Assembly (NCBI GenBank): GCA_964418775.1
Contig: CAYQNA010000001.1
Span: 446 to 64,445, forward strand
Source of the DNA: an uncultured Gammaproteobacteria bacterium
Lineage (GTDB): Bacteria > Patescibacteriota > Patescibacteriia > Magasanikbacterales > UBA922
Direction: 5' to 3'
Length of the DNA: 64,000 nt
The notes below the pieces were generated by a model, which made no database searches, had not been told where the DNA came from, and saw only the letters and a program-made list of their open reading frames with translations. Position numbers and translations under genes: made by a program. Of this stretch, positions 1 to 64,000 are shown one piece after another. How positions within the stretch are numbered: position 1 is the stretch's first letter; each line of letters opens with the position of its first letter.

Positions 1-2276
1 AGATTTTGAAGATTTACTTTAATGAAATTCCGTACGGTTCGACCAATTACGGTGTACAGGCCGCGGCCCAAAGTTATTTTGGTAAATCAGTGTCTGATTT
101 AAATTTATCTGAATCAGCCACACTCGCGGGTTTGCCGCAGCAGCCATCTGTATTTTTAAATAATCCTGAAGCACTGCGCAATCGCCGTAACTTAGTGTTG
201 CAGCGTATGGTGGACGAAGGCTATCTGAAAGCTGACGAAGCGGAAAAAGCCAAGGCCGAACCGGTTACACTCAAGCGTCAGGTGAACAGCATTCAGGCAC
301 CGCACTTTGTATTGTATGTAAAGGAACAATTAGTAAAACAATACGGCGAGAGCATGGTGGAAAAAGGTGGACTCAAGGTAATTACCACACTTGATTGGGA
401 TAAGCAAAAGGCGGCTGAAAAAGCGGTGAGCAGCACGGGCAAAATTTTTGCCGAAGCCAACGCAAATAACGCTGCGCTCGTCTCGCTCGACCCACGCAAC
501 GGCCAAATGCTTGCAATGATTGGTTCGCGTGATTTTTTTGATGAGTCAATTAGTGGGCAATTCAATGTGGCCACACTTGGTCGACGCCAACCAGGTTCGT
601 CAATTAAACCAATTGTATACGCGGCCGCATTTGAGCGAGGACTAACACCAAGCACCATGATGTATGATGTGGTTACGCCATTTCCAGGCGGTGCACAGGC
701 ATACACGCCACGCAACTACGACCTAAGTGAACGCGGGCCCGTGACACTACGCCAAGCCCTGCAGGGTTCGCTTAATATTCCGGCCGTAAAAACCATGTAC
801 ATTGTGGGGCTTAAGCAAACACTTGAATTTGCTAGTCGCATGGGCTACACCACGTTCAATAGTGGACTTGGGCTGTCACTTGTACTTGGCGGTGGTGAGG
901 TCAGTATGATCGAGCACACCAATGCCTTTGCTACGTTTGCAAATAATGGCAAGCGTCTGCCAGTCTCCACAATTTTGCGTGTCGAGGGTCCAAACAAAGA
1001 CATGATTTTTGAATGGAAACAACCGGAGGGTGAGCAGGTGATTGATTCCAAGCTTGCGGCTACCATGGCGAACGTACTTAGTGATGACCCGAGTCGTCAG
1101 TATGTGTTTGGGGCCAACAGTAACTTAACATTACCAGGTCGACCAGTGGCTGCTAAAACCGGTACAACAAACAATTACGTGGATGCGTGGACAATCGGCT
1201 ATACACCAAGTATTGTGACAGTCGTATGGGCGGGTAATACCGATAATAAGCCAATGAAATCAGGGTATGGTGGCAACAAAGTCGCGGGTGAAATTTGGAA
1301 TCAGTACATGCGCGAGGCCCTCAAGAATACGCCAGTTGAGCAATTCCCGGCCATGACAGCACCAACTTCGACTAAGCCAATTTTAAACGGTAGCGCAGGG
1401 GGCAACGTAAAATTACTGGTGAACTCGGTGACCGGCCGTTTGGCGAACAGCTCCACACCGCCTGAGTACATTCAGGAAAAGACGTTTATCATTCCACACG
1501 ATATCCTGCACTACATCGATGTAAATAACCCAGCTGGTCCAGTGCCAGAACATCCAGAAAGTAACCCGGCCTACGGAATTTGGGAAAAGGCTGTGCAAGA
1601 CTGGATCGTGCGTAACAAGGCCAAAAATCCAGACTGGAATCCAGAGTTTGTCGAGCCGCCAACTGAGTATGATGACGCGTATTCACTGGAGCTCATGCCA
1701 AAACTCGAAGTGCGCAGCCCACAACCAGATTCAGTTTTAACAAGCCGTCAAATTAATACCGACATCGTGGTGAGCGCAGTGCGTGGTGTTACGCGCGTGA
1801 GTTACCAAATTGATGGTGCCTATGTTGGCGTGGTTAGCGAACATCCATTCAATTTGTCATACGAAGCCGCTACGCTTACACCAGGTAAGCACATGCTTAC
1901 AATTACTGTCGAGGACGACGTGGGCAACAAATTGCGCCGGGAAGTTCCGTTTACACTGAATGTTTCGGCTGCGCAACCAGGTGTGCAGTTTACGCGCAAT
2001 CCAGCCACGTTGGGAACCAATCAATTCCCACTTGGTTTGTTTTTGTCACCGCATCGTTTGGAAGAAATCACCGCGGTCAAAGTTAACGCCATTTCGGCCA
2101 ACCGTACCCAGACAATTGTGATTGGTAATGCGAGCTTAAATAATTTGCAAAATGGCGAATTGTTTGTTAGTTGGGCAAATGCACCAACCCCCGGTCTCTG
2201 GTCTGTGGTGGCCGAGGTCACACTCAAAAACGGCACGGTGTATGACAGTGATCAGTTTACACTACTCGTGAACTAG
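1..2276 (+). CDS. Penicillin-binding protein 1A-type bifunctional transglycosylase/transpeptidase, 5'-truncated by the window edge, with a C-terminal Ig-like extension
   Basis: The glycosyltransferase-domain tail and the transpeptidase motifs SxxK (GSSIKP), SxN and KTGT are visible. The frame is open from base 3 with no start codon in the window. Confidence 0.8.
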   Translation, partial: ILKIYFNEIPYGSTNYGVQAAAQSYFGKSVSDLNLSESATLAGLPQQPSVFLNNPEALRNRRNLVLQRMVDEGYLKADEAEKAKAEPVTLKRQVNSIQAPHFVLYVKEQLVKQYGESMVEKGGLKVITTLDWDKQKAAEKAVSSTGKIFAEANANNAALVSLDPRNGQMLAMIGSRDFFDESISGQFNVATLGRRQPGSSIKPIVYAAAFERGLTPSTMMYDVVTPFPGGAQAYTPRNYDLSERGPVTLRQALQGSLNIPAVKTMYIVGLKQTLEFASRMGYTTFNSGLGLSLVLGGGEVSMIEHTNAFATFANNGKRLPVSTILRVEGPNKDMIFEWKQPEGEQVIDSKLAATMANVLSDDPSRQYVFGANSNLTLPGRPVAAKTGTTNNYVDAWTIGYTPSIVTVVWAGNTDNKPMKSGYGGNKVAGEIWNQYMREALKNTPVEQFPAMTAPTSTKPILNGSAGGNVKLLVNSVTGRLANSSTPPEYIQEKTFIIPHDILHYIDVNNPAGPVPEHPESNPAYGIWEKAVQDWIVRNKAKNPDWNPEFVEPPTEYDDAYSLELMPKLEVRSPQPDSVLTSRQINTDIVVSAVRGVTRVSYQIDGAYVGVVSEHPFNLSYEAATLTPGKHMLTITVEDDVGNKLRREVPFTLNVSAAQPGVQFTRNPATLGTNQFPLGLFLSPHRLEEITAVKVNAISANRTQTIVIGNASLNNLQNGELFVSWANAPTPGLWSVVAEVTLKNGTVYDSDQFTLLVN

Positions 2277-2727
2277 GGCGCTGAAACAAGATCCAAAGAA
2301 TGCCAAGAACAATGGCAATATCAGCCAGATTAATAACCGAGTAAAGGATACGGAAATAATCAACCGTGATACCAAGATGATAACGATCCAAAAAATTGGA
2401 CAGTGCGCCCGCCAATACCAAGGCAGCCGCGGCCCAATTTTTTTTGTCTGATTGGCGGACCCACCACCAACCGATCATAAACATAATTACTGGTGTGGCA
2501 GCGATGACAACAAGATTGGGGATGGGTAAGCTGAACGCAATGCCAGGGTTAGGAAAATATTCCCAGCCAAGCCAGGGTTTAATTAGGTAGTAGCGTGCTT
2601 GTTGGTGGGCGAGAGCAATTGCTTTGATGCCCTGGTCAACAACAAAAACGCCTATACCAAGTAGGATAGGCAAGATTTTGCGCAGCATAAGCCGATTTAG
2701 ACCTCGTCTGTAAGAGTTTTTTTGCAA
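2257..2727 (-). CDS. lspA: Lipoprotein signal peptidase II
   Basis: Four-TM protein with the conserved LspA motifs (NxxDR 'SNFLDRY', 'VINLADIAIV'). The start may instead be the internal Met at 2688. Confidence 0.7.
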   Translation of the reverse strand: MQKNSYRRGLNRLMLRKILPILLGIGVFVVDQGIKAIALAHQQARYYLIKPWLGWEYFPNPGIAFSLPIPNLVVIAATPVIMFMIGWWWVRQSDKKNWAAAALVLAGALSNFLDRYHLGITVDYFRILYSVINLADIAIVLGILWILFQRPSSRVV

Positions 2728-3077
2728 TCAACGCACGAGCTGGAGGTTGGGCGAGCAAGGAGGCGTTTTTCGGCAATTGGTTTGTCACAGTATTTGCAGA
2801 TGCCGTATGTGCCTTCGGCAACACGCTTAAGGGCAGCCTTAACGTCACGCAGTGACTTTTCGAGGGTCATTTCGACTGGCTTGTTGGACAAAAAGTCCGT
2901 TACTTCCTGGGCATTGTCCTCTAGGTTGTCGCCGTATTCTGGGAACGAGGTATCTTTGCCGCCACTGTGGTCAGTAAATTGGCCTAGTTCGGCTGTGAGT
3001 TTGCGTTGTTCTTCCTCAAGAGCAGTCTTAACCTGAGCTAAAAAGTCAGCAGAAAAGGCTGATTTTTTCGTAGCCAT
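2697..3077 (-). CDS. DksA/TraR-family C4 zinc-finger protein
   Basis: C-terminal CxxC-x17-CxxC (CKYCDKP...CVDCK) after a coiled-coil N-terminal region. Confidence 0.6.
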   Translation of the reverse strand: MATKKSAFSADFLAQVKTALEEEQRKLTAELGQFTDHSGGKDTSFPEYGDNLEDNAQEVTDFLSNKPVEMTLEKSLRDVKAALKRVAEGTYGICKYCDKPIAEKRLLARPTSSSCVDCKKTLTDEV

Positions 3078-3864
3078 ACAATAATGTCAGTTCATGAGTA
3101 ACGATCCCAGTATAAATGAGATCCTACATTTTGGCAATAAGCCGAATTTTGGATAAAAAAAGGGCGACATCGATGCCCATGGGAATATGTGGCAGAGTCG
3201 CCCATAAGTCCCAAGGGTAGTGATTCACGATTTCTCGTTGAACGACCAACGGCCTTTAGGACCTTTTTTGCTTCCTCTCACACCGCCAAGAGGTGGAAAC
3301 TCCCGCTACCCTCTAGCAAGCTAGACAGAGTAACATAATGGGAGACACCGTAGACTCAACTGCTTCTGTTTTGGCTTTTTGTTTTTTGTTTCAACTCACA
3401 AGTAGTTGAGCCAAGAAGGCAGAGTGGGGAGAGCACAAACTGCGACCTTCAACAGAGTTGAGGGAGCTTGTGCGTTGCGAAAGAGCTACTTCTACTGACT
3501 ACTATTTTTCTCTAACAAAAATAGTATACCATATTGTATACAAATTGTCAAGTGGGGGTGATGTGGTGCGTAAAAAAGGCTTGTATTAAGCAAAATTTGG
3601 TGTTTTTTGGTCATATTTTAGTGTTTGTATATATTAGTGTATACTTTTGATACTGGGGTGGGGGGTTGGGTTATCCCCAATTATGAATAGTTTTCCCCAG
3701 AGTTATCCACATCTACGTTCTTTGAACACAAAATTTATGTATTTTTGGGCAAAATTTGCAGGGAAATAATCCACAAGAACAATTGTTCTACTGTTGGTAA
3801 GTGGAATTTTGACAGGTTTTTTGGGTGGTGGAATAATGGATTCATAAATCTTAAGGAGGGAACT

Positions 3865-6261
3865 ATGCTTCAGACTTTTTGGTCCTGGCGTTGCCAGGTA
3901 ACCGTTATTTTAGTCGGCCAGATTCTGGTAGGTTGGTTGTTGGTGGGGTTGGTGCCGGTTAGGGCAATGGGGGGCGTGGTTATTTCTGGTCTGCAGGTTT
4001 CGGGTGGATCAGGGCATACTAACGAGGAGTATATTGAGTTTTATAATAGCAGCAGCGACCCGGTGGATATTGGCGGCTGGCGGTTAGCTAAGCTGACCAA
4101 GACGGGGACACCGGGTAGTTGGACATACTTGGGGCCAGCGCTTGGAGCGCAAACAGTTTTGCCTGGGTATACATTTGCACTTGCTGTGCATGTAGATGGT
4201 GTCGCGCTCTTTGGTGGAGATTGGCAGTATGCCTCGTCCACTTTGGCCGAGGACAATAGTGTGGCACTCGTTAACGCGGCGGGCGCAGTTGTGGATTTGG
4301 TTGGGTGGGGTCAGGCAATTAATTTTACCGGGCAGCCGTTGCCTACGGCGGGGACAGGTCGGTGGGCACGAGTGTTGTTGATCGACAAATCTTTGGGGGA
4401 TTTTGCGAAGACAACAGAAGCCACTAGGCAGGGGTTGGCCGCTAATTTTTTGCCGCTACCCACAGCGCCGACAAGCACCACTGAAGTTGCGACATCAACA
4501 CCGGTAGTGTCCTCAACTCCAGAAGTTGTGGTCACTAGTACGCCCGTGGTAGAGGAGGAGCCTGTGCTCGGGGTGGTGCTCAGTGAAGTGTATCCGCAGC
4601 CTAACACTGGCGAAGTTGAATTTGTTGAATTGTATAATCCAAATGATAATACCGTTGATTTGGCGGGCTGGTACTTGGTCGAGGGCGGGGGGAGTCAGAC
4701 TGTGGTTACGGGGACAATTGCGGCACAATCATTTTTGAAAATTGCACCAATTAAAGGAAGCTTGAATAATACGGGTGACGAAGTGCAATTGTGGCATGGT
4801 GACAACAAGGTTGATGGGGTCGCATACGGTGAGTGGGATGGTTCAGTGTTAAGCCCAACCAAAGGGCAAAGTGTAGTGCGGGAAAATTTGGAAATAATTG
4901 GGGAGTGGAAGCTGGGTAATCCAACTCCGGGCGCGGTTAATAGTGTGATTCTGGAAACTTTAGAAACAGAAGAGGAAAACGATGATAGTGAAGGTGGTGC
5001 CGTGGTTAAAAATGTCACGGGTAAATTAAAGATCAATGAGATTTTTCCCGACACAGTGGGTGCTGATGTAGGAGAATTTGTGGAAATTATCAATCCAACA
5101 ACCGTAGAGGTAGCAATGTCGCAGTGGCGTTTGGAAGTGGGCGAGCAAGAATATGTTTTGCCAGACCAGGTCGTGTTACCAGGCGCAATTGTTGTGTTCT
5201 ACCGTGAAAAAAGTAAGCTCGTGTTGCCAAATTTTAAAAAAGAAAAAGTCAGGCTCGTGCGTAACGACGGTAGTTTGTCGGACAGTGTCGGGTACACAGT
5301 ACCAACTGTGTCGGGTGCGGCGTGGGTGAATGTGGTGGGTCGCGGGTGGGGCTGGAGTCAAAGTAGTACGCCGGGCCTGCCAAATGTGTGGAAGCAATTG
5401 AACCGTGCGCCATATGCGGAAATTACGGCTCCGGTCGAAGTCTTGCCTGGTGAGGTTGTGAATTTTGGTAGTGATAATGTGTATGACCCGGACCAAGATG
5501 TGCTCGCGTATCACTGGGACTTGGGTGATGGCCAGGAAAGTACGAGCACAGGAATTAGTACGGTCTATAACAAGCCAGGCAAGTATTCGGTTGTGTTAAA
5601 GGTTGTTGATCCGTATGGCTTAAAAGACGAAGTAAAGTGGGCACTTAAAGTCACGGCTCCAGTGGTGGAAAATGAAAAACCAACGTCTACTGTTGTGGCT
5701 ACAAAGCCAAAAACTACGGCAAGTGCAGCGCCAAAGACAACCAAGAAAGCGACGACAACTACAAAAACCGCGACTACCAAAGCAAACACAGCGAGCAGTA
5801 CAGCAAAAGCAAGTGTGGTTGCGCCAAAAGGTCCGGCATTACCAGTAGCCGCACGCTTGCTCGCGGAAAATGACGGTAAGCTGGTGAGTATTAAAGGTGA
5901 GTTAACAAGTGGTGGTGGCAAATATTGGCGATTAGACGATGGGACAGCCGAAGTGGCCGTGATTTTACCAGCCACCAAGTTGCCCGCAGGTTTAGGCTGG
6001 AAAAAAGGAACAACGTGGCAGGTGAGTGGGGTGGTGAAAAAATACAAAGAAGATTGGGCTGTGGCGCCGATTGATTGGAAAGATTTGAAGGTGGTAGGCA
6101 AGGAAATCGCGAATGCAAAAGCGGTATCAGGAATGCCAGTTGATAGTGAGGCAGTGAAAAAATTATGGTGGTTGCTGCCGGGTGTGATTGCGGTTGCGGT
6201 GGTGATTGTGTTTGCTAAGCGACGCAAGACACCTGACTTAGTGCCAGTGCGCGTGGTATAA
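3865..6261 (+). CDS. Large surface protein with three lamin-tail-domain (LTD) repeats, a PKD domain, a Thr/Lys-rich linker and a C-terminal TM anchor
   Basis: N-terminal signal/TM segment, three LTD-like repeats (…EVEFVELYNP…), a PKD motif (…WDLGDGQESTS…KPGKYSVVLKVVD), a low-complexity T/K/A linker and a C-terminal hydrophobic segment followed by KRRK. Strong SD (AAGGAGGG) 6 nt before the ATG at 3865. The ORF-track start at 3745 is probably an upstream extension. Confidence 0.6.
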   Translation: MLQTFWSWRCQVTVILVGQILVGWLLVGLVPVRAMGGVVISGLQVSGGSGHTNEEYIEFYNSSSDPVDIGGWRLAKLTKTGTPGSWTYLGPALGAQTVLPGYTFALAVHVDGVALFGGDWQYASSTLAEDNSVALVNAAGAVVDLVGWGQAINFTGQPLPTAGTGRWARVLLIDKSLGDFAKTTEATRQGLAANFLPLPTAPTSTTEVATSTPVVSSTPEVVVTSTPVVEEEPVLGVVLSEVYPQPNTGEVEFVELYNPNDNTVDLAGWYLVEGGGSQTVVTGTIAAQSFLKIAPIKGSLNNTGDEVQLWHGDNKVDGVAYGEWDGSVLSPTKGQSVVRENLEIIGEWKLGNPTPGAVNSVILETLETEEENDDSEGGAVVKNVTGKLKINEIFPDTVGADVGEFVEIINPTTVEVAMSQWRLEVGEQEYVLPDQVVLPGAIVVFYREKSKLVLPNFKKEKVRLVRNDGSLSDSVGYTVPTVSGAAWVNVVGRGWGWSQSSTPGLPNVWKQLNRAPYAEITAPVEVLPGEVVNFGSDNVYDPDQDVLAYHWDLGDGQESTSTGISTVYNKPGKYSVVLKVVDPYGLKDEVKWALKVTAPVVENEKPTSTVVATKPKTTASAAPKTTKKATTTTKTATTKANTASSTAKASVVAPKGPALPVAARLLAENDGKLVSIKGELTSGGGKYWRLDDGTAEVAVILPATKLPAGLGWKKGTTWQVSGVVKKYKEDWAVAPIDWKDLKVVGKEIANAKAVSGMPVDSEAVKKLWWLLPGVIAVAVVIVFAKRRKTPDLVPVRVV

Positions 6262-6270
6262 TGTGGCCGT

Positions 6271-7959
6271 ATGGCCGAAACTTTTTCGCATTTGAGCGCA
6301 GTGCTTGGGTTGACCGTTGGTCTGGCATTTTTGTTGCGCAAATTAAAACAGCCATTGGTTGTTGCGTATATTGCAGGTGGTGTGATTGCCGGGCCGCTTG
6401 TCTTGAATATTGTGAATAGTGAAGACGCGTTTTTTGAAACCTTGGCACACTTTGGTATTGTGTTGCTGCTTTTCGTGATTGGTTTGAATTTTAGTTTTGC
6501 GTATTTGCAAAGATTGGGCAAGAATTTATTAATTGGCGGGGTCGCGCAATTTTTGTTGACTGTGGCCGCGGGGCTAGTCGTACTGAAAATGTTTGGGTTT
6601 GGTTGGCAGTCCGCTGTGTTTGTGGGGACCGCACTAGCGTTCTCGAGCACAATTATTGTGGTGAAGCTGTTAACGGAAAAGCGCGAGACCGAAACTTCGT
6701 ATGGGCAATTTGTAATTGGGGTGCTGGTTGTGCAAGATGTACTTGCCGTGATTTTGCTAATTGTCTTGAATGCGCTCGGGCTTAGCGGTTCGTGGCAAAG
6801 CGTGGCGTTGCAAGTGTTGGGAAAGAGCTTGGTACTTGGTGGGGTTTTGTATTTTGTGGCCAAACATTGGTTACCAGATTTGATTAATCGCGCGGCGCGC
6901 TCAGGAGAGTTGTTGTTTATTTTTACGTTAGCTTGGTGTTTTGGTGTCGCGAGTATTGTGGAGTGGGCAGGGTTTGGTGCCGAGCTTGGGGCAGTAATTG
7001 CTGGTATTACCTTGGGTTCATCACCATTTCAAGCGGAAATCAGTAGTAGACTGCGACCGCTGCGCGATTTCTTTATCGTCTTGTTCTTTTTGGTGCTTGG
7101 AAGCAGCCTACAATTACATGAAATCGCTAGTGTGTGGGTGATGGGGTTAGCGCTGGCCGTGTTTGTGCTTGTGATTGAGCCAATTATTTTGTATTGGATT
7201 ATGCGTCGTTTGGGTTACAAGCGGCGCAATGCATTCTTGGCCAGTGTGACGGCTGCGCAAGTGAGTGAGTTTGGGTTCATCTTAATGTACAAGGGAAAAG
7301 AACTTGGATATTTGCCAGGGCCAGAGTTGGGTCTCCTAACCATGGTGGCGCTGCTCACGATTATGATTTCGTCGTACTTAGTTACGTATAACGAACAATT
7401 GTGGACCTGGTTTAAGCCGTGGCTCGAGAAGTTTGGCAAGGAAAATGTGGAGGTGAAAAGTATTGAACCAAAAGAATACAACGTGTGGATTTTTGGGTAT
7501 CACCGCATGGGGTGGCGCATTGCCGAGGCGTTGCGTAGACACAAAATCCCGTTTGCAGTCGTGGATTTTAATCCGCAGGCCATGGAAAAATTGGCCGTGG
7601 CCAATGTGCCAGCGTATTTTGGTGATGCGTCTGATGTAGAATTTTTGAGTGATTTGCCGCTTGGCGATGCGGAATTAATTGTGTCGACATTGCCTGATGC
7701 CAGCGACCAGCTGGCGCTCGTGCACCACATTCGCCGTCAGAGCGAGGAGCCAATTATTATTTGTCATTTACAGCATGCGCGACATTTGGAGGATTTGTAC
7801 AATGCTGGCGCGGATTATGTGGTGCTTACGCATTTGCTTGGTGGGCAGTGGGTGGCTGACCGATTACCAAACACTTTGACACACCGCAATTTAGCCGCCC
7901 TGCGCCGCGAACAAGAACGCGAATTGCGTTTGCGTCACGCGTTGAATTTAGTGGATTGA
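6271..7959 (+). CDS. CPA2-family monovalent cation:proton antiporter (Kef-type) with a C-terminal RCK/TrkA-N domain
   Basis: Multi-TM KefB-like core followed by a Rossmann-like 'WIFGYHRMG' RCK domain. Confidence 0.7.
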   Translation: MAETFSHLSAVLGLTVGLAFLLRKLKQPLVVAYIAGGVIAGPLVLNIVNSEDAFFETLAHFGIVLLLFVIGLNFSFAYLQRLGKNLLIGGVAQFLLTVAAGLVVLKMFGFGWQSAVFVGTALAFSSTIIVVKLLTEKRETETSYGQFVIGVLVVQDVLAVILLIVLNALGLSGSWQSVALQVLGKSLVLGGVLYFVAKHWLPDLINRAARSGELLFIFTLAWCFGVASIVEWAGFGAELGAVIAGITLGSSPFQAEISSRLRPLRDFFIVLFFLVLGSSLQLHEIASVWVMGLALAVFVLVIEPIILYWIMRRLGYKRRNAFLASVTAAQVSEFGFILMYKGKELGYLPGPELGLLTMVALLTIMISSYLVTYNEQLWTWFKPWLEKFGKENVEVKSIEPKEYNVWIFGYHRMGWRIAEALRRHKIPFAVVDFNPQAMEKLAVANVPAYFGDASDVEFLSDLPLGDAELIVSTLPDASDQLALVHHIRRQSEEPIIICHLQHARHLEDLYNAGADYVVLTHLLGGQWVADRLPNTLTHRNLAALRREQERELRLRHALNLVD

Positions 7960-8019
7960 AATTGAAATCGTTGTAATTACAAATCTTATAATCATAAAGA
8001 TTTCCTGGTTTTTGCTTGA

Positions 8020-8180
8020 GCGGAACCAGAAAACCGCTGCCGTCGCTCGGACGGCGCCGACATGCGTTCGCGCCGAGCCCGCGGAGGGCTCAATTGCACA
8101 GGCCACAGCGCTTGTAGTACTTACCCCCCGTCAGGATGTCCCGCGCGTCCGCCGCCCTCCTGGATTTTGTTCGAATTTGT
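8020..8180 (+). other. GC-rich structured non-coding element (candidate ncRNA or processed leader) upstream of the tRNA cluster
   Basis: Local GC is far above the flanks. It holds several nested hairpins (CUGGUU…AACCAG; GCCGUC…GACGGC; GAGCCC…GGGCUC) and long-range GGAGGGC/GCCCUCC pairing. No convincing ORF. Confidence 0.25.
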
Positions 8181-8307
8181 TTCAGACCTCGTGCCTAGGC
8201 TAGGTGTAGCAAAAAATACGATTTTGTCAATGGTTTTGCAAAAATTTGGACCTCGAACAGAGCTGTTGACATAAAATAATTGAGCTGGTATACTTTTCTC
8301 ACTTTAC

Positions 8308-8380
8308 GGGCCGGTAGCTCATTTGGTAGAGCATCGCGTTTGCATCGCGAGGGTGGGGGGTTCGAATCCTCTCCGGTCCA
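8308..8380 (+). tRNA. tRNA-Ala (anticodon TGC)
   Basis: Cloverleaf with a G3:U70 identity pair, anticodon loop TTTGCAT and T-loop GGTTCGAATCC. CCA is not encoded. Confidence 0.8.
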
Positions 8381-8396
8381 CAACGGCAGTGCATAG

Positions 8397-8468
8397 GCCG
8401 TGGTAGCTCAGTGGTAGAGCAGAGGCCTGAAGAGCCTTGTGTCGCCAGTTCGATCCTGGCCCGCGGCA
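8397..8468 (+). tRNA. tRNA-Phe (anticodon GAA)
   Basis: Acceptor GCCGTGG/CCGCGGC, anticodon loop CTGAAGA, T-loop AGTTCGATCC. Confidence 0.8.
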
Positions 8469-8476
8469 CAATTTAG

Positions 8477-8550
8477 CGGGGTGTAGCTCAGTTGGCTAGA
8501 GCGACTGGTTTGGGACCAGTAGGTCGCACGTTCAAGTCGTGTCACCCCGA
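8477..8550 (+). tRNA. tRNA-Pro (anticodon TGG)
   Basis: C1:G72 acceptor (CGGGGTG/CACCCCG) typical of bacterial tRNA-Pro. Anticodon loop TTTGGGA. Confidence 0.75.
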
Positions 8551-8627
8551 CAATGTAATTAAAAAATCCCGAACAGGATTTTTTGTTTTATCTTAGTGTG
8601 GTACAATTTTGGTATACAATCTTTCTT

Positions 8628-9698
8628 ATGGAACAAAATCCCAGACCAAGCGATGTAAGAGATGCAGCCAAAATTCCGGAAGTTCTTCAACAGTATAAAG
8701 ACAATCCAGAACGTTTGTACGAAGTTCCTGACGATGATTTTTTTAAAAAAATTAGCGACGATCCAGCGGAGCTAGAACACTTCAAAGAGCAGTTTTTAAA
8801 AAAAATGAGCGAATATGCAAAGCGCGAAATGACTTGGTTTGCTTTGGGTTGGCAACTACCACCAGACAAAACCCCCTCAGAAATTGTCGATGTGGCCAAG
8901 GACCGGTTGGATCGGTTGATTCCAATTGTGTTGGACTTAATTAAAGCTGAAGAAAGTCAGTATCGTGACGCTCTTACGGGTGGATATTCGGCAGATGGAA
9001 TTAAACGTCGTTATTATATCGAACGTGACCGGGCAAAAATTAATCATAGCGAGGAAGATCCCAAAGAAACAGTTTTAATAGAATTTGACGTTGACTCGTT
9101 CAAAGGAATCAATGATACCCATGGTCACCACGCTGGAGACTTGATACTAAAGGCGGTGATTGAAAAATTAAGAGCCACATTACGAGCCACCGATGCGATT
9201 GGTCGTCGGAGTGGAGATGAATTTTCGGTTATTTTGAGTCAGGTAAGAAAAGAAGAGGTACAAACGGTATTGCAAAAAATGGTTGCGGCTGTACAAGAAA
9301 TTCTGAACCCAGCCGGGGAGCCAATCTCAGTTACTGGCGGTGCCAGGATTATCGAAGCAACTGAGGAAATTCATTTTGAAAAAGCGAGCGAAGAGGCCGA
9401 TACTGCCGGAGTACATCAAAAAATTGCGAACCCGGGCACAATCGCTTTGTCTTCTACGGATTATTCTTTAGATTTAGACACGGCCGAAAAAAGAGTCGAC
9501 TGGGCTACCAAAGTCGCCAAACGAAAACTCAAACGGTTAATTGATCCGTTTTACGCTCAACTTAGTAAGCCAGATATATTACCCGAGAACAAAAAAAATG
9601 TTGAGCAACAAGTAGATTTGTATGAAACTCACGTACTACCCACTATGGTGCAAATTGAGCTTTTGCAAATCGAGAATGAATACGGCAAGTTATTGTAA
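8628..9698 (+). CDS. GGDEF-domain protein (diguanylate-cyclase family) with a degenerate SGDEF motif
   Basis: Central region …FDVDSFKGINDTHGHHAGDLILK…RRSGDEFSVIL… matches the GGDEF domain, with the signature reading S-G-D-E-F. Flanked by uncharacterised N- and C-terminal regions. The ATG at 8628 is preferred over the TTG at 8583. Confidence 0.65.
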   Translation: MEQNPRPSDVRDAAKIPEVLQQYKDNPERLYEVPDDDFFKKISDDPAELEHFKEQFLKKMSEYAKREMTWFALGWQLPPDKTPSEIVDVAKDRLDRLIPIVLDLIKAEESQYRDALTGGYSADGIKRRYYIERDRAKINHSEEDPKETVLIEFDVDSFKGINDTHGHHAGDLILKAVIEKLRATLRATDAIGRRSGDEFSVILSQVRKEEVQTVLQKMVAAVQEILNPAGEPISVTGGARIIEATEEIHFEKASEEADTAGVHQKIANPGTIALSSTDYSLDLDTAEKRVDWATKVAKRKLKRLIDPFYAQLSKPDILPENKKNVEQQVDLYETHVLPTMVQIELLQIENEYGKLL

Positions 9699-9708
9699 TA
9701 TCTACGGG

Positions 9709-10965
9709 CTATTCGCGGCGCAAAGCGTCTATTGGATTGAGTTTGCTGGCCGCAGAAGCTGGGTAGAGGCCGAATACTAAACCAATTATTGCCGAAAAAC
9801 CAACAGCCAAGAAAATTGACGAGTAAGTCACCTGGTAAATCCAGGCCAACCCGGCCGCTGTCGCACCTAAGTAAATCAAGAAGGCGAGCGCCGCCCCACC
9901 AATCACCCCAATAACGCCGCCACCAAGTGTGATCAAAACCGCCTCGGCCAAAAATTGATTTAAAATTGCCTCACGACTTGCGCCCAGGGCTTTGCGGAGA
10001 CCAATTTCAAACGTGCGCTCAACCACGGACACATACATAATGTTCATAATCCCAACACCACCAACTACTAGCGAAATACCCACCAACGCGATTAACAAAA
10101 AGGTAATCCCATCCGTAATTGTTATGAGTGAATCCTGGGCCTCGGCCGTGGTGTTGACCGCAAAATCATCAAGGTCAGTGTCGGTAATGTTGTGATTCTC
10201 GCGTATTAACTCGGTGAGTTCAGCCTTAGTTTTCACGGACAAACTACCATCTTTCATGCGCGCGGAAATTGCTTGCACATAATCAATACCGAGCAATTTT
10301 TTTTGCATGGTCTTGGTCGGCAGGGTAATGGTGTTGTCCATGTCAAAGAAAAACGCACTCCCGCGTTCAGCAATTACCCCTACCACTTTAAACGGCTTGC
10401 CACGCACATAAATGGTTTTGCCGGTGGCAGTGTCGTCGCCAAACAATTTTTCTTTGGCAGTCGAACCAAGAACAGCGACATTTAAGAGTGAGTTCTCTTC
10501 TTCTTCGGTAAAAAAGCGCCCCTCGGCCATGTCGAATGGACTTACTAATGGGCTGTCGGCACAATTGCCCATAAGCATTACTTTTTTGAGTTGACCCTGG
10601 TAACTAACCGCCTCTTGGCCATTAACCTGGCCAAATGCTGCCAAAATGTTCGGATGGTTTTGGACAGTTTCGATATCTTCGTCATTCATGGTGGTCACCG
10701 TAAAGCCAACCGGATTGTTACCCGCTCGTTTGCTGGGAATTCTGGTTTCAATATACATGGTGTCTGGCCCGAAGGCATCTAATTGCCCCAGCACAAGTGC
10801 TCGAATTCCTTTGCCCGCTGCCATAATCGTAATGGCTGCGCCAATTCCAATACTAATCGCTAACATGGTCAAAGCCACGCGTCTTTTTTGGCGTTTGAAC
10901 GAACTGACGGCCAAATCAATGGCCGTGGTAAGAGTGTGCCACTTATTCATATCGCAATGCTTCAA
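9709..10965 (-). CDS. ABC transporter permease, MacB/FtsX family
   Basis: N-terminal TM, a large periplasmic MacB-like domain and a C-terminal FtsX 3-TM bundle. Confidence 0.7.
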   Translation of the reverse strand: MKHCDMNKWHTLTTAIDLAVSSFKRQKRRVALTMLAISIGIGAAITIMAAGKGIRALVLGQLDAFGPDTMYIETRIPSKRAGNNPVGFTVTTMNDEDIETVQNHPNILAAFGQVNGQEAVSYQGQLKKVMLMGNCADSPLVSPFDMAEGRFFTEEEENSLLNVAVLGSTAKEKLFGDDTATGKTIYVRGKPFKVVGVIAERGSAFFFDMDNTITLPTKTMQKKLLGIDYVQAISARMKDGSLSVKTKAELTELIRENHNITDTDLDDFAVNTTAEAQDSLITITDGITFLLIALVGISLVVGGVGIMNIMYVSVVERTFEIGLRKALGASREAILNQFLAEAVLITLGGGVIGVIGGAALAFLIYLGATAAGLAWIYQVTYSSIFLAVGFSAIIGLVFGLYPASAASKLNPIDALRRE

Positions 10966-12208
10966 TCGGACTTAAACGACTGGCGCGCCGAGCTGGATTG
11001 AGTCCAAACAATAAACCAATCGAAATTGAGACTACACAGCCTAGGATTAACGAGAACGGGCTAATTTCCAGGGCCCAATCATAGCCCTGGCTAGTGGCAA
11101 TCCGTGCTACCAAAACAGCGATCAGGACGCCCAGAATAATCCCAATAATACCACCCAACAACGTAATCATTACTGTTTCAACCAAGAACTGCGTGGTAAT
11201 ATCTCGATTAGTGGCCCCCAAGGCTTTGCGCAAACCGATTTCTTTGGTGCGCTCTTCGACTGCGGCCAACATAATGTTCATAATTCCAATACCACCCACC
11301 ACTAACGAAATACTGGCAATGGCTGCTAGGAAAAATTTGAGGGCATCGGTAATTGTGGTTAACACTTCCAGCCCCTGACTGGCAGAGCGTACCGAAAAAT
11401 CATCATTCTCTGGATTATCAATGTTATGACGCTCGCGAAGAATGTCGGCAATATACGCAATACTGGAATCAATGTGTTCTGGGGCCGAAATTTTGAAGCG
11501 CATAAAACTGGCATAATCAATGCCAAGCAATAATTTTTGCGCTGTGGTAAACGGTACAAACACCTGCACGTCTTGGTTTTCAAAACCACTAACCCCGCGC
11601 TCTTCCATTACCCCGATCACTTCAAAGTTCGTGCGTTTAATTTTGACTGTTTTGCCAATCGGGTTGGTGTCAGGGAATAATTCTGCCGCAACCGTGTGTC
11701 CAAGCACGGCCACGCGGGCGAGGCCGCGGTCTTCGTCAGCCGTAAAAAAGCGCCCGTCTGCTACTGTGGCCGACTGTACTTCGGTGTAGCTGGCATTAAC
11801 CCCAACAAACGTGGCGTCCGAAGTGTTGTCGCCTGCAGTCATGGTGTCGGCCCCGCGTACATACGGCGTAAAAGCCACAATGTTGGGATTACCACCGCGC
11901 ATAATGGCCTCGCCATCTTCGTCGGTCAAAGTGGTAACTACGATCCCAAACACCGCCGCAGGTGGGCCATTATCATCGGATTTTCCGGGCAAGACGCCAA
12001 CCAAATTCGAACCCAGGCTAGTAACTTGGCCTAACACCAAACTTTGCGCACCAGCGCCCACGGCCATAATTACGATTACGGACATTACGCCAATGATAAT
12101 TCCGAACATGGTCAAGAACGAGCGCAAACGGTTGCGCGTCAGTAGTTGCCACGCCGATTTAACGTACGCAAGCAAGCGCATATTATTTTTTAAGTTCACC
12201 AGCCGCAC
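10943..12208 (-). CDS. ABC transporter permease, MacB/FtsX family (second paralogue)
   Basis: Same architecture as the downstream permease. Overlaps it by 23 nt. Confidence 0.7.
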   Translation of the reverse strand: MRLVNLKNNMRLLAYVKSAWQLLTRNRLRSFLTMFGIIIGVMSVIVIMAVGAGAQSLVLGQVTSLGSNLVGVLPGKSDDNGPPAAVFGIVVTTLTDEDGEAIMRGGNPNIVAFTPYVRGADTMTAGDNTSDATFVGVNASYTEVQSATVADGRFFTADEDRGLARVAVLGHTVAAELFPDTNPIGKTVKIKRTNFEVIGVMEERGVSGFENQDVQVFVPFTTAQKLLLGIDYASFMRFKISAPEHIDSSIAYIADILRERHNIDNPENDDFSVRSASQGLEVLTTITDALKFFLAAIASISLVVGGIGIMNIMLAAVEERTKEIGLRKALGATNRDITTQFLVETVMITLLGGIIGIILGVLIAVLVARIATSQGYDWALEISPFSLILGCVVSISIGLLFGLNPARRASRLSPIEALRYE

Positions 12209-12935
12209 TAGCGATGTTGCGATTGCGTACGGCTTCGTCCTTGATAATTACCCCGTCGCGAACCTGAATAATGCGCTTGGCATGTTCGGCAGTATGCATT
12301 TCGTGGGTGACCAGGATAATCGTGTGGCCAGCCTCGTTGAGGTCTTGTAGAATTTTCATTACCTGTGCACCGGACTTGGAGTCAAGGTTACCAGTCGGCT
12401 CGTCAGCAAAAATCACCTCGGGATTATTGATAAGGGCACGTGCAATCGCGACACGTTGTTTCTCACCACCAGACAATTGGTTCGGCGAGTGGTCCAAGCG
12501 GTGCCCAAGCCCAACTGACTCGAGAATTTTTGTGGCCTTGGCCAAGCGGTCACCGTGATCTGCTTTGCTGTATACCAATGGTAGAGCCACATTTTCGCGC
12601 GCCGTCGTGCGAGATAACAAGTTAAAAGCCTGGAACACAAATCCAACTTTGTTACCGCGCATTTCGGCTAACTCGTCATCACTTAATTGACTTACATCAC
12701 GACCCTCGAATTCATAACGACCGGTAGATAGCGTGTCGAGGAAGCCCAAAATATGCATTAAGGTTGATTTACCCGAACCACTTGGCCCCATAATCGACAC
12801 AAATTCACCCTTTTCAATGGCAAAACTCACACCCCGGAGCACTGGGGTAACCACCTCATCGGTCTGATAGTTTTTAACTAAGTCAGTGACTTTAATGAGT
12901 GGTTTAGCCATATTATTTGGCAGGTTCTTTAACAC
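12183..12935 (-). CDS. ABC transporter ATP-binding protein (MacB/LolD-type)
   Basis: Walker [10 protein letters not shown], signature [15 protein letters not shown], Walker [11 protein letters not shown]. Confidence 0.85.
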
Positions 12936-14706
12936 TAATTACTACAACGTCACCTTCGTTTAAGCCAGTGGTAATTTCGGTTTGGCTATTATCACCACGC
13001 AGACCGGTTTTAACATCAACTTCTTTGACTTCACCGTCTTTAAGTACGCGCACAAATTTTCCACTCTCGTCTTCGCGCGTGCGGACTGTGCGTTGTGGTA
13101 CATACAAGACGCCAGTGCGAGTGTCTGCCTTGATGCGGACATTGGCCGTCATACCAGACTGGAAGGTTTCGGCCACACCTGGGGCCACGTCGATACTGAC
13201 TTGGTAATAAACAACATCTTGAATATCAGTTGACTTGCGATCCAGCGAGCTAACTTGACCAGTAAATACACGGTCTTCGCCAAAAGCATCAAGGGTAAAT
13301 TCAGCTGTGGCGTTGAGACCACTGGTTGTACGATTTGCACCATTTGTTAATTTAACAATGTCTGTTTCTGGTACGTCAACCATGATTTTGTAACTTGGCG
13401 AAATCATTTGCACGATTACGTCGCTTGGAGTTACGAGTTCACCTGGTTTTTTACTGATTTTGGCTACGGTACCAGTGCCTGGAGCGCGCAAGATTGCGCG
13501 GTCGCGGCTTGCTACGGCTTGGGCTAAAGCCGCGCGATACGAAGCAACGTCAACAGCGCGTGGGGCTTCCACTTTGCCCGACAAAGTCGCCTGGGCCTGC
13601 AAGTATGTAGCCTCTTTAATTTTTACATTTGACTCAGCGGTTACGCGCGCATCAATTAAATCTTGCTCAGCTTTGGCGAACGCAATTTGGTATGTGGAAT
13701 AACTGTTCTTTGCATCACCTAAAGCTTGGCGCTGGTTAATGCTCGTGGTGTATTGTGCGGCAATTGCCGCACGTGCAGAGGTGATAGTGCCTTTTTGAAC
13801 ATCGAGCGTAGCCTGACTGAAATTAGCGTTTGGATTGGTGTTATTAAGGACAGTGCTGACGTTCGTTAATAAAATATTGACTTGGGTAAGGGCGGTTTCG
13901 GCTGTGACCAAGGCGCGTTCAATATCGGCTTGGGCGCTGCCAGTTGTAATGGTTCGGCCTACGGAGTTTGCAGCTGTTACAGCCTGTCTGGCCAAATAAT
14001 ACGAGGCTTGAGCAGCTGGTACAAGTGAAGAATTGCCCCCGCCAAGGTATGACTCGAATGAGTCGTTGGCAGAACGGTTATCCATACCCAAGATATTGTC
14101 GGCTTGGGTTAAGCCATCGTCGAGTTTGGAAAGTGAGTTCACAACTACGGCCGCAGCATCTTCGTACGCTTGGTTTACAATCTGGCTGTTTGCACCGCCT
14201 TCGGCCAGCTTAAGGTTGTTGCGTGCCGTTTCGAGCGCAGATTCGGCGGTTTTAACTGTGGTCACAGCATCAACCTTGCTTTGGTCATATGCGGCTTTGG
14301 CAGAAGTAACGGCAGCTTCGTAATAGTTGCGGTCTTGGTTGGTGGCCCCGGCAAGTTTTAGTTGCAAGTTCGCACTGGCTTGGGCAACGGCGGCATTTAA
14401 TTCGGCCGAACGGAGCGATGCCAAAATTGTTCCAGTCGTAACTGCCTGGCCTTCGCGCACATTAATTGCCTGCAAGGTGCCGGACAATTCAAAGCGTAGA
14501 GCGACATCATTGGATGACTCCAATTTACCAGTAGCTTCTACGGTTTGAGTTAAATCACCACGTACGACCTTGGCTGTTTCGTACTCTGGTGGCGTGTGGG
14601 CTTTTTTGTAATTGCCATACGCACCATTGGCAACCAAAAGTGCTACTATAATGAGCGGGATGTACACTTTTTTCTTTTTTAAAACTGTGGGAATTTGGAA
14701 TTGCAT
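12913..14706 (-). CDS. HlyD/MacA-family periplasmic adaptor (membrane fusion protein) with a very long coiled-coil hairpin
   Basis: N-terminal TM, extended alanine-rich coiled-coil, C-terminal β-barrel/MP-proximal segments. Overlaps the ATPase gene. Confidence 0.65.
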   Translation of the reverse strand: MQFQIPTVLKKKKVYIPLIIVALLVANGAYGNYKKAHTPPEYETAKVVRGDLTQTVEATGKLESSNDVALRFELSGTLQAINVREGQAVTTGTILASLRSAELNAAVAQASANLQLKLAGATNQDRNYYEAAVTSAKAAYDQSKVDAVTTVKTAESALETARNNLKLAEGGANSQIVNQAYEDAAAVVVNSLSKLDDGLTQADNILGMDNRSANDSFESYLGGGNSSLVPAAQASYYLARQAVTAANSVGRTITTGSAQADIERALVTAETALTQVNILLTNVSTVLNNTNPNANFSQATLDVQKGTITSARAAIAAQYTTSINQRQALGDAKNSYSTYQIAFAKAEQDLIDARVTAESNVKIKEATYLQAQATLSGKVEAPRAVDVASYRAALAQAVASRDRAILRAPGTGTVAKISKKPGELVTPSDVIVQMISPSYKIMVDVPETDIVKLTNGANRTTSGLNATAEFTLDAFGEDRVFTGQVSSLDRKSTDIQDVVYYQVSIDVAPGVAETFQSGMTANVRIKADTRTGVLYVPQRTVRTREDESGKFVRVLKDGEVKEVDVKTGLRGDNSQTEITTGLNEGDVVVISVKEPAK

Positions 14707-14707
14707 A

Positions 14708-14926
14708 TTATTGGTTAATAGATGCGGTTAGATTTTTAATAAAGGTCTCCATTAGTTTTTTTGGCACGAGCACAATCGCTTCGCCGTTCACGACAACCAT
14801 AAAGGTGTCCCCCTTGTCGAGCTTGAGTTTGGCGCGGACTTCTTTGGGGATCACTATTTGGCCGCGTTCGCCAAGCACGGTTGTGCCGAACAGTTCACCA
14901 TGTTTACGGGGCTTTGTTTTAGGCAT
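14708..14926 (-). CDS. AbrB/MazE/SpoVT-family DNA-binding protein
   Basis: Swapped-hairpin motif …GQIVIPKEVRAKLKLDKGDTFMV…. Sits 1 nt upstream of the adaptor gene and is probably the operon regulator. Confidence 0.55.
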   Translation of the reverse strand: MPKTKPRKHGELFGTTVLGERGQIVIPKEVRAKLKLDKGDTFMVVVNGEAIVLVPKKLMETFIKNLTASINQ

Positions 14927-14989
14927 AAGTCAGAGAAGTATGATTTATCATATTTAACATACCATACGCGCGCGGCCCTGTCAACCGGC

Positions 14990-15022
14990 CAAAATAACAA
15001 AAGCACCCGGTAAGGGTGCCTT
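14990..15022 (-). terminator. Rho-independent terminator downstream of tRNA-Gly
   Basis: Minus-strand GGCACCC-ttacc-GGGTGC followed by TTTTGTTATTTT. Confidence 0.5.
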
Positions 15023-15085
15023 TGTCTGCCATACAGTATAGGTTGTTTAAACCTATCTGATTGAAGAGGCCGGTATTGCCTCTTG

Positions 15086-15159
15086 AGCGGTAGACCAGAT
15101 TCGAACTGGCGACCTTCTCCTTGGCAAGGAGACGTTCTAGCCAACTGAACTACTACCGC
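15086..15159 (-). tRNA. tRNA-Gly (anticodon GCC)
   Basis: Reverse complement folds as GCGGTAG…; anticodon loop TTGCCAA, T-loop GGTTCGAATC. Confidence 0.8.
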
Positions 15160-15257
15160 GCGGGCTAGTATGGTAAGCCTGCGCGTTCCGCGACAAGACT
15201 TAGTATAGCATAGGTGCGAATTGACCGCAAAGGATTATCCACGGTCTATCCACACTT

Positions 15258-15331
15258 GTTGCGGGGGCCGGATTTGAACCGGCGACCTTTGGGTTATGGG
15301 CCCAACGAGCTGCCTGGCTGCTCTACCCCGC
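15258..15331 (-). tRNA. tRNA-Met (anticodon CAT), initiator-like
   Basis: Anticodon loop CCCATAA with three consecutive G:C pairs in the anticodon stem and an unpaired 1:72 position (A·A), both hallmarks of initiator tRNA. Confidence 0.7.
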
Positions 15332-15551
15332 TGTCGACCCCGATGGGGCAATGGGAGGAGTATATAGTATCTGCGGTTTTTTTTCAAGGGGGCAAGCTCC
15401 CAACGGAGTGATTTATGGTTTTTTATCTAAATTAAGGCAAAAAACAGTGTAAATACAATGACCGCCACTGCCCAGGAAACAGCAGGTGTTTACTAAGCAG
15501 TCGGACGGTCATTGGCGGCCATGATCGTTCGACGCCCCGCAGGAGTGCGGG

Positions 15552-15638
15552 TCAGAACGTGAGCGCGGCGGCGATAACACCGAGCGCTACGAACGCGCCC
15601 CAGATCCCTGGGACGACTTCCTTGTCGAAAAGCAGCAT
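15552..15638 (-). CDS. Candidate 28-aa hydrophobic micro-protein (MLLFDKEVVPGIWGAFVALGVIAAALTF)
   Basis: ATG preceded by GGAGGAG at −4, partly sequestered in a CTGGTCGC…GCGACCAG hairpin. The peptide is a single predicted TM helix. It lies in a ~120-bp high-GC, GC3-biased patch unlike the flanks. Below the ORF-track size cut-off. Confidence 0.2.
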   Translation of the reverse strand: MLLFDKEVVPGIWGAFVALGVIAAALTF

Positions 15639-15772
15639 GGGCTCCTCCTGGTCGCATCATCGCGACCAGAGGTACTCTAATGTAAAAAGAAATCGAACAC
15701 AAGTCTTACCCAAAATTTTGGAAATCGACCGCAGTTTATGTTATCTTAATAAAGTCCTTAATAATTGTTTTT

Positions 15773-16762
15773 ATGAGTCGAGAAGAATTATTGGCCCTAC
15801 GCCACGAAGCCGTGAGTTTAAAACCCCGTGTAGAAGAGTTAAAAAGTCGCGAAATTGAAGGAAAATGGGATAAGCGCGACTTCATGGCTTTGACCGCCAT
15901 GTTTATCGAAGATGCCTGGACCCCGATGCACGCCTGGGCGACCTCGCATGATATGGCATTACCCTACAGTACTACCGCCCATCCTGGAGAATTTTTACCT
16001 GCACCAGCTGACTGGCTCAACAAAGAAAAATACCCAGAAGATATTTTGAAGCAAATTGATTCAGCTCTGCGGAATTTTTGGAATGCGAATCTGAAACAAT
16101 GGGAAAGACAAAAAGAGCAGGACCTGAGTTTAGACGGTGAGTCAGGTGATTTTTCGGATACCCTTATGCGGGACCATTATCAGTGGTTGAAACGCATGAT
16201 TACAGAAGATAGAGAAAGAAGAAATCATCCGATAAAAGACGGGGGTCCGGCTGCACATTTGGCCAGTGGTTTTGGTACGGCTACAAACGTAAATATTAAT
16301 TTTCTGCAAGTTATTCCACACGTGTTCCGTCAGGAACGCCGTAAGTTTATTGGCGGTCAAGAAGCGCTTGCGATTTTTCAGGGTAGTCGTCGATTAATTT
16401 TAACTATGGCTGCCATGGGGATTAACGGTCTCGTTAATCTTGATTTCCTGCTGGGAAAACCCACTACCGAACACAGTGGTTTGGATCGCAACAATTATGA
16501 TCCAAGCAAATTTATTCTTGTTGAGTCTGGTGAAGACGACAATAAGAAAGTTTCTCTTGGTATTAAACCGGAAATAATGAGAGACTTGCGCGAAACAACG
16601 CGTGAAAGGGAAATGACTACTGGATGCCCGGCGCTCGTGGCCAATGGGCCAGACAAGCAAAATGTTGTTATTGCCCACAATGAGTGGATTACTGAGATTG
16701 CTAAAATGCACTACTTTCCATTTTTGGAAAGCATGAAGCGCAAGGCCGCTCTTTTTAAATAG
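15773..16762 (+). CDS. Hypothetical protein with no recognisable domain
   Basis: 329-aa ORF with host-like composition, divergent from the tRNA-Met region. Confidence 0.4.
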   Translation: MSREELLALRHEAVSLKPRVEELKSREIEGKWDKRDFMALTAMFIEDAWTPMHAWATSHDMALPYSTTAHPGEFLPAPADWLNKEKYPEDILKQIDSALRNFWNANLKQWERQKEQDLSLDGESGDFSDTLMRDHYQWLKRMITEDRERRNHPIKDGGPAAHLASGFGTATNVNINFLQVIPHVFRQERRKFIGGQEALAIFQGSRRLILTMAAMGINGLVNLDFLLGKPTTEHSGLDRNNYDPSKFILVESGEDDNKKVSLGIKPEIMRDLRETTREREMTTGCPALVANGPDKQNVVIAHNEWITEIAKMHYFPFLESMKRKAALFK

Positions 16763-16767
16763 TAGTT

Positions 16768-17430
16768 TTATTTTTTTAAACGTGGTTTAGTAGGTGATTT
16801 TGCGTCTGGTTGGTACAGGAGGATAAGGCTGAGAATGGCCGCAAAGAAACACCATACGGAGGTAAATGTGGCCGAGTGAAAGAACCAAGCGACCATGGCG
16901 CCGACACCAGCGGCAATACTAAAGAATTGAAAAACCGCATGGCGTGAGAAAATACCCGTAATTACCGTGACGCCAATGTACACAAGCATGATAATTGGGA
17001 ACGCGTCGAAGGCAATCGAGTATGGGTAGTACGCGTAGCAAATTGAACTGCCCTGCACAAACGCAGGCAATGGGCGGAGTAAAAACAGACCGTACAAAAT
17101 CAAACCAAGAGTGCCACCGAGGAACCAGACGTAGCGCAATAATTTTTTGGTGCGCGGATTGGTTTCGAGTGACATGGCAACATAAGGAATGTACGCGGGC
17201 CACCAAAAGAATGCGAAAAACAAAAAGATCGACGTGAAGAGCAATGTAAACGCGCTATTTTGGCCAATCGACAACCATAAAAAACCCTCGGCCGCTTGCT
17301 GCACGGCAAATACAATTGGAATCAAAGACAAGGACCATTCACGAGTGTTTTTCTTTTTGCTATACACCACCGCACCCAAAGAACCAAGCGCCGCACTCGC
17401 GACAAAACTCGCCGAAGCAGAGAAGCACAT
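16768..17430 (-). CDS. Hypothetical polytopic membrane protein
   Basis: About six predicted TM helices. Convergent with the upstream hypothetical gene. Confidence 0.4.
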   Translation of the reverse strand: MCFSASASFVASAALGSLGAVVYSKKKNTREWSLSLIPIVFAVQQAAEGFLWLSIGQNSAFTLLFTSIFLFFAFFWWPAYIPYVAMSLETNPRTKKLLRYVWFLGGTLGLILYGLFLLRPLPAFVQGSSICYAYYPYSIAFDAFPIIMLVYIGVTVITGIFSRHAVFQFFSIAAGVGAMVAWFFHSATFTSVWCFFAAILSLILLYQPDAKSPTKPRLKK

Positions 17431-17552
17431 AAAAATAAATTGAGAATGTGCTTATTATACAATATCTTTGTGCGTGAAGCAATTGAGACAGATTGCATCT
17501 TTAAAAACTCAATGCTATGCTGAGCCTAACTTTTTATTTTTAAATTTCGAGT

Positions 17553-17975
17553 ATGGAAATAGTAATTAATTATTGGGCTGTGTTGGCCTGTGGTGTGGCA
17601 TCGATGGTGATTGGCGGGATTTGGTATGGACCGCTGTTTGGCAAGTTGTGGATGCGAATTTTGAAGGTCGGCATGACGGACGAAGAGTGCAAAAAGGAAA
17701 TGCAAAAATCCGCTGGGCCACTGTACGCTGTGCAATTTGTGCTGACATTGTTCCAGGCTTACGTGCTCGCACATTACATTGCCGGTTGGCAGGATGCCTC
17801 GGGTATGGAGAATGCATTGTGGATTTGGGCTGCATTCCTAATGCCAACAGTGGCGGGCGCGTCGATGTGGACAAATGATACGACAAAAATTAAGTGGCAG
17901 CGCTTTTTGGTACAAGCCGGGTATCAGCTCGTAAACATGATTGTGTTTGGGTTGATTTTGGGGATGTGGCGCTAG
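17553..17975 (+). CDS. DUF1761-family membrane protein
   Basis: About 140 aa with the GGIWYGPLFGKLW motif and 3-4 TM segments, characteristic of DUF1761. Confidence 0.45.
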   Translation: MEIVINYWAVLACGVASMVIGGIWYGPLFGKLWMRILKVGMTDEECKKEMQKSAGPLYAVQFVLTLFQAYVLAHYIAGWQDASGMENALWIWAAFLMPTVAGASMWTNDTTKIKWQRFLVQAGYQLVNMIVFGLILGMWR

Positions 17976-18029
17976 TCTAAAATTTTTTAAAAACAAAAAA
18001 GCACCACAATCGTGATGCACTTTTGCTCT

Positions 18030-18360
18030 GGAGTGATGGGTACACTCCGGAACTTCCTCGCGTTCTCCTTGTTGACGCGAGAAATGTATGAAGGAACGAA
18101 AACTTCACTCCCAACCCATCAACCAGACCATACGATGCTGGTTGTGGGAGTGAAAACTACGTTAGTACTGGCCCTCGGGGTCACGCCACTCCCGTGGATC
18201 TTCTTTTGCCCGCCGGAGTTGAGCTTCGAGCAGCTCCTCTGTCGTCTGGGGGGTGTGCGTTCTCGGCGGCTCGCGCTTTGGCTTGGGAAAGCGCAGCTTT
18301 GGCGCTGGCGCCTTTTTCTCTTCGAGTTTTGGTGTATCCACGTTTGTCTCCGTTGATTGG
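18030..18360 (+). other. Structured GC-rich intergenic region (candidate ncRNA / 5' leader of the helicase gene)
   Basis: Hairpins GGAGUG…CACUCC, CUCGCG…CGCGAG, and a 12-bp imperfect stem UUCACUCCCAACC…GGUUGUGGGAGUGAA. Overlapping ORFs on both strands have no SD or ATG. Confidence 0.2.
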
Positions 18361-18567
18361 CGATCTTCCTGTGTGATCGCGCAATAATGGTGGTATTGGT
18401 TTATACCATAATTTTTTTTCGCTCAGCTGTCAATCCTTTTGACATGGGCCCTAAAAAGAGATATTATGGGTAGGTACTATGAGATATAAAAAACAATTGA
18501 TAGTACGTTCAATCTATACTAGCCCAAAAACTGCCCAAAAGGCAGTTTTTTAATTATAATTGGTTTT

Positions 18568-20334
18568 ATGCATAACAAGGAACAACTTTTGGCCGAGGCG
18601 CGGGAGCGTGTAGCGCAGGTGCGGGCCGCGATCGAGGAGGCGGTGGTGCGCAAGGGTGAGCAGTCTGTGACCTTGCGACACCAGGCGCGCACGATTGGGA
18701 CGAGCGATGCGTTTGCGTACGCACGTTTGTCCGCGCATTATCACGAGCAAACTAAAGGCCTGGCTGATTTGGCGCCAGCGCCGTATTTTGCGCGCTGTGA
18801 TTTTGGCGAGGTCGGGCGCGAAAAGGCGTATTATATTGGTAAATTTTCATTTACGGAGCAGGACATCTATTCGTGGGTTACGCCAGTGGCGCGACTGCGG
18901 TTTGAAAACCCGGGAGCAGCCGAGTACACGCGTTTGGATGGGGAAGTGCGGCGCGGAAATTTGGCGCGCAAAGACAGTTATTTGATTGTTGATGGGGCGA
19001 TTAAATTTTTTGCGACCGAAGCCGTGGGCACGCCACGCGAATTGATTTATCAGGAACATTTTACGCGCCAAAAAAGTGATTTTGTGTTGCCCGAGATTGT
19101 GGCGCTCATGGAAAAGGCACAGGACCAAGTGATCCGTGCCGATTGGCGCGGGCCATTTGTGATTAGTGGGCCGGCCGGGTCGGGCAAGACCACGCTGGCG
19201 CTGCACCGCATTGCCTATTTGTTGCAATCACCAGACACAGCGGAGTATTTTTCACCACAGGAAATTTTGGTGCTTGTGCAAGACGCGGGTAGTCGTGATT
19301 ATTTTGCGCGCTTGTTACCAGATTTGGGTATTAGCGGCGTGCACATTCAAACGTTTAGTGATTGGGCCGCGCATATTTTAGAATTAAAGAATTGGCAATT
19401 GGCTGATGAAGATTATAGCGAGGAGGCGTTGCAGTATGCGCACGCAAAATTATTGGCGTTGCGTGATTTGCCAGAAATAAAACACACGACGCAGATTTTT
19501 AAAACTTTAGAAACCGTGTATGGTAATTATTTTTCAGATGCGCAAAAGGAACAACTGCGCGAACAAAAACGCTTGAAAACATTGGATAAAATTGACCTCA
19601 CGGTTTTGCTTGCAATTTTTAAACAAACATATGGCGCGCTCACGGCCACTCAAGAATATTGGCAGGAATTGCAGCGCGGAGGGTATCGCAAGAAAACAGA
19701 CCGCTGGACTTTAAAATATAATTTAATGGTTATCGACGAATTTCAAAACTATTTGCCCGAGCAAGTGGCGCTGTTGAAAAGCACGCTGAATCCGCGCGTG
19801 CAATCCATGGTGTATGTGGGGGACTTGGGGCAGCAAACGCGGCTCGGGACCATGCAAGATTGGCAGAGTATTGACGAGGCAATTCCAGCCGAGCGTATTG
19901 TGCGCTTGCAAAAAGTGTATCGCAACACGCGGCAGATTTTGGAATATGTGCGTGGGCGTGGGTATACGGTGGATATTCCCGCGCAAGTAAAAGATGGTCC
20001 AAAAGTTGAAGAAGTAAAAGTGCAATCAGCAACTGACGAAATTGCGCATATTGAAAAAACGCGGGAGCCAAACGCCTTTGTTGGTGTGCTGGCCATGAAT
20101 CGCCATTATTTAATTGCGTTCAAAAAACATTTTGCAGGAAACAAAAATGTAAAATGCTTGTCGTTTGTCGAAGCCCAAGGTTTGGAATTTGATGAAGTCT
20201 ATATTGTGGGCGGGCGCGAGGCAGTCATGCCAGAGTTGCCGGGCACGTTAGGGGATGAAGTGCGCAAAATTTACCGCGATTTGGAATATGTGGCCCTGAC
20301 GCGTGCAATGAATCGACTGACAGTATTTACCTAA
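18568..20334 (+). CDS. UvrD/HelD-like superfamily-1 DNA helicase
   Basis: Walker A ISGPAGSGKTTLALHRIAYLL, a DEx-like MVIDEFQNY and C-terminal SF1 motifs (VYRNTRQI, EAQGLEFDEVYIVG). Confidence 0.6.
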   Translation: MHNKEQLLAEARERVAQVRAAIEEAVVRKGEQSVTLRHQARTIGTSDAFAYARLSAHYHEQTKGLADLAPAPYFARCDFGEVGREKAYYIGKFSFTEQDIYSWVTPVARLRFENPGAAEYTRLDGEVRRGNLARKDSYLIVDGAIKFFATEAVGTPRELIYQEHFTRQKSDFVLPEIVALMEKAQDQVIRADWRGPFVISGPAGSGKTTLALHRIAYLLQSPDTAEYFSPQEILVLVQDAGSRDYFARLLPDLGISGVHIQTFSDWAAHILELKNWQLADEDYSEEALQYAHAKLLALRDLPEIKHTTQIFKTLETVYGNYFSDAQKEQLREQKRLKTLDKIDLTVLLAIFKQTYGALTATQEYWQELQRGGYRKKTDRWTLKYNLMVIDEFQNYLPEQVALLKSTLNPRVQSMVYVGDLGQQTRLGTMQDWQSIDEAIPAERIVRLQKVYRNTRQILEYVRGRGYTVDIPAQVKDGPKVEEVKVQSATDEIAHIEKTREPNAFVGVLAMNRHYLIAFKKHFAGNKNVKCLSFVEAQGLEFDEVYIVGGREAVMPELPGTLGDEVRKIYRDLEYVALTRAMNRLTVFT

Positions 20335-21492
20335 TTATTCCGGGCGAATGCGGAAGACACGGTCATCGGTGTTGGCTGGTGTGCCGCGGCCATCACGGTT
20401 GGAGGTGGAGAAGTAGATAGCGCCATCGGGCCCCTGGGCGACGGCGCGGATGCGACCATATTTAATGCCGGCAAGTTTTTCAACATTCGCAATTTTGGTT
20501 GGGTTATTGGGATCGAGCACGAGGCGAATTAGACCCTCGCCTTTGAGCGCGCCAAAAAATAAATTGCCAGTGAATTGGGGGATGGCCGTGCCAGTATAGG
20601 CCAGGAGCGAGCCTGGAGCTTCGGCCGGAGTGAAGACGCGGAGAGCAGGTTCGGTGCCGTCTTTTAATTTGCCGTGCGACACCAGTGGCCAACCGTAATT
20701 TTTGCCCGCTGCAATTACATTAATTTCATCGCCACCAGCCGGGCCGTCGAAAATCGAGGGGCCGTGTTCACTTTCGTACAAACGGCCGTTTAACCAGGCC
20801 AACCCTTGACCATTACGGTGTCCGTAACTGTACACCGCGCTATTTGGGAAAGGGTTGTCACTCGGAATTGTGCCGTCCGGATTGAGGCGCAAGATTTTCC
20901 CTGACAATGATTGCAAGTTTTGGGCCTCTGCGCGGTCAGTCGCATCGCCAGTCGACACATACAATTTTCCGTCTGGGCCAAATGCGAGCGCGGTGCCAGC
21001 GTGATATTGCGCGGCCGGAATTTTATCAATAATAACGCGGTCTAATTCGAGTCTTGTGCCCTGGTCACGCAAGGTTACAATTTTGACAAACGAACTTTTG
21101 GCTGGTCCGTAAGCAACTGCAGCGTAGATTAATTTATCGGTCGAGTATTGAGGTGAAAGCGCAAGCGCCATTAAACCTTCCTCGCCACTGGTCGCAACTT
21201 CGGTGAAGGTGTAGAGTGGCGTGTCAGCGAATTTACCATCAACGAACGCTACAATTCGACCTGGTCGCTCGGCAATTAACATTCGATTTTGTGCAGTAAA
21301 CGCTAGACTCCACGGCACTTCTAGGCCACGCGCAACTTCCTCGACCACATATTGAACTGATGCGGCGGGTGGCGTGGCTGAATTATGCGGCGCAGCGGCC
21401 AAACGAGATTGAAATAGCGCAAAATATTGTACGGACCACAGACCGGCGCCAAGTGCGACCAAAATTACGACCAGCCAAATTATGCGGCGCAT
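20335..21492 (-). CDS. Soluble PQQ-dependent glucose/sorbosone dehydrogenase-family β-propeller protein
   Basis: N-terminal TM/signal, then the SGDH-family propeller with typical GxL, YSYGHRNGQG and GPDG motifs. The internal Met at 21492 is preferred as the start. Confidence 0.6.
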   Translation of the reverse strand: MRRIIWLVVILVALGAGLWSVQYFALFQSRLAAAPHNSATPPAASVQYVVEEVARGLEVPWSLAFTAQNRMLIAERPGRIVAFVDGKFADTPLYTFTEVATSGEEGLMALALSPQYSTDKLIYAAVAYGPAKSSFVKIVTLRDQGTRLELDRVIIDKIPAAQYHAGTALAFGPDGKLYVSTGDATDRAEAQNLQSLSGKILRLNPDGTIPSDNPFPNSAVYSYGHRNGQGLAWLNGRLYESEHGPSIFDGPAGGDEINVIAAGKNYGWPLVSHGKLKDGTEPALRVFTPAEAPGSLLAYTGTAIPQFTGNLFFGALKGEGLIRLVLDPNNPTKIANVEKLAGIKYGRIRAVAQGPDGAIYFSTSNRDGRGTPANTDDRVFRIRPE

Positions 21493-21493
21493 G

Positions 21494-21982
21494 TTACTGC
21501 ATGAATTTTTGTGGCAAACCCGTGGTGTCGAGTTTGCTCCAAGCTTCGGCAAACGCACGAACCGTGTCGTCTTGGAATTTTTTCAAACCCTCGTCTGGAG
21601 CACAATTTGCGAGTGGTTTAGTGAGTGATAAGTAATAGTCGCCAACTTTGTGGTCCTGACCAGCTACAGGCGCACGTTCGCCACCAGTCGGGTCATCAAT
21701 ACGGATCTGCTTATCAATATTGCCAATAGGACCAAGGCCGAGTCGGTTGCTGCACGTCTCTGGTGCGGCTGCGAGTAATTTTTTGGAATTCAACATCGCA
21801 ATTTTGTCGCCGCGCTCTTCGCGAATTTGGTACGTTAGGTCTTCGGCCACAGCGCGAGGCAGGGTCAGGTCTAAACCAAGTTCCGGAATTACAAATTGGG
21901 CTTCGTTTTCGTTTTTGCAACCCCAACCACCTAGAGCCAAGGCAAGAACCAGGCCGCCAACGACAAGTTTGTGTGAAAGCAT
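21494..21982 (-). CDS. Secreted protein / putative lipoprotein (hypothetical)
   Basis: Signal peptide ending …LGGWGC. No known domain. Confidence 0.4.
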   Translation of the reverse strand: MLSHKLVVGGLVLALALGGWGCKNENEAQFVIPELGLDLTLPRAVAEDLTYQIREERGDKIAMLNSKKLLAAAPETCSNRLGLGPIGNIDKQIRIDDPTGGERAPVAGQDHKVGDYYLSLTKPLANCAPDEGLKKFQDDTVRAFAEAWSKLDTTGLPQKFMQ

Positions 21983-22025
21983 AGTATTTATTTAAAAGTA
22001 ACCCTTTTACTATAGCACAAATAGC

Positions 22026-23018
22026 TCAATTGGGCAGCCAGGAAAACCGCCGCGGCCGCGGCAGCACAGTCATGCGTTGGTGGACTGGAATTGTGCTCGT
22101 ATCGCCACTCACGACTGGTGGGTGAGCCAAGGCGTCGCGGATACATTCCTGATACGAAACGCGCGGCACAAAACCTGTGTCGCGTTCCAGGTCCGAAACA
22201 TCGTACACATGCGGTAACGACGTCAGCTCCCAACCGCCATGCTCGTCCCACACTTCCTGATACGATTTTGGTTTAATCTTAAGCGTCCCGCCAACTTGCC
22301 GTGCAATCTCTGCATAATAATCCCGCGCCTTCACCGGTTCCGGATTCACGCAATTGTACGCCCTGTGAATCGTCGACGGATTTTCCGCCACCGCCAGCAC
22401 CGCCCGGCCAATATCAGCCGGGTGCACAATATTAAAATCAATATCACCGCCATTACACAATTCCAGTGCCTCGCCACGCTTCAGTCGCGCCACCAATTCC
22501 GGGTCACGGTTATGGTCCGGAATACAACCAAGCAGTGAACCTGGCCCCAAAATATGATACGGCCGCAGAATTGTCCAGGGGAGGGTTTGGGTGCGGATGT
22601 AGGATTCCATTGCAACTTTTTTATCAACATACCCACCCATTTCACCAAGAGAAGCGAGGCGGTGTCCACTTAGGATCGGACGATCATTTTTTTCGCTGCG
22701 AGAATAAACTAAAGTTGTACTTAAGAAGATCAATCGGCTATCTCTAAATAGATCGCATGTTTGTTGTACATCTATATCTTTAGATCCAATAATATCGAAG
22801 ACTATGTTCCAGCCGCCAGATCTATTGGTGATATCTTTCATTAATTTTTTGAAGCTAACTTTTTTATTTCGGTCGGCCCTGTACTGTGTGATTGTTTGTG
22901 GAAAGTGTTGGTTGGCTTCAATGCCAATAGTGTGAACTACGTAGCCAGCTTCACATAGAATTCCAGTCACCGCACTACCGACTATACCTGTCCCCCCAAT
23001 AAGTAATGCTGATTTCAT
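22026..23018 (-). CDS. NAD(P)-dependent epimerase/dehydratase (extended SDR)
   Basis: N-terminal GGTGIVGS Rossmann motif with the fold length of sugar epimerases/reductases. Confidence 0.65.
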   Translation of the reverse strand: MKSALLIGGTGIVGSAVTGILCEAGYVVHTIGIEANQHFPQTITQYRADRNKKVSFKKLMKDITNRSGGWNIVFDIIGSKDIDVQQTCDLFRDSRLIFLSTTLVYSRSEKNDRPILSGHRLASLGEMGGYVDKKVAMESYIRTQTLPWTILRPYHILGPGSLLGCIPDHNRDPELVARLKRGEALELCNGGDIDFNIVHPADIGRAVLAVAENPSTIHRAYNCVNPEPVKARDYYAEIARQVGGTLKIKPKSYQEVWDEHGGWELTSLPHVYDVSDLERDTGFVPRVSYQECIRDALAHPPVVSGDTSTIPVHQRMTVLPRPRRFSWLPN

Positions 23019-23195
23019 AAAAGATATGCTGAGGTATTTTATACTAAGTCTGGTGAAAGTAAAATATAAATTGTGGGGCTCATCCCATTCATTCTGGATT
23101 GCCAGTTAATCATGAGTAGATTAATTACAGGATCACTGCGTGTCCTATCCTAACTAAGGTCATTAATTGTAGATTAGGAACATTTTTTAGGGGTT

Positions 23196-23224
23196 GACAC
23201 TGTTCGTTCGTCAGGTAGACTTAA
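23196..23224 (+). promoter_or_regulatory. σ70-like promoter for the 23.2-25.3 kb cassette
   Basis: TTGACA, a 17-nt spacer, then TAGACT, lying 30 nt upstream of the ATG at 23255 inside a 236-bp AT-rich intergenic gap. Confidence 0.3.
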
Positions 23225-23254
23225 GCCAATTACGTATGATACAAAGTATGAACT

Positions 23255-24322
23255 ATGAAAAAATTTGATAGAAGTGCTCGAAATATGCTTTTTCTCTGGA
23301 AAAAACAGAGGCAAGCTCTTAAAAGACAGAAAAGACGTGTTCTCTATAGAAAAAGACGGAATCGAAGCTTACAGGGGAAACCCTATAGGGTACAAGAGAG
23401 TCTAAAGGGGTATCGAAAAGCAAAAAGGATCAAAGCACCAGAAAATCTTTCATTTCTGGAAAATACAAACGAAGTTGCGGGGTTTGTACATGAGTTAAGC
23501 ACTTCTCTAAAAAATAGGCAGCCAGTATTCGTTGATTTGAGTGAGGTGGCTTCTCTTGATTACGGTGCCATTACGGTTTTATTGTCTGTGATGTATAGGT
23601 TTAAGACAACAAAAATACCGTTTAATGGAAATTTTCCAATTAGGGATGACATTAAATTTAAACTCGTTGATTCTCAGTTTTTTAGGCGTTTAGAGGAAAA
23701 CATTTTTACTGAGCCTGCGTATTTAATTCAAAAAGCAAATCAGATATTCGCAAAAGCCACAAATAAAGTTGTGCCACAATTAGGACAACGTGTCGTAGAA
23801 GAGGCGTCGCAAACCATCTGGGGCAAGAAAAGAGCTTGTAAGGGGATCCCGCGGTTACTCGTAGAGATAATGCAGAATACTCACAACCACGCTATACGAG
23901 GTTCAAAAGGTGGTGCTTACTGGTGGTTATCTGTGAATCATGATACTGTCAATAAGAAAGTTTCCTTTGTCTTTGTGGACTATGGACAAGGAATTTTTGA
24001 AAGCTTGTACAGCAAATGGCCCCTACTATCTTCTTTCAAGAAAAAGGTACTCGGCCCTGACAACGCAACACTTCTTAAAAAACTCCTTGAAGGCGAGGTC
24101 CAAAAGACTGTAACAGGACAATATTTTCGAGGAAAGGGTCTGCCTAATATCATGAAAGTCCTGAAAAGAAATCAGATAAGTAATTTACATATCATAAGTA
24201 ATGATGTATTCGCGGACGTCGCAAAGGATGAGTATTCTACTTTAGAAAAATCTTTTAAAGGCACGTTCTTCCATTGGGAATTGTGCGAAAATAATGAGAA
24301 TGAATTATGGACAATATCTTAA
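23255..24322 (+). CDS. GHKL-superfamily ATPase/kinase (HATPase_c-like) with a highly basic N-terminus and a STAS-like middle segment
   Basis: N-box-like EIMQNTHNHAIRG, G1-box VDYGQGI and G2-box GKGLPNI match the Bergerat fold. Residues 1-60 are ~40% K/R. Residues ~95-125 (PVFVDLSEVASLDYGAITVLLSV) resemble a STAS/anti-σ-antagonist fold. AT-rich codon usage. Confidence 0.45.
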   Translation: MKKFDRSARNMLFLWKKQRQALKRQKRRVLYRKRRNRSLQGKPYRVQESLKGYRKAKRIKAPENLSFLENTNEVAGFVHELSTSLKNRQPVFVDLSEVASLDYGAITVLLSVMYRFKTTKIPFNGNFPIRDDIKFKLVDSQFFRRLEENIFTEPAYLIQKANQIFAKATNKVVPQLGQRVVEEASQTIWGKKRACKGIPRLLVEIMQNTHNHAIRGSKGGAYWWLSVNHDTVNKKVSFVFVDYGQGIFESLYSKWPLLSSFKKKVLGPDNATLLKKLLEGEVQKTVTGQYFRGKGLPNIMKVLKRNQISNLHIISNDVFADVAKDEYSTLEKSFKGTFFHWELCENNENELWTIS

Positions 24323-24639
24323 TCTCTATTGCAGATGATTTTTCAAAAACACCAGGCTCTCGGTACCGGGAAGAAGGCGAGTTTTCAGGAGAAGAATTTC
24401 TTGAGGAAATTCTTGAGCCAAGTTTTGTTAAAGCTCGTGCAGAGGGCAAGCAGTTGGTCGTAGATTTAGATAGAACAGTCGGCTATGGCACTTCTTTTTT
24501 GGAAGAAGTTTTTGGTGGTTTGGCCAGGAAGTATGGTGCAGAAGAAGTCAAATCTCATCTCTCTATAATTTCAGAGGAGGAGAGATATCTTAAAGAGGAT
24601 ATAGAAGAGTATATCAGTGACGCTGGTAGAAAAGGCTGA
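24307..24639 (+). CDS. STAS-like small protein (DUF4325-like)
   Basis: 110 aa; …GEEFLEEILEPSF…GKQLVVDLDRTVGYGTSFLEEVFGGL… follows the STAS-like DUF4325 pattern. Start overlaps the upstream gene by 16 nt, suggesting translational coupling. Confidence 0.4.
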   Translation: MDNILISIADDFSKTPGSRYREEGEFSGEEFLEEILEPSFVKARAEGKQLVVDLDRTVGYGTSFLEEVFGGLARKYGAEEVKSHLSIISEEERYLKEDIEEYISDAGRKG

Positions 24640-24646
24640 TGTTGAG

Positions 24647-25270
24647 ACTATGAAGAAATTTTTTAGTTCAAAATTGCCGCACCTGGTAGCATTTATGGTG
24701 GGAATTATCGTGGGCATCGCCGTGTTTTTGTTAGGCTTATCTCGCTTTTCACTGCGGTTTAGTAATCAAGTTGATCTTCAATTAGATGTTTTTTCGATAG
24801 TTGATTTGTTAGTTACTGTTCTGTTAACTGTGTATGTCGCTGGTAAGCTCACCAGAGATAATGAGCAGGTTCGGATTGAAAAGCAGATCATAATTGAAGA
24901 TCTACATATATTTAAAAAAGATTTTATTAAAAGCATCTCTGGTCTTCTGGGTGGTGGTTCAAAGGTCGGGTTAATATCTGTGACGTCGGAGCTAAAAAGA
25001 CTAAGATCTGATTTTCAGTCCTGGACTGATCTATTGGAGTCCTGGGGTTCCTTGGATGTTAAAACCCTGACAGATAGTGTAGACAGAAGCATCAGGGATA
25101 TAAGAGATTATTTTACTGACACAGCTGTTTCTTCTGCGGACACAACTAAGTCAAAAATTAAGGGAGGGGATATATCCCTTACATCTGATACGCGAACCAA
25201 GATCGAGAGAGAAGTTTTAGAACTAAGAAAAAATATGTTTCAATTGGTAGTGAGAATTAATCGCAATTAA
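24647..25270 (+). CDS. 2-TM membrane protein with a cytoplasmic coiled-coil tail (hypothetical effector/sensor)
   Basis: Two N-terminal hydrophobic helices, then ~130 aa of charged coiled-coil. Start could be 24617 or the ATG at 24647. Confidence 0.4.
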   Translation, partial: TMKKFFSSKLPHLVAFMVGIIVGIAVFLLGLSRFSLRFSNQVDLQLDVFSIVDLLVTVLLTVYVAGKLTRDNEQVRIEKQIIIEDLHIFKKDFIKSISGLLGGGSKVGLISVTSELKRLRSDFQSWTDLLESWGSLDVKTLTDSVDRSIRDIRDYFTDTAVSSADTTKSKIKGGDISLTSDTRTKIEREVLELRKNMFQLVVRINRN

Positions 25271-25292
25271 TTTTGATCCATATTAAATCAAT

Positions 25293-25321
25293 AAAAAACG
25301 AGCCTCGCGGCCCGTTTTTAA
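25293..25321. terminator. Bidirectional intrinsic terminator between convergent genes
   Basis: AAAAACGaGCC-tcgc-GGCcCGTTTTT is a GC stem flanked by an A-run and a T-run. Confidence 0.55.
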
Positions 25322-25322
25322 T

Positions 25323-25751
25323 TTATTGATTTTGTTGTGGAGGATTTGCAGGTGGCGCTGGAGGTGTTGGTGGTATTGGAGGAGCAGGAGGCGTTGGGGG
25401 TGTTGGCGGAGATGGTGGAGTCTGTGGCGCAACTGGCTGTGGTGGCATTGGTACTGGTCGTGATGTTGGTGCTGGCGATGGTCCGCGCCAATCTGGATTC
25501 AAGAGCCCAGTAGGATTATTGTATTTAATGACTACTAAGTAGGTCACAGCCCCAACCAGTGGCGCGAGCATTAGGATTAGCACCCACAAGGCCTTTTCGA
25601 CATTGTTGCGAAAATCGCGACGGGCACAATCCACTAATAGCCACAACCAAAGTGCGACTAGAATGAGTCCAATTACTGGACCCATAAACCAACTAAAATC
25701 AGGTTCATCCATAGTGCGATTGACCATGGACCAGGAATGCATGTATCCCAT
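25323..25751 (-). CDS. PLDc_N-domain membrane protein with a proline-rich C-terminal tail
   Basis: KALWVLILMLAPLVGAVTYLV matches the phospholipase-D-like N-terminal domain. The tail is PxPP repeats. Confidence 0.45.
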   Translation of the reverse strand: MGYMHSWSMVNRTMDEPDFSWFMGPVIGLILVALWLWLLVDCARRDFRNNVEKALWVLILMLAPLVGAVTYLVVIKYNNPTGLLNPDWRGPSPAPTSRPVPMPPQPVAPQTPPSPPTPPTPPAPPIPPTPPAPPANPPQQNQ

Positions 25752-25867
25752 ATAGGTTCAGGTTAATAATACTTTTTTACTATAACAAATTTGCTGTACC
25801 TGTCCAGTTGGCGTACAGAGGTTGACAAAATCAAATTTTTTGGCTATAGTTGGCCAATATTTCTCTC

Positions 25868-27568
25868 ATGACCACATTTTCTACATTGGGCCTACGCCCC
25901 GAGCTGGTGCAAGCGCTGGATACGATGGGCTTTTCGACGCCGACTGATATTCAGGGGCAGGCGATTCCGCATATTTTGAATTCAACTCAGGACCTGGTGG
26001 CCCTGGCGCAAACCGGTACGGGCAAGACGGGTGCGTTTAGTTTGCCGATTTTGTCACGCATTGACCCGGTCCTCAACCGCACGCAGGCCTTGATTTTGTG
26101 CCCAACGCGCGAATTGTGTTTGCAGATTAGCAAGGACATTCGGGCGTTTTTGTCGTTTTTGCCAAACATCAAAGTGGCCGCGATTTATGGCGGTGACAGT
26201 TATACCACGCAGTTGCGCGCCTTGCAGGCTGGGCCGCAAATTATTGTGGGTACGCCAGGCCGCACGCTCGACATGGTGAATCGTGGTAAATTAAATTTGG
26301 AACATATTTCGTGGCTCGTGCTTGATGAGGCTGATGAAATGCTCAAGATGGGTTTTAAGGAAGAGCTGGATGCGATTTTAAAAACTGCGCCAGCAACCAA
26401 ACAAACCTTGTTGTTTTCGGCAACCATGGATCGCGTGGTGGAGCAGATTTCCAAGGCGTACATGAAAAAGCCAAAGGAAATTACCACTGCGGCCAAGAAC
26501 AGTGGTTCGGCCAATATTGCGCACGAGTATTATATTGTGCAAGCGCGCGACAAGTACGAGGCGCTCAAGCGCATTTTGGATATTCACCCGCAAATTTACG
26601 GGATTATTTTTTGCAACACGCGTTTGGAAACGCAGCACATTGCGAGCAAATTGTCGCAAGAACATTACACCGCCGCCGCGATTAGTGGCGAACTTTCGCA
26701 GAGCCAGCGTGAGCAAGTGATGTCCCAATTCCGCAGCAAACAAATTCGTATTTTGGTTGCGACTGATGTGGCTGCGCGCGGCATTGACGTGAAAGAGCTG
26801 AGTCACGTAATTCACTATGGCCTGCCAACCAAAGTTGAATATTACACACACCGCAGTGGTCGCACGGGCCGTGCCAATAGCACGGGCACGTCGATTGCGA
26901 TTGTGCATTCGCGCGAAACTTCGATGGTGCGTTTTATTAGCAATAAGACGGGCGTGAAATTTACGAATAAACAGATTCCAACGGCCAAAGATATTTGCAC
27001 AGCGCAATTGTTGCATTTGATTGAAAAGATTCAGGAAACCAAAACTGACAACGTTGACCTGACGCCATACTTGCCAATTATTGAAGAAAAATTAGCGCAC
27101 CTGACGCGCGAAGAATTGATCAAACATTTGGTGGCCGTGGAATTGAGTCGCTTTATTAATTTTTACAAAAACCTGCCAGACATTCACACGCCAGCCATGA
27201 CAATTCAGGGCAATCCACGCCCTGAATCATTTTCGACCCAGGACATGACTCGTTTACGTTTGAATGTTGGTCGCAAACATGGTTTTTCTGTGCCTGCGCT
27301 GTTCGGCATGATCAATGCACAGCCTGGCCTCAAAGGTCTTGTGGTTGGCGGCATCTGGCTCGAAAGTGATCACACGTTATTTGAAGTCGAAGCGCGTCGA
27401 GCCGGTCAATTAATTGCCGCGATCAACGGCAAAAAAGTCGGTGGCACAATTCTCTCCCTCACCTCTATTTTTGTAAAAGGCCGCGCCGCAGCTGCTCCTC
27501 GCCGCGCTGCGCCATCTGCTCGCCCATACACTAACCGCGTTTCCAAAGGCATGTTTAAGAAGCGGTAA
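25868..27568 (+). CDS. DEAD-box ATP-dependent RNA helicase (DeaD/CsdA-like) with a C-terminal DbpA-type RNA-binding domain
   Basis: Motifs Q, I (AQTGTGKT), II (DEAD), III (SAT) and VI (HRSGRTGRAN). Confidence 0.85.
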   Translation: MTTFSTLGLRPELVQALDTMGFSTPTDIQGQAIPHILNSTQDLVALAQTGTGKTGAFSLPILSRIDPVLNRTQALILCPTRELCLQISKDIRAFLSFLPNIKVAAIYGGDSYTTQLRALQAGPQIIVGTPGRTLDMVNRGKLNLEHISWLVLDEADEMLKMGFKEELDAILKTAPATKQTLLFSATMDRVVEQISKAYMKKPKEITTAAKNSGSANIAHEYYIVQARDKYEALKRILDIHPQIYGIIFCNTRLETQHIASKLSQEHYTAAAISGELSQSQREQVMSQFRSKQIRILVATDVAARGIDVKELSHVIHYGLPTKVEYYTHRSGRTGRANSTGTSIAIVHSRETSMVRFISNKTGVKFTNKQIPTAKDICTAQLLHLIEKIQETKTDNVDLTPYLPIIEEKLAHLTREELIKHLVAVELSRFINFYKNLPDIHTPAMTIQGNPRPESFSTQDMTRLRLNVGRKHGFSVPALFGMINAQPGLKGLVVGGIWLESDHTLFEVEARRAGQLIAAINGKKVGGTILSLTSIFVKGRAAAAPRRAAPSARPYTNRVSKGMFKKR

Positions 27569-27683
27569 ACTTATCAGGTCTTTTTCGTCAACGGTAATTA
27601 AGGTCGCAGCGTAAAAAAGAACATCATAGTATGGTGTTCTTTTTGTAATTGAGAAAGGTGTGTTAAATTGCTATACTGTCCGC

Positions 27684-30038
27684 ATGAATTTGATTCACAA
27701 TAGTTTAATTTTTTTAATAACTGCCGTTACCATAGGCCTTGGCGTTTTATTTTTTTCAGTACAGCAAACACAGGCTGTGGCCGTTTTAAACCAAATATAC
27801 AGCACTAACGTGGTCTCCAGTACGATTGGTAGTACAGCTCGACAGGTACGCGTTGACCCTGCAACGGGCAAGACCTATGTGTTAGGACTTAGTACAACGG
27901 CGTTGGGCGCCATATCCGCAGACGGGTCGTCATTTTATACAATAGCCTACGACGTGTCATTGCCATCGTATACGTCAGTCGATTTCGCTGTCTCCAATAG
28001 TCGATTGTTCATTACCCTGACTGGTGGTTCTGCGTCAGGGGTTTATCGGTATGATATTAGTGGCAGTGCAGCCAATTTTGTGGCAAGCACCACCCTTGCT
28101 GCTGGGGCAACATCAGCAACGTTTGGCGACGGAGTCGTATATATTAGTAAATCAACCGCACTCGTAACCTATGATACTAGTTTAATAAAGATTGCCTCCA
28201 CCACACTGAGTAACGCCCCAAGTAAGATTGCTTATGCCAACGGAAAGTTGTTTTACATGACCTCGGCCGGTAGAATTGCCTGGAACGATTTAACTTCGAT
28301 CGACACTACGATTGCGACTATTGGCGGAAGTAGTATTGTTAAGGGTCTGGCCGCAGCAAATGACGCTAGCGCAGTTTATTTTGCCAGCAGCACATCGATT
28401 AGAAAAATATCATTAACTCTGGGTACTTTGTGGTCAATGCCAACCTCAACGTTGGTTATGGATATGAACACCAGCACAGGGAGAATAACCATAATTAATG
28501 GTGGCGGAGTGGCCTCGTTGTATGATCCAATTAATGCGGTTAGCAGTTTTGCGGTTAGTGCCAGCAGTACCGATGCGATTTTAACCTGGACAACCGGTGT
28601 TTCTGATAGTGACTTTAGGGGTGTCACAATCCGCCGCAGTAGCAGCGGTTATCCTGCAAGTGCGACCGATGGTACAGCGGTAACTTCGACAGCCACAGTT
28701 ACCAGCTTCACAGACGGCGGTTTAAGCGACGGTACCTATTATTATAGTATTTTTAATCAAACTACAGACGGGTATTACAGCAGTGCGGTAACCAGTTCGG
28801 TTACGATCGATACGACAGCACCATCTGCACCAACTTTGGCCGCAGAGGTTAGTGGTGGCACGGGTGTGAGTTTATCGTGGGACTCGCCAGCAACCACGGC
28901 GTCGTTTGTGTTGCGCCGCAGCACAGACACATACCCAACCTCTGTGTCCGATGGTACGACGGTTACATCTACTAGTTCGAGTGTGACCAGTTTTTCTGAC
29001 ACTGGGTTGTCTGATGCCATGTATTATTATAGTATTTTTGCGGCCGACAGCTATGGCAATTATTCGAGCGCGGGCACAGCGAGTGTGACAATTGATACGA
29101 CCGCGCCAAACGCTCCAACCTTGAGTGCGAGTGCAACTGGCAGTACAGTTAATTTGTCCTGGGACTCGCCAGCGACCACAGCATCGTTTGTGTTGCGGCG
29201 CAGTGCGAGTGGATTTCCTAGTTCAATTTCAGATGGTTCGGCAGTTACGTCGACAACTGAAACAAGTTTTTCTCAATCAAGTTTATCTGACGGCGTGTAC
29301 TACTACAGCATTTTTGCGGCTGATAGCCTGAGCAATTATTCAACAGCCGGAACAGCGAGTGTGACGGTTGATACTGCGGTCCGGTCAACACCGAGCAGTG
29401 GTGGCGGGGGAGCAGCGGCGGTTGTGCCTTCCGCTGCTTCGGTTGCGGCACCGCTGAGTTTTGGAATTATGAAAAGTTCGTCGCCAACAATTGGTTTACA
29501 ATTAAATGCGAATCCGGCCACTGTGCGCGGGTATGCGGTTTCGATCGACCCCACATTCAAAGACGCGAGCATTCAACCATTAAATTCCATCACAAACACG
29601 ACCATCACTTTGCCCAATAAATCCGGGGTTTATACTGTGTATTTAAAATATTTCTCGGTCACTGGGCAAGCTTCGGAAGTTTTCTCGCAAACCATAACTT
29701 ACACTGCGTCAAGCAGTGTGGGTACAACTAATAGTGCTCCAATCAATGTGAATGTTCCATCGGCTCCTAATACATTCAAGCGCACACTGCAACTCGGCAG
29801 CCAGGGGAATGATGTCAAAGCTTTACAACAATTTTTGAATACAAATGGTTACACGGTTGCACAATCTGGTGCCGGCTCGCCAGGCAAAGAGAGTACTGTC
29901 TATGGTCCAGCCACAGCCAAAGCCGTCACCAAATTCCAGGAAGTCAATGCCGTCAAAATTCTCCAACCACTCGGACTCAAAAAAGGCACTGGCGTGTTCG
30001 GCAGTGCGACAATAAAAGCGTTGAGTTCAATTATCTAG
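27684..30038 (+). CDS. Secreted protein with three tandem Fn3-like repeats and a C-terminal peptidoglycan-binding (PG_binding_1) domain
   Basis: Signal/TM, a Ser/Thr-rich β-region, three 95-aa repeats (…LSWDSPATTASFVLRRS…YYYSIFA…), and a C-terminus LQLGSQGNDVKALQQFLNTNGY…AVTKFQ matching PG-binding domain 1. Confidence 0.55.
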   Translation: MNLIHNSLIFLITAVTIGLGVLFFSVQQTQAVAVLNQIYSTNVVSSTIGSTARQVRVDPATGKTYVLGLSTTALGAISADGSSFYTIAYDVSLPSYTSVDFAVSNSRLFITLTGGSASGVYRYDISGSAANFVASTTLAAGATSATFGDGVVYISKSTALVTYDTSLIKIASTTLSNAPSKIAYANGKLFYMTSAGRIAWNDLTSIDTTIATIGGSSIVKGLAAANDASAVYFASSTSIRKISLTLGTLWSMPTSTLVMDMNTSTGRITIINGGGVASLYDPINAVSSFAVSASSTDAILTWTTGVSDSDFRGVTIRRSSSGYPASATDGTAVTSTATVTSFTDGGLSDGTYYYSIFNQTTDGYYSSAVTSSVTIDTTAPSAPTLAAEVSGGTGVSLSWDSPATTASFVLRRSTDTYPTSVSDGTTVTSTSSSVTSFSDTGLSDAMYYYSIFAADSYGNYSSAGTASVTIDTTAPNAPTLSASATGSTVNLSWDSPATTASFVLRRSASGFPSSISDGSAVTSTTETSFSQSSLSDGVYYYSIFAADSLSNYSTAGTASVTVDTAVRSTPSSGGGGAAAVVPSAASVAAPLSFGIMKSSSPTIGLQLNANPATVRGYAVSIDPTFKDASIQPLNSITNTTITLPNKSGVYTVYLKYFSVTGQASEVFSQTITYTASSSVGTTNSAPINVNVPSAPNTFKRTLQLGSQGNDVKALQQFLNTNGYTVAQSGAGSPGKESTVYGPATAKAVTKFQEVNAVKILQPLGLKKGTGVFGSATIKALSSII
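28541..29390 (+). repeat. Three tandem ~285-bp direct repeats (intragenic, encoding the Fn3-like modules)
   Basis: Near-identical stretches such as tcgtgggactcgccagcaaccacggcgtcgtttgtgttgcgccgcagc (≈28.88 kb) and tcctgggactcgccagcgaccacagcatcgtttgtgttgcggcgcagt (≈29.16 kb). Confidence 0.6.
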
Positions 30039-30620
30039 GGCTTCAAGTTCCGCCGCTACTTTTTTAAACATTTTTTCGTGCCCCGCCGCGTTGGGGTGTA
30101 ACCCGTCTGCTAAATCTTTTTTGTCTACCGCGTCACTCATTTTAAGATAAGAAACATTATTTTCGGTGCAAAAACTTTGCAAAATAGAATCGAGCGTCTC
30201 TATATTGCGATTTAAGAAAGATTTGTTGGTGTTCCAAGGGGTGGGACTTGTTTTCGTTTCGTCCACTCGGGTAAGGCCAATAAACCAGATTTTGTTTGTC
30301 AATTTTTTAGCGGCCAAATATAGATGCTTGACTGTCATTGCAAAATCACCAGGATCGGTGCGCAAACTGTTGGTTGAATGGATAAACTGCGCATCATTGA
30401 TACCAATCGCAAACACAATTACATCGACTTCGCGGGCTTTGGCTTCATGCTCAAATCTAGCCAACAGTTCGGAGGCTACTTCGCCAGAGATCCCTAAGTT
30501 GTAAACGCGAGTCTCATCGTGGCTGTTAGCCAAGGAACTTCGAAGGCGGGCAACCCAGCCGCTTTGCTCGTTGTCGCAAGCACCCCAAGTAATACTATCT
30601 CCAAAAATACAAATATTCAT
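30027..30620 (-). CDS. SGNH/GDSL-family hydrolase
   Basis: Block I GDSITWG, block V DGLHPN. Confidence 0.65.
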   Translation of the reverse strand: MNICIFGDSITWGACDNEQSGWVARLRSSLANSHDETRVYNLGISGEVASELLARFEHEAKAREVDVIVFAIGINDAQFIHSTNSLRTDPGDFAMTVKHLYLAAKKLTNKIWFIGLTRVDETKTSPTPWNTNKSFLNRNIETLDSILQSFCTENNVSYLKMSDAVDKKDLADGLHPNAAGHEKMFKKVAAELEALDN

Positions 30621-30656
30621 AATATATCAGCCTTGAAGATAGCCTTATTTTCTCTG

Positions 30657-30728
30657 AGCGGGTAGCGGGAGTCGAACCCGCGTCATCAGTTTGGAAAACT
30701 GACATAATAGCCGTTATACGATACCCGC
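30657..30728 (-). tRNA. tRNA-Trp (anticodon CCA)
   Basis: Reverse complement GCGGGTA…TACCCGC; anticodon loop TTTCCAA, T-loop GGTTCGACTCC. Confidence 0.75.
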
Positions 30729-30764
30729 GTGATGAGGAAAGAATAGGTCAAATTAAGCTTTTTG

Positions 30765-32330
30765 TCAATCCTCGAGCTGTGGCGTTCTAATTCTTTTCAT
30801 AAACTGACCCAACGGTGATTGAGCTAGCTTGATCTCGCTATCAAGAGACAAATCGTCCCGTAGGTGAGATAGCTCTTGGGCTAAGATTTTTTCAAACAGA
30901 GCTGTCTCAGTGGGGCTAAAGGCATCATAAAAGGCGTTAAGATTGGCGAAATTATTCTCTTCCTCTTGGAGCAGAAAGTGGGCAACAAAGATCTGGAAAA
31001 ATTTCTCCGCATAGTTTTTGGTTACATCGCAATACGCCTCAAGCATGGCTAGGCAGCGGCAGTATTCTCGTAGCTCAGCAGGAGTGGTGACCCTGGTTTG
31101 GCTAATATTGTATTCTAGATCTTCAAAAATTAAATCTAGCTTGAATTTAAGTGTGTGTTTAAGGTTAAGTTCGACCACTGGGTCGCTCATTTCTGGCTCT
31201 TGAATTATTCTGGTTACGTTAACTATTTCATCTAAAGTAAAAAAGTAGCGGCACAATTTAATTTTCTCTACTCGTTCCCGTAGTTGTGGCCCAAAGTGAA
31301 AATCTAGATAGGCCGGAATATGTTTGTATTGGCTAGGCTTAAGAATAAAGAGCAGAGCCTCTACTTCCCGTCCTTCTTTGGGGTAAAGACTTCGTGAGGC
31401 CAATAAAGTATCATAAATAATATTGCAGATTCTAACAAACGCCTCTTTAAATTCAGTGGTTACGATTCGACCCCGCATGCCAAGGGCCGACAGTTCCTCG
31501 ACAAAATCATAAGCCATAGCGCCGGCAGTCGAAAGCCGAGACGTAAATTCAGTGAAGTCTTCCAAAAGATATGTTTCTAGATCTGTTTCAAAATTACTAA
31601 GGTGAGCCAAAATTTCCTCCTGCAAGCAGTCAATATATTTTGAACCACTTAGATTGGGGTTTCTTTTAAATTCTGCAGATAGGTCGCGCATGCGACCCTG
31701 GGTGTCCAAGATATTGTGAATGTTTTCATGATCAATAAATCTGTCTTCGTCATATTCAGCTAATACGCCTTCTTGCTGACAAATGATGTTGAATGCATTG
31801 TCACGTATATGAAATCCAACACTTCGGTGATGGGATTCGGAGATATTTTTTCGACTTGCCTGGAATGCCTCGGGCGTAAGAACTAAACTAATACTGAAAG
31901 GTCCTTTGACTATGCGAACAATCTCGCTCTGGTGGATTGGACGGCGAGACATGGAGGAAATTGCTTTTGCCCACTCTTCCTTGCTTTGCGCGCGTTCTGA
32001 GTCGACAATTTTTTGTTTGATTTTTAGATCTTCTTTGCATTCGTTTAAATATCCTAGGAATTCCCCAAACGGTGGGCTTTCAGGGGGTTCCCCAGAGTAG
32101 TTTGATGGAAGACCAATGTATGCAAGGGCCTCCTCCCTCATTTGGTCAGGGATTAAGGCGATTGCTTGTTCCCAAGTTTTTTCCAACACATCTGGTTCAA
32201 GGGTTTCTGATTTGCTAGTGAGAAGTTTGAAAAATAAGCCAATAATTTCGGCCTTAACTTGTAGTTGCTTTAAAGATTCTCGATAAGATTCGGGTAGTTC
32301 GGCGTGGGGTAGTGGACCTCGTTCGGGCAT
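30765..32330 (-). CDS. Large cytoplasmic hypothetical protein (521 aa, no recognisable domain), AT-rich
   Basis: Long uninterrupted ORF. Composition is more AT-rich than neighbours. It lies immediately beside tRNA-Trp. Confidence 0.4.
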   Translation of the reverse strand: MPERGPLPHAELPESYRESLKQLQVKAEIIGLFFKLLTSKSETLEPDVLEKTWEQAIALIPDQMREEALAYIGLPSNYSGEPPESPPFGEFLGYLNECKEDLKIKQKIVDSERAQSKEEWAKAISSMSRRPIHQSEIVRIVKGPFSISLVLTPEAFQASRKNISESHHRSVGFHIRDNAFNIICQQEGVLAEYDEDRFIDHENIHNILDTQGRMRDLSAEFKRNPNLSGSKYIDCLQEEILAHLSNFETDLETYLLEDFTEFTSRLSTAGAMAYDFVEELSALGMRGRIVTTEFKEAFVRICNIIYDTLLASRSLYPKEGREVEALLFILKPSQYKHIPAYLDFHFGPQLRERVEKIKLCRYFFTLDEIVNVTRIIQEPEMSDPVVELNLKHTLKFKLDLIFEDLEYNISQTRVTTPAELREYCRCLAMLEAYCDVTKNYAEKFFQIFVAHFLLQEEENNFANLNAFYDAFSPTETALFEKILAQELSHLRDDLSLDSEIKLAQSPLGQFMKRIRTPQLED

Positions 32331-32539
32331 ACAATTAGTGTTGAATCATGTCGTGAGTTGGGATAATTTTAGCACAAAAAAACTGCCTTTGCTAAAGTGG
32401 CTTTTTATGCGCTGTCGGGAACTTGTCACCGCCCTGTTTGAACTGGATCGAGAACATGGTTGTCTCCTTAAAAATCCCTAAGACTTGCCAAAAAAGGCCG
32501 TTTATGCTAGTATTCCGGGGTTAAAATTATCTTTATTGT

Positions 32540-33109
32540 ATGGCAGACATTTCTGATATCCGCAAAGGCGCGGTGATCCGCCACCAGAACGACCTGTTTG
32601 TGGTGTCTGATTTTCATTTTGTGAACCCAGGTAAGGGCTCGGCTTTTACCAAAACCAAGCTCAAGAGTATTTCGACTGGCAAAGGCATGGAAATTACCTA
32701 CAAGAGTGCGGAAAATGTGGATATTGTACAGGTGCAGCGCCAGAATTTCCAATATTTGTACAAGAATGGCGAATTTTACACCTTCATGAACCAGGACAGT
32801 TACGAAAGTACTGATGTGAACGCGGATGTGGTCGGTGACGATGCCAAATATTTGAAAGAAGGCCTGGAAGTGATTGGAATTATGTACGAAGAGCGCGTGG
32901 TGGCCGTGGAGTTGCCAAAGAAAATTCAGTACAAAATTACACAGGCTGACCCAGCCGTTAAGGGTGATACTGCCGGCGGCAATGTGACTAAGGCTGCGAT
33001 TATGGACAATGGTTTGTCTGTGCAAGTGCCGATTTTCATTAAAGAAGGCGAGGAGATTTTGGTGAATACCGAAACTGGCGACTACGGTGGCCGTGTGAGT
33101 GAAAAATAA
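32540..33109 (+). CDS. efp: Translation elongation factor P
   Basis: Full-length EF-P with the KPGKG-type loop (NPGKGSAF) and three β-barrel domains. Confidence 0.9.
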   Translation: MADISDIRKGAVIRHQNDLFVVSDFHFVNPGKGSAFTKTKLKSISTGKGMEITYKSAENVDIVQVQRQNFQYLYKNGEFYTFMNQDSYESTDVNADVVGDDAKYLKEGLEVIGIMYEERVVAVELPKKIQYKITQADPAVKGDTAGGNVTKAAIMDNGLSVQVPIFIKEGEEILVNTETGDYGGRVSEK

Positions 33110-33188
33110 AGTTTGATGTAAAAAGGCCCCACTTGGGGCCTTTTTTAATCTTTACAAAATGCTTAAAATCCGCTAAGCTAGGCCACAT

Positions 33189-34832
33189 ATGCTGCGTAAT
33201 TTCTTCCAAAAAATTCCTACGATTGTGTGGGTGGTTTTGAGTTATACGGTGCTGGCGATTATGTTTACGTGGCCGCTCGCGTTGCATTTTAATACGCATT
33301 TATTGGGCGCGCCCGAAGATAACCAGCAATTTTATTGGAACTTGTGGTGGTGGCAAAAGGCGCTGGGTGATGGGCATAATCCATTTTTCACAAGCTGGTT
33401 GTTTTTTCCGCGTGGTACCAGTCTACTTTTGCACACCATTTCGCCACTCAACGCTGTCCTCGCGCAAATCTTCTCGCTGGTTTTTAATTTGGCGACGAGT
33501 TTTAATTTGCTGATTTTCTTTTCGCTCATTGTGTCGGGCGTGAGCATGTATTATTTAACACTTGATTTGGGCAAGGACAAACGCGCGGCCTGGTTGGCGG
33601 GTGTGATTTTTACGCTGGCGCCGCGGCACATTAGCCATATTTATCATCACCTGAATATTATTGGCATTCAGTTTATTCCACTCGTGATTTTGTGTTTGCG
33701 CCGTGTGTGGCAGGGGGTGCGGCCGTATTATTTTGGGGTATGGGCCGCAGTGTGGCTGATCCTTACATTTTACACGGATTTTTATAATGCGTTATACATT
33801 GGTTTGTGGTGTGTGCTGTTTGTGTTGTGGAAGTTGTTGTGGGAAAGAAAGGAATTAGGTCGAAAAATTATTGCTACCGGAGTAACAGTTATCGTAACAA
33901 TAGTCGCGTGTGCGCCGTTGATTTACCCAATGGTCAAAGAAAAAAACTCGGCCGATTATCCGGAGTGGGGTTGGGATATGTATGGCGCGAATTTGGTGTC
34001 GTTTGTGTTGCCGCCACCATATCATTGGTTGGTGGGTGAGCGTATAGCCCCGTATTACAAGCAAATTGGTTTGAACGAGTGGGAGTCCACGCATTATTTG
34101 GGTGCGGTGGTGGTGTTACTTGGTTTGTATGGTTGGTGGCGCAATCGGCGTGAGTTGTCGTTTTGGCTGGGCACGGGTGTGTTTTTTGCTGTGCTGTCGT
34201 TTGGGCCTGTGCTACGCATTTGGACTACGGCTGTGGGGAATTATTGGCCATATTATTGGATTGTGCAAAAAGTGCCGATTATTCAAATGGCTAAAACCGC
34301 GGGCCGATTTTCGATCTTTTTAATGCTCGCGCTCGCGGTTGCAGCGGCATTTGGCGCGCGCGAATTAATGACACGCTGGCAATGGCGTCACGGGACCAAG
34401 GGTGCGGTGACTGGTTTGGGTGTGATTGTGATTTTAATTGTGACTGAATTCGCGCCAGGTCCGGCACCACTCACCGAAGTGAAGGCGCCACAATTATATT
34501 ATAAAATTGCGTATGACACAGACCCGGGCGCGATTGTAGATATTCCAGCGGGCGAGTGGTTGGCGAACGAGCGGTACATGTTGTATCAAACCGTGCATGA
34601 CAAGCCAATTACAGCTGGCGCAGTGTCGCGTTCACGCAAAGATGCCGGCGAATTTTTGTGGGCGCTCAAATATACTCCAGAATATTTTAAGGAGCATGGT
34701 TTAAAATACGTGGCCTTGCACCGCGCATTTATGTCGCCCAAAGATTGGGAATTGTGGCAGGGTTGGCTGGTAGAAGCGCGATTTGTGCCAGCGGCCAATG
34801 ATGGCGACGTGGCGATTTACCGCGCGTATTGA
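33189..34832 (+). CDS. Polytopic integral membrane protein (possible GT-C-like glycosyltransferase), hypothetical
   Basis: More than ten TM helices, Trp-rich, with conserved acidic loop residues (APEDNQQFYWNLWWW). Confidence 0.35.
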   Translation: MLRNFFQKIPTIVWVVLSYTVLAIMFTWPLALHFNTHLLGAPEDNQQFYWNLWWWQKALGDGHNPFFTSWLFFPRGTSLLLHTISPLNAVLAQIFSLVFNLATSFNLLIFFSLIVSGVSMYYLTLDLGKDKRAAWLAGVIFTLAPRHISHIYHHLNIIGIQFIPLVILCLRRVWQGVRPYYFGVWAAVWLILTFYTDFYNALYIGLWCVLFVLWKLLWERKELGRKIIATGVTVIVTIVACAPLIYPMVKEKNSADYPEWGWDMYGANLVSFVLPPPYHWLVGERIAPYYKQIGLNEWESTHYLGAVVVLLGLYGWWRNRRELSFWLGTGVFFAVLSFGPVLRIWTTAVGNYWPYYWIVQKVPIIQMAKTAGRFSIFLMLALAVAAAFGARELMTRWQWRHGTKGAVTGLGVIVILIVTEFAPGPAPLTEVKAPQLYYKIAYDTDPGAIVDIPAGEWLANERYMLYQTVHDKPITAGAVSRSRKDAGEFLWALKYTPEYFKEHGLKYVALHRAFMSPKDWELWQGWLVEARFVPAANDGDVAIYRAY

Positions 34833-36661
34833 GTGGTGGCGCGAACAATGGCCGCGGCGTCGATTCCTTCGTACGTTAATAATTTTTCAGGTGTGCCGCT
34901 CATCGGAAGTTTGGTAACAGCCAGAGAAATAACCGGTGTTTTGCGCCCACTAAGCGCGGCCGCCACAGCTTCGCCAATTCCGCCCTCGGGATAATGGTCT
35001 TCTACCACAATAATGGCGCGTGTTTCGGCCGCGGCTTTTTGCAAAGTTTTTACATCAAGTGGTTTGATCGAATACAAATCAATGACGCGCGCATTGATAT
35101 TTTTTTTCTTCAGTTCGGTGTGGGCTTTGAGGGCTTCATATACTGTTACGCCCGCAGCCACAATTGTCACCGCATCATTACTACTTGATTTAAGCGTGTG
35201 ACTGCCACCGATTTTAAAGGCTTGAGTTGGTTTATAGAGTGGGGCTGCAGCACCGCGGGTCGTGCGAAGGTACACAATCCCGTCGTGTTTGGCTGCTATA
35301 ATACTCAATTTTTCTTCGGCCACGTGGTCGGCTGGGTAGAGGACAACGCTGTCGGGAATGGTGCGGAACAGTGCCAAATCTTCGAGCCCCATTTGCGAGC
35401 CGCCGTCTTGGCCAATGGAGACGCCGCAATGCGAGCCAACAAATTTTACATTTGCGCCACTGTGGCGAGTCATGCGAATTTGGTCAGCAGCACGGGTGAA
35501 AAACGCGGCAAACGTGGAGACAAACGGAATTTTTCCGCGGCGTGCTAAACCAACGGCGACGCCAACCATATTTTGCTCAGCAATATACATTTCAAAAAAG
35601 TTTTTTGGGTACGCTTTTTTAAATGTTTCGGCAAAACTCGAGTTGCTGACCTCGGCATCGAGCACAACCATGTTGGGGAAGTGCGGAAACATTTCCACGA
35701 GCGCGTGTCCGTACGCTTCGCGTGTGGAAAGTGCCTTGGCGTAATCACTGGCTTTGTCTAATTCAGCGAGTGGCTTTGTTTTTAATTTTAAAGGTTTTTT
35801 GTCCGCTGGTTTTTTGAGTGGGCAGATTAAATTAACATCAACTTTACCCAGTGATTGCAAGGCTTTTTGTAATTCAACTTCACTGAGCGCTTTGCCATGC
35901 CAGCCTTCTTTGTTTTCCAAAAAACTAACCCCTTTGCCTTTGATTGTTTTGGCAATAATTAAAAATGGGACGCGTGATTTTTGGGCTGTGGCAAATGCCT
36001 TGGTAATTTGTTTGTGGTCATGGCCATCAATTACCACTGTACTCCAACCAAATGCCTCAGCTTTTTTCTGATAATTTTTTACGTCATGGCCAAACATGGT
36101 CTCGCCGCGCTGACCCAAACGATTCACATCGACAATCGCAATTAAATTATCGAGTTTGTAATGCGCGGCACTCATCATGGCTTCCCAATTCGAGCCCTCG
36201 GCCATTTCACTGTCGCCGAGTAACACATAGGTTTTGTATGGCAATTTGTCTAAATATTTGGCATTCAGGGCCATGCCCACGCCAATCGAAAGACCCTGGC
36301 CAAGCGAACCAGTGGCTGCTTCGGTAAAGGGAAAATGTAGTGTTGGGTGACCTTCCAAACGACTGCCAAATTGGCGGAGTGTTAATAATTCTTCATTCGG
36401 AATACCACCAGCCACAGCCCACATGGCGTAGAAGAGTGGTGATGCGTGACCTTTTGAAAAAATCAGGCGGTCATTATTGGGGTGGGCCGGATTTGTGACT
36501 TCAAATTTGAAAAATCCGCCAAACATTAGCCCAGCCATCACATCAGTTGCAGACAAAGATGACGTCGGGTGCCCAGAACCAGCGGCCGTAGTCATGGTCA
36601 AAATATGGTGGCGAAGCGTTTTAGTGCATTCCAGAATTGAGACAGGCATACCCGGAAACAT
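34817..36661 (-). CDS. tkt: Transketolase
   Basis: TPP-binding GDSEMAEGSNWEA and GHP motifs plus the pyrimidine-binding and C-terminal domains. The Met at 36661 is preferred; the ORF-track extension to 36766 has no support. Confidence 0.8.
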   Translation of the reverse strand: MFPGMPVSILECTKTLRHHILTMTTAAGSGHPTSSLSATDVMAGLMFGGFFKFEVTNPAHPNNDRLIFSKGHASPLFYAMWAVAGGIPNEELLTLRQFGSRLEGHPTLHFPFTEAATGSLGQGLSIGVGMALNAKYLDKLPYKTYVLLGDSEMAEGSNWEAMMSAAHYKLDNLIAIVDVNRLGQRGETMFGHDVKNYQKKAEAFGWSTVVIDGHDHKQITKAFATAQKSRVPFLIIAKTIKGKGVSFLENKEGWHGKALSEVELQKALQSLGKVDVNLICPLKKPADKKPLKLKTKPLAELDKASDYAKALSTREAYGHALVEMFPHFPNMVVLDAEVSNSSFAETFKKAYPKNFFEMYIAEQNMVGVAVGLARRGKIPFVSTFAAFFTRAADQIRMTRHSGANVKFVGSHCGVSIGQDGGSQMGLEDLALFRTIPDSVVLYPADHVAEEKLSIIAAKHDGIVYLRTTRGAAAPLYKPTQAFKIGGSHTLKSSSNDAVTIVAAGVTVYEALKAHTELKKKNINARVIDLYSIKPLDVKTLQKAAAETRAIIVVEDHYPEGGIGEAVAAALSGRKTPVISLAVTKLPMSGTPEKLLTYEGIDAAAIVRATTQYAR

Positions 36662-36728
36662 TGACAAAAAGCGTAAAATATGATATATTCGGCCGTCTGT
36701 TGGCGCAGACACAAGAGAGGGGGCCACT

Positions 36729-37040
36729 ATGGCCAAAGAGAAAACGGATAAGAAGAAGTTCCTCATCCTCGTCGTCCTGAAGAGTTCGACGGAAGTTCAC
36801 CCGCACAACTGCGAAGTGGTAACCGAGGAGGATGCCCTCGAACACTTCCGATCGGAGAACCCGGGTGAGCAGATCTTGGCTCACTGTGTCCTCCCAGAGG
36901 ACAACTACTGGGTTAAGAAGCTCAGGCTCCTCGAGGGGCTGGGCAGCGGCGATGCGTTCTTCGATGGGTTGAACGAGCTCGTCGAGCTCATCTACTCGCT
37001 CGGCCTGGTCGCACCGATCGTTCGTCACACCGACAACTGA
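36729..37040 (+). CDS. Small hypothetical protein (103 aa) with foreign, high-GC codon usage
   Basis: Strong SD AGAGAGGGGG 7 nt before the ATG. GC3 is strongly C/G-biased, unlike all flanking genes. Followed by an intrinsic terminator. The longer antisense ORF 36621..37121 is judged an artefact of the GC skew. Confidence 0.4.
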   Translation: MAKEKTDKKKFLILVVLKSSTEVHPHNCEVVTEEDALEHFRSENPGEQILAHCVLPEDNYWVKKLRLLEGLGSGDAFFDGLNELVELIYSLGLVAPIVRHTDN

Positions 37041-37103
37041 CAACCAACCGCGCCAACGGGCCGGGGAGGAAGCGTTCAGCCGAATCCCCGTCACCATATT
37101 TTT

Positions 37104-37140
37104 AAAAAACATCCTTTGCATTTGCTCGGGATGTTTTTAT
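37104..37140. terminator. Intrinsic terminator between convergent genes
   Basis: AACATCC-(14-nt loop)-GGATGTT followed by TTTTTATTTT, with an A-run upstream. Confidence 0.5.
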
Positions 37141-37164
37141 TTTAGCACAGAAATTTGTTTATCG

Positions 37165-37431
37165 CTATGAGTTTACGTGCGTAAAACGCGACATTTGGCG
37201 ACCGTCATGTTCAATCGTGGCGAGAAACACGCTGACAGGTCTGATCCAAATTATTTTATCATCATATTCCGCTTGGTACGAAATGGCTGGCTCGCCTGTG
37301 GCTTCGATAATGCCATGCGCCACAATTGTGTAAAATTGATTGGGATTTTTGTAATGAAAATAACGCGCGCCAAGTGGAACTTGTTGTTTGAGGGTATCGA
37401 GCGCAGCGACAAATTCTTTGGTATCTTTCAT
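37165..37431 (-). CDS. DUF1653-family small protein
   Basis: …GARYFHYKNPNQFYTIVAHG…YDDKIIWIRPVSVFLATIE… matches the DUF1653 pattern (YRHYKG…WVRP…F). The in-frame upstream extension in the ORF track would overlap the aldehyde dehydrogenase gene and is rejected. Confidence 0.5.
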   Translation of the reverse strand: MKDTKEFVAALDTLKQQVPLGARYFHYKNPNQFYTIVAHGIIEATGEPAISYQAEYDDKIIWIRPVSVFLATIEHDGRQMSRFTHVNS

Positions 37432-37432
37432 A

Positions 37433-38797
37433 CTATTTAATCCAAACTGATTTAACATTAACGAACTCGCGGATGCCGAATGAGTAGAGTTCGCGGCCAA
37501 AGCCGGAGCGTTTGACGCCACCGAGGGGGAGGCGAGGGTCGGATTTGACGAGGCCATTGATGAAGACTGAGCCGACTTCGAGCTGGGCCGCAATTTGTTT
37601 GGCTTTATTGGTGTCGTTCGTCCAGAGTGAGGCGCTAAGGCCAAATGGTGAGTCGTTCGCGATGCGGATGGCTTCGGTGGTGTCGGCAACCGTGATTACA
37701 CCAGCGACTGGTCCAAATACTTCCGCATCATACGCTGGCATGCCTGGTTTAACATCAGCGAGAATCGTTGGTTCGTAAAATGCGCCAGGGCCAGCAATTT
37801 TTTTGCCACCACAAATTAAGCGCGCACCGTTTTGAATTGAGGTTTGGACCTGCTCGTCAATTTCCTCGACAGCTTTGGCGCTCATGAGCGGGCCCATTTG
37901 CGTGTTGGTGTCAGTTGGGTCGCCAACAATAAACTTTGCAAATGCGTTTTTGAATTCAGTGAGGAATTGTTCGGTTACTGATTGCTCAACAATGAAGCGT
38001 TTAGCAGCTAAACAAACTTGCCCGCAATTAAGGAGGCGAGAAGTCGCCGCCGCTTGCGCTGCGGCGGGAATATCCGCATCGGCAAGCACAATAAATGGGT
38101 CACTACCACCAAGTTCGAGCACGGATTTTTTCACTTCGTCAGCGGCGATCGACGCAACTGCGCGGCCCGCTTTTTCCGATCCAGTTAAGGTCACGCCAAT
38201 TACGCGTTTATCACGAATAATTGCTTCGATTGCCTTTGAGCCGACTGGTAAATTTTGAAAAACCCCAACAGGAAATCCGGCCAAGTCAAACGCTTCTTGG
38301 ATTGCAGCTGCACAGCCCTGTACATTGGACGCGTGCTTCATGACCACGGTGTTGCCGGCCATAATTGTCCCAGCGGCAAAACGGAACAATTGCCAGTAGG
38401 GAAAATTCCACGGCATTACCGCCAGTACTACACCCATTGGGTCAAAGCGGATAAAACTTTCGCTCGCATCACTTGGGGCTGCTTCAGGACTCAAAAATTT
38501 CGCGGCATTTTCCGCATAATATTCACAGACCCACGCACATTTTTCGACCTCGGCCGTGGCTTCTTTAATTGGCTTGCCCATTTCGTGCGTGGCAATCAAA
38601 CCATATTTGGCCGCATTTTCACGCAGCACGGTGGCGATTTTTTTTACAAACACTGCCCGTTCGTCCAAACTTTTGGCGCGCCAATCTTGAAACGCGGCGT
38701 CAGCAATTGTTAATTTTGCCTGCACCTCGGCCGCATTTAGCTCGGGCCATTCTTTAATCACCTGGCCAGTGGCCGGATTGGTCGAGAGTAGGGGCAT
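37433..38797 (-). CDS. NAD(P)+-dependent aldehyde dehydrogenase (succinate-semialdehyde DH-like)
   Basis: ALDH catalytic Cys in NCGQVC, an ELGG glutamate motif and a GxxxxG NAD-binding site. Confidence 0.8.
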   Translation of the reverse strand: MPLLSTNPATGQVIKEWPELNAAEVQAKLTIADAAFQDWRAKSLDERAVFVKKIATVLRENAAKYGLIATHEMGKPIKEATAEVEKCAWVCEYYAENAAKFLSPEAAPSDASESFIRFDPMGVVLAVMPWNFPYWQLFRFAAGTIMAGNTVVMKHASNVQGCAAAIQEAFDLAGFPVGVFQNLPVGSKAIEAIIRDKRVIGVTLTGSEKAGRAVASIAADEVKKSVLELGGSDPFIVLADADIPAAAQAAATSRLLNCGQVCLAAKRFIVEQSVTEQFLTEFKNAFAKFIVGDPTDTNTQMGPLMSAKAVEEIDEQVQTSIQNGARLICGGKKIAGPGAFYEPTILADVKPGMPAYDAEVFGPVAGVITVADTTEAIRIANDSPFGLSASLWTNDTNKAKQIAAQLEVGSVFINGLVKSDPRLPLGGVKRSGFGRELYSFGIREFVNVKSVWIK

Positions 38798-38800
38798 ATT

Positions 38801-39670
38801 TTAAGCACTAAAAATTTGTTTAAGTTCACTGTCTAAAGCGCGATACATTGGGTCAACATCATGGTATGAATCGCGCGGGTGTTCGACAGAATATTTATTT
38901 AATCCCTCGCTTACAGTTGGGTCTTGCAGTGTTTGACGGAGCATTGCAAGGGGCTGGTCAAAGCGAGCTGCTAACCGTGGTTGTTTTGTGTGTTTTGTAT
39001 AGGCTGAGTATGCTTCTAACTGCATAATCATCTCGTCCAAAATTTGGTAGCGCACTGGGTGTGCGGCAAGGGCGCGATTTTCACGATTGGCAGCCAACAG
39101 GGCCAATTCCTGAACAGCTTGCGCGCCCACGCCCACAATCAGACGCGGTACTTTTTCCAATTTACCCCGGAATGTTTCATCGGGGCTGGCGAAGTACTTA
39201 ATCGTTGTTAAGGTGCCCTCATCGATTTCACGCCGGATCCTTTTGAGCTTATCGGCCAGTTTGAGTTTACTGATTGTAATATCGAGCGTAAAACCCAAGT
39301 GACTGTTGCTGGTTTCGGATTCAATTTGCGCAATTGTGTCCACGCCGTTAACAATGTCGTCATATTCTGACGCTCCCATGGTGGTTACATTAGGACCAAG
39401 CCATTCGTTGAGTTCAACTTGGTCAGTAAAAATCTGTTCAAATACCTTGGCCAGACGGGCAGCTTTAAAATCCTTTTGGTCTCCAAGTTCGAAACGCCGT
39501 TTAAAATTAGCAACCGTGTCTTCGTCGCGACGGATAATTGCGTCAGGGTAAAAATCTTTAAAATCAGCCATTTGAATACGGTCGCGGTCACCATTTTTGA
39601 GAAGGTGGGTAATAGCTGCATCGGGATGAGTGAATTTTGCCGCCTGCTCTGGACGGAAACGTTCGGACAT
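38801..39670 (-). CDS. Hypothetical cytoplasmic protein (289 aa)
   Basis: Clean ORF co-directional with the ALDH gene and 3 nt upstream of it. No known domain recognised. Confidence 0.4.
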   Translation of the reverse strand: MSERFRPEQAAKFTHPDAAITHLLKNGDRDRIQMADFKDFYPDAIIRRDEDTVANFKRRFELGDQKDFKAARLAKVFEQIFTDQVELNEWLGPNVTTMGASEYDDIVNGVDTIAQIESETSNSHLGFTLDITISKLKLADKLKRIRREIDEGTLTTIKYFASPDETFRGKLEKVPRLIVGVGAQAVQELALLAANRENRALAAHPVRYQILDEMIMQLEAYSAYTKHTKQPRLAARFDQPLAMLRQTLQDPTVSEGLNKYSVEHPRDSYHDVDPMYRALDSELKQIFSA

Positions 39671-39692
39671 ATTTATTTTTATTGATTCTAAT

Positions 39693-41024
39693 TTAGAACA
39701 CGAGCAAACCTACTAAACTGGCCGCAATAATTACGCCAGCGCTGGCCACAAAACGCCAGGCGAACGCGCGGCTGCCTTGGGCAAATGAGTAGCCGGCTTT
39801 GGTTAGGAGATTGGTGGCGTTGACGAGACAGAACGTAAAAATCGCGGTTTGGAACGTAATCGTGCGGCCAGCCATGTCAGCGAGGTTGAGGACAATCGCA
39901 TCGATACCGGCAAACGAGGCAATCACCGAACTGATGATAAAGCCCGAATTTCCGAATAAAATCAAACAAATTTTGGTAACAAACTTAACGGCAATCAAAA
40001 GGCAGGCGAATTTGAGGGCTGGAACAAAGTCAAAAATGCGGCGTTCGGGCGCGGCTTCGGTTTTGGTTTCTTTGCCCGTCTTGTCCTGGCCGCGAATCAG
40101 GAAATAGGCCGCAACCACACCACCAGCGCCCACAATGCTGAGCAATGTCGGGGTTAAGGCCACGAGCCAAGCGCTGTTAAGTGGGCCAACAAGCAAGAAA
40201 ACCTGGAAAAAACTGGCCACATTGGCGAGGAGCGCGGCGCCAACCAGAATCGTGGCGTGATTTTTTTCCACACGGCTTTTTTGCGCGAGTGCCACTGTGG
40301 TTGAAGTTGAAGAGATAAAACCACCGACTAAACTGGCGAGCGTGAAACTTTTTTTCGCACCAAAAATTTTGTTCAAAATATACCCCAGCACATCAATACC
40401 AGTCACAAGTGCGACAATAAACCAAATTTTGCGTGGGTTGAAAATTTCCACGCCCGCGAATTGGCCGAGCTCAACACCATATCCACCCAGGAATGTCTGC
40501 AAAAATGGAATGTGCGAAATTTGGATTGATTGGTCAGGTAAAATTGGCAAAATCACGAGTGCAATTAGCGCATAGCTAATAAATCCGGGCAATTCCTTGG
40601 CTGTAATCCAGCGCGATGTAATGTGGTGAGTATGTTTTTTAACTGCCAAAATAATAAGCGCGAAAATTAAAATAATGACTGTGTTTTGCAAAGAAATTAG
40701 TTTGGAAACAGTCAAAAAACCAATCGCAAACGTAATAATAACAGACAATTCGGTTGTGATGCCGAGTTGCTTGTAACCATAGGCGTGGAGCGCGTAGTAG
40801 ACGATAAGGAGGCCAACGACGCTAGCGAGTAAGCCAATCGCGAGCGGCGCAATTGCGGCCATCCAAAAAAAGCCGGCCAACCCACCAATCAAACCAATGA
40901 GTGCGTACGTGCGAATGCCGCCAATTGATTCTTCTTCGGACCCAGTACGATGTGCTTCGCGTTCCAACCCAACAATGGCGCCAAACAGCGCGGCTAAGAA
41001 AAAGGTGACAGGTAGAGAAAACAT
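39693..41024 (-). CDS. MgtC/SapB-family plus DUF4010 membrane protein
   Basis: N-terminal MgtC-like segment (GLEREAH), then a DUF4010-type polytopic region. Confidence 0.55.
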   Translation of the reverse strand: MFSLPVTFFLAALFGAIVGLEREAHRTGSEEESIGGIRTYALIGLIGGLAGFFWMAAIAPLAIGLLASVVGLLIVYYALHAYGYKQLGITTELSVIITFAIGFLTVSKLISLQNTVIILIFALIILAVKKHTHHITSRWITAKELPGFISYALIALVILPILPDQSIQISHIPFLQTFLGGYGVELGQFAGVEIFNPRKIWFIVALVTGIDVLGYILNKIFGAKKSFTLASLVGGFISSTSTTVALAQKSRVEKNHATILVGAALLANVASFFQVFLLVGPLNSAWLVALTPTLLSIVGAGGVVAAYFLIRGQDKTGKETKTEAAPERRIFDFVPALKFACLLIAVKFVTKICLILFGNSGFIISSVIASFAGIDAIVLNLADMAGRTITFQTAIFTFCLVNATNLLTKAGYSFAQGSRAFAWRFVASAGVIIAASLVGLLVF

Positions 41025-41051
41025 ATGAAAATGAATTCTCTATAGTATACA

Positions 41052-42692
41052 CTAAATTACGCAGGATTTCTCTTTTAATTCGCGCGTGAGCACACGGTCG
41101 TTTTCCGAGTAATCAATGGGCACGTCAATGATGTGCACACCGGGCGTGGCCAAAGTTTTTTTCAGGAGTTCGCTGAACTCGGCTGTTTTGGTGACGCGGT
41201 GTCCGTGCGCGCCATAGGCTTCGGCGTATTTTGCAAAGTCTGGGTTGGTGAAGTCGAGGCCAAATGAATTGAATCCGCCCGCGTCCTGTTTCCATTTAAT
41301 CATGCCATAACCATTGTCGTTCAGGATTACGACAGTGAGGTTGAGGCCCAAGCGTACCGCGGTTTCGAGTTCTTGTGAATTCATCATAAAACCGCCGTCG
41401 CCGCAGACAGCGACAACTTTTTTGTCTGGGTGGAGGAGTGCCGCGGCCATGGCCGATGGCAGGCCCGCGCCCATTGTCGCGAGTGCGTTGTCGAGCAAAA
41501 TTGTGTTGCGTTCGTGGGCTGGGTAATAGCGCGCAAACCACAATTTGTACATGCCATTGTCGAGTGTGAGGATGCCGCCCGAGGGCACGACGCTTCGTAC
41601 ATCGGCCACAATGCGTTGCGGAATAATTGGGAAGCGATCGTCCGCAATATCGCGCTGCAAATGCGCGTCAAGCTGCGCTTTAACTTTTTGGAAGTATGCA
41701 AAATCCCAATGCGACTGCGGTTCTAACTGTTCTTTAATTTGCCAGAGTGCATTACCGATGTCACCAATCACTTCTAGGGTGGGGAAGTAGACTTCGTCAA
41801 CTTTGGCGCTCAAAAAATTTAAATGGATAACTTTAGCGCCGTCTGGTTTCATTATGAACGGTGGTTTTTCGACCACATCATGGCCAACATTAATGATCAG
41901 GTCAGCGCGATCCACAGCGCAATGCAAATAATCATTGGCCGAAAGTGCGGCGGTGCCTAAATACAGCGGGTGGCGCTCATCAACAACACCCTTGCCCATT
42001 TGCGTGGTGAAAAATGGGATGCCGGTTTTGGCAATTAATTCTGTGAGCATTTTGGAAACTAATTTTCGGTTGGCGCCAGCACCAACCAAAATGAGTGGGT
42101 GTTTGGCGTCAGCAATCATTTGCACTGCTTGTTTAATGGCCTTTTCTTCGGCCACTGGGCGACGCGCGCGATTAATTGGCAAGAGCGGCGCATCAGTTTC
42201 CTCGGCTGCTACGTCTTCGGGCAGTTCCAAATGCACTGCGCCTGGGCGCTCTTCTTCGGCTACACGAAACGCTTCGCGCACCATGGATGGAATTGCATGC
42301 GCGCTCACAATTTGTTTGGCAAACTTTGTCAGTGGCTTCATCATGCCAACCACATCAACAATTTGGAAATGGCCTTGTTTGCTTTTTTTAATTGGTTTTT
42401 GGCCCGTAATCATGATAATTGGCATGGCCCCAAGTTGCGCGTAGGCAGCGGCGGTCACAAAATTTGTTGCGCCTGGCCCAAGCGTGGACAAACACACACC
42501 AGTTTTGCCAGTTAGGCGGCCATAGGTTGCGGCCATAAAACCTGCGGCCTGTTCGTGGCGCGTCACAATTAATTTGATTGATGAGCTTCGGAGCGATTCC
42601 AAAAAATCCAAATTTTCTTCACCTGGAATACCAAAAATATATTCCACGCACTCGGCTTCCAGGGCTTTTACCAACAAGTCAGAGGCTTTCAT
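41052..42692 (-). CDS. Thiamine-pyrophosphate enzyme of the acetolactate-synthase large-subunit family
   Basis: N-terminal Pyr domain (GIPGEENL…), central FAD/TH3-like domain and C-terminal PP domain with a GDGGF motif. The ATG at 42692 is preferred. Confidence 0.75.
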   Translation of the reverse strand: MKASDLLVKALEAECVEYIFGIPGEENLDFLESLRSSSIKLIVTRHEQAAGFMAATYGRLTGKTGVCLSTLGPGATNFVTAAAYAQLGAMPIIMITGQKPIKKSKQGHFQIVDVVGMMKPLTKFAKQIVSAHAIPSMVREAFRVAEEERPGAVHLELPEDVAAEETDAPLLPINRARRPVAEEKAIKQAVQMIADAKHPLILVGAGANRKLVSKMLTELIAKTGIPFFTTQMGKGVVDERHPLYLGTAALSANDYLHCAVDRADLIINVGHDVVEKPPFIMKPDGAKVIHLNFLSAKVDEVYFPTLEVIGDIGNALWQIKEQLEPQSHWDFAYFQKVKAQLDAHLQRDIADDRFPIIPQRIVADVRSVVPSGGILTLDNGMYKLWFARYYPAHERNTILLDNALATMGAGLPSAMAAALLHPDKKVVAVCGDGGFMMNSQELETAVRLGLNLTVVILNDNGYGMIKWKQDAGGFNSFGLDFTNPDFAKYAEAYGAHGHRVTKTAEFSELLKKTLATPGVHIIDVPIDYSENDRVLTRELKEKSCVI

Positions 42693-43055
42693 AGAAAAAA
42701 TAAGTACAGAAAATGTACCATTTGGGCGTGAAAAAAACAACTCGAATATAAATAAAAAATCCCCGTGTAGGGGGTTTAAATAATTTTGGGAACGGAGCGG
42801 CGAGTCAGCGACTGCCGCCCCGTGCCCGACCTTAGTCGGGCTGACGACGCGAATCCCGGGGTTTACGTCCCCCAGGGTAACTCGTGGAACCTCCCCACTG
42901 GGGTTCTGCCGAGTGAGACCACGCAGGTACTTCCTGCGAAGGCACGCTGGATGATCCAGCGAAGTGAACCGCTGGTTCGTGTTTTCGATCTTTCTTGGCG
43001 TCTGTAATTTTTGGCATCTGCCCCCCTCACGGCTTAGCCGAAGCCAAGCAACCAA
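42693..43055 (-). promoter_or_regulatory. Long GC-rich structured 5' leader of the ALS-like gene, ending in a terminator/attenuator-like hairpin
   Basis: On the minus strand it reads GGCUUCGGCUAAGCC, CCAGCG…CGCUGG, CGCAGG…CCUGCG, then CCCCCuacacGGGG plus a U-run about 60 nt before the start codon. The in-frame ORF-track extension across it is rejected. Confidence 0.25.
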
Positions 43056-43090
43056 AACAGTATGAAGCTAAGATGGTTTACTGTCAATAT

Positions 43091-43408
43091 TTAATCAATA
43101 ATCCACGGCGCAGTAGGGCTCAACAAAAAGTAGAGGGCCGCGATTTGCAACGCCAAAATCAACGCAGCCACGGCCTGGAACGAAAGCTTTTTTGTTTTAT
43201 GTCGAAAATAATTCATGGCCACAAGCGCCCCAACACTGCCACCAAGGAGCATTAAAATCCACAACGTGGCCTCGGGTGTGCGACGTACCCCAACTTTGCG
43301 CGATCGCGCTTTGTCGATCCCAAATGCCAAAAAAGCCGCGATATTAATCACGGCTATGTACCACAGCCACAAAGGAATTTGGGTCAAGCTAGGTAACATC
43401 TGGTTCAT
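43091..43408 (-). CDS. DUF1294-family membrane protein
   Basis: …FGIDKARSRK…LLGGSVGALVAMNYFRHKTKK… is the DUF1294 signature. Confidence 0.5.
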   Translation of the reverse strand: MNQMLPSLTQIPLWLWYIAVINIAAFLAFGIDKARSRKVGVRRTPEATLWILMLLGGSVGALVAMNYFRHKTKKLSFQAVAALILALQIAALYFLLSPTAPWIID

Positions 43409-43943
43409 CTTGGTGGCGTTTGCGATATTCGGCAGCTAGTCGGATCAATTCTTCGCGCACATGGTCTGGGTTGGGGATTTGGTGGAAAATAATTGAATTT
43501 GTGGAAGATGCAGTGGTCACAACCAAATTACCAAAGTGCATGATGGTACTGAACACACCGTGTACATTGGTTGTTACGTCCTGAATACGGCCCAATTCGA
43601 ATTCTGTGATGTTGCGTCTAAACAGGCCTTCTTGGGCGATGTCGATAATGCGTTCATTTGTCACAATCCACAAGTCCAAGTAGTAGTCGATGAAACGAAT
43701 GTAGAAAAATAGAAGCGCAAACAAGCAATACAAACTACCAATCAGCACAATTACCGGATATGCGGCTGACTCACTCCAAATCATTTCGGGAAATAACGCA
43801 TTGGCGCCATACATGACTCCAAGTGGCAGAGTGGATAATATAATAAATACCACAATCGTAGAGACAAATGTGATCCAGTGTCGGCGCAAAATAAAAATCA
43901 CGTGTTCGGCCGGCTTTTTTTTAACAAAATGCGAAAGGTGCAT
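43389..43943 (-). CDS. Bacterial PH-domain (bPH_2/YdbT-like) membrane protein
   Basis: Two TM helices followed by YYLDLWIVTNERIIDIAQEG…GRIQDV, which is the bPH_2 pattern. Its ATG sits 1 nt after the upstream stop (TAAtATG). Confidence 0.5.
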   Translation of the reverse strand: MHLSHFVKKKPAEHVIFILRRHWITFVSTIVVFIILSTLPLGVMYGANALFPEMIWSESAAYPVIVLIGSLYCLFALLFFYIRFIDYYLDLWIVTNERIIDIAQEGLFRRNITEFELGRIQDVTTNVHGVFSTIMHFGNLVVTTASSTNSIIFHQIPNPDHVREELIRLAAEYRKRHQDEPDVT

Positions 43944-43944
43944 A

Positions 43945-44208
43945 TTATTCAATGGTGCCCGAAGACCCAAGCCAATCGGTGTTAAACGCCGCAATTGGTT
44001 CGCGCCAGTCGACACCTTGCAGCAAGAACCAGGTCGAATAAAGCGTCAGTGCGGTGGCCGCAAGCACAAAAAACGTCATGCTAAAACTCGGCAGCGTTAG
44101 GGTGTCAGTGCTAATGATGTGGTAAAAATTGGCCACCATCACCACTGCGAAAATTGCCAAAAAGAGCAGGTACACGAACAGTAAAATATACAAAGGGAAC
44201 GCGAGCAT
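43945..44208 (-). CDS. Small 2-3 TM membrane protein (hypothetical)
   Basis: 87 aa, hydrophobic, in an operon between ruvB and the bPH gene. Confidence 0.35.
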   Translation of the reverse strand: MLAFPLYILLFVYLLFLAIFAVVMVANFYHIISTDTLTLPSFSMTFFVLAATALTLYSTWFLLQGVDWREPIAAFNTDWLGSSGTIE

Positions 44209-44209
44209 A

Positions 44210-45283
44210 TTAAAATAAAGTGTCAGATTTTGGGACTTGGCGGCCTAAATGTTGGTAGGCCAAAGCGGTAACTTGGCGGCCGCGTGGTGTGCGTTCAATT
44301 AGGCCAAGTTGTAACATATAAGGCTCGTAAATTGTTTCCAGGGTTTCCGTATCCTCGGCCACTGCGGCGGCGAGTGTGTTGAGTCCCACGGGCCCGCCCT
44401 GAAATTTATCAATAATTGTGGCCAAAATTTTCCGGTCCACTTCGTCCAAACCAGATTCGTCAATTTGTAGCATGCGTAGGGCAGCCTGTGTAATTGACGG
44501 GGTAAGTATACCATTGTTCTGTACTTCGGCATAGTCGCGCACGCGCTTAAGCAAGCGGTTGGCCACGCGTGGAGTGCGGCGGGCGCGTTCGGCTACCAAA
44601 CCAGAGGTGCCGTTTTCCATGGTTAGGCCGAGCAAGTCAGCGTTGCGCGCCACAATTTTTTCCAAGTCACTGATTTCGTAAAAATTTAAATGGTACACGT
44701 GGCCAAAGCGGTCGCGCAGTGGGGCCGAGAGCATGTTAAGCTTGGTTGTGGCGCCAATCAGTGTGAAGCGGGCGAGTGGCATGCGGAGCGTGCGTGCAGC
44801 CGGCCCTTTGCCGAGCACAATGTCGAGCGCATAATCTTCCATGGCACTATACAGCACTTCTTCAATTGTTTTGTTGAGGCGATGAATTTCATCAATAAAC
44901 AAAATGTCACCAGCCTGAAGATTGGTTAGAATCGCGGCCAAATCACCCACGCGTTCCAGGGCTGGACCAGAGGTTACGCGCATTTGTGAATTCATTTCTT
45001 TGGCAATAATACTCGCGAGCGTGGTCTTGCCCAAACCAGGATTGCCATACAACAAAACGTGCTCGAGTGCTTCTTCGCGCTTGGACGCAGCCTGGAGCGA
45101 AATCAACAGTGGCTGTTTAATATGATTTTGTCCCACAAAATCATCCAAACGGCTTGGACGCAAACTCACTTCGAGCGCGGTCTCATCGGTTTGCGCGGCC
45201 GGCGCAACCAGACGCTCAAATTCATTGTCCTCGGGTGCTCCACCCAAATCTTTTGGCATAGTTTGTGTAGTATACGGGGCCAA
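44210..45283 (-). CDS. ruvB: Holliday-junction branch-migration ATPase RuvB
   Basis: AAA+ Walker [12 protein letters not shown], Walker [11 protein letters not shown], sensor motifs and a C-terminal winged helix. Confidence 0.85.
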
Positions 45284-45470
45284 AAAGCAAAAGACAAGCA
45301 GCGACTTTTTGGAAAAATTTTTTCGTTATCCACCGGCTGGTGTGGATAAGTTGTGGGTAGAAAAAAGCGACACAAAATTGTTGGCTCAGTGTTGCGCAAT
45401 TTTGCGTCTCTGAGTTCATGCTAGTCGCGTCTGTAAGCATGTGTTATACTACGCGCTACCTGTCAGTAAT

Positions 45471-45514
45471 CCTACATATTGTGGTCTAAAGCGGTTTAAA
45501 CCACAACATATAGG
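45471..45514 (+). promoter_or_regulatory. Pair of ATAT-centred palindromic boxes (NrdR-box-like) upstream of nrdJ
   Basis: CCTACATATTGTGG and CCACAACATATAGG are near-perfect inverted copies 30 bp centre-to-centre, 83 nt before the RNR start codon. Confidence 0.3.
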
Positions 45515-45596
45515 AATTTCATTACTATCGCAATACCATGTTAATAGTCGACAGGCATGGTATTTTATAAACTAATTTACCCTAAATTCCAGCGCT

Positions 45597-48500
45597 ATGG
45601 GACCGACTGACGCACGCTTCATTCAGAGCCTAAAATTAGGTCAAAGCGAAAATACGTCGTTTAGTTATCACACGGACGGCTTACGCATTCAGCGCCGTTT
45701 CAGTCAGGACGGGATTAACCCATACGATTTGGTTGAGTACGAAAAACGCAGTTCGGTAATCCGCGAACCAGATGGTACCGTGGTGTTTGAAATGAAAGAT
45801 TTGGAAATTCCAAAGAGTTGGTCACAGGTAGCGACTGATATTATTGCCCAAAAATACTTCCGCAAGGCCGGTGTCCCACAGTTCAACGCCGACGGTACGC
45901 CAAAGTTAAACGCTGACGGATCACCCGTGCTTGGGTCTGAAACCAGCGCAAAGCAGACCGTACACCGTTTGGCCGGAACCTGGCGTTATTGGGGTGAAAA
46001 GTATGGATATTTTGCTTCGCCAGAGGACGCACAGATTTTTTATGACGAAGTAGCGCTCATGCTCCTTCGCCAAATGGCTGCCCCAAACTCCCCACAGTGG
46101 TTTAACACTGGCTTGCACTGGGCTTACGGCATTAACAGTCAGGCACAGGGGCATTATTATGTTGACCCAGACACTGGGGTCATGACACGCGCCAAAGACG
46201 CCTACTCTCACCCACAACCACACGCTTGTTTTATCCAATCCATTGACGATGACCTTGTAAACGAAGGCGGTATCATGGACCTATGGGTGCGCGAGGCTCG
46301 TTTGTTCAAATACGGCTCGGGCACTGGGACAAACTTTTCGAATTTGCGCGGTTCGGGCGAACCACTTTCCGGTGGCGGCAGATCGAGCGGCCTCATGAGC
46401 TGGCTCAAAATCGGTGACCGCGCTGCGGCGGCCATTAAATCCGGTGGTACCACTCGTCGCGCAGCCAAAATGGTGATCTTGAACCTCGACCACCCAGACA
46501 TTGAAAAATTCATTAACTGGAAAGTTGAAGAAGAAAAGAAAGTGGCCGCCATGATTGCGGCTGGTTACCCATCGGACTACGAAGGCGAAGCCTACCAAAC
46601 CGTTTCGGGCCAAAATTCCAACAACTCAATTCGCGTGCCAAACAAGTACATGGAAGCACTCGAACACGACGGTACGTGGAGCCTTACCTGGCGCACTGAT
46701 GGTTCGGTTTGTAAAACACTCAAAGCCCGTGAATTGTGGGACCAAATTGCGTTTGCTGCCTGGGCATGTGCTGACCCTGGTTTGCAGTATGATGACAACA
46801 TTAACGAGTGGCACACCTGCCCACAATCAGGTCGCATCAATGGCACCAACCCATGCAGTGAATACGTGTTCCTGGATAACACGGCTTGCAACTTGGCCTC
46901 ACTCAACTTGGCGCACTTCTTTGACTCCGCCACACAAACTTTTGACGTTGATGGCTTCAAACATGCAACACGCTTGTGGACTGTGGTGCTAGAAATTAGT
47001 GTGCTCATGGCGCAATTCCCAAGTAAGGAAATTGCCCAGGGCAGTTACGATTTCCGCACGCTCGGCCTTGGCTATGCCAACATTGGTTCCGTGCTCATGA
47101 TGAGCGGCATCCCATACGAATCAGACGAAGCCTATGCCTTCACAGGTACAGTTACGGCCCTGATGACTGCGGAAAGTTATCGCACGAGTGCAGAAATGGC
47201 TCGTTTCCTGGGCACATTCCCTAAATACGAACTCAACAAAAAAGACATGCTCCGCGTCGTGCGCAATCATCGTCGCGCCGCGTTTAACGCGCCAGATAGC
47301 GAGTACGAAAAATTGACGATCAAGCCAGTGGGCATTAAGGCCGAATTTGCGCCAGCGTATTTGCTCGCTGCGGCGCGCGAATCATGGAATGAGGCCGTGG
47401 AATGGGGTGAAAAACATGGTTACCGCAATGCGCAAACCACCCTCCTCGCACCAACTGGTACGATCGGTCTCCTTATGGACTGCTCGACCACTGGTGTTGA
47501 ACCCGACTTTGCATTGGTTAAATTCAAGAAGCTCGCTGGTGGCGGTTACTTTAAGATCGTTAACGAAGCGGTACCGGCAGCACTCAAGAATTTGGGTTAC
47601 ACCGACACCCAAATGCAGGCCATCATGGACTACATGAAAGGTACGGCCGATATTACCAATGCACCGCACATCAATGCGGCCAGCCTTAAGGCCAAAGGGT
47701 TTAATGATGATGATGTCGCGGCCTTGAACAAAGCTTTGCTGGGCGCATTCGAACTTAAATTTGCCTTTAATGTGTGGACTTTGGGTGAAGACTGTCTAAA
47801 GCGTTTAGGGTTCTCGCCAGCTGAATACAATGACGCTAAGTTTAACCCACTCACCGCACTTGGATTTACCGAAGCTCAGATCGAAGCAGCCAACGAATAC
47901 GTGTGTGGTACTATGACGATCGAAGGTGCACCTGGCCTCAAAGCCGAACATTACCCAGTGTTTGATTGTGCCAACAAGTGTGGTAAAAAAGGTCAACGCT
48001 ATATTCACTGGCGTGGTCACTTGCGCATGATGGCTTCGGCCCAACCATTCTTGTCTGGGGCGATTTCCAAGACCATCAACATGCCAAACGAAGCGACGGT
48101 TGATGATGTTAAGCAGGCATACCACGAATCATGGGAATTGTGTCTCAAAGCCGTGGCCTTGTATCGCGATGGGTGCAAACTTAGTCAGCCACTGGCTACT
48201 TCGTCCAAAAAAATCGAAGCAAAAGAAGAAGAAAAAGTCGAAGCAAAAGTTGACGAAGCCAAAACCGAAGTCATGGCCAAAGAAATGGCCGCCGCCATGG
48301 AGCGCGTGCAACAAATGTTGGCCGCACACAGCGCTGACTCGCACGCTATGGAAACCTATGGTCGCGATGGTAGCGTTACCGAACGCCGCGTGTACTTGCA
48401 TGGCGAAAAGCGCCAGTTACCAGCCAAACGCGCTGGAATCACGGTGTCGGCCAAGATCGGCAACCAACAGATTTGGCTCCGCACTGGTGAATATCCAGAT

Positions 48501-49073
48501 GGTCGTCTCGCCGAAATCTTTATTGACATGTACAAGGAAGGCGCTGGCTTCCGCAGTATGTTGAACATGTTTGCCATTTCGGTGTCCATGGGCTTGCAGT
48601 ACGGCGTCCCACTAGAAAAGTTCGTGGAAAACTTTGTCTTTACCCGCTTTGAACCAGCTGGCATGACTGACCACCCAAATGTAAAAATTTGTACCTCGGT
48701 TGTCGACTTTGTCTTCCGCGTACTTGGTATGGAATACTTGGGTCGCACTGATTTTGTGCAGGTTAAGCCACGCGGGATTCAAAAAAATCGCATCGAGCAA
48801 ATGATTGCCATGCAAGACGGTCACAGTACGGCGCAGGCCAGCATTACTGACATGATCGCAACCACGCCATCCGAAGCCATTGCCCCAAAAGCCGAAGTTA
48901 CGGCCGAAGAGGCTGACCGCGAGGCACCACTTGAATCCGGTGATGGCATGGACGCCGCCCTCAGCGAAATGATGGGTGATGCCCCAGCTTGCCCAACGTG
49001 TGGCCACATTACAGTGCGCAACGGTTCGTGCTACAAATGTTTGAACTGTGGCGACTCACTTGGTTGCAGCTAA
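45597..49073 (+). CDS. nrdJ: Adenosylcobalamin-dependent (class II) ribonucleotide reductase
   Basis: NrdJ N-terminus (…IQRRFSQDGINPYD…), the 10-stranded barrel catalytic core, and a C-terminal zinc ribbon CPTCG…CYKCLNCG. Confidence 0.85.
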   Translation: MGPTDARFIQSLKLGQSENTSFSYHTDGLRIQRRFSQDGINPYDLVEYEKRSSVIREPDGTVVFEMKDLEIPKSWSQVATDIIAQKYFRKAGVPQFNADGTPKLNADGSPVLGSETSAKQTVHRLAGTWRYWGEKYGYFASPEDAQIFYDEVALMLLRQMAAPNSPQWFNTGLHWAYGINSQAQGHYYVDPDTGVMTRAKDAYSHPQPHACFIQSIDDDLVNEGGIMDLWVREARLFKYGSGTGTNFSNLRGSGEPLSGGGRSSGLMSWLKIGDRAAAAIKSGGTTRRAAKMVILNLDHPDIEKFINWKVEEEKKVAAMIAAGYPSDYEGEAYQTVSGQNSNNSIRVPNKYMEALEHDGTWSLTWRTDGSVCKTLKARELWDQIAFAAWACADPGLQYDDNINEWHTCPQSGRINGTNPCSEYVFLDNTACNLASLNLAHFFDSATQTFDVDGFKHATRLWTVVLEISVLMAQFPSKEIAQGSYDFRTLGLGYANIGSVLMMSGIPYESDEAYAFTGTVTALMTAESYRTSAEMARFLGTFPKYELNKKDMLRVVRNHRRAAFNAPDSEYEKLTIKPVGIKAEFAPAYLLAAARESWNEAVEWGEKHGYRNAQTTLLAPTGTIGLLMDCSTTGVEPDFALVKFKKLAGGGYFKIVNEAVPAALKNLGYTDTQMQAIMDYMKGTADITNAPHINAASLKAKGFNDDDVAALNKALLGAFELKFAFNVWTLGEDCLKRLGFSPAEYNDAKFNPLTALGFTEAQIEAANEYVCGTMTIEGAPGLKAEHYPVFDCANKCGKKGQRYIHWRGHLRMMASAQPFLSGAISKTINMPNEATVDDVKQAYHESWELCLKAVALYRDGCKLSQPLATSSKKIEAKEEEKVEAKVDEAKTEVMAKEMAAAMERVQQMLAAHSADSHAMETYGRDGSVTERRVYLHGEKRQLPAKRAGITVSAKIGNQQIWLRTGEYPDGRLAEIFIDMYKEGAGFRSMLNMFAISVSMGLQYGVPLEKFVENFVFTRFEPAGMTDHPNVKICTSVVDFVFRVLGMEYLGRTDFVQVKPRGIQKNRIEQMIAMQDGHSTAQASITDMIATTPSEAIAPKAEVTAEEADREAPLESGDGMDAALSEMMGDAPACPTCGHITVRNGSCYKCLNCGDSLGCS

Positions 49074-49128
49074 AAGAATGCTAAATAAAAAATCCCTCGG
49101 CAACGGGGGATTTTTTAATTGAAAATAT

Positions 49129-49824
49129 TTACTTCCCGCGATTGCGCTGCTGCTCGGCAAACCAGCTCAAGGCTTGCTGCAATTCGCTTTCGTCGAACGC
49201 GGGCCATTTGGTTTGGGTAAAATATAATTCGGCGTAAATACATTGCCAAGTGAGGAATCCAGAGAGGCGTTGGTTACCTGCGGTGCGAATAACCATATCC
49301 ACTTCGGGTAAGCCGGCCGTGTCTAAACTGTCAGTAATTACCTGCTCGGTAATGTCCGCGGTGGGAATTTTGTGATCAACAATTTTGCGCACAGCGCGCA
49401 CCAATTCATCGCGACCACCGTAGTTGACTGCCAGCGTCAGCACTAAACCTTGGTTATGGCGCGTTTCCTGTGCCACTTTTTCTAGGGTCGCGCGGGTTTT
49501 TTCGGGCAGTCCTGCCAAATCACCGATCAAGCGTAATTGCGCGCTATTTTTGATAAAGTCATCCAGGTAATCAACCAGTTGTTCAAACAAAGAGAATAAA
49601 TGTTTGAGCTCCTCGGCACTGCGCTCCTTTAGGTTTTCAGTCGACAGCGCGTACAGCGTTAAGTAAGGAATACCAGCTGTCTGGGCGGCTTTGGCAATGG
49701 TTTTGAGGTTTTTGGCACCCTGCGTGTGACCCATCATCTTGGGTAAACCGCGTTCAGTCGCCCAGCGACGGTTACCATCCATAATAATCGCTAGGTGTTG
49801 CGGGACAGGGGAGATTTGTGTCAT
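49129..49824 (-). CDS. uppS: Undecaprenyl-diphosphate synthase
   Basis: IMDGNRRWA and the cis-prenyltransferase fold. Confidence 0.85.
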   Translation of the reverse strand: MTQISPVPQHLAIIMDGNRRWATERGLPKMMGHTQGAKNLKTIAKAAQTAGIPYLTLYALSTENLKERSAEELKHLFSLFEQLVDYLDDFIKNSAQLRLIGDLAGLPEKTRATLEKVAQETRHNQGLVLTLAVNYGGRDELVRAVRKIVDHKIPTADITEQVITDSLDTAGLPEVDMVIRTAGNQRLSGFLTWQCIYAELYFTQTKWPAFDESELQQALSWFAEQQRNRGK

Positions 49825-49865
49825 AGTGAATCCAGCTTAGCGAATCTTTAAGAACTTGGCAAGGT

Positions 49866-50408
49866 ATGAAAATTTATACAAAAACTGGTGATACTGGGGA
49901 AACTGGCCTGTTGGGGGGTAAACGGGTGCGCAAAGATGCGCCCGAAATTGAGGCGATTGGCACTGTGGACGAATTGAATAGCGCCGTTGGATTGCTTGTG
50001 GCTAGTTTGGGCGCCGAGGCTGCACACATGCCAATGCTTCGGCAAATTCAAAATAATTTATTTGTAGTTGGTGGGCAATTGGCCGCAGTGCAAACGGATT
50101 TGCTGACCGTACCAACCATTAGCGAGGCCCACATTGCTGCCTTGGAAACGTGGATTGACGAAATGTCAGCGAGTTTGCCCACACTTACACAATTTATTTT
50201 GCCTGGTGGAACAATCCCGGCGACCCAGGCCTTTGTGGTCCGGGCCATTTGCCGCCGCGCCGAACGGCAAGTTGTGTCTTTGGTTGCTCAGTATCCAGAT
50301 GCATTACTTGCCCAAAAATATCTCAATCGTCTGAGCGACGCCCTTTTCGTGTTTGCCCGTTTACTTAACGCACGTGCGAATCAGCCCGAAATTTTGTGGG
50401 AGAAATAG
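49866..50408 (+). CDS. PduO-type ATP:cob(I)alamin adenosyltransferase
   Basis: N-terminus MKIYTKTGDTGETGLLGG…VRKD is the PduO/MMAB signature. Confidence 0.8.
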   Translation: MKIYTKTGDTGETGLLGGKRVRKDAPEIEAIGTVDELNSAVGLLVASLGAEAAHMPMLRQIQNNLFVVGGQLAAVQTDLLTVPTISEAHIAALETWIDEMSASLPTLTQFILPGGTIPATQAFVVRAICRRAERQVVSLVAQYPDALLAQKYLNRLSDALFVFARLLNARANQPEILWEK

Positions 50409-51135
50409 TTGGCGCCCAATCCCACAACATTTCAAAGATCATTTTAAACACATCAACCATTGGCGAAATCGCAATCACCACCGCCAAAGCCGATAGCTCT
50501 GGGCTCATAATTAAAATTTTATCATCAAAAATATCAATCGTACTGTTGAAGGTGTACCTCGACGGCGCATATTTAATTGTTCGCAATAGTTTTGTATTAT
50601 CAATTTCATTGACTGGCCGCGAGTCATCAGTGAGCAAAAGGCGGGTGCTAATTTTGGCCGCCGCGCGCTCTTCACGATAGTGAGTAAAAAAATCTATATC
50701 ATAACCAAGCCATGCATTAGAATTTCCAATAATCACGTACGATTTTCGTTTATACTCAAGTAAAATATTTTGGTAAAAAAGTTTAAGTTCATCAATTGTT
50801 TCGATTGGGCGCACCCCTTCGATTTTTAAATTTTTCTTAGCCAATGTTTCCAGGCTGGGAATAAGTTCGGTAAATGCCGTTAGTTTTTTGGTAAAAAAAT
50901 GTTTAACCCGTTCAGGACGTTCGGCGTAATACAGCTGAGTATTGTGCCGCATGTACATGGCGACAAATCCTTTGCGCGTTAAAGATTTTAGAATCGCGTA
51001 AATTGTGGTGCGCTTAAGGCCAGTATCGCGCGCTACGGTACTGGCACGGGCTCCGCCAAGACGAAGGAGGGCTACGTAAACCTCGGTCTCGGGTTGGGTA
51101 AGGCCAAGGTCATGGAGAACGTCAGTGTTAGGCAT
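50365..51135 (-). CDS. TrmB-family HTH transcriptional regulator
   Basis: N-terminal wHTH (LGLTQPETEVYVALLRLGGARASTVARDTGLKRTTIYAILKSL) plus a C-terminal TrmB-like sensor region. Confidence 0.5.
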   Translation of the reverse strand: MPNTDVLHDLGLTQPETEVYVALLRLGGARASTVARDTGLKRTTIYAILKSLTRKGFVAMYMRHNTQLYYAERPERVKHFFTKKLTAFTELIPSLETLAKKNLKIEGVRPIETIDELKLFYQNILLEYKRKSYVIIGNSNAWLGYDIDFFTHYREERAAAKISTRLLLTDDSRPVNEIDNTKLLRTIKYAPSRYTFNSTIDIFDDKILIMSPELSALAVVIAISPMVDVFKMIFEMLWDWAPTISPTKFRADSHVR

Positions 51136-51226
51136 ATTCTGTTGTCAAAAAAATTAGACACTATATATATTAGCTTATATTATGGCATATTTTAGATAAA
51201 AAGTCGATATATCTTGTCGTAAATGA

Positions 51227-52627
51227 TTGAACATAAAACAAAAATATCGTATGCTGGGTCATCAGAGATTAATCAGTGACTTTAAGGATATGAACCCAAA
51301 ACAACTGTTTTCAAGCGATATTTTAAATTATCAGGTACAGACTACCAAGCTGGGGCAGACTAATTACGTGAATTTGGATAATGCAGCCACTACGCCACCA
51401 TTAGCCGTAGTAGAAGCCGCTGTAGCTGATTACTTAAAAGGGTATGGGTCAGTGCATCGTGGGGCTGGAACCAAATCGCAAATTTCGACTACTGTGTATG
51501 AAGTCAGTCGCGAAACGATCAAACAATTTGTGAATGCACCCAGCGATGCGTATGTGTTATTTACGGGTAACACAACTGGGGCCACAAACACCCTCGCATA
51601 TTTTTTTGCGTTTTTGCGTGGCAAAGTGGCCGTGTCGATCATTGAACATAGTGCTTCGTGGCTGCCCTGGATTAAGGCCGAGGGCGTAAAGGCCTTGGGC
51701 CGCAAACAAGTGTGTATGAATGATTTGGAAGCCGTAAACATAAAAATTCAAAACGCTGGTCGTGTTCAGGTATTGCAGTATGATATTAATAATCAATTTG
51801 AGTTTGATTTAACTAAGTTAGAAACGTTGTTGCAAAAAAACTATGTTAAGGCCTTGGTTGTTACAGCTTCTTCAAACATTACGGGGTATTGTCCGGATTT
51901 AAAAAAAATTGGAGCGTTGGCTCATAAATACGGCGCCTACTTTATTGTAGATGGTTGTCAGTATATCCAACACCATGAGTTGGATATACAGGCGTTGGGT
52001 GTTGATTTCTTGCTTGGTTCAGGACACAAGTTTTATGCCCCGTATGGCGGCGGTTTCGTGATTGGACCAAAGAAATTTTTTGATCAATTTTTACCATACC
52101 AAATTGGGGGCGGTAACTTACCGTACATTACGGAGGGCGGTGAATTTTTGCGTTATACTAATCAACTGGCCCATGATCCGGGTACGCCAAATGCGGTTGG
52201 TGCGGTAGCTATGGCGAGCGCGTTGGCAAAATTACGTGAAATTGGTTTACAAAATGTCGAGATTTATGAAAAGAAGTTAACGCAACGTGCCTATGATTAT
52301 ATGCGTTCCAATCCTAGAATTACCATGCATGTGCCAGTCAATCATTTGAGTACAGTTATTTCTTTTTCGGTTAAGGATGCTTCGAGTGTAAAGGTGGCCG
52401 AGCGCTTGAATACTGAATTTGGGATTGGTGTGCGGGCTGGGAGTTTTTGTGCGTACCGTGCCGTGCGTCGATTATTGGGCGTTAGAGACGATGACAAAAT
52501 TGCTGCGGCCGTGCGTAATGGCGACACAAGCTTAATTCCTAAAGTGATCCGTGCTTCATTTGGTTTGTGCAATTCCGAGGCTGATGTTGATCGTTTGATT
52601 ACGGCGTTAACTGAAATTACTAAGTAA
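51227..52627 (+). CDS. Class-V aminotransferase-fold PLP enzyme (cysteine-desulfurase/SufS-like)
   Basis: Fold-type I PLP protein with an SGHKFY lysine motif. The start is ambiguous (TTG 51227 or ATG 51251). Confidence 0.65.
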   Translation: MNIKQKYRMLGHQRLISDFKDMNPKQLFSSDILNYQVQTTKLGQTNYVNLDNAATTPPLAVVEAAVADYLKGYGSVHRGAGTKSQISTTVYEVSRETIKQFVNAPSDAYVLFTGNTTGATNTLAYFFAFLRGKVAVSIIEHSASWLPWIKAEGVKALGRKQVCMNDLEAVNIKIQNAGRVQVLQYDINNQFEFDLTKLETLLQKNYVKALVVTASSNITGYCPDLKKIGALAHKYGAYFIVDGCQYIQHHELDIQALGVDFLLGSGHKFYAPYGGGFVIGPKKFFDQFLPYQIGGGNLPYITEGGEFLRYTNQLAHDPGTPNAVGAVAMASALAKLREIGLQNVEIYEKKLTQRAYDYMRSNPRITMHVPVNHLSTVISFSVKDASSVKVAERLNTEFGIGVRAGSFCAYRAVRRLLGVRDDDKIAAAVRNGDTSLIPKVIRASFGLCNSEADVDRLITALTEITK

Positions 52628-52645
52628 TAATCATTTGTTCAATCT

Positions 52646-53353
52646 ATGAAAATTTCTAAAACCACTAATGTTAAACCGAGCGACTTAAATTACGATCGTT
52701 ATACGCGTAACCAATATGACCGGGACATTGCGCATGTGATTCCTGCACATAAAGAACTACACGAGTGTTTACTAAAGTTTTTACTAAAGAAATATCCAAC
52801 AACTCAGGCTCTTAATATTTTGGACTTAGGTACGGGTACGGCCATTACGAGCGCACTGGTGCGCAACAAGTTTCCGAACGCCACCTTTGATTTGGTTGAT
52901 TTTTCTAAACAAATGCTCGCCGGTGCGCGCCAGCGTATGGGCCCCAAAAATGTGCGCTATATTCTCGGTGATTTTTCGCTGTTGAAATTTGACCATACGT
53001 ACGACGTGGTCATGACCGTAATCGGAGCGCACCACCAAACAAGCGTGGGTATACGTCGATTGTTCAAAAAAATGAGTAAACAAATTCAATCAGGTGGTTT
53101 TTTGGTAATTGGTGATTTGGTAACTTTTAAGGATAAATATAAGGCCGCTTTTAACAATGCCAAACATTATCATCACTTGGTTGAGCGCGCTTCCAATAAC
53201 AAGGTTTTGGCAGAGTGGGCGCATCATCACCAATTTTTAAATGACCTTAAAACTATTGAGGATTATTGCCAATGGCTTAGAGACGCGGGGTTTAAAGTGG
53301 TGTATCAGTTTAATCAGTGGAATACAGCGCTTTTAATTGCGCAAAAAGTTTAA
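52646..53353 (+). CDS. Class I SAM-dependent methyltransferase
   Basis: Motif I ILDLGTGTAITSALV. Confidence 0.55.
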   Translation: MKISKTTNVKPSDLNYDRYTRNQYDRDIAHVIPAHKELHECLLKFLLKKYPTTQALNILDLGTGTAITSALVRNKFPNATFDLVDFSKQMLAGARQRMGPKNVRYILGDFSLLKFDHTYDVVMTVIGAHHQTSVGIRRLFKKMSKQIQSGGFLVIGDLVTFKDKYKAAFNNAKHYHHLVERASNNKVLAEWAHHHQFLNDLKTIEDYCQWLRDAGFKVVYQFNQWNTALLIAQKV

Positions 53354-53630
53354 TTTAATACTGTTATTATGAATTAATTTGGGTCTCTTTTTGGTTCATC
53401 GCGTTATGGCCCACGAGGTATGTAGACATGACGCTGCTAGCTATGTGCTCCCAAGGGGGGGCTGGCCACACAAGGTTCGAGTGGTGTTTAAAGAATTAAA
53501 CAGTATAGAGAAATATATTGGAAGAATTCTGTTGAAGCCATTGGGCTTAAATTACTTGATTTTTAAGATCAGACCAACCCTGATTTAAGGTGTAGTTTGT
53601 GGTATAGTGTAGTGGTATTTAATCTACCCT

Positions 53631-54029
53631 ATGTTTTGGAAACTCTACGCCTTAACTTTGCCAGTCTTTTTCGCGATCGATATGGTGTGGTTGGGGCTCG
53701 TGGCCAAGAATTTTTACCGTAACCAGATTGGTTTTTTGATGCGCGAGACCCCAAATTGGACCGCGGCAATTTTGTTTTACCTGCTGTTCATGGTCGGATT
53801 AATTATTTTTGTGATTCAGCCCGCGGTCATAAAGCGCGAGTGGGTGTATGCCCTGCAGTATGGTGCCTTGTTTGGGTTTATGACCTATGCTACCTATGAT
53901 CTGACTAATTTGGCCGTGACCAAAAATTGGCCATTAACCGTCACAATTGTTGATTTACTGTGGGGCACGGTGTTGGCGGCCTCGGTTTCGGCCGTAGTCT
54001 ATTGGGCAGCCACAAAATTAGGCCTGTAA
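53631..54029 (+). CDS. DUF2177-family membrane protein
   Basis: 132 aa, 4 TM, with a conserved YDLTNLA segment. Confidence 0.4.
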   Translation: MFWKLYALTLPVFFAIDMVWLGLVAKNFYRNQIGFLMRETPNWTAAILFYLLFMVGLIIFVIQPAVIKREWVYALQYGALFGFMTYATYDLTNLAVTKNWPLTVTIVDLLWGTVLAASVSAVVYWAATKLGL

Positions 54030-54030
54030 T

Positions 54031-54795
54031 ATGAACCTGTGGCACTCGTTGGGATTTGTTTTGGCCTACATGTGTGTCTGGTTTGCAATTTCGCTTATCA
54101 AAAAACGCAACGACGTGGCTGATACTGCGTGGGGATTGGGGTTTGTGCTGTTGGCCTGGGTCAGTTTTGTCTTCAGTTCAGGCAAAAACAACGCCGCCTT
54201 ATTGATTAATATTTTGGTCACAATTTGGGGCCTGCGTCTAGCGTACCACATTCATAAGCGCAATCATAATAAGCCCGAGGACGCTCGCTACCAACAATGG
54301 CGAATGCAATGGAAATATTTTTATACCCGGAGTTTTTTTCAGGTCTTCACGCTGCAGGGTATCCTGCTGTGGTTAATTTCGTGGCCGATTATTTTTGTAA
54401 ATTTTAACGAAAAACTCGTTAATTTTAACGGGATTTCTTATTTAGGTCTGATGCTTTGGGTAATTGGTTTTTGGTTCGAAAGTGTCGGCGACGCACAATT
54501 AAAAAAATTCATTAGCAACCCTGCTAACAAAGGTAAATTAATGACCACTGGTTTGTGGAAATATTCACGCCACCCCAATTATTTTGGCGAGGTGACGCAG
54601 TGGTGGGGAATTTATATAATCGCACTAGGGGTTCCTGTTGGTTGGTTTGTAATTGTTGGGCCGCTCACGATTACTGCGTTGATCGTGTTTGTCTCGGGTA
54701 TCCCAATGACTGAAAAGCGTTACGCTGGCCGGCCAGATTGGGAGGAATATAAACGTCGCACGAGCGCCTTAATTCCCCTGCCACCCCGGGCTTGA
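54031..54795 (+). CDS. DUF1295 / steroid-5α-reductase-like membrane protein
   Basis: C-terminal YSRHPNYFGE motif. Its start overlaps the upstream stop (TAATATG). Confidence 0.5.
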   Translation: MNLWHSLGFVLAYMCVWFAISLIKKRNDVADTAWGLGFVLLAWVSFVFSSGKNNAALLINILVTIWGLRLAYHIHKRNHNKPEDARYQQWRMQWKYFYTRSFFQVFTLQGILLWLISWPIIFVNFNEKLVNFNGISYLGLMLWVIGFWFESVGDAQLKKFISNPANKGKLMTTGLWKYSRHPNYFGEVTQWWGIYIIALGVPVGWFVIVGPLTITALIVFVSGIPMTEKRYAGRPDWEEYKRRTSALIPLPPRA

Positions 54796-54829
54796 ATTTC
54801 CTGGGATGGTTTGTTAGTATAGACCCACT

Positions 54830-54912
54830 GCCGCGATGGCGAAATGGTATACGCTAGGGACTTAAAATCCCTCGTCCGTAAGGGCATGCGGGTTCGAGTC
54901 CCGCTCGCGGCA
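54830..54912 (+). tRNA. tRNA-Leu (anticodon TAA)
   Basis: Anticodon loop CTTAAAA, long variable arm, T-loop GGTTCGAGTCC. Confidence 0.8.
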
Positions 54913-54924
54913 CTAGGTAGTTTG

Positions 54925-54951
54925 AAACAGCTTTTAAAGGCTGTTTTTTAG
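54925..54951 (+). terminator. Intrinsic terminator after tRNA-Leu
   Basis: AAACAGC-ttttaaag-GCTGTTT followed by a T-run. Confidence 0.55.
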
Positions 54952-55049
54952 TTTATCCACAGATTTAACAATAAACATATATTGACAAACAATAAATACC
55001 GGGCTATGCTGAGACTATAGACTTTAACTAAGCCGCGCCCTAAAGGACG

Positions 55050-55559
55050 TTGCGTGGCATGATTTCGACAAATCATATGAAAACAGGCTCAATTCGTTTT
55101 TTACAGGTCGTGCTCGTGCTAATTGGGGCGGCAGTTTTGGCCGCAATGTTAGTGGAACCGTGGTTCGAGGGGGTCAATGCTGGGGCGACTTCGTATAAAC
55201 AAATTTATTTTGACGATCTGTTCCTGGCCTATGCGTACACCGCCTCGATCGCATTTTTTGTGGCCCTGTATCAGGGTTTCAAACTGCTTGGGTCTGTGGC
55301 TCGGGGCCAAGTGTTTTCGGACCAATCAATCAAGGCCCTGCGCACAATTAAAAACTGCGCCATGCTTATGGTTGCCTTTGTTTTTGGCGCCGAGCTTTTT
55401 ATTTTCTTCAATCATGGCAACGATGACATGGCCGGTGGGGTTATGGTGGGTTTGGTGATAGCCGTAATTTCCAGCATTGCTGCAGCCGCCGCCGCTGTCT
55501 TCGAGCGTGCGCTCCAAAGTGCTGTGGACTTGAAGGCGGAAAATGACTTAACTGTCTAA
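55050..55559 (+). CDS. DUF2975-family membrane protein
   Basis: Four TM helices, immediately upstream of a YozG-like XRE regulator, which is the canonical pairing. Confidence 0.5.
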   Translation: MRGMISTNHMKTGSIRFLQVVLVLIGAAVLAAMLVEPWFEGVNAGATSYKQIYFDDLFLAYAYTASIAFFVALYQGFKLLGSVARGQVFSDQSIKALRTIKNCAMLMVAFVFGAELFIFFNHGNDDMAGGVMVGLVIAVISSIAAAAAAVFERALQSAVDLKAENDLTV

Positions 55560-55564
55560 CGCCT

Positions 55565-55771
55565 ATGTCTATTATCATAAACATTGACGTAATGCTCGCC
55601 AAACGCAAAATGAGCGTCACGGAACTAACCGAAAAAGTGGGGATTACAATGGCTAATTTGTCGATTTTGAAAAATGGCAAAGCGAGAGCGATTCGGTTTT
55701 CCACGCTCGAGGCCGTGTGCGCCGCACTCGATTGCCAGCCTGGCGATATTATCGAGTTTAAGAAGTCCTAG
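55565..55771 (+). CDS. XRE-family HTH transcriptional regulator (YozG-like)
   Basis: 68 aa with an HTH_26-like sequence (…MSVTELTEKVGITMANLSILKNGKARAIRFSTLEAVCAALDCQPGDIIEF). Confidence 0.7.
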   Translation: MSIIINIDVMLAKRKMSVTELTEKVGITMANLSILKNGKARAIRFSTLEAVCAALDCQPGDIIEFKKS

Positions 55772-56524
55772 TTATTTGTAGATTACGGTGCCCTGAGCGG
55801 TCCAACCATGAACTTGGAAGAAAGTGTTGTCTTCGGGTTTGGTGGCGGCCACAAGAGTGGTCTTACCGGTCTTAAGGTTTAGACGATACACAGCGCCCCG
55901 TTCTTTGTCTGGATTTCCAGCGGCAAGAGCAAAGGCCACTTCAGTGCCATCGGGTGAAAGGCGAACATCACCAATAATTTGGTATGGTGCTGGTGGTGTA
56001 ATTGGGTAAAATTTTTGTAAATTGGTGGCTGGGTCAAGAGTCGTAATACCTTTGCCGCGAGGGTCTTCGTTGACCACATAGGCAATCAACGAGTCGTCGC
56101 TCATTACGTCCTGCGCACTGGTAAACATGGTTTTGGTAGTGATTTTACGCACCTCACCAGTCTCCAAATCAATACGCAATAAGGGGGTCTGAATAGTGTC
56201 AAACAAAATATATCCACCCAAGCCATCGGGGACCCGACGCATGTATACGGCTTTAGTCGTAGTCGCAAATAGTTCAAGGAACGACGGGCCGCCCACTGTG
56301 TTTTCGGCTAATATATTTTCGGATTTGATCGCCGCTGCGGTTGTTGGATTTTTGGCTGGTGTCGTTGTCACCAGTGTTGTCGATGGGGTGGGCGTTGCTG
56401 CTGGCTCTGTCTTACCTGTGGTGGTAATTGGGTTTAGAGCTGGTGCCTCAACCGTTTCGTAACGGCTGCAGCCTGCGCCAACCAGCAGGAGTGTGCAGGC
56501 CGCGATAAGAGAGTAATACTTCAT
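55772..56524 (-). CDS. Lipoprotein with a Thr-rich linker and TolB/PD40-like β-propeller blades
   Basis: Signal peptide with lipobox LLVGAGC. The ATG at 56524 is preferred over the ORF-track extension. Confidence 0.45.
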   Translation of the reverse strand: MKYYSLIAACTLLLVGAGCSRYETVEAPALNPITTTGKTEPAATPTPSTTLVTTTPAKNPTTAAAIKSENILAENTVGGPSFLELFATTTKAVYMRRVPDGLGGYILFDTIQTPLLRIDLETGEVRKITTKTMFTSAQDVMSDDSLIAYVVNEDPRGKGITTLDPATNLQKFYPITPPAPYQIIGDVRLSPDGTEVAFALAAGNPDKERGAVYRLNLKTGKTTLVAATKPEDNTFFQVHGWTAQGTVIYK

Positions 56525-56528
56525 ATAC

Positions 56529-57593
56529 TTAATTAATTTCGAGCTCGTTCTTGTAGTAGTGGTCGTAGATCGACATGATTGCCAAGTAGAGTGAAGCAAT
56601 GACTGGGCCAATGACAAAACCAGTGATACCAAAGAGAGCAATACCACCGAGCGTAGCGAAAAGGACGAGCAGTGGGTGCATTTCGGTGTCTTTGCCTACA
56701 AGCACAGGGCGGAGCAAATTGTCGACCAGACTAATGACAAACATACCCGCCAAAATAATGGTCATGCCTTGCCATACATTGCCCATGAGCAGCATGATGA
56801 GGCCGGCTGGCAACCAAACAAGCGCAGTTCCAAGCGCGGGAATAATCGAGAGTACAGCCATAATTAAACCCCACAAGAATGCTTCGGGAACGCCAGTAAT
56901 CGCGAACAAAATCGCCCCGAGTGCGCCTTGAACCAGGCCGATCACGACAGTGCCCTTGATGGTAGCGCGAGCGGTTGAGGTAAAGCGCTCGAATAGCATT
57001 TTTTCATATTTATCACCCAGTGGCGACAAATGCATGAGGCGCAATACCATGCGGTCGCCATCGCGGAAGAAATAGTACAATGAGTACAGCATGATAAAGA
57101 GCATGAAGAAGAAATTCAGCGAATTTTGGGTCGCGCTCTTAAGCCCGGTGAACACATATTGGTTAAGCCAGCCGCTGATATCAGATACGTATTTGGGCCA
57201 GTCAGTGCGGAGGTTTTCGAGGTATGGTGACAATGGTGTATTGGAAATATACGTAGTCCAGCCCTGGATATCTTCCATGAAGTTGTGTTGCGTCAAACTG
57301 TCGTAGAGCGAAATTGATTGGTTAACTAGGAGTGTACCGATGAGTGCGAGCGGAATAAAGATTGTTAGTACCACCACGGTAATCATGATTCCTGAAGTCA
57401 AACCAGGGGAGCGGAGGCGGTTATTGACCCAAACATAGTGTGGGTAGAACATGATTGCAATCACCGCGGCCCAAAAAATTGGATAGAAAAACGGGCGTAC
57501 CAAATACATCATGGCAATGGTAAGACCAAGAATCAGGGCCAAAAAGAAGAATGACCGCATTTTGCTAAAGCTGACTTTGTCAGACGAAGCCAT
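56529..57593 (-). CDS. AI-2E family (UPF0118/PerM-like) transporter
   Basis: Eight-TM topology with conserved AI-2E motifs. Confidence 0.7.
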   Translation of the reverse strand: MASSDKVSFSKMRSFFFLALILGLTIAMMYLVRPFFYPIFWAAVIAIMFYPHYVWVNNRLRSPGLTSGIMITVVVLTIFIPLALIGTLLVNQSISLYDSLTQHNFMEDIQGWTTYISNTPLSPYLENLRTDWPKYVSDISGWLNQYVFTGLKSATQNSLNFFFMLFIMLYSLYYFFRDGDRMVLRLMHLSPLGDKYEKMLFERFTSTARATIKGTVVIGLVQGALGAILFAITGVPEAFLWGLIMAVLSIIPALGTALVWLPAGLIMLLMGNVWQGMTIILAGMFVISLVDNLLRPVLVGKDTEMHPLLVLFATLGGIALFGITGFVIGPVIASLYLAIMSIYDHYYKNELEIN

Positions 57594-57620
57594 ATGCGTA
57601 GATAAAGAATGACCACGGTA

Positions 57621-58085
57621 TTATACCATGGTCTGGTCTTTTTTCCAGAAGATTGCCGAGAGAATTGCTAGTGTGGTTGAGGTTGCGGCCGAACCTAAAC
57701 AATAGTAGCAGTAGGCGTCGAGAATAAAAGCCTGTACGCCAACAAACCATAGTGACATTACTAGTCCAATTGGGGTTACCAGGCTGGCTAATCGGATCCA
57801 AGCGGGATTTTTCTTGTCCAAGTATAGTACGCACAGTACTATAATGAACAAGTAGTAGGTGGTACCAAGGTAGGCGACAGGGATACCAAGTATTTTGGAA
57901 TAACTGCTAGTGGTCACAACTTCGCACTGACTGCTGCCGCCGCATGGTGGCGGCACACCGCGCAAATGCTCGAACGACAAAAATGCTGCGTCGCCAAGAC
58001 CAATAAGCGCAACAACCAGCAGCGCAAGCGCAAACCAGCGGGGGACTGGCTTATTATTTGCTAACCAAAGCTTTAAATTCTTCAT
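57621..58085 (-). CDS. Vitamin K epoxide reductase (VKOR)-family protein
   Basis: Loop cysteine pair C-GGSSQ-C plus the TM4 CYYC active-site motif. Confidence 0.6.
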   Translation of the reverse strand: MKNLKLWLANNKPVPRWFALALLVVALIGLGDAAFLSFEHLRGVPPPCGGSSQCEVVTTSSYSKILGIPVAYLGTTYYLFIIVLCVLYLDKKNPAWIRLASLVTPIGLVMSLWFVGVQAFILDAYCYYCLGSAATSTTLAILSAIFWKKDQTMV

Positions 58086-58698
58086 ATGATTGTGGCGAAG
58101 TGATCATTTTTCCGTCTAGGAAGAATGTTGGGGTACCTTTCACGCCCGATTGAGTGCCCGACTGGTAGTCGGCGTCAATTTTAGTGCTGACTTCTTTGGA
58201 GCTCATGTCAGCTTTAAATTGCTCGGTGTTCAAGCCGAGTGAGCGCGCGTATTCTTCGAACTTGCTTTTTGGACTACGTAAACTACTCCAGTCATTTTGG
58301 GTGTTGAATAACATATCGTGCATTTCCCAGAATTTACCCTGTTTGTTGGCAGCTTCGGCCGCTTCGGCAGCGGCCTGGGCGTTCGGATGGATACTGCGGA
58401 GTGGATAGTGTCGGTACACAAGACGAACTTTATCAGGATTTTCTTTTACCAGTTGTTGGATCATTGGTTGGTAGGCCTTGCAAGCTGGACACTGGAAGTC
58501 GCTGTATTCAACCAACGTGTGTGGAGCTTCGGGTCCGCCTTTGGTGCGGTCGCTGTTGGTAACAGCGGTATTTAAAGCTGTGCCTGCGCCTGGGTTTGGG
58601 GCGGTTTGCGTGCCTAATTTTGCTAAACCATATAACATACCTACGATGGCAAGACCGAAAACTGACCAAATAATTGCGCTGCGAACTGTTGGAGACAT
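58054..58698 (-). CDS. DsbA-like thioredoxin-fold protein
   Basis: N-terminal TM anchor and a CPAC active site (DFQCPACKAY). Confidence 0.7.
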   Translation of the reverse strand: MSPTVRSAIIWSVFGLAIVGMLYGLAKLGTQTAPNPGAGTALNTAVTNSDRTKGGPEAPHTLVEYSDFQCPACKAYQPMIQQLVKENPDKVRLVYRHYPLRSIHPNAQAAAEAAEAANKQGKFWEMHDMLFNTQNDWSSLRSPKSKFEEYARSLGLNTEQFKADMSSKEVSTKIDADYQSGTQSGVKGTPTFFLDGKMITSPQSYEEFKALVSK

Positions 58699-58722
58699 AG
58701 GAAAACGATAAAGATAAAGATA

Positions 58723-59994
58723 TTATACCCGATTACGCTCCAGCACGACCAGGCCTTCGATGTGGGGGGTGCGAGGAAAAAAGTTGTATAACTTAATAAA
58801 TACGGGGTGGTACGCCTCGGACAGACGCTGCACGTCGCGAGCCTGTGTGGCTAGGTCGCATGCTAAGTATACAATCTTGGGCGGCAATTTATTCAGGAGT
58901 TGGAGAGTGACCTTGTCGTGGAGGCCGGCGCGAGGGGGGTCAACAATAACTGTGGCCTCGCCATCAATGAGTTCAGTCATTTTTTCGGCAGGCATACAAT
59001 GAGCCTCGGCATTGGTTAGACCGTTGAGGACGATATTTTCGGTTGCGTATGCAGCGGCCTCTTCGTTACTTTCGACCAAAATTGTGCGTGGACGATTTTT
59101 GGCGAGCGGCAAAGAAATCGCACCCACACCAGAGTAAAAATCAAGGACTGGTTGATCTGGACCAATGAATGCTGCAATATCTTTGACTGCCTGCGTAAAA
59201 ATTGGAATATTAATTTGGAAAAAACTAAGCAAACCAAATTTTAGTTTGGTACCCAAAATATCGGCAATTAAATAATCCTGGCCAGTGGAGTAGAGGAGTG
59301 CTGTCGGAACCGAAGCCGGACTTTTGTGCGTGGAATAATACAAGTGGAAGCCAAGTAATTTGGCGTCAGTTGTGGGGTGGTGGCTGAATTCAAGCCGATC
59401 TTTAATAAATAATGCCGCAATTGCTTGGTCAGCGCCATTACTGCGAATTATCAAGGACTTTAGACTGCGCAACGGAATTTTAACTTCGTTCACCCAAGCC
59501 AGGATTTGGGCCGCCACTTCATTAATAACTGGTTCGGCTAGCAATGAACCGCTCACGGCGTGGCGCACTTTGGTGCCGCGCCCAAAAAAAGCGAGTGACA
59601 TTTGTCCGTTGGCTTCGCAAAAACTAAATTCAATTTTGTTGCGGTAGCCAAAAGCATTGGCAGGATCAGAGATAATTTTGGGTGGCTCTGATTGCAAAAT
59701 TAAACCACCGTTGCGACCATATGTTTCTACAGCAATCGTTTGCTTTAGTCCATCTTCGGCTTCTGGTTTAACGATTTGCCAAGGGCTCGAGGACAGAAAA
59801 AATGGCTCTTGGGGCTCAATGCGGTCAGGAGAAGGGGTAACAATTTTGGTGGCTACAGCTTCGGCAATACCTTTGCGCTTGGATAAATACTGCACCTCGA
59901 CCTCTTCGCCCGGTAGAGCGTTCCAGACAAATACAGTCAGGTCTTCGGTGTGGGCCAAACCTTGGCCACCGTTCACAATTTTTTCGATTTTCAT
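58723..59994 (-). CDS. TRAM-domain RNA (uracil-C5)-methyltransferase of the RlmD/TrmA family
   Basis: N-terminal TRAM β-barrel and a C-terminal MTase with motif DPPRAGL. No Fe-S cysteine cluster is visible. Confidence 0.7.
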   Translation of the reverse strand: MKIEKIVNGGQGLAHTEDLTVFVWNALPGEEVEVQYLSKRKGIAEAVATKIVTPSPDRIEPQEPFFLSSSPWQIVKPEAEDGLKQTIAVETYGRNGGLILQSEPPKIISDPANAFGYRNKIEFSFCEANGQMSLAFFGRGTKVRHAVSGSLLAEPVINEVAAQILAWVNEVKIPLRSLKSLIIRSNGADQAIAALFIKDRLEFSHHPTTDAKLLGFHLYYSTHKSPASVPTALLYSTGQDYLIADILGTKLKFGLLSFFQINIPIFTQAVKDIAAFIGPDQPVLDFYSGVGAISLPLAKNRPRTILVESNEEAAAYATENIVLNGLTNAEAHCMPAEKMTELIDGEATVIVDPPRAGLHDKVTLQLLNKLPPKIVYLACDLATQARDVQRLSEAYHPVFIKLYNFFPRTPHIEGLVVLERNRV

Positions 59995-59995
59995 G

Positions 59996-61759
59996 TTAGT
60001 CGATAAAGAAAAGAGGTACTTGCAAGTTTTTAATTTCTTCTAAGCGGTAGTCCAAAACTTTGCGTCCTACAAAAATGGCGGTTACAGCGCTGTGCTCTTT
60101 TGATAATGCATCAATGCTGTGTTGCAAGAAGCCTGTACGACTGACATATTCGAACGAAATTGAGTCCAAACCAGCCGTTTCACGTTCTTGGTTGATTTGA
60201 ATAAATACTCGGTTGGCCTCGGTGCCAATTTCTTCGGCCAGATCAGCGGTGTACTTATTTTCAAGACAGTGGAGAAGGACCACCCGTTGAATGTGGTGCT
60301 TGTCAGCCCATTCAACTACGCGAGGTAAACGGCTAATGTATGAATTACCGCGTGAACCAAGAACTATAAAAGGAGTCTCACCTTTGTCTAAGTCAAGTGT
60401 TGTCTTATCCGTGATTGGTTCAGCCACAGCGAGCCAGCGAGCAAGCAAAGGAGTTAATGGTGGTTCAATAACAAGGGTAAGCAAGATAACCCACATCCCA
60501 ACTGGAATCAGGGCTTCCATTCCGGGTAAGCCAAGACTGGCAATGGTCACTAACAACACTGCGGGGATGGCACCAGTTTCGCGTACAAACGAGATGAACA
60601 AAATTTCCCGTATACTCAGGGGGGATTTGCTCCAACGGAATGCGAATAAACTAACAAACACGGAGAGTGGGCGAATGATAAACATGAAGACTAGTGCTGT
60701 CGCAATGCCAATTCCGGCGTATTGAAGTAATGCTTGTGTGTCAACCAAAGCTCCGAGGAGCAAAAAGATAATTGGCTTTAGGAAGCCTTCAATTGTGTGG
60801 TTAAAAAAACGTTCGGTGGTATGTAAATGTTTAGTCAACATGTACAATAGGCCAGCCACAAATGCGGCCAGGTATCCACTACCGCCAAACGGAACAGCAA
60901 TAGTAAAAATAATAATTGGCACAAACAAAAAGAAGGCTGCGTCTGCTTCGTATTCAGCTTGGTGGTGTTCTTTGAGTTTAGTTAATCCGTAGAGCAAACC
61001 AAAACCAATCAAGCCACAGAGGACGCCAAAGAAAATCTGTTTACCTAAAATTGTTAAGCTGCTGGTTGTAAGTAAAGCCGCATACCAATCAGATACTTTG
61101 GAAAATGTTTGACCAGCTGTGATAAGGCTTAAAAAAGCCACTGTTACCAGGGTACCAGTGACATCGGTTAAGGCGCTTTCGGACACAATGATATCTTTGG
61201 TGTCACGATTCTTAAACCGGAGTCCTTTTAGAATTGGGATAATTGCGGCCGGGTCAGTTGAAGCGAGAACTGCCCCCAATAAGATTGCAGCAGTCAAAGA
61301 AACAGCTGTGCCAAAAATCGGCGTGAGCCAGGTAATAGTTAGGGTGAATAAAAACGCGGTGATTATTAGACCAGGGAACGAAAGGCTGAGAATTTTACCG
61401 AGTAATTTTTTGAAGTTCTGGAATGGCGTCTCTAAGCCGCCGCTAAATAAAATCAGGGTTGCACCAAACGCAACCAGGTCACCCAGGACAATTTCGTTTT
61501 GAGTAATTGGCTGTAGAAGTGGTTTGGCTGCTAAACCAAAAAAGATTGCCACCACAAATGGGGGTAAAACCGTCCCTTGTGATAAGTGGAATACAACAAA
61601 ACTGAGTGCGGCTAGGGCAGCAAACGAGAAGAATGCTAGTAGTAGGCCAGCTTCAGACCCGTGGTTTAGTAAGTGGATTAATTCTGGGGCAAAGTGGGCA
61701 ATTCCTAGTGTAACGGCTAGTGCAGCCCCAAGTTGGAGGTAGGCAAGATATTTTTTCAT
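59996..61759 (-). CDS. Cation:proton antiporter (Na+/H+ exchanger family) fused to a C-terminal universal-stress-protein-like domain
   Basis: 12-13 TM transporter core plus a Usp-like α/β tail. The ATG at 61759 is preferred. Confidence 0.6.
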   Translation of the reverse strand: MKKYLAYLQLGAALAVTLGIAHFAPELIHLLNHGSEAGLLLAFFSFAALAALSFVVFHLSQGTVLPPFVVAIFFGLAAKPLLQPITQNEIVLGDLVAFGATLILFSGGLETPFQNFKKLLGKILSLSFPGLIITAFLFTLTITWLTPIFGTAVSLTAAILLGAVLASTDPAAIIPILKGLRFKNRDTKDIIVSESALTDVTGTLVTVAFLSLITAGQTFSKVSDWYAALLTTSSLTILGKQIFFGVLCGLIGFGLLYGLTKLKEHHQAEYEADAAFFLFVPIIIFTIAVPFGGSGYLAAFVAGLLYMLTKHLHTTERFFNHTIEGFLKPIIFLLLGALVDTQALLQYAGIGIATALVFMFIIRPLSVFVSLFAFRWSKSPLSIREILFISFVRETGAIPAVLLVTIASLGLPGMEALIPVGMWVILLTLVIEPPLTPLLARWLAVAEPITDKTTLDLDKGETPFIVLGSRGNSYISRLPRVVEWADKHHIQRVVLLHCLENKYTADLAEEIGTEANRVFIQINQERETAGLDSISFEYVSRTGFLQHSIDALSKEHSAVTAIFVGRKVLDYRLEEIKNLQVPLFFID

Positions 61760-61823
61760 AAAAATACAGTAAAGCCGAGATACTGTAGCCCTTTTAGTGA
61801 ATAAAATCAAGCCTTTTAATCAT

Positions 61824-62657
61824 CTACCCACGGTTGGTGGACAGGGAGTAACGCTGACCCTTTTTGACCACAAAGCCTTCGGTTAAGAGGGTTTTTAAAA
61901 TCTCGGTAAAATCAGGTGGTTTAAGGGGTGATAGTTTTTCTAATCGAGCAAAAAGTGACGCTTTATTTAAGGGTTCTTGTGCCAAGGCACGGATAATGGC
62001 ACCACGCACCTGGCGTTTGGAGCCAATGAATTTACTTTGCTTTACGTGGTGTTTACTGGCGCGGCTGGGGTTTGGATTATTTTTTTTAAGGTGTACACCC
62101 CAATCCATTAACGCCCAATACCATTCACGCGCGTTGTCTGGTGGTAACGAAGCGGTAATTAAGGGCATTAAGTCACTATCAGGGACATCGGTTTGGTTGG
62201 GGAAAAAATGGTGTAGAAAAACACTGCGAATATTGGTTTCGATGAAGACGGTCGGAAGGTTAAAGGCAAAGGCAGCGACCGAACCAGCAGTATTTTTGCC
62301 AATACCAGGAAGTTTAACTAATTCCTCCGGGTCGCGGGGCAATGTGCCCTGGTAATCAGCAACGACAGTTTGCGCTAAGGCGCGCAAAAATAAGGCGCGG
62401 CGGTTGTAGCCTAGACCTTGCCAGGCTCGAATTACATCAGCGGGTGTGCTGGCCGCCAAAGTTTTGAAATCAGGAAAACGCTTAAGAAATTCAGGGAATT
62501 TTTCGGCCACGCGAGCGGTTTGAGTTTGTTGTAGCATGATTTCGGACACCACAATCTTGTACGGATCATGCGTGCGTCGCCAGGCAAAATCACGTCCATT
62601 GGTGCGGTAAAAATCCCACACCTGTTTTTGAAAATCCTTAATTTTTTTGGCACTCAT
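61824..62657 (-). CDS. HhH-GPD base-excision DNA glycosylase (MutY/Nth-like) lacking the Fe-S cluster loop
   Basis: HhH motif LPGIGKNTAGSVAAFAF and a catalytic Asp region. The C-terminus has no Cys-x6-Cys-x2-Cys-x5-Cys. Confidence 0.6.
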   Translation of the reverse strand: MSAKKIKDFQKQVWDFYRTNGRDFAWRRTHDPYKIVVSEIMLQQTQTARVAEKFPEFLKRFPDFKTLAASTPADVIRAWQGLGYNRRALFLRALAQTVVADYQGTLPRDPEELVKLPGIGKNTAGSVAAFAFNLPTVFIETNIRSVFLHHFFPNQTDVPDSDLMPLITASLPPDNAREWYWALMDWGVHLKKNNPNPSRASKHHVKQSKFIGSKRQVRGAIIRALAQEPLNKASLFARLEKLSPLKPPDFTEILKTLLTEGFVVKKGQRYSLSTNRG

Positions 62658-63370
62658 AAATCCAAATAATACCGACGTTGTTCTGGAGTCATTTTTTCAA
62701 TCGCATAACGCAGGGTGGTGCGGGGTAGGGTGGTGGTATGTTTATCTAAAAATTTCACTAATGCACCTGGGTTGCGTTTGCCCATTTCGCGCAACATCCA
62801 GCCGACCGCTTTGTGCATCAAATCGTGGGGGTCATTTTTTAGTTGGGCCGCGAGTTGCAGTATCTCGGTGGATTGATCATGTCTAATCAACATCCAAGTT
62901 GATACTACAGCAATACGGCGTTCCCACACGTTTTTTGATGCGGCCCATGTTTTAAGATGTGCTTTTTCGGTCGGATGAGATAATAAGTATGTGCCGACAA
63001 TGTATGGTGCGGAGGCGTCTACTAAATCCCAATTGTTAATGTGGCGACGTTTGCTTAAATAAAATCGGTATAATTTTGTTTGAGTTGGTGCGTCTGCTTT
63101 GGCAAATTCTAATACCAAAATATGTAGAGCAGTTAAACGGTGTTCGTGTATCTTGCTTCGTAGCAAGGTGGCTATTTCGGTTAGGGGTAACTGTCTAAAT
63201 TGTTTAGCAATCGCCCGCTGTTTAGGCACGGTCACACCAATAAAAAGATCGCCCTCGCCATATTGTCCTGGTCCGGTTTTGAAAAACCACTGGTAAGTTT
63301 TGGCGCGGGCTGGCTCGGCTTGGGCCTGTAGTGCGGCGATAACGTTTGTGGCGGTCATACACGGAGCCAT
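62654..63370 (-). CDS. DNA alkylation repair protein (AlkD/AlkC HEAT-like repeat family)
   Basis: HEAT-like repeat protein with the typical N-terminus (…AKTYQWFFKTGPGQYGEGDLFIGV…). Confidence 0.6.
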   Translation of the reverse strand: MAPCMTATNVIAALQAQAEPARAKTYQWFFKTGPGQYGEGDLFIGVTVPKQRAIAKQFRQLPLTEIATLLRSKIHEHRLTALHILVLEFAKADAPTQTKLYRFYLSKRRHINNWDLVDASAPYIVGTYLLSHPTEKAHLKTWAASKNVWERRIAVVSTWMLIRHDQSTEILQLAAQLKNDPHDLMHKAVGWMLREMGKRNPGALVKFLDKHTTTLPRTTLRYAIEKMTPEQRRYYLDL

Positions 63371-63744
63371 TCGTACGGGTCAAGTTCAGACCAACTCATG
63401 TGCATCTGCGAGCGCACGTGGGTTTGCCCAAACACGGGAATTTGGGGAAAAATATGAATCATCGGTTTCATTGGCAGGGGATAATGTAGTAGTGGCAAAG
63501 TGGGCGCATTTGGGGCCGTGCGTAATTCAGACCAAAATCCGATCACATTGCCAGCCATGTCGCGCAGTAAACCGTCTAAACACCAACCGCGGTGATTTCC
63601 CCGAAGGTCAAACACATCGGCTTCGCGAATATATCCGTAGACATTGCCATCCGGTGTGATAAGACGAAAATTTTCGTCATCCATCCAAAAGATGATTCGA
63701 CCGTGGCGATCGGCAAAGGTAACCATATTAACTAAGCCATTCAA
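63355..63744 (-). CDS. Repeat protein with β-flower-like D-L-x-G-x-H-x-G-W modules (hypothetical)
   Basis: Repeated ~20-aa modules (…DLRGNHRGWCLDGLLRDMAGNVIGFW…) and a C-terminus paralogous to the next gene (…HM.WS…P.EWL). Confidence 0.35.
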   Translation of the reverse strand: MNGLVNMVTFADRHGRIIFWMDDENFRLITPDGNVYGYIREADVFDLRGNHRGWCLDGLLRDMAGNVIGFWSELRTAPNAPTLPLLHYPLPMKPMIHIFPQIPVFGQTHVRSQMHMSWSELDPYEWLRV

Positions 63745-64000
63745 GAGGGTTGATTGGGGACCATTCCATGTGGAATTGGGGCTGAATATGAGTCATGCCA
63801 CGAGCGGGTAGGGTAGGACTGACTTCGCTCACTGGTGTGTTTTGAGTAGTAAAGAACGGCAGTGGTAACATCGGGCAACTCGGTGGAATACCAACTGTAC
63901 CAGACCAAAAGGCCACCACTCGGCCGTTAAGATCGCGCATCAAGCCATCGATATTCCAACCCTTGTGTTCGCCGCGTAGGTCGTAGACATATTGCCCCTC
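63728..64000 (-). CDS. Paralogue of the β-flower-like repeat protein, truncated by the window edge
   Basis: The frame stays open through base 64000 (…YVYDLRGEHKGWNIDGLMRDLNGRVVAFW…). The ORF-track Met at 63943 is internal. Confidence 0.35.
   Translation of the reverse strand, partial: EGQYVYDLRGEHKGWNIDGLMRDLNGRVVAFWSGTVGIPPSCPMLPLPFFTTQNTPVSEVSPTLPARGMTHIQPQFHMEWSPINPLEWLS

Follow-up and report, generated by a model that had tools for sequence, protein, structure and literature searches.

The AT-rich cassette at positions 23019–25325 of the window (the whole 64-kb stretch of DNA analysed here) contains three co-directional genes, g1, g2 and g3, and is most likely, judging from the resemblance of its parts, a membrane-protein version of VapKSC in which g3 replaces the PIN toxin. 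VapKSC consists of a kinase (VapK), a STAS antitoxin (VapS) and a PIN toxin (VapC), and is an anti-phage system (Chambers et al., EMBO J 2026, PMC13373217). By analogy, we estimate at roughly 0.55 the probability that the trio is a kinase-controlled toxin–antitoxin or abortive-infection-type module with a VapKSC-like build and, where that system has its PIN nuclease, a membrane effector. A link between the kinase–STAS switch and bacterial immunity dates only from 2026 and takes two forms, the CapKS regulator and the VapKSC PIN toxin–antitoxin (PMC13373217). The preliminary description had presented the three-gene architecture as an undescribed kind, which has to be withdrawn, since CapK/CapS and the three-gene VapKSC share a homologous STAS-GHKL kinase and a STAS partner (PMC13373217). 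The features of the cassette are as follows.

23019–23254, unstranded: divergent intergenic region, 236 bp, AT-rich, between an epimerase gene (minus strand) and g1
23194–23221, plus strand: sigma-70-like promoter candidate TTGACA-16-TAGACT, 33 nt 5' of the g1 ATG
23255–24322, plus strand: g1, predicted VapK/CapK-like STAS-GHKL Ser/Thr kinase with a polybasic N-terminal helix, 355 aa
23255–23425, plus strand: g1 residues 1–57, polybasic helix, 23 K/R and 2 D/E
23426–23704, plus strand: g1 residues 58–150, internal STAS domain, which aligns with the VapK STAS domain and matches by fold
23732–24292, plus strand: g1 residues 160–346, Bergerat-fold (GHKL) kinase domain of the SpoIIAB/RsbW type, by fold and hhalign
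23864–23893, plus strand: g1 N box EIMQNTHNHA, E204, N208 and H212 invariant or nearly so
23978–23992, plus strand: g1 G1 box DYGQG, D242, G244 and G246 in 234/234 homologues
24128–24145, plus strand: g1 G2 box RGKGLP, G293 and G295 in 234/234 and R292 in 229/234 homologues
24307–24639, plus strand: g2, DUF4325 (STAS-like) protein, VapS counterpart, 110 aa
24490–24495, plus strand: g2 T62-S63 codons, T62 aligning with the VapS phospho-acceptor S48
24650–25270, plus strand: g3, 2-TM membrane protein and presumed effector, 206 aa (217 aa, 24617–25270, if read from the GTG at 24617)
24683–24739, plus strand: g3 TM helix 1, LVAFMVGIIVGIAVFLLGL, with a near-invariant Gly, G33 (217-aa numbering)
24788–24844, plus strand: g3 TM helix 2, VFSIVDLLVTVLLTVYVAG, a hydrophobic helix
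25115–25117, plus strand: g3 Thr167 codon (217-aa numbering), invariant in 80/80 aligned homologues
25294–25319, unstranded: GC-rich hairpin between an A-run and a T-run, 3' of the cassette, folding on both strands

The g1 product combines STAS and GHKL domains, is a homologue of VapK and has its ATP site intact. Structurally, its AF2 model (pLDDT 82.5, pTM 0.77) comes closest to two anti-sigma kinases, SpoIIAB and RsbW, and Foldseek returned SpoIIAB with a probability of 1.0. The Pfam GHKL models fail on g1, and the GHKL assignment proposed earlier is borne out instead by the fold, by the motifs and by a lid of roughly 45 residues between the G1 and G2 boxes. The three boxes previously pointed out are present and near-invariant across 234 homologues; in the N box, E204 is found in 232, N208 in all 234 and H212 in 231 of them. 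The internal STAS stretch, also anticipated, is weak in Pfam (STAS_2, E 9.5e-4, below gathering) and clear by fold, with matches to RsbV, SpoIIAA and the SLC26 STAS domain. As for the K/R-rich N-terminus, correctly noted from the start, it forms one long polybasic helix (H8–39) with no HTH domain, and in the family this helix averages 54 aa with a net charge of +17. The kinase family comprises 777 clusters (50% identity) at E <= 1e-30 and 2837 at E <= 1e-3.

Comparison of the g1 and VapK families by hhalign gave a Prob of 97.8% and an E of 1.3e-12, the alignment being collinear over both domains (g1 58–346 against VapK 14–291). This sequence similarity is detectable only profile-to-profile: g1 as a single sequence matches VapK with an E of 0.06, and the HMM scores VapK at 1.8 bits. 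The g2 product, described from the outset as STAS-like or DUF4325-like, matches DUF4325 (PF14213) with an E of 3.9e-14 and 52.5 bits for a cut-off of 23, and VapS belongs to the same family (E 2.7e-17), both lying above the Pfam gathering threshold. DUF4325 is the sole Pfam domain in the 110 aa of g2, with no HTH match. In the g2-family HMM alignment, VapS S48 falls on g2 T62, which is a Thr in 74 and a Ser in 7 of 81 homologues; the adjacent S63 is present in all 81, and the C-terminal segment is conserved as well (S89, Y102 and A106 at 86–95%).

The two systems resemble each other in having three co-directional genes in matching order, a STAS-GHKL kinase encoded by the first, a DUF4325 STAS protein of ~110 aa encoded by the second, and, common to g2 and VapS, a Ser or Thr at the T62 position and a conserved C-terminal helix. 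They differ in the third gene, a 2-TM membrane protein here and a PIN nuclease in VapKSC, and in the extra ~55-aa polybasic N-terminal helix of g1, which is absent from VapK. Their hosts differ too, the trio being centred on Bacteroidota and Patescibacteria and VapKSC on enterobacteria and other Proteobacteria. A further apparent difference concerns the aromatic residue (CapK W68, VapK F54) that stacks on ssDNA and is needed for activation (PMC13373217), as F54 appears not to be conserved in the g1 family: it aligns with g1 S100, which is F/Y in 59/234 homologues, with the caveat that the loop alignment is uncertain. With an aromatic at this position in only ~25% of homologues, the trigger may differ from ssDNA. 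Three residues downstream, g1 Y103 is Y/H/F in 178/234 homologues (76%).

The third gene distinguishes the cassette. Homologue alignment favours the ATG at 24650 as the g3 start, and the two TM helices previously recognised are kept in 54/61 homologues; the long coiled-coil attributed to the protein was not established, the C-terminal part being modelled from the single sequence, with low confidence (pLDDT 61), as helical throughout. The sequence predicts an N-in/C-in TM hairpin followed by a cytoplasmic helical domain of ~140 aa. Conservation in g3 is poor except at Thr167 and at one Gly of TM1, and no known effector or toxin family was matched in Pfam, NCBIfam, PADLOC or PHROGs, nor was there a PIN match. 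CBASS and retron systems, for example, have 2-TM effectors that belong to the small TM-helix effectors of abortive infection. Like these, g3 is short, has an N-terminal TM hairpin, comes last in a defence-type operon and is poorly conserved; it differs from them by its cytoplasmic helical domain with the invariant Thr. We know of no description of kinase/STAS control of membrane effectors. Neither the kinase g1 nor the effector candidate g3 is recognised by any PADLOC, Pfam or NCBIfam model, and a search of PADLOC-DB v2.0.0 with g1, g2 and g3 yielded 0 matches at E <= 1.

That the cassette is a self-contained module, as had been suggested, is supported by its strict synteny in the 86 informative loci: g2 follows g1 in 87/87 loci, and g3 comes next in the 86/86 with room for it. 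The intact trio occurs in >80 bacterial species, with loci from about nine phyla, plus one plasmid and four IMG/VR contigs; its hosts include Bacteroidota, Patescibacteria, Gamma- and Betaproteobacteria, Nitrospirota, Verrucomicrobiota, Fibrobacterota, Cloacimonadota, Omnitrophota and Clostridia. Around it, the most recurrent families in the 251 nearest ORFs are ResIII/HSDR_N/N6_Mtase/Eco57I/MmeI, AbiEii, AbiH, Fic, RhuM, integrase and relaxase, in a survey that had no matched control and in which unrelated housekeeping genes make up most neighbours. Single loci adjoin Shedu (SduA_C), MmeI and AlwI restriction-modification genes, T5orf172, Fic, WYL or a transposase. The neighbourhood comparison called for at the outset returned variable contexts rich in restriction-modification, Abi and mobile genes and no sigma-B-type operon, and the trio is a self-contained, horizontally mobile module found in variable contexts rich in defence genes and mobile elements.

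By analogy with VapKSC, g2 would at rest be bound to the cytoplasmic domain of g3 and keep it inactive, the contacts coming from the STAS face of g2 (T62/S63) and from the conserved helix at its C-terminus. Infection or stress would provide a cue, probably a nucleic acid, that activates g1 and is sensed by the STAS-GHKL groove and/or by the N-terminal helix with its charge of +17 to +21. Active g1 would then transfer a phosphate to g2 T62 (or S63), and phosphorylated g2 would release g3, which would perturb or depolarise the inner membrane and stop growth. Because the trio encodes no phosphatase, the switch would be one-way. This scheme assumes that g3 is toxic, and from the same analogy we infer an anti-phage role. 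The fuller proposition, that the trio represents an abortive-infection system, widespread and uncatalogued, in which the kinase licenses a membrane-disrupting effector via a phosphorylated STAS antitoxin, with a cue other than ssDNA perhaps acting through the polybasic helix, is put forward tentatively. The logic has an experimental precedent: in VapKSC, the kinase phosphorylates the STAS protein, which holds the effector; VapS, which has an inhibitory C-terminal helix, neutralises VapC, an ability that the S48E mutant lacks; the operon confers protection from phage Bas42, and VapKSC is often near other defence genes (PMC13373217).

The wiring proposed initially, with the STAS protein gating the kinase, would be less likely than the VapKSC type, because in VapKSC the STAS protein holds the effector and does not gate the kinase. 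SpoIIAB–SpoIIAA and RsbW–RsbV are established partner-switching modules (PDB 1TID, 1L0O and 6M36). Were the trio to work in this classical way, g1 would bind and silence g3, as SpoIIAB does sigma-F, unphosphorylated g2 would compete for g1 and free g3, and phosphorylation by g1 would inactivate g2. In keeping with such a scheme, g1 is structurally close to SpoIIAB and RsbW and shares their GHKL Ser-kinase fold, the N, G1 and G2 boxes included, and g2 is a STAS protein of one domain whose acceptor position is conserved as S/T. However, g1 fuses kinase and STAS domain in one chain, and the trio, mobile and found in variable contexts, has as its third component a membrane protein, unrelated to sigma factors. 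It also lacks a sigma-factor target and a PP2C phosphatase: no sigma factor was found in the cassette and no PP2C/SpoIIE phosphatase in the window flanks, and no sigma factor or reset phosphatase of the PP2C/SpoIIE families occurred at least twice among the 251 neighbouring ORFs. In the nearest homologous system, VapKSC, the STAS protein binds the toxin and not the kinase (PMC13373217), and we regard partner switching as unlikely.

Alternatively, g3 could be a sensor or anchor in membrane-stress or envelope signalling, with the kinase/STAS pair signalling to a target elsewhere, or with g1 phosphorylating g3 Thr167. Thr167 is invariant although most of g3 is poorly conserved, a pattern compatible with a phospho-site; g3 has no match to any toxin family, and the polybasic helix of g1 could bind anionic lipids. 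Set against this, the cassette moves as a unit across about nine phyla, a plasmid and IMG/VR contigs with unrelated flanks, so that a need for a host-specific downstream target is unlikely, and g3 is the only output encoded; we find this reading improbable.

The same parts and biochemistry could also serve post-segregational killing, the trio then being an addiction module selected for the maintenance of mobile elements and not for phage defence. A diverged trio on a Leptospira plasmid adjoins an MNT/HepT toxin–antitoxin pair, with ParB also beside it, other copies lie in IMG/VR contigs or by integrases and relaxases, and a Helicobacter prophage has a like layout of kinase, DUF4325 protein and small TM protein. 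Yet most copies are chromosomal, the searches having returned 1 match in 72,556 plasmids and 4 in 2.9 million IMG/VR contigs; many adjoin restriction-modification and Abi genes without lying inside recognisable elements, and the VapKSC precedent protects against phage (PMC13373217). Addiction alone appears quite unlikely.

CapK and CapS regulate CBASS/Bub/Thoeris operons; CapK is composed of HTH, STAS and GHKL domains, and CapS, a STAS protein with a wHTH that represses transcription, has its phosphorylation site at a conserved Ser where helix alpha-2 begins (PMC13373217). Both systems pair a STAS-GHKL kinase with a STAS substrate and associate with defence loci, ~20% of capKS loci adjoining restriction-modification systems (PMC13373217), and VapK, to which the g1 family is homologous, is itself a CapK-like STAS-GHKL kinase; nevertheless, a CapK/CapS-type transcriptional regulator pair for an adjacent immune operon is effectively refuted here, as g2 carries no wHTH or other DNA-binding domain, g1 has the polybasic helix where CapK has an N-terminal HTH, and, whereas CapKS controls a downstream operon, g3 is invariably present as the sole downstream gene before the terminator, beyond which genes vary by locus (154 Pfam families among 123 nearest neighbours).

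The cassette suggests a third output for the kinase–STAS switch, a membrane protein. This version forms a large family, strictly conserved and found in many phyla; among its hosts are gut Bacteroidales and Patescibacteria, two groups in which, to our knowledge, few defence systems have been characterised. If confirmed, the VapKSC-like reading would define a new effector class under antitoxin-phosphorylation control, support the notion of a modular sensor pair and give a name to several thousand operons annotated as [quoted passage not shown]. The fuller abortive-infection proposition would make the kinase–STAS pair a general, effector-swappable immune switch reaching Bacteroidota and the small-genome Patescibacteria.

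In the window itself, the flanking genes are ordinary ones (epimerase, GSDH, DbpA helicase), and there is no clear defence island around the cassette. The three plus-strand genes are arranged as first described, with overlapping or near-overlapping starts, that of g2 lying inside the end of g1 (16 nt overlap). The 236-bp gap upstream of g1 and its TTGACA and TAGACT hexamers are also as reported, with a spacer of 16 nt and not 17; this is a plausible promoter by sequence, without statistical support because such sites are as common in shuffled sequence (9 in this region against 8.0 +/- 3.4). Folding of the 3' hairpin is significant on both strands (-14.5 kcal/mol, z -4.4, and -19.1 kcal/mol, z -5.7), in agreement with the bidirectional terminator proposed earlier, and it is predicted to be an intrinsic terminator common to g3 and the convergent PLDc_N gene. 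The early impression of AT-richness was also right: the GC content of 23019–25325 is 0.380 against 0.473 for the window (z -4.4), the minimum among 2.3-kb stretches of the 64 kb, where it reaches no lower than 0.411 elsewhere. The GC3 of the cassette genes is 0.32–0.36, compared with 0.44–0.56 in most neighbouring genes and 0.37 in the small PLDc_N gene, and the cassette is horizontally acquired.

The cassette consists of three co-directional ORFs over 23255-25270, encoding a STAS-GHKL kinase-like protein (g1), a DUF4325 STAS-like protein (g2) and a two-TM membrane protein (g3). The preliminary description of this arrangement proved accurate, with the ORFs, the upstream gap and the low GC content all found as stated. 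The features are as follows:

Upstream of g1: divergent intergenic region of 236 bp, with a promoter-like site inside
23194-23221: promoter-like site TTGACA-16-TAGACT, a sequence match
23255-24322, + strand: g1, ORF of 355 aa
24307-24639, + strand: g2, ORF of 110 aa, with a 16-nt overlap with g1
24617-25270, + strand: g3, ORF of 217 aa from GTG (206 aa from ATG 24650)
25294-25319, both strands: hairpin with significant folding (z -4.4 and -5.7)

Start codons are called differently between databases. For g1, family alignments point to the NCBI length of 355 aa over the 345 aa of Logan. For g3, alignment with homologues favours the ATG at 24650 over the GTG at 24617; the Logan/ENA call is 217 aa, and the NCBI call, 191 aa from M27, would cost half of TM helix 1 (g3 residue numbers here follow the 217-aa version). 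The TTGACA/TAGACT pair noticed earlier is present, with a spacer of 16 nt and not the 17 nt first given, and promoter-like sites are no commoner in the region than in shuffled sequence. The proposal of a bidirectional terminator fared better: since the hairpin folds significantly on both strands, it is a credible terminator common to the cassette and the convergent gene. The latter (25323-25751, - strand) encodes a 142-aa PLDc_N membrane protein, whose C-terminal tail is strikingly proline-rich, with PTPPAPP repeats.

Of the HMM searches initially proposed, the one with g2 gave a match (DUF4325, E 3.9e-14); for g1, Pfam, NCBIfam and PADLOC scans gave no GHKL match and only sub-threshold STAS matches at residues 74-121; a PDB sequence search with the g1 profile returned nothing relevant. 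An AlphaFold2 model built from a 71-sequence alignment is confident (pLDDT 82.5, pTM 0.77); in it, a long helix at the N-terminus (8-39) precedes two alpha/beta domains (~58-150 and ~160-346). The Bergerat-fold boxes read from the sequence hold up, as the Mg/ATP-binding residues are near-invariant among 234 homologues (E204 in 232, N208 in 234, H212 in 231), with D242, G244, G246, G293 and G295 each present in 234/234. The expected ATP-lid is likewise present in the predicted structure, in which the ~45-residue G1-G2 segment, partly of low confidence, is the modelled lid. Residues 1-57 contain 23 K/R and 2 D/E, and across the family this polybasic segment (mean 54 aa, net charge +17) is kept in composition, not in sequence. 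A MORC/Hsp90-type GHKL ATPase was considered and rejected: the best fold matches are anti-sigma Ser kinases, and this type is also disfavoured by the substrate-like STAS protein with its conserved S/T and by the homology of the family to VapK. Note that g1 also matches a PHROG family with no function assigned (phrog_3364, E 1.4e-35).

In g2, seven residues are invariant over 81 homologues (R19, G24, G59, S63, F69, G70 and L72), and position 62 is T in 74 of them and S in the other 7; the C-terminal segment is conserved too (S89, Y102, A106). A PDB sequence search with g2 gave nothing relevant, and did not retrieve the VapS-VapC entry 9Z7O. The protein is also similar to phrog_5816, a 441-aa family, over the last 100 residues of that family, DUF4325 thus being found fused to larger phage proteins as well.

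The third protein, g3, has no match in Pfam, NCBIfam or PADLOC scans, and a single-sequence database search retrieved g3 itself only; its homologues were obtained solely through synteny and iterative HMMs. Two hydrophobic helices are present in 54/61 homologues. The K/R residues before TM1 and after TM2, together with the short loop of ~12 residues between them, imply a predicted N-in/C-in hairpin followed by a ~140-aa cytoplasmic domain, for which a single-sequence model gives four further helices at low confidence (pLDDT 61). Conservation is poor, with 13-27% identity across homologues, except for one Gly in TM1 and for Thr167 (25115-25117), found in 80/80 homologues. Located in the cytoplasmic domain, Thr167 may be phosphorylated as a second site, or may make a key contact.

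The family is large and uncatalogued. The g1 profile search gave 2837 clusters (50% identity) at E <= 1e-3, 777 of them at E <= 1e-30, and no PADLOC model exists for g1, g2 or g3. Over genomes and metagenomes, a g2 homologue directly follows g1 at 87/87 loci, and a g3 homologue follows g2 at all 86 loci with room for it, the remaining locus ending 733 bp past g1. The 80 species-representative genomes, with host taxa counted from record titles, comprise 56 Bacteroidota, 8 Patescibacteria, 5 Verrucomicrobiota, 4 Gammaproteobacteria and one genome each of Burkholderiales, Nitrospiraceae, Fibrobacteres, Cloacimonadota, Omnitrophota and Clostridia; the remaining record is labelled as a metagenome assembly only. 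The trio also travels on mobile DNA. It is intact on four IMG/VR contigs, and Leptospira interrogans plasmid p4 (NZ_CP043897.1; 2869-4697 of the locus) carries a diverged whole trio, in which genes for an ATP-binding protein and a STAS-like protein are joined by one for a TM protein of 166 aa, a g3 homologue (pairwise E 1.6e-7); an MNT/HepT toxin-antitoxin pair lies immediately downstream, with ParB nearby. Remote relatives of the kinase and DUF4325 pair occur in a Helicobacter prophage (BK070146.1; 3115-4689 of the locus), followed by a 134-aa single-TM protein, and in Streptococcus phage phiGBSVK-D (2746-4245 of the locus), where a CsbD-like gene comes after a gap and paratox adjoins. The kinase-STAS pair may serve several third genes.

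In line with the preliminary description, the trio resides in variable contexts and not in a sigma-B-type operon. Flanks are unrelated between loci, with 154 Pfam families in 123 nearest ORFs and 133 in 128 second-nearest, among which neither a sigma factor nor a PP2C phosphatase reaches two occurrences. Examples of neighbours are Shedu SduA_C; MmeI restriction-modification with T5orf172; AlwI restriction-modification with Fic and a transposase; DMP19 with RhuM/Fic; and WYL with a DUF4011 helicase and RtcB. The most recurrent families belong to restriction-modification (ResIII, 5+4; HSDR_N, 4; N6_Mtase, 3+3; Eco57I, 2+3; MmeI_Mtase, 2; HsdM_N, 2+2) or are AbiEii (3), AbiH (2), Fic (2+2), RhuM (3), phage integrase (4) and relaxase (2), and PADLOC adds candidates for type I restriction-modification, AbiE, DISARM DrmD and PDC. 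Having no matched control, this survey speaks qualitatively for a context of the defence and mobile-element type.

The cassette had been put forward as a candidate novel system, a view superseded by the publication of VapKSC and CapKS in 2026 (Chambers et al, EMBO J 2026, PMC13373217). Once activated by ssDNA, CapK (HTH-STAS-GHKL) targets a conserved Ser of CapS (STAS-wHTH), whose phosphorylation de-represses the adjacent immune operon (PMC13373217). The vapKSC operon, which protects against phage Bas42, encodes VapK (STAS-GHKL, 302 aa), VapS (a 116-aa STAS protein) and the PIN toxin VapC, neutralised by VapS and not by its S48E mutant (PMC13373217). VapK and VapS sequences were taken from the supplementary model file of that paper, and the VapK family (120 relatives) was built by protein search, a metagenome scan with VapK having given one locus. 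VapS is also a DUF4325 protein (E 2.7e-17), in keeping with a coupling of PIN.4 VapC genes to DUF4325 genes noted earlier (PMC5499597), and the g2-family HMM places VapS S48 on g2 T62. Against the single VapK sequence, g1 scores marginally (hhalign E 0.06; HMM 1.8 bits), whereas the profile-profile comparison of 234 g1 relatives with the 120 VapK relatives gives Prob 97.8% and E 1.3e-12 over 265 columns, collinear across both domains. By these comparisons, g1 is a remote homologue of VapK, and g2 of VapS. The cassette differs in having g3 in place of the PIN toxin and an extra polybasic helix on g1. It may also differ at the ssDNA-stacking F54 of VapK, which aligns, in a loop of uncertain alignment, with S100 of g1, a position aromatic in only ~25% of the g1 family; position 103 is Y/H/F in 76% of it. 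A membrane-protein variant is not mentioned in PMC13373217, nor described in the other literature searched. The PIN toxin that defines VapKSC is absent, and the cassette is best filed, by analogy, as working like VapKSC with two homologous components in common.

The analysis directly supports what each domain is, that the ATP site is intact and the acceptor Thr/Ser conserved, and that the three genes are obligately syntenic, as well as their mobility and context. On the VapKSC precedent, g2 would bind the g3 cytoplasmic domain and hold g3 inactive until a cue activates g1; nucleic acid is plausible as this cue, because the STAS-GHKL groove is homologous and the helix has a charge of +17 to +21. 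Activated g1 would then phosphorylate g2 at T62 or S63, and g3, set free, would compromise the membrane and stop growth. We give this wiring a probability of about 0.55. The suggestion of a defence or partner-switching module is thereby partly supported, the wiring being more likely kinase to STAS to effector. That g1 sequesters g3, as a true partner switch would require, is unlikely: no phosphatase is encoded, and a one-way, abortive-type switch would suit better than a reversible one; the sigma-factor form was rejected, neither sigma factor nor phosphatase being present. Equally doubtful is a stress-signalling module in which g3 would act as a sensor or an anchor, or would be phosphorylated by the kinase at the invariant T167. 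We consider it improbable that the trio is a purely addictive toxin-antitoxin module, and a CapKS-like regulator is effectively excluded, as g2 has no DNA-binding domain.

Within the window, the cassette stands alone as an apparent low-GC insertion between the epimerase and PLDc_N genes. Its AT-richness, evident at first reading, makes it the lowest-GC 2.3-kb stretch (0.380 vs 0.473, z -4.4), with GC3 of 0.32-0.36 vs 0.44-0.56 in most genes nearby. No flanking direct or inverted repeats marking insertion were found around it, and no tRNA is adjacent, the nearest lying at 15.3 kb and 30.7 kb in the window; tRNAs occur at 15085-15332, 30656-30728 and 54830-54913. A tightly spaced cluster at 8308-8551 (+ strand) encodes tRNA-Ala(TGC), tRNA-Phe(GAA) and tRNA-Pro(TGG). 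Ordinary genes flank it directly (those for the epimerase, GSDH, the PLDc_N membrane protein and DbpA helicase), and a defence island within the window was rejected, PADLOC matches being only generic helicase ones, for the UvrD-like and DbpA genes. The UvrD-like helicase (18568-20334, + strand; 588 aa) has weak, generic PADLOC matches (GajB, DRT-associated, mad8), no evident partner gene, and an N-terminal extension of ~170 aa without assigned function. A predicted surface protein of 792 aa (27660-30038, + strand) combines an N-terminal TM/signal segment, three tandem ~95-aa repeats with a weak Big_13 Ig-like match, and a C-terminal PG_binding_1 domain.
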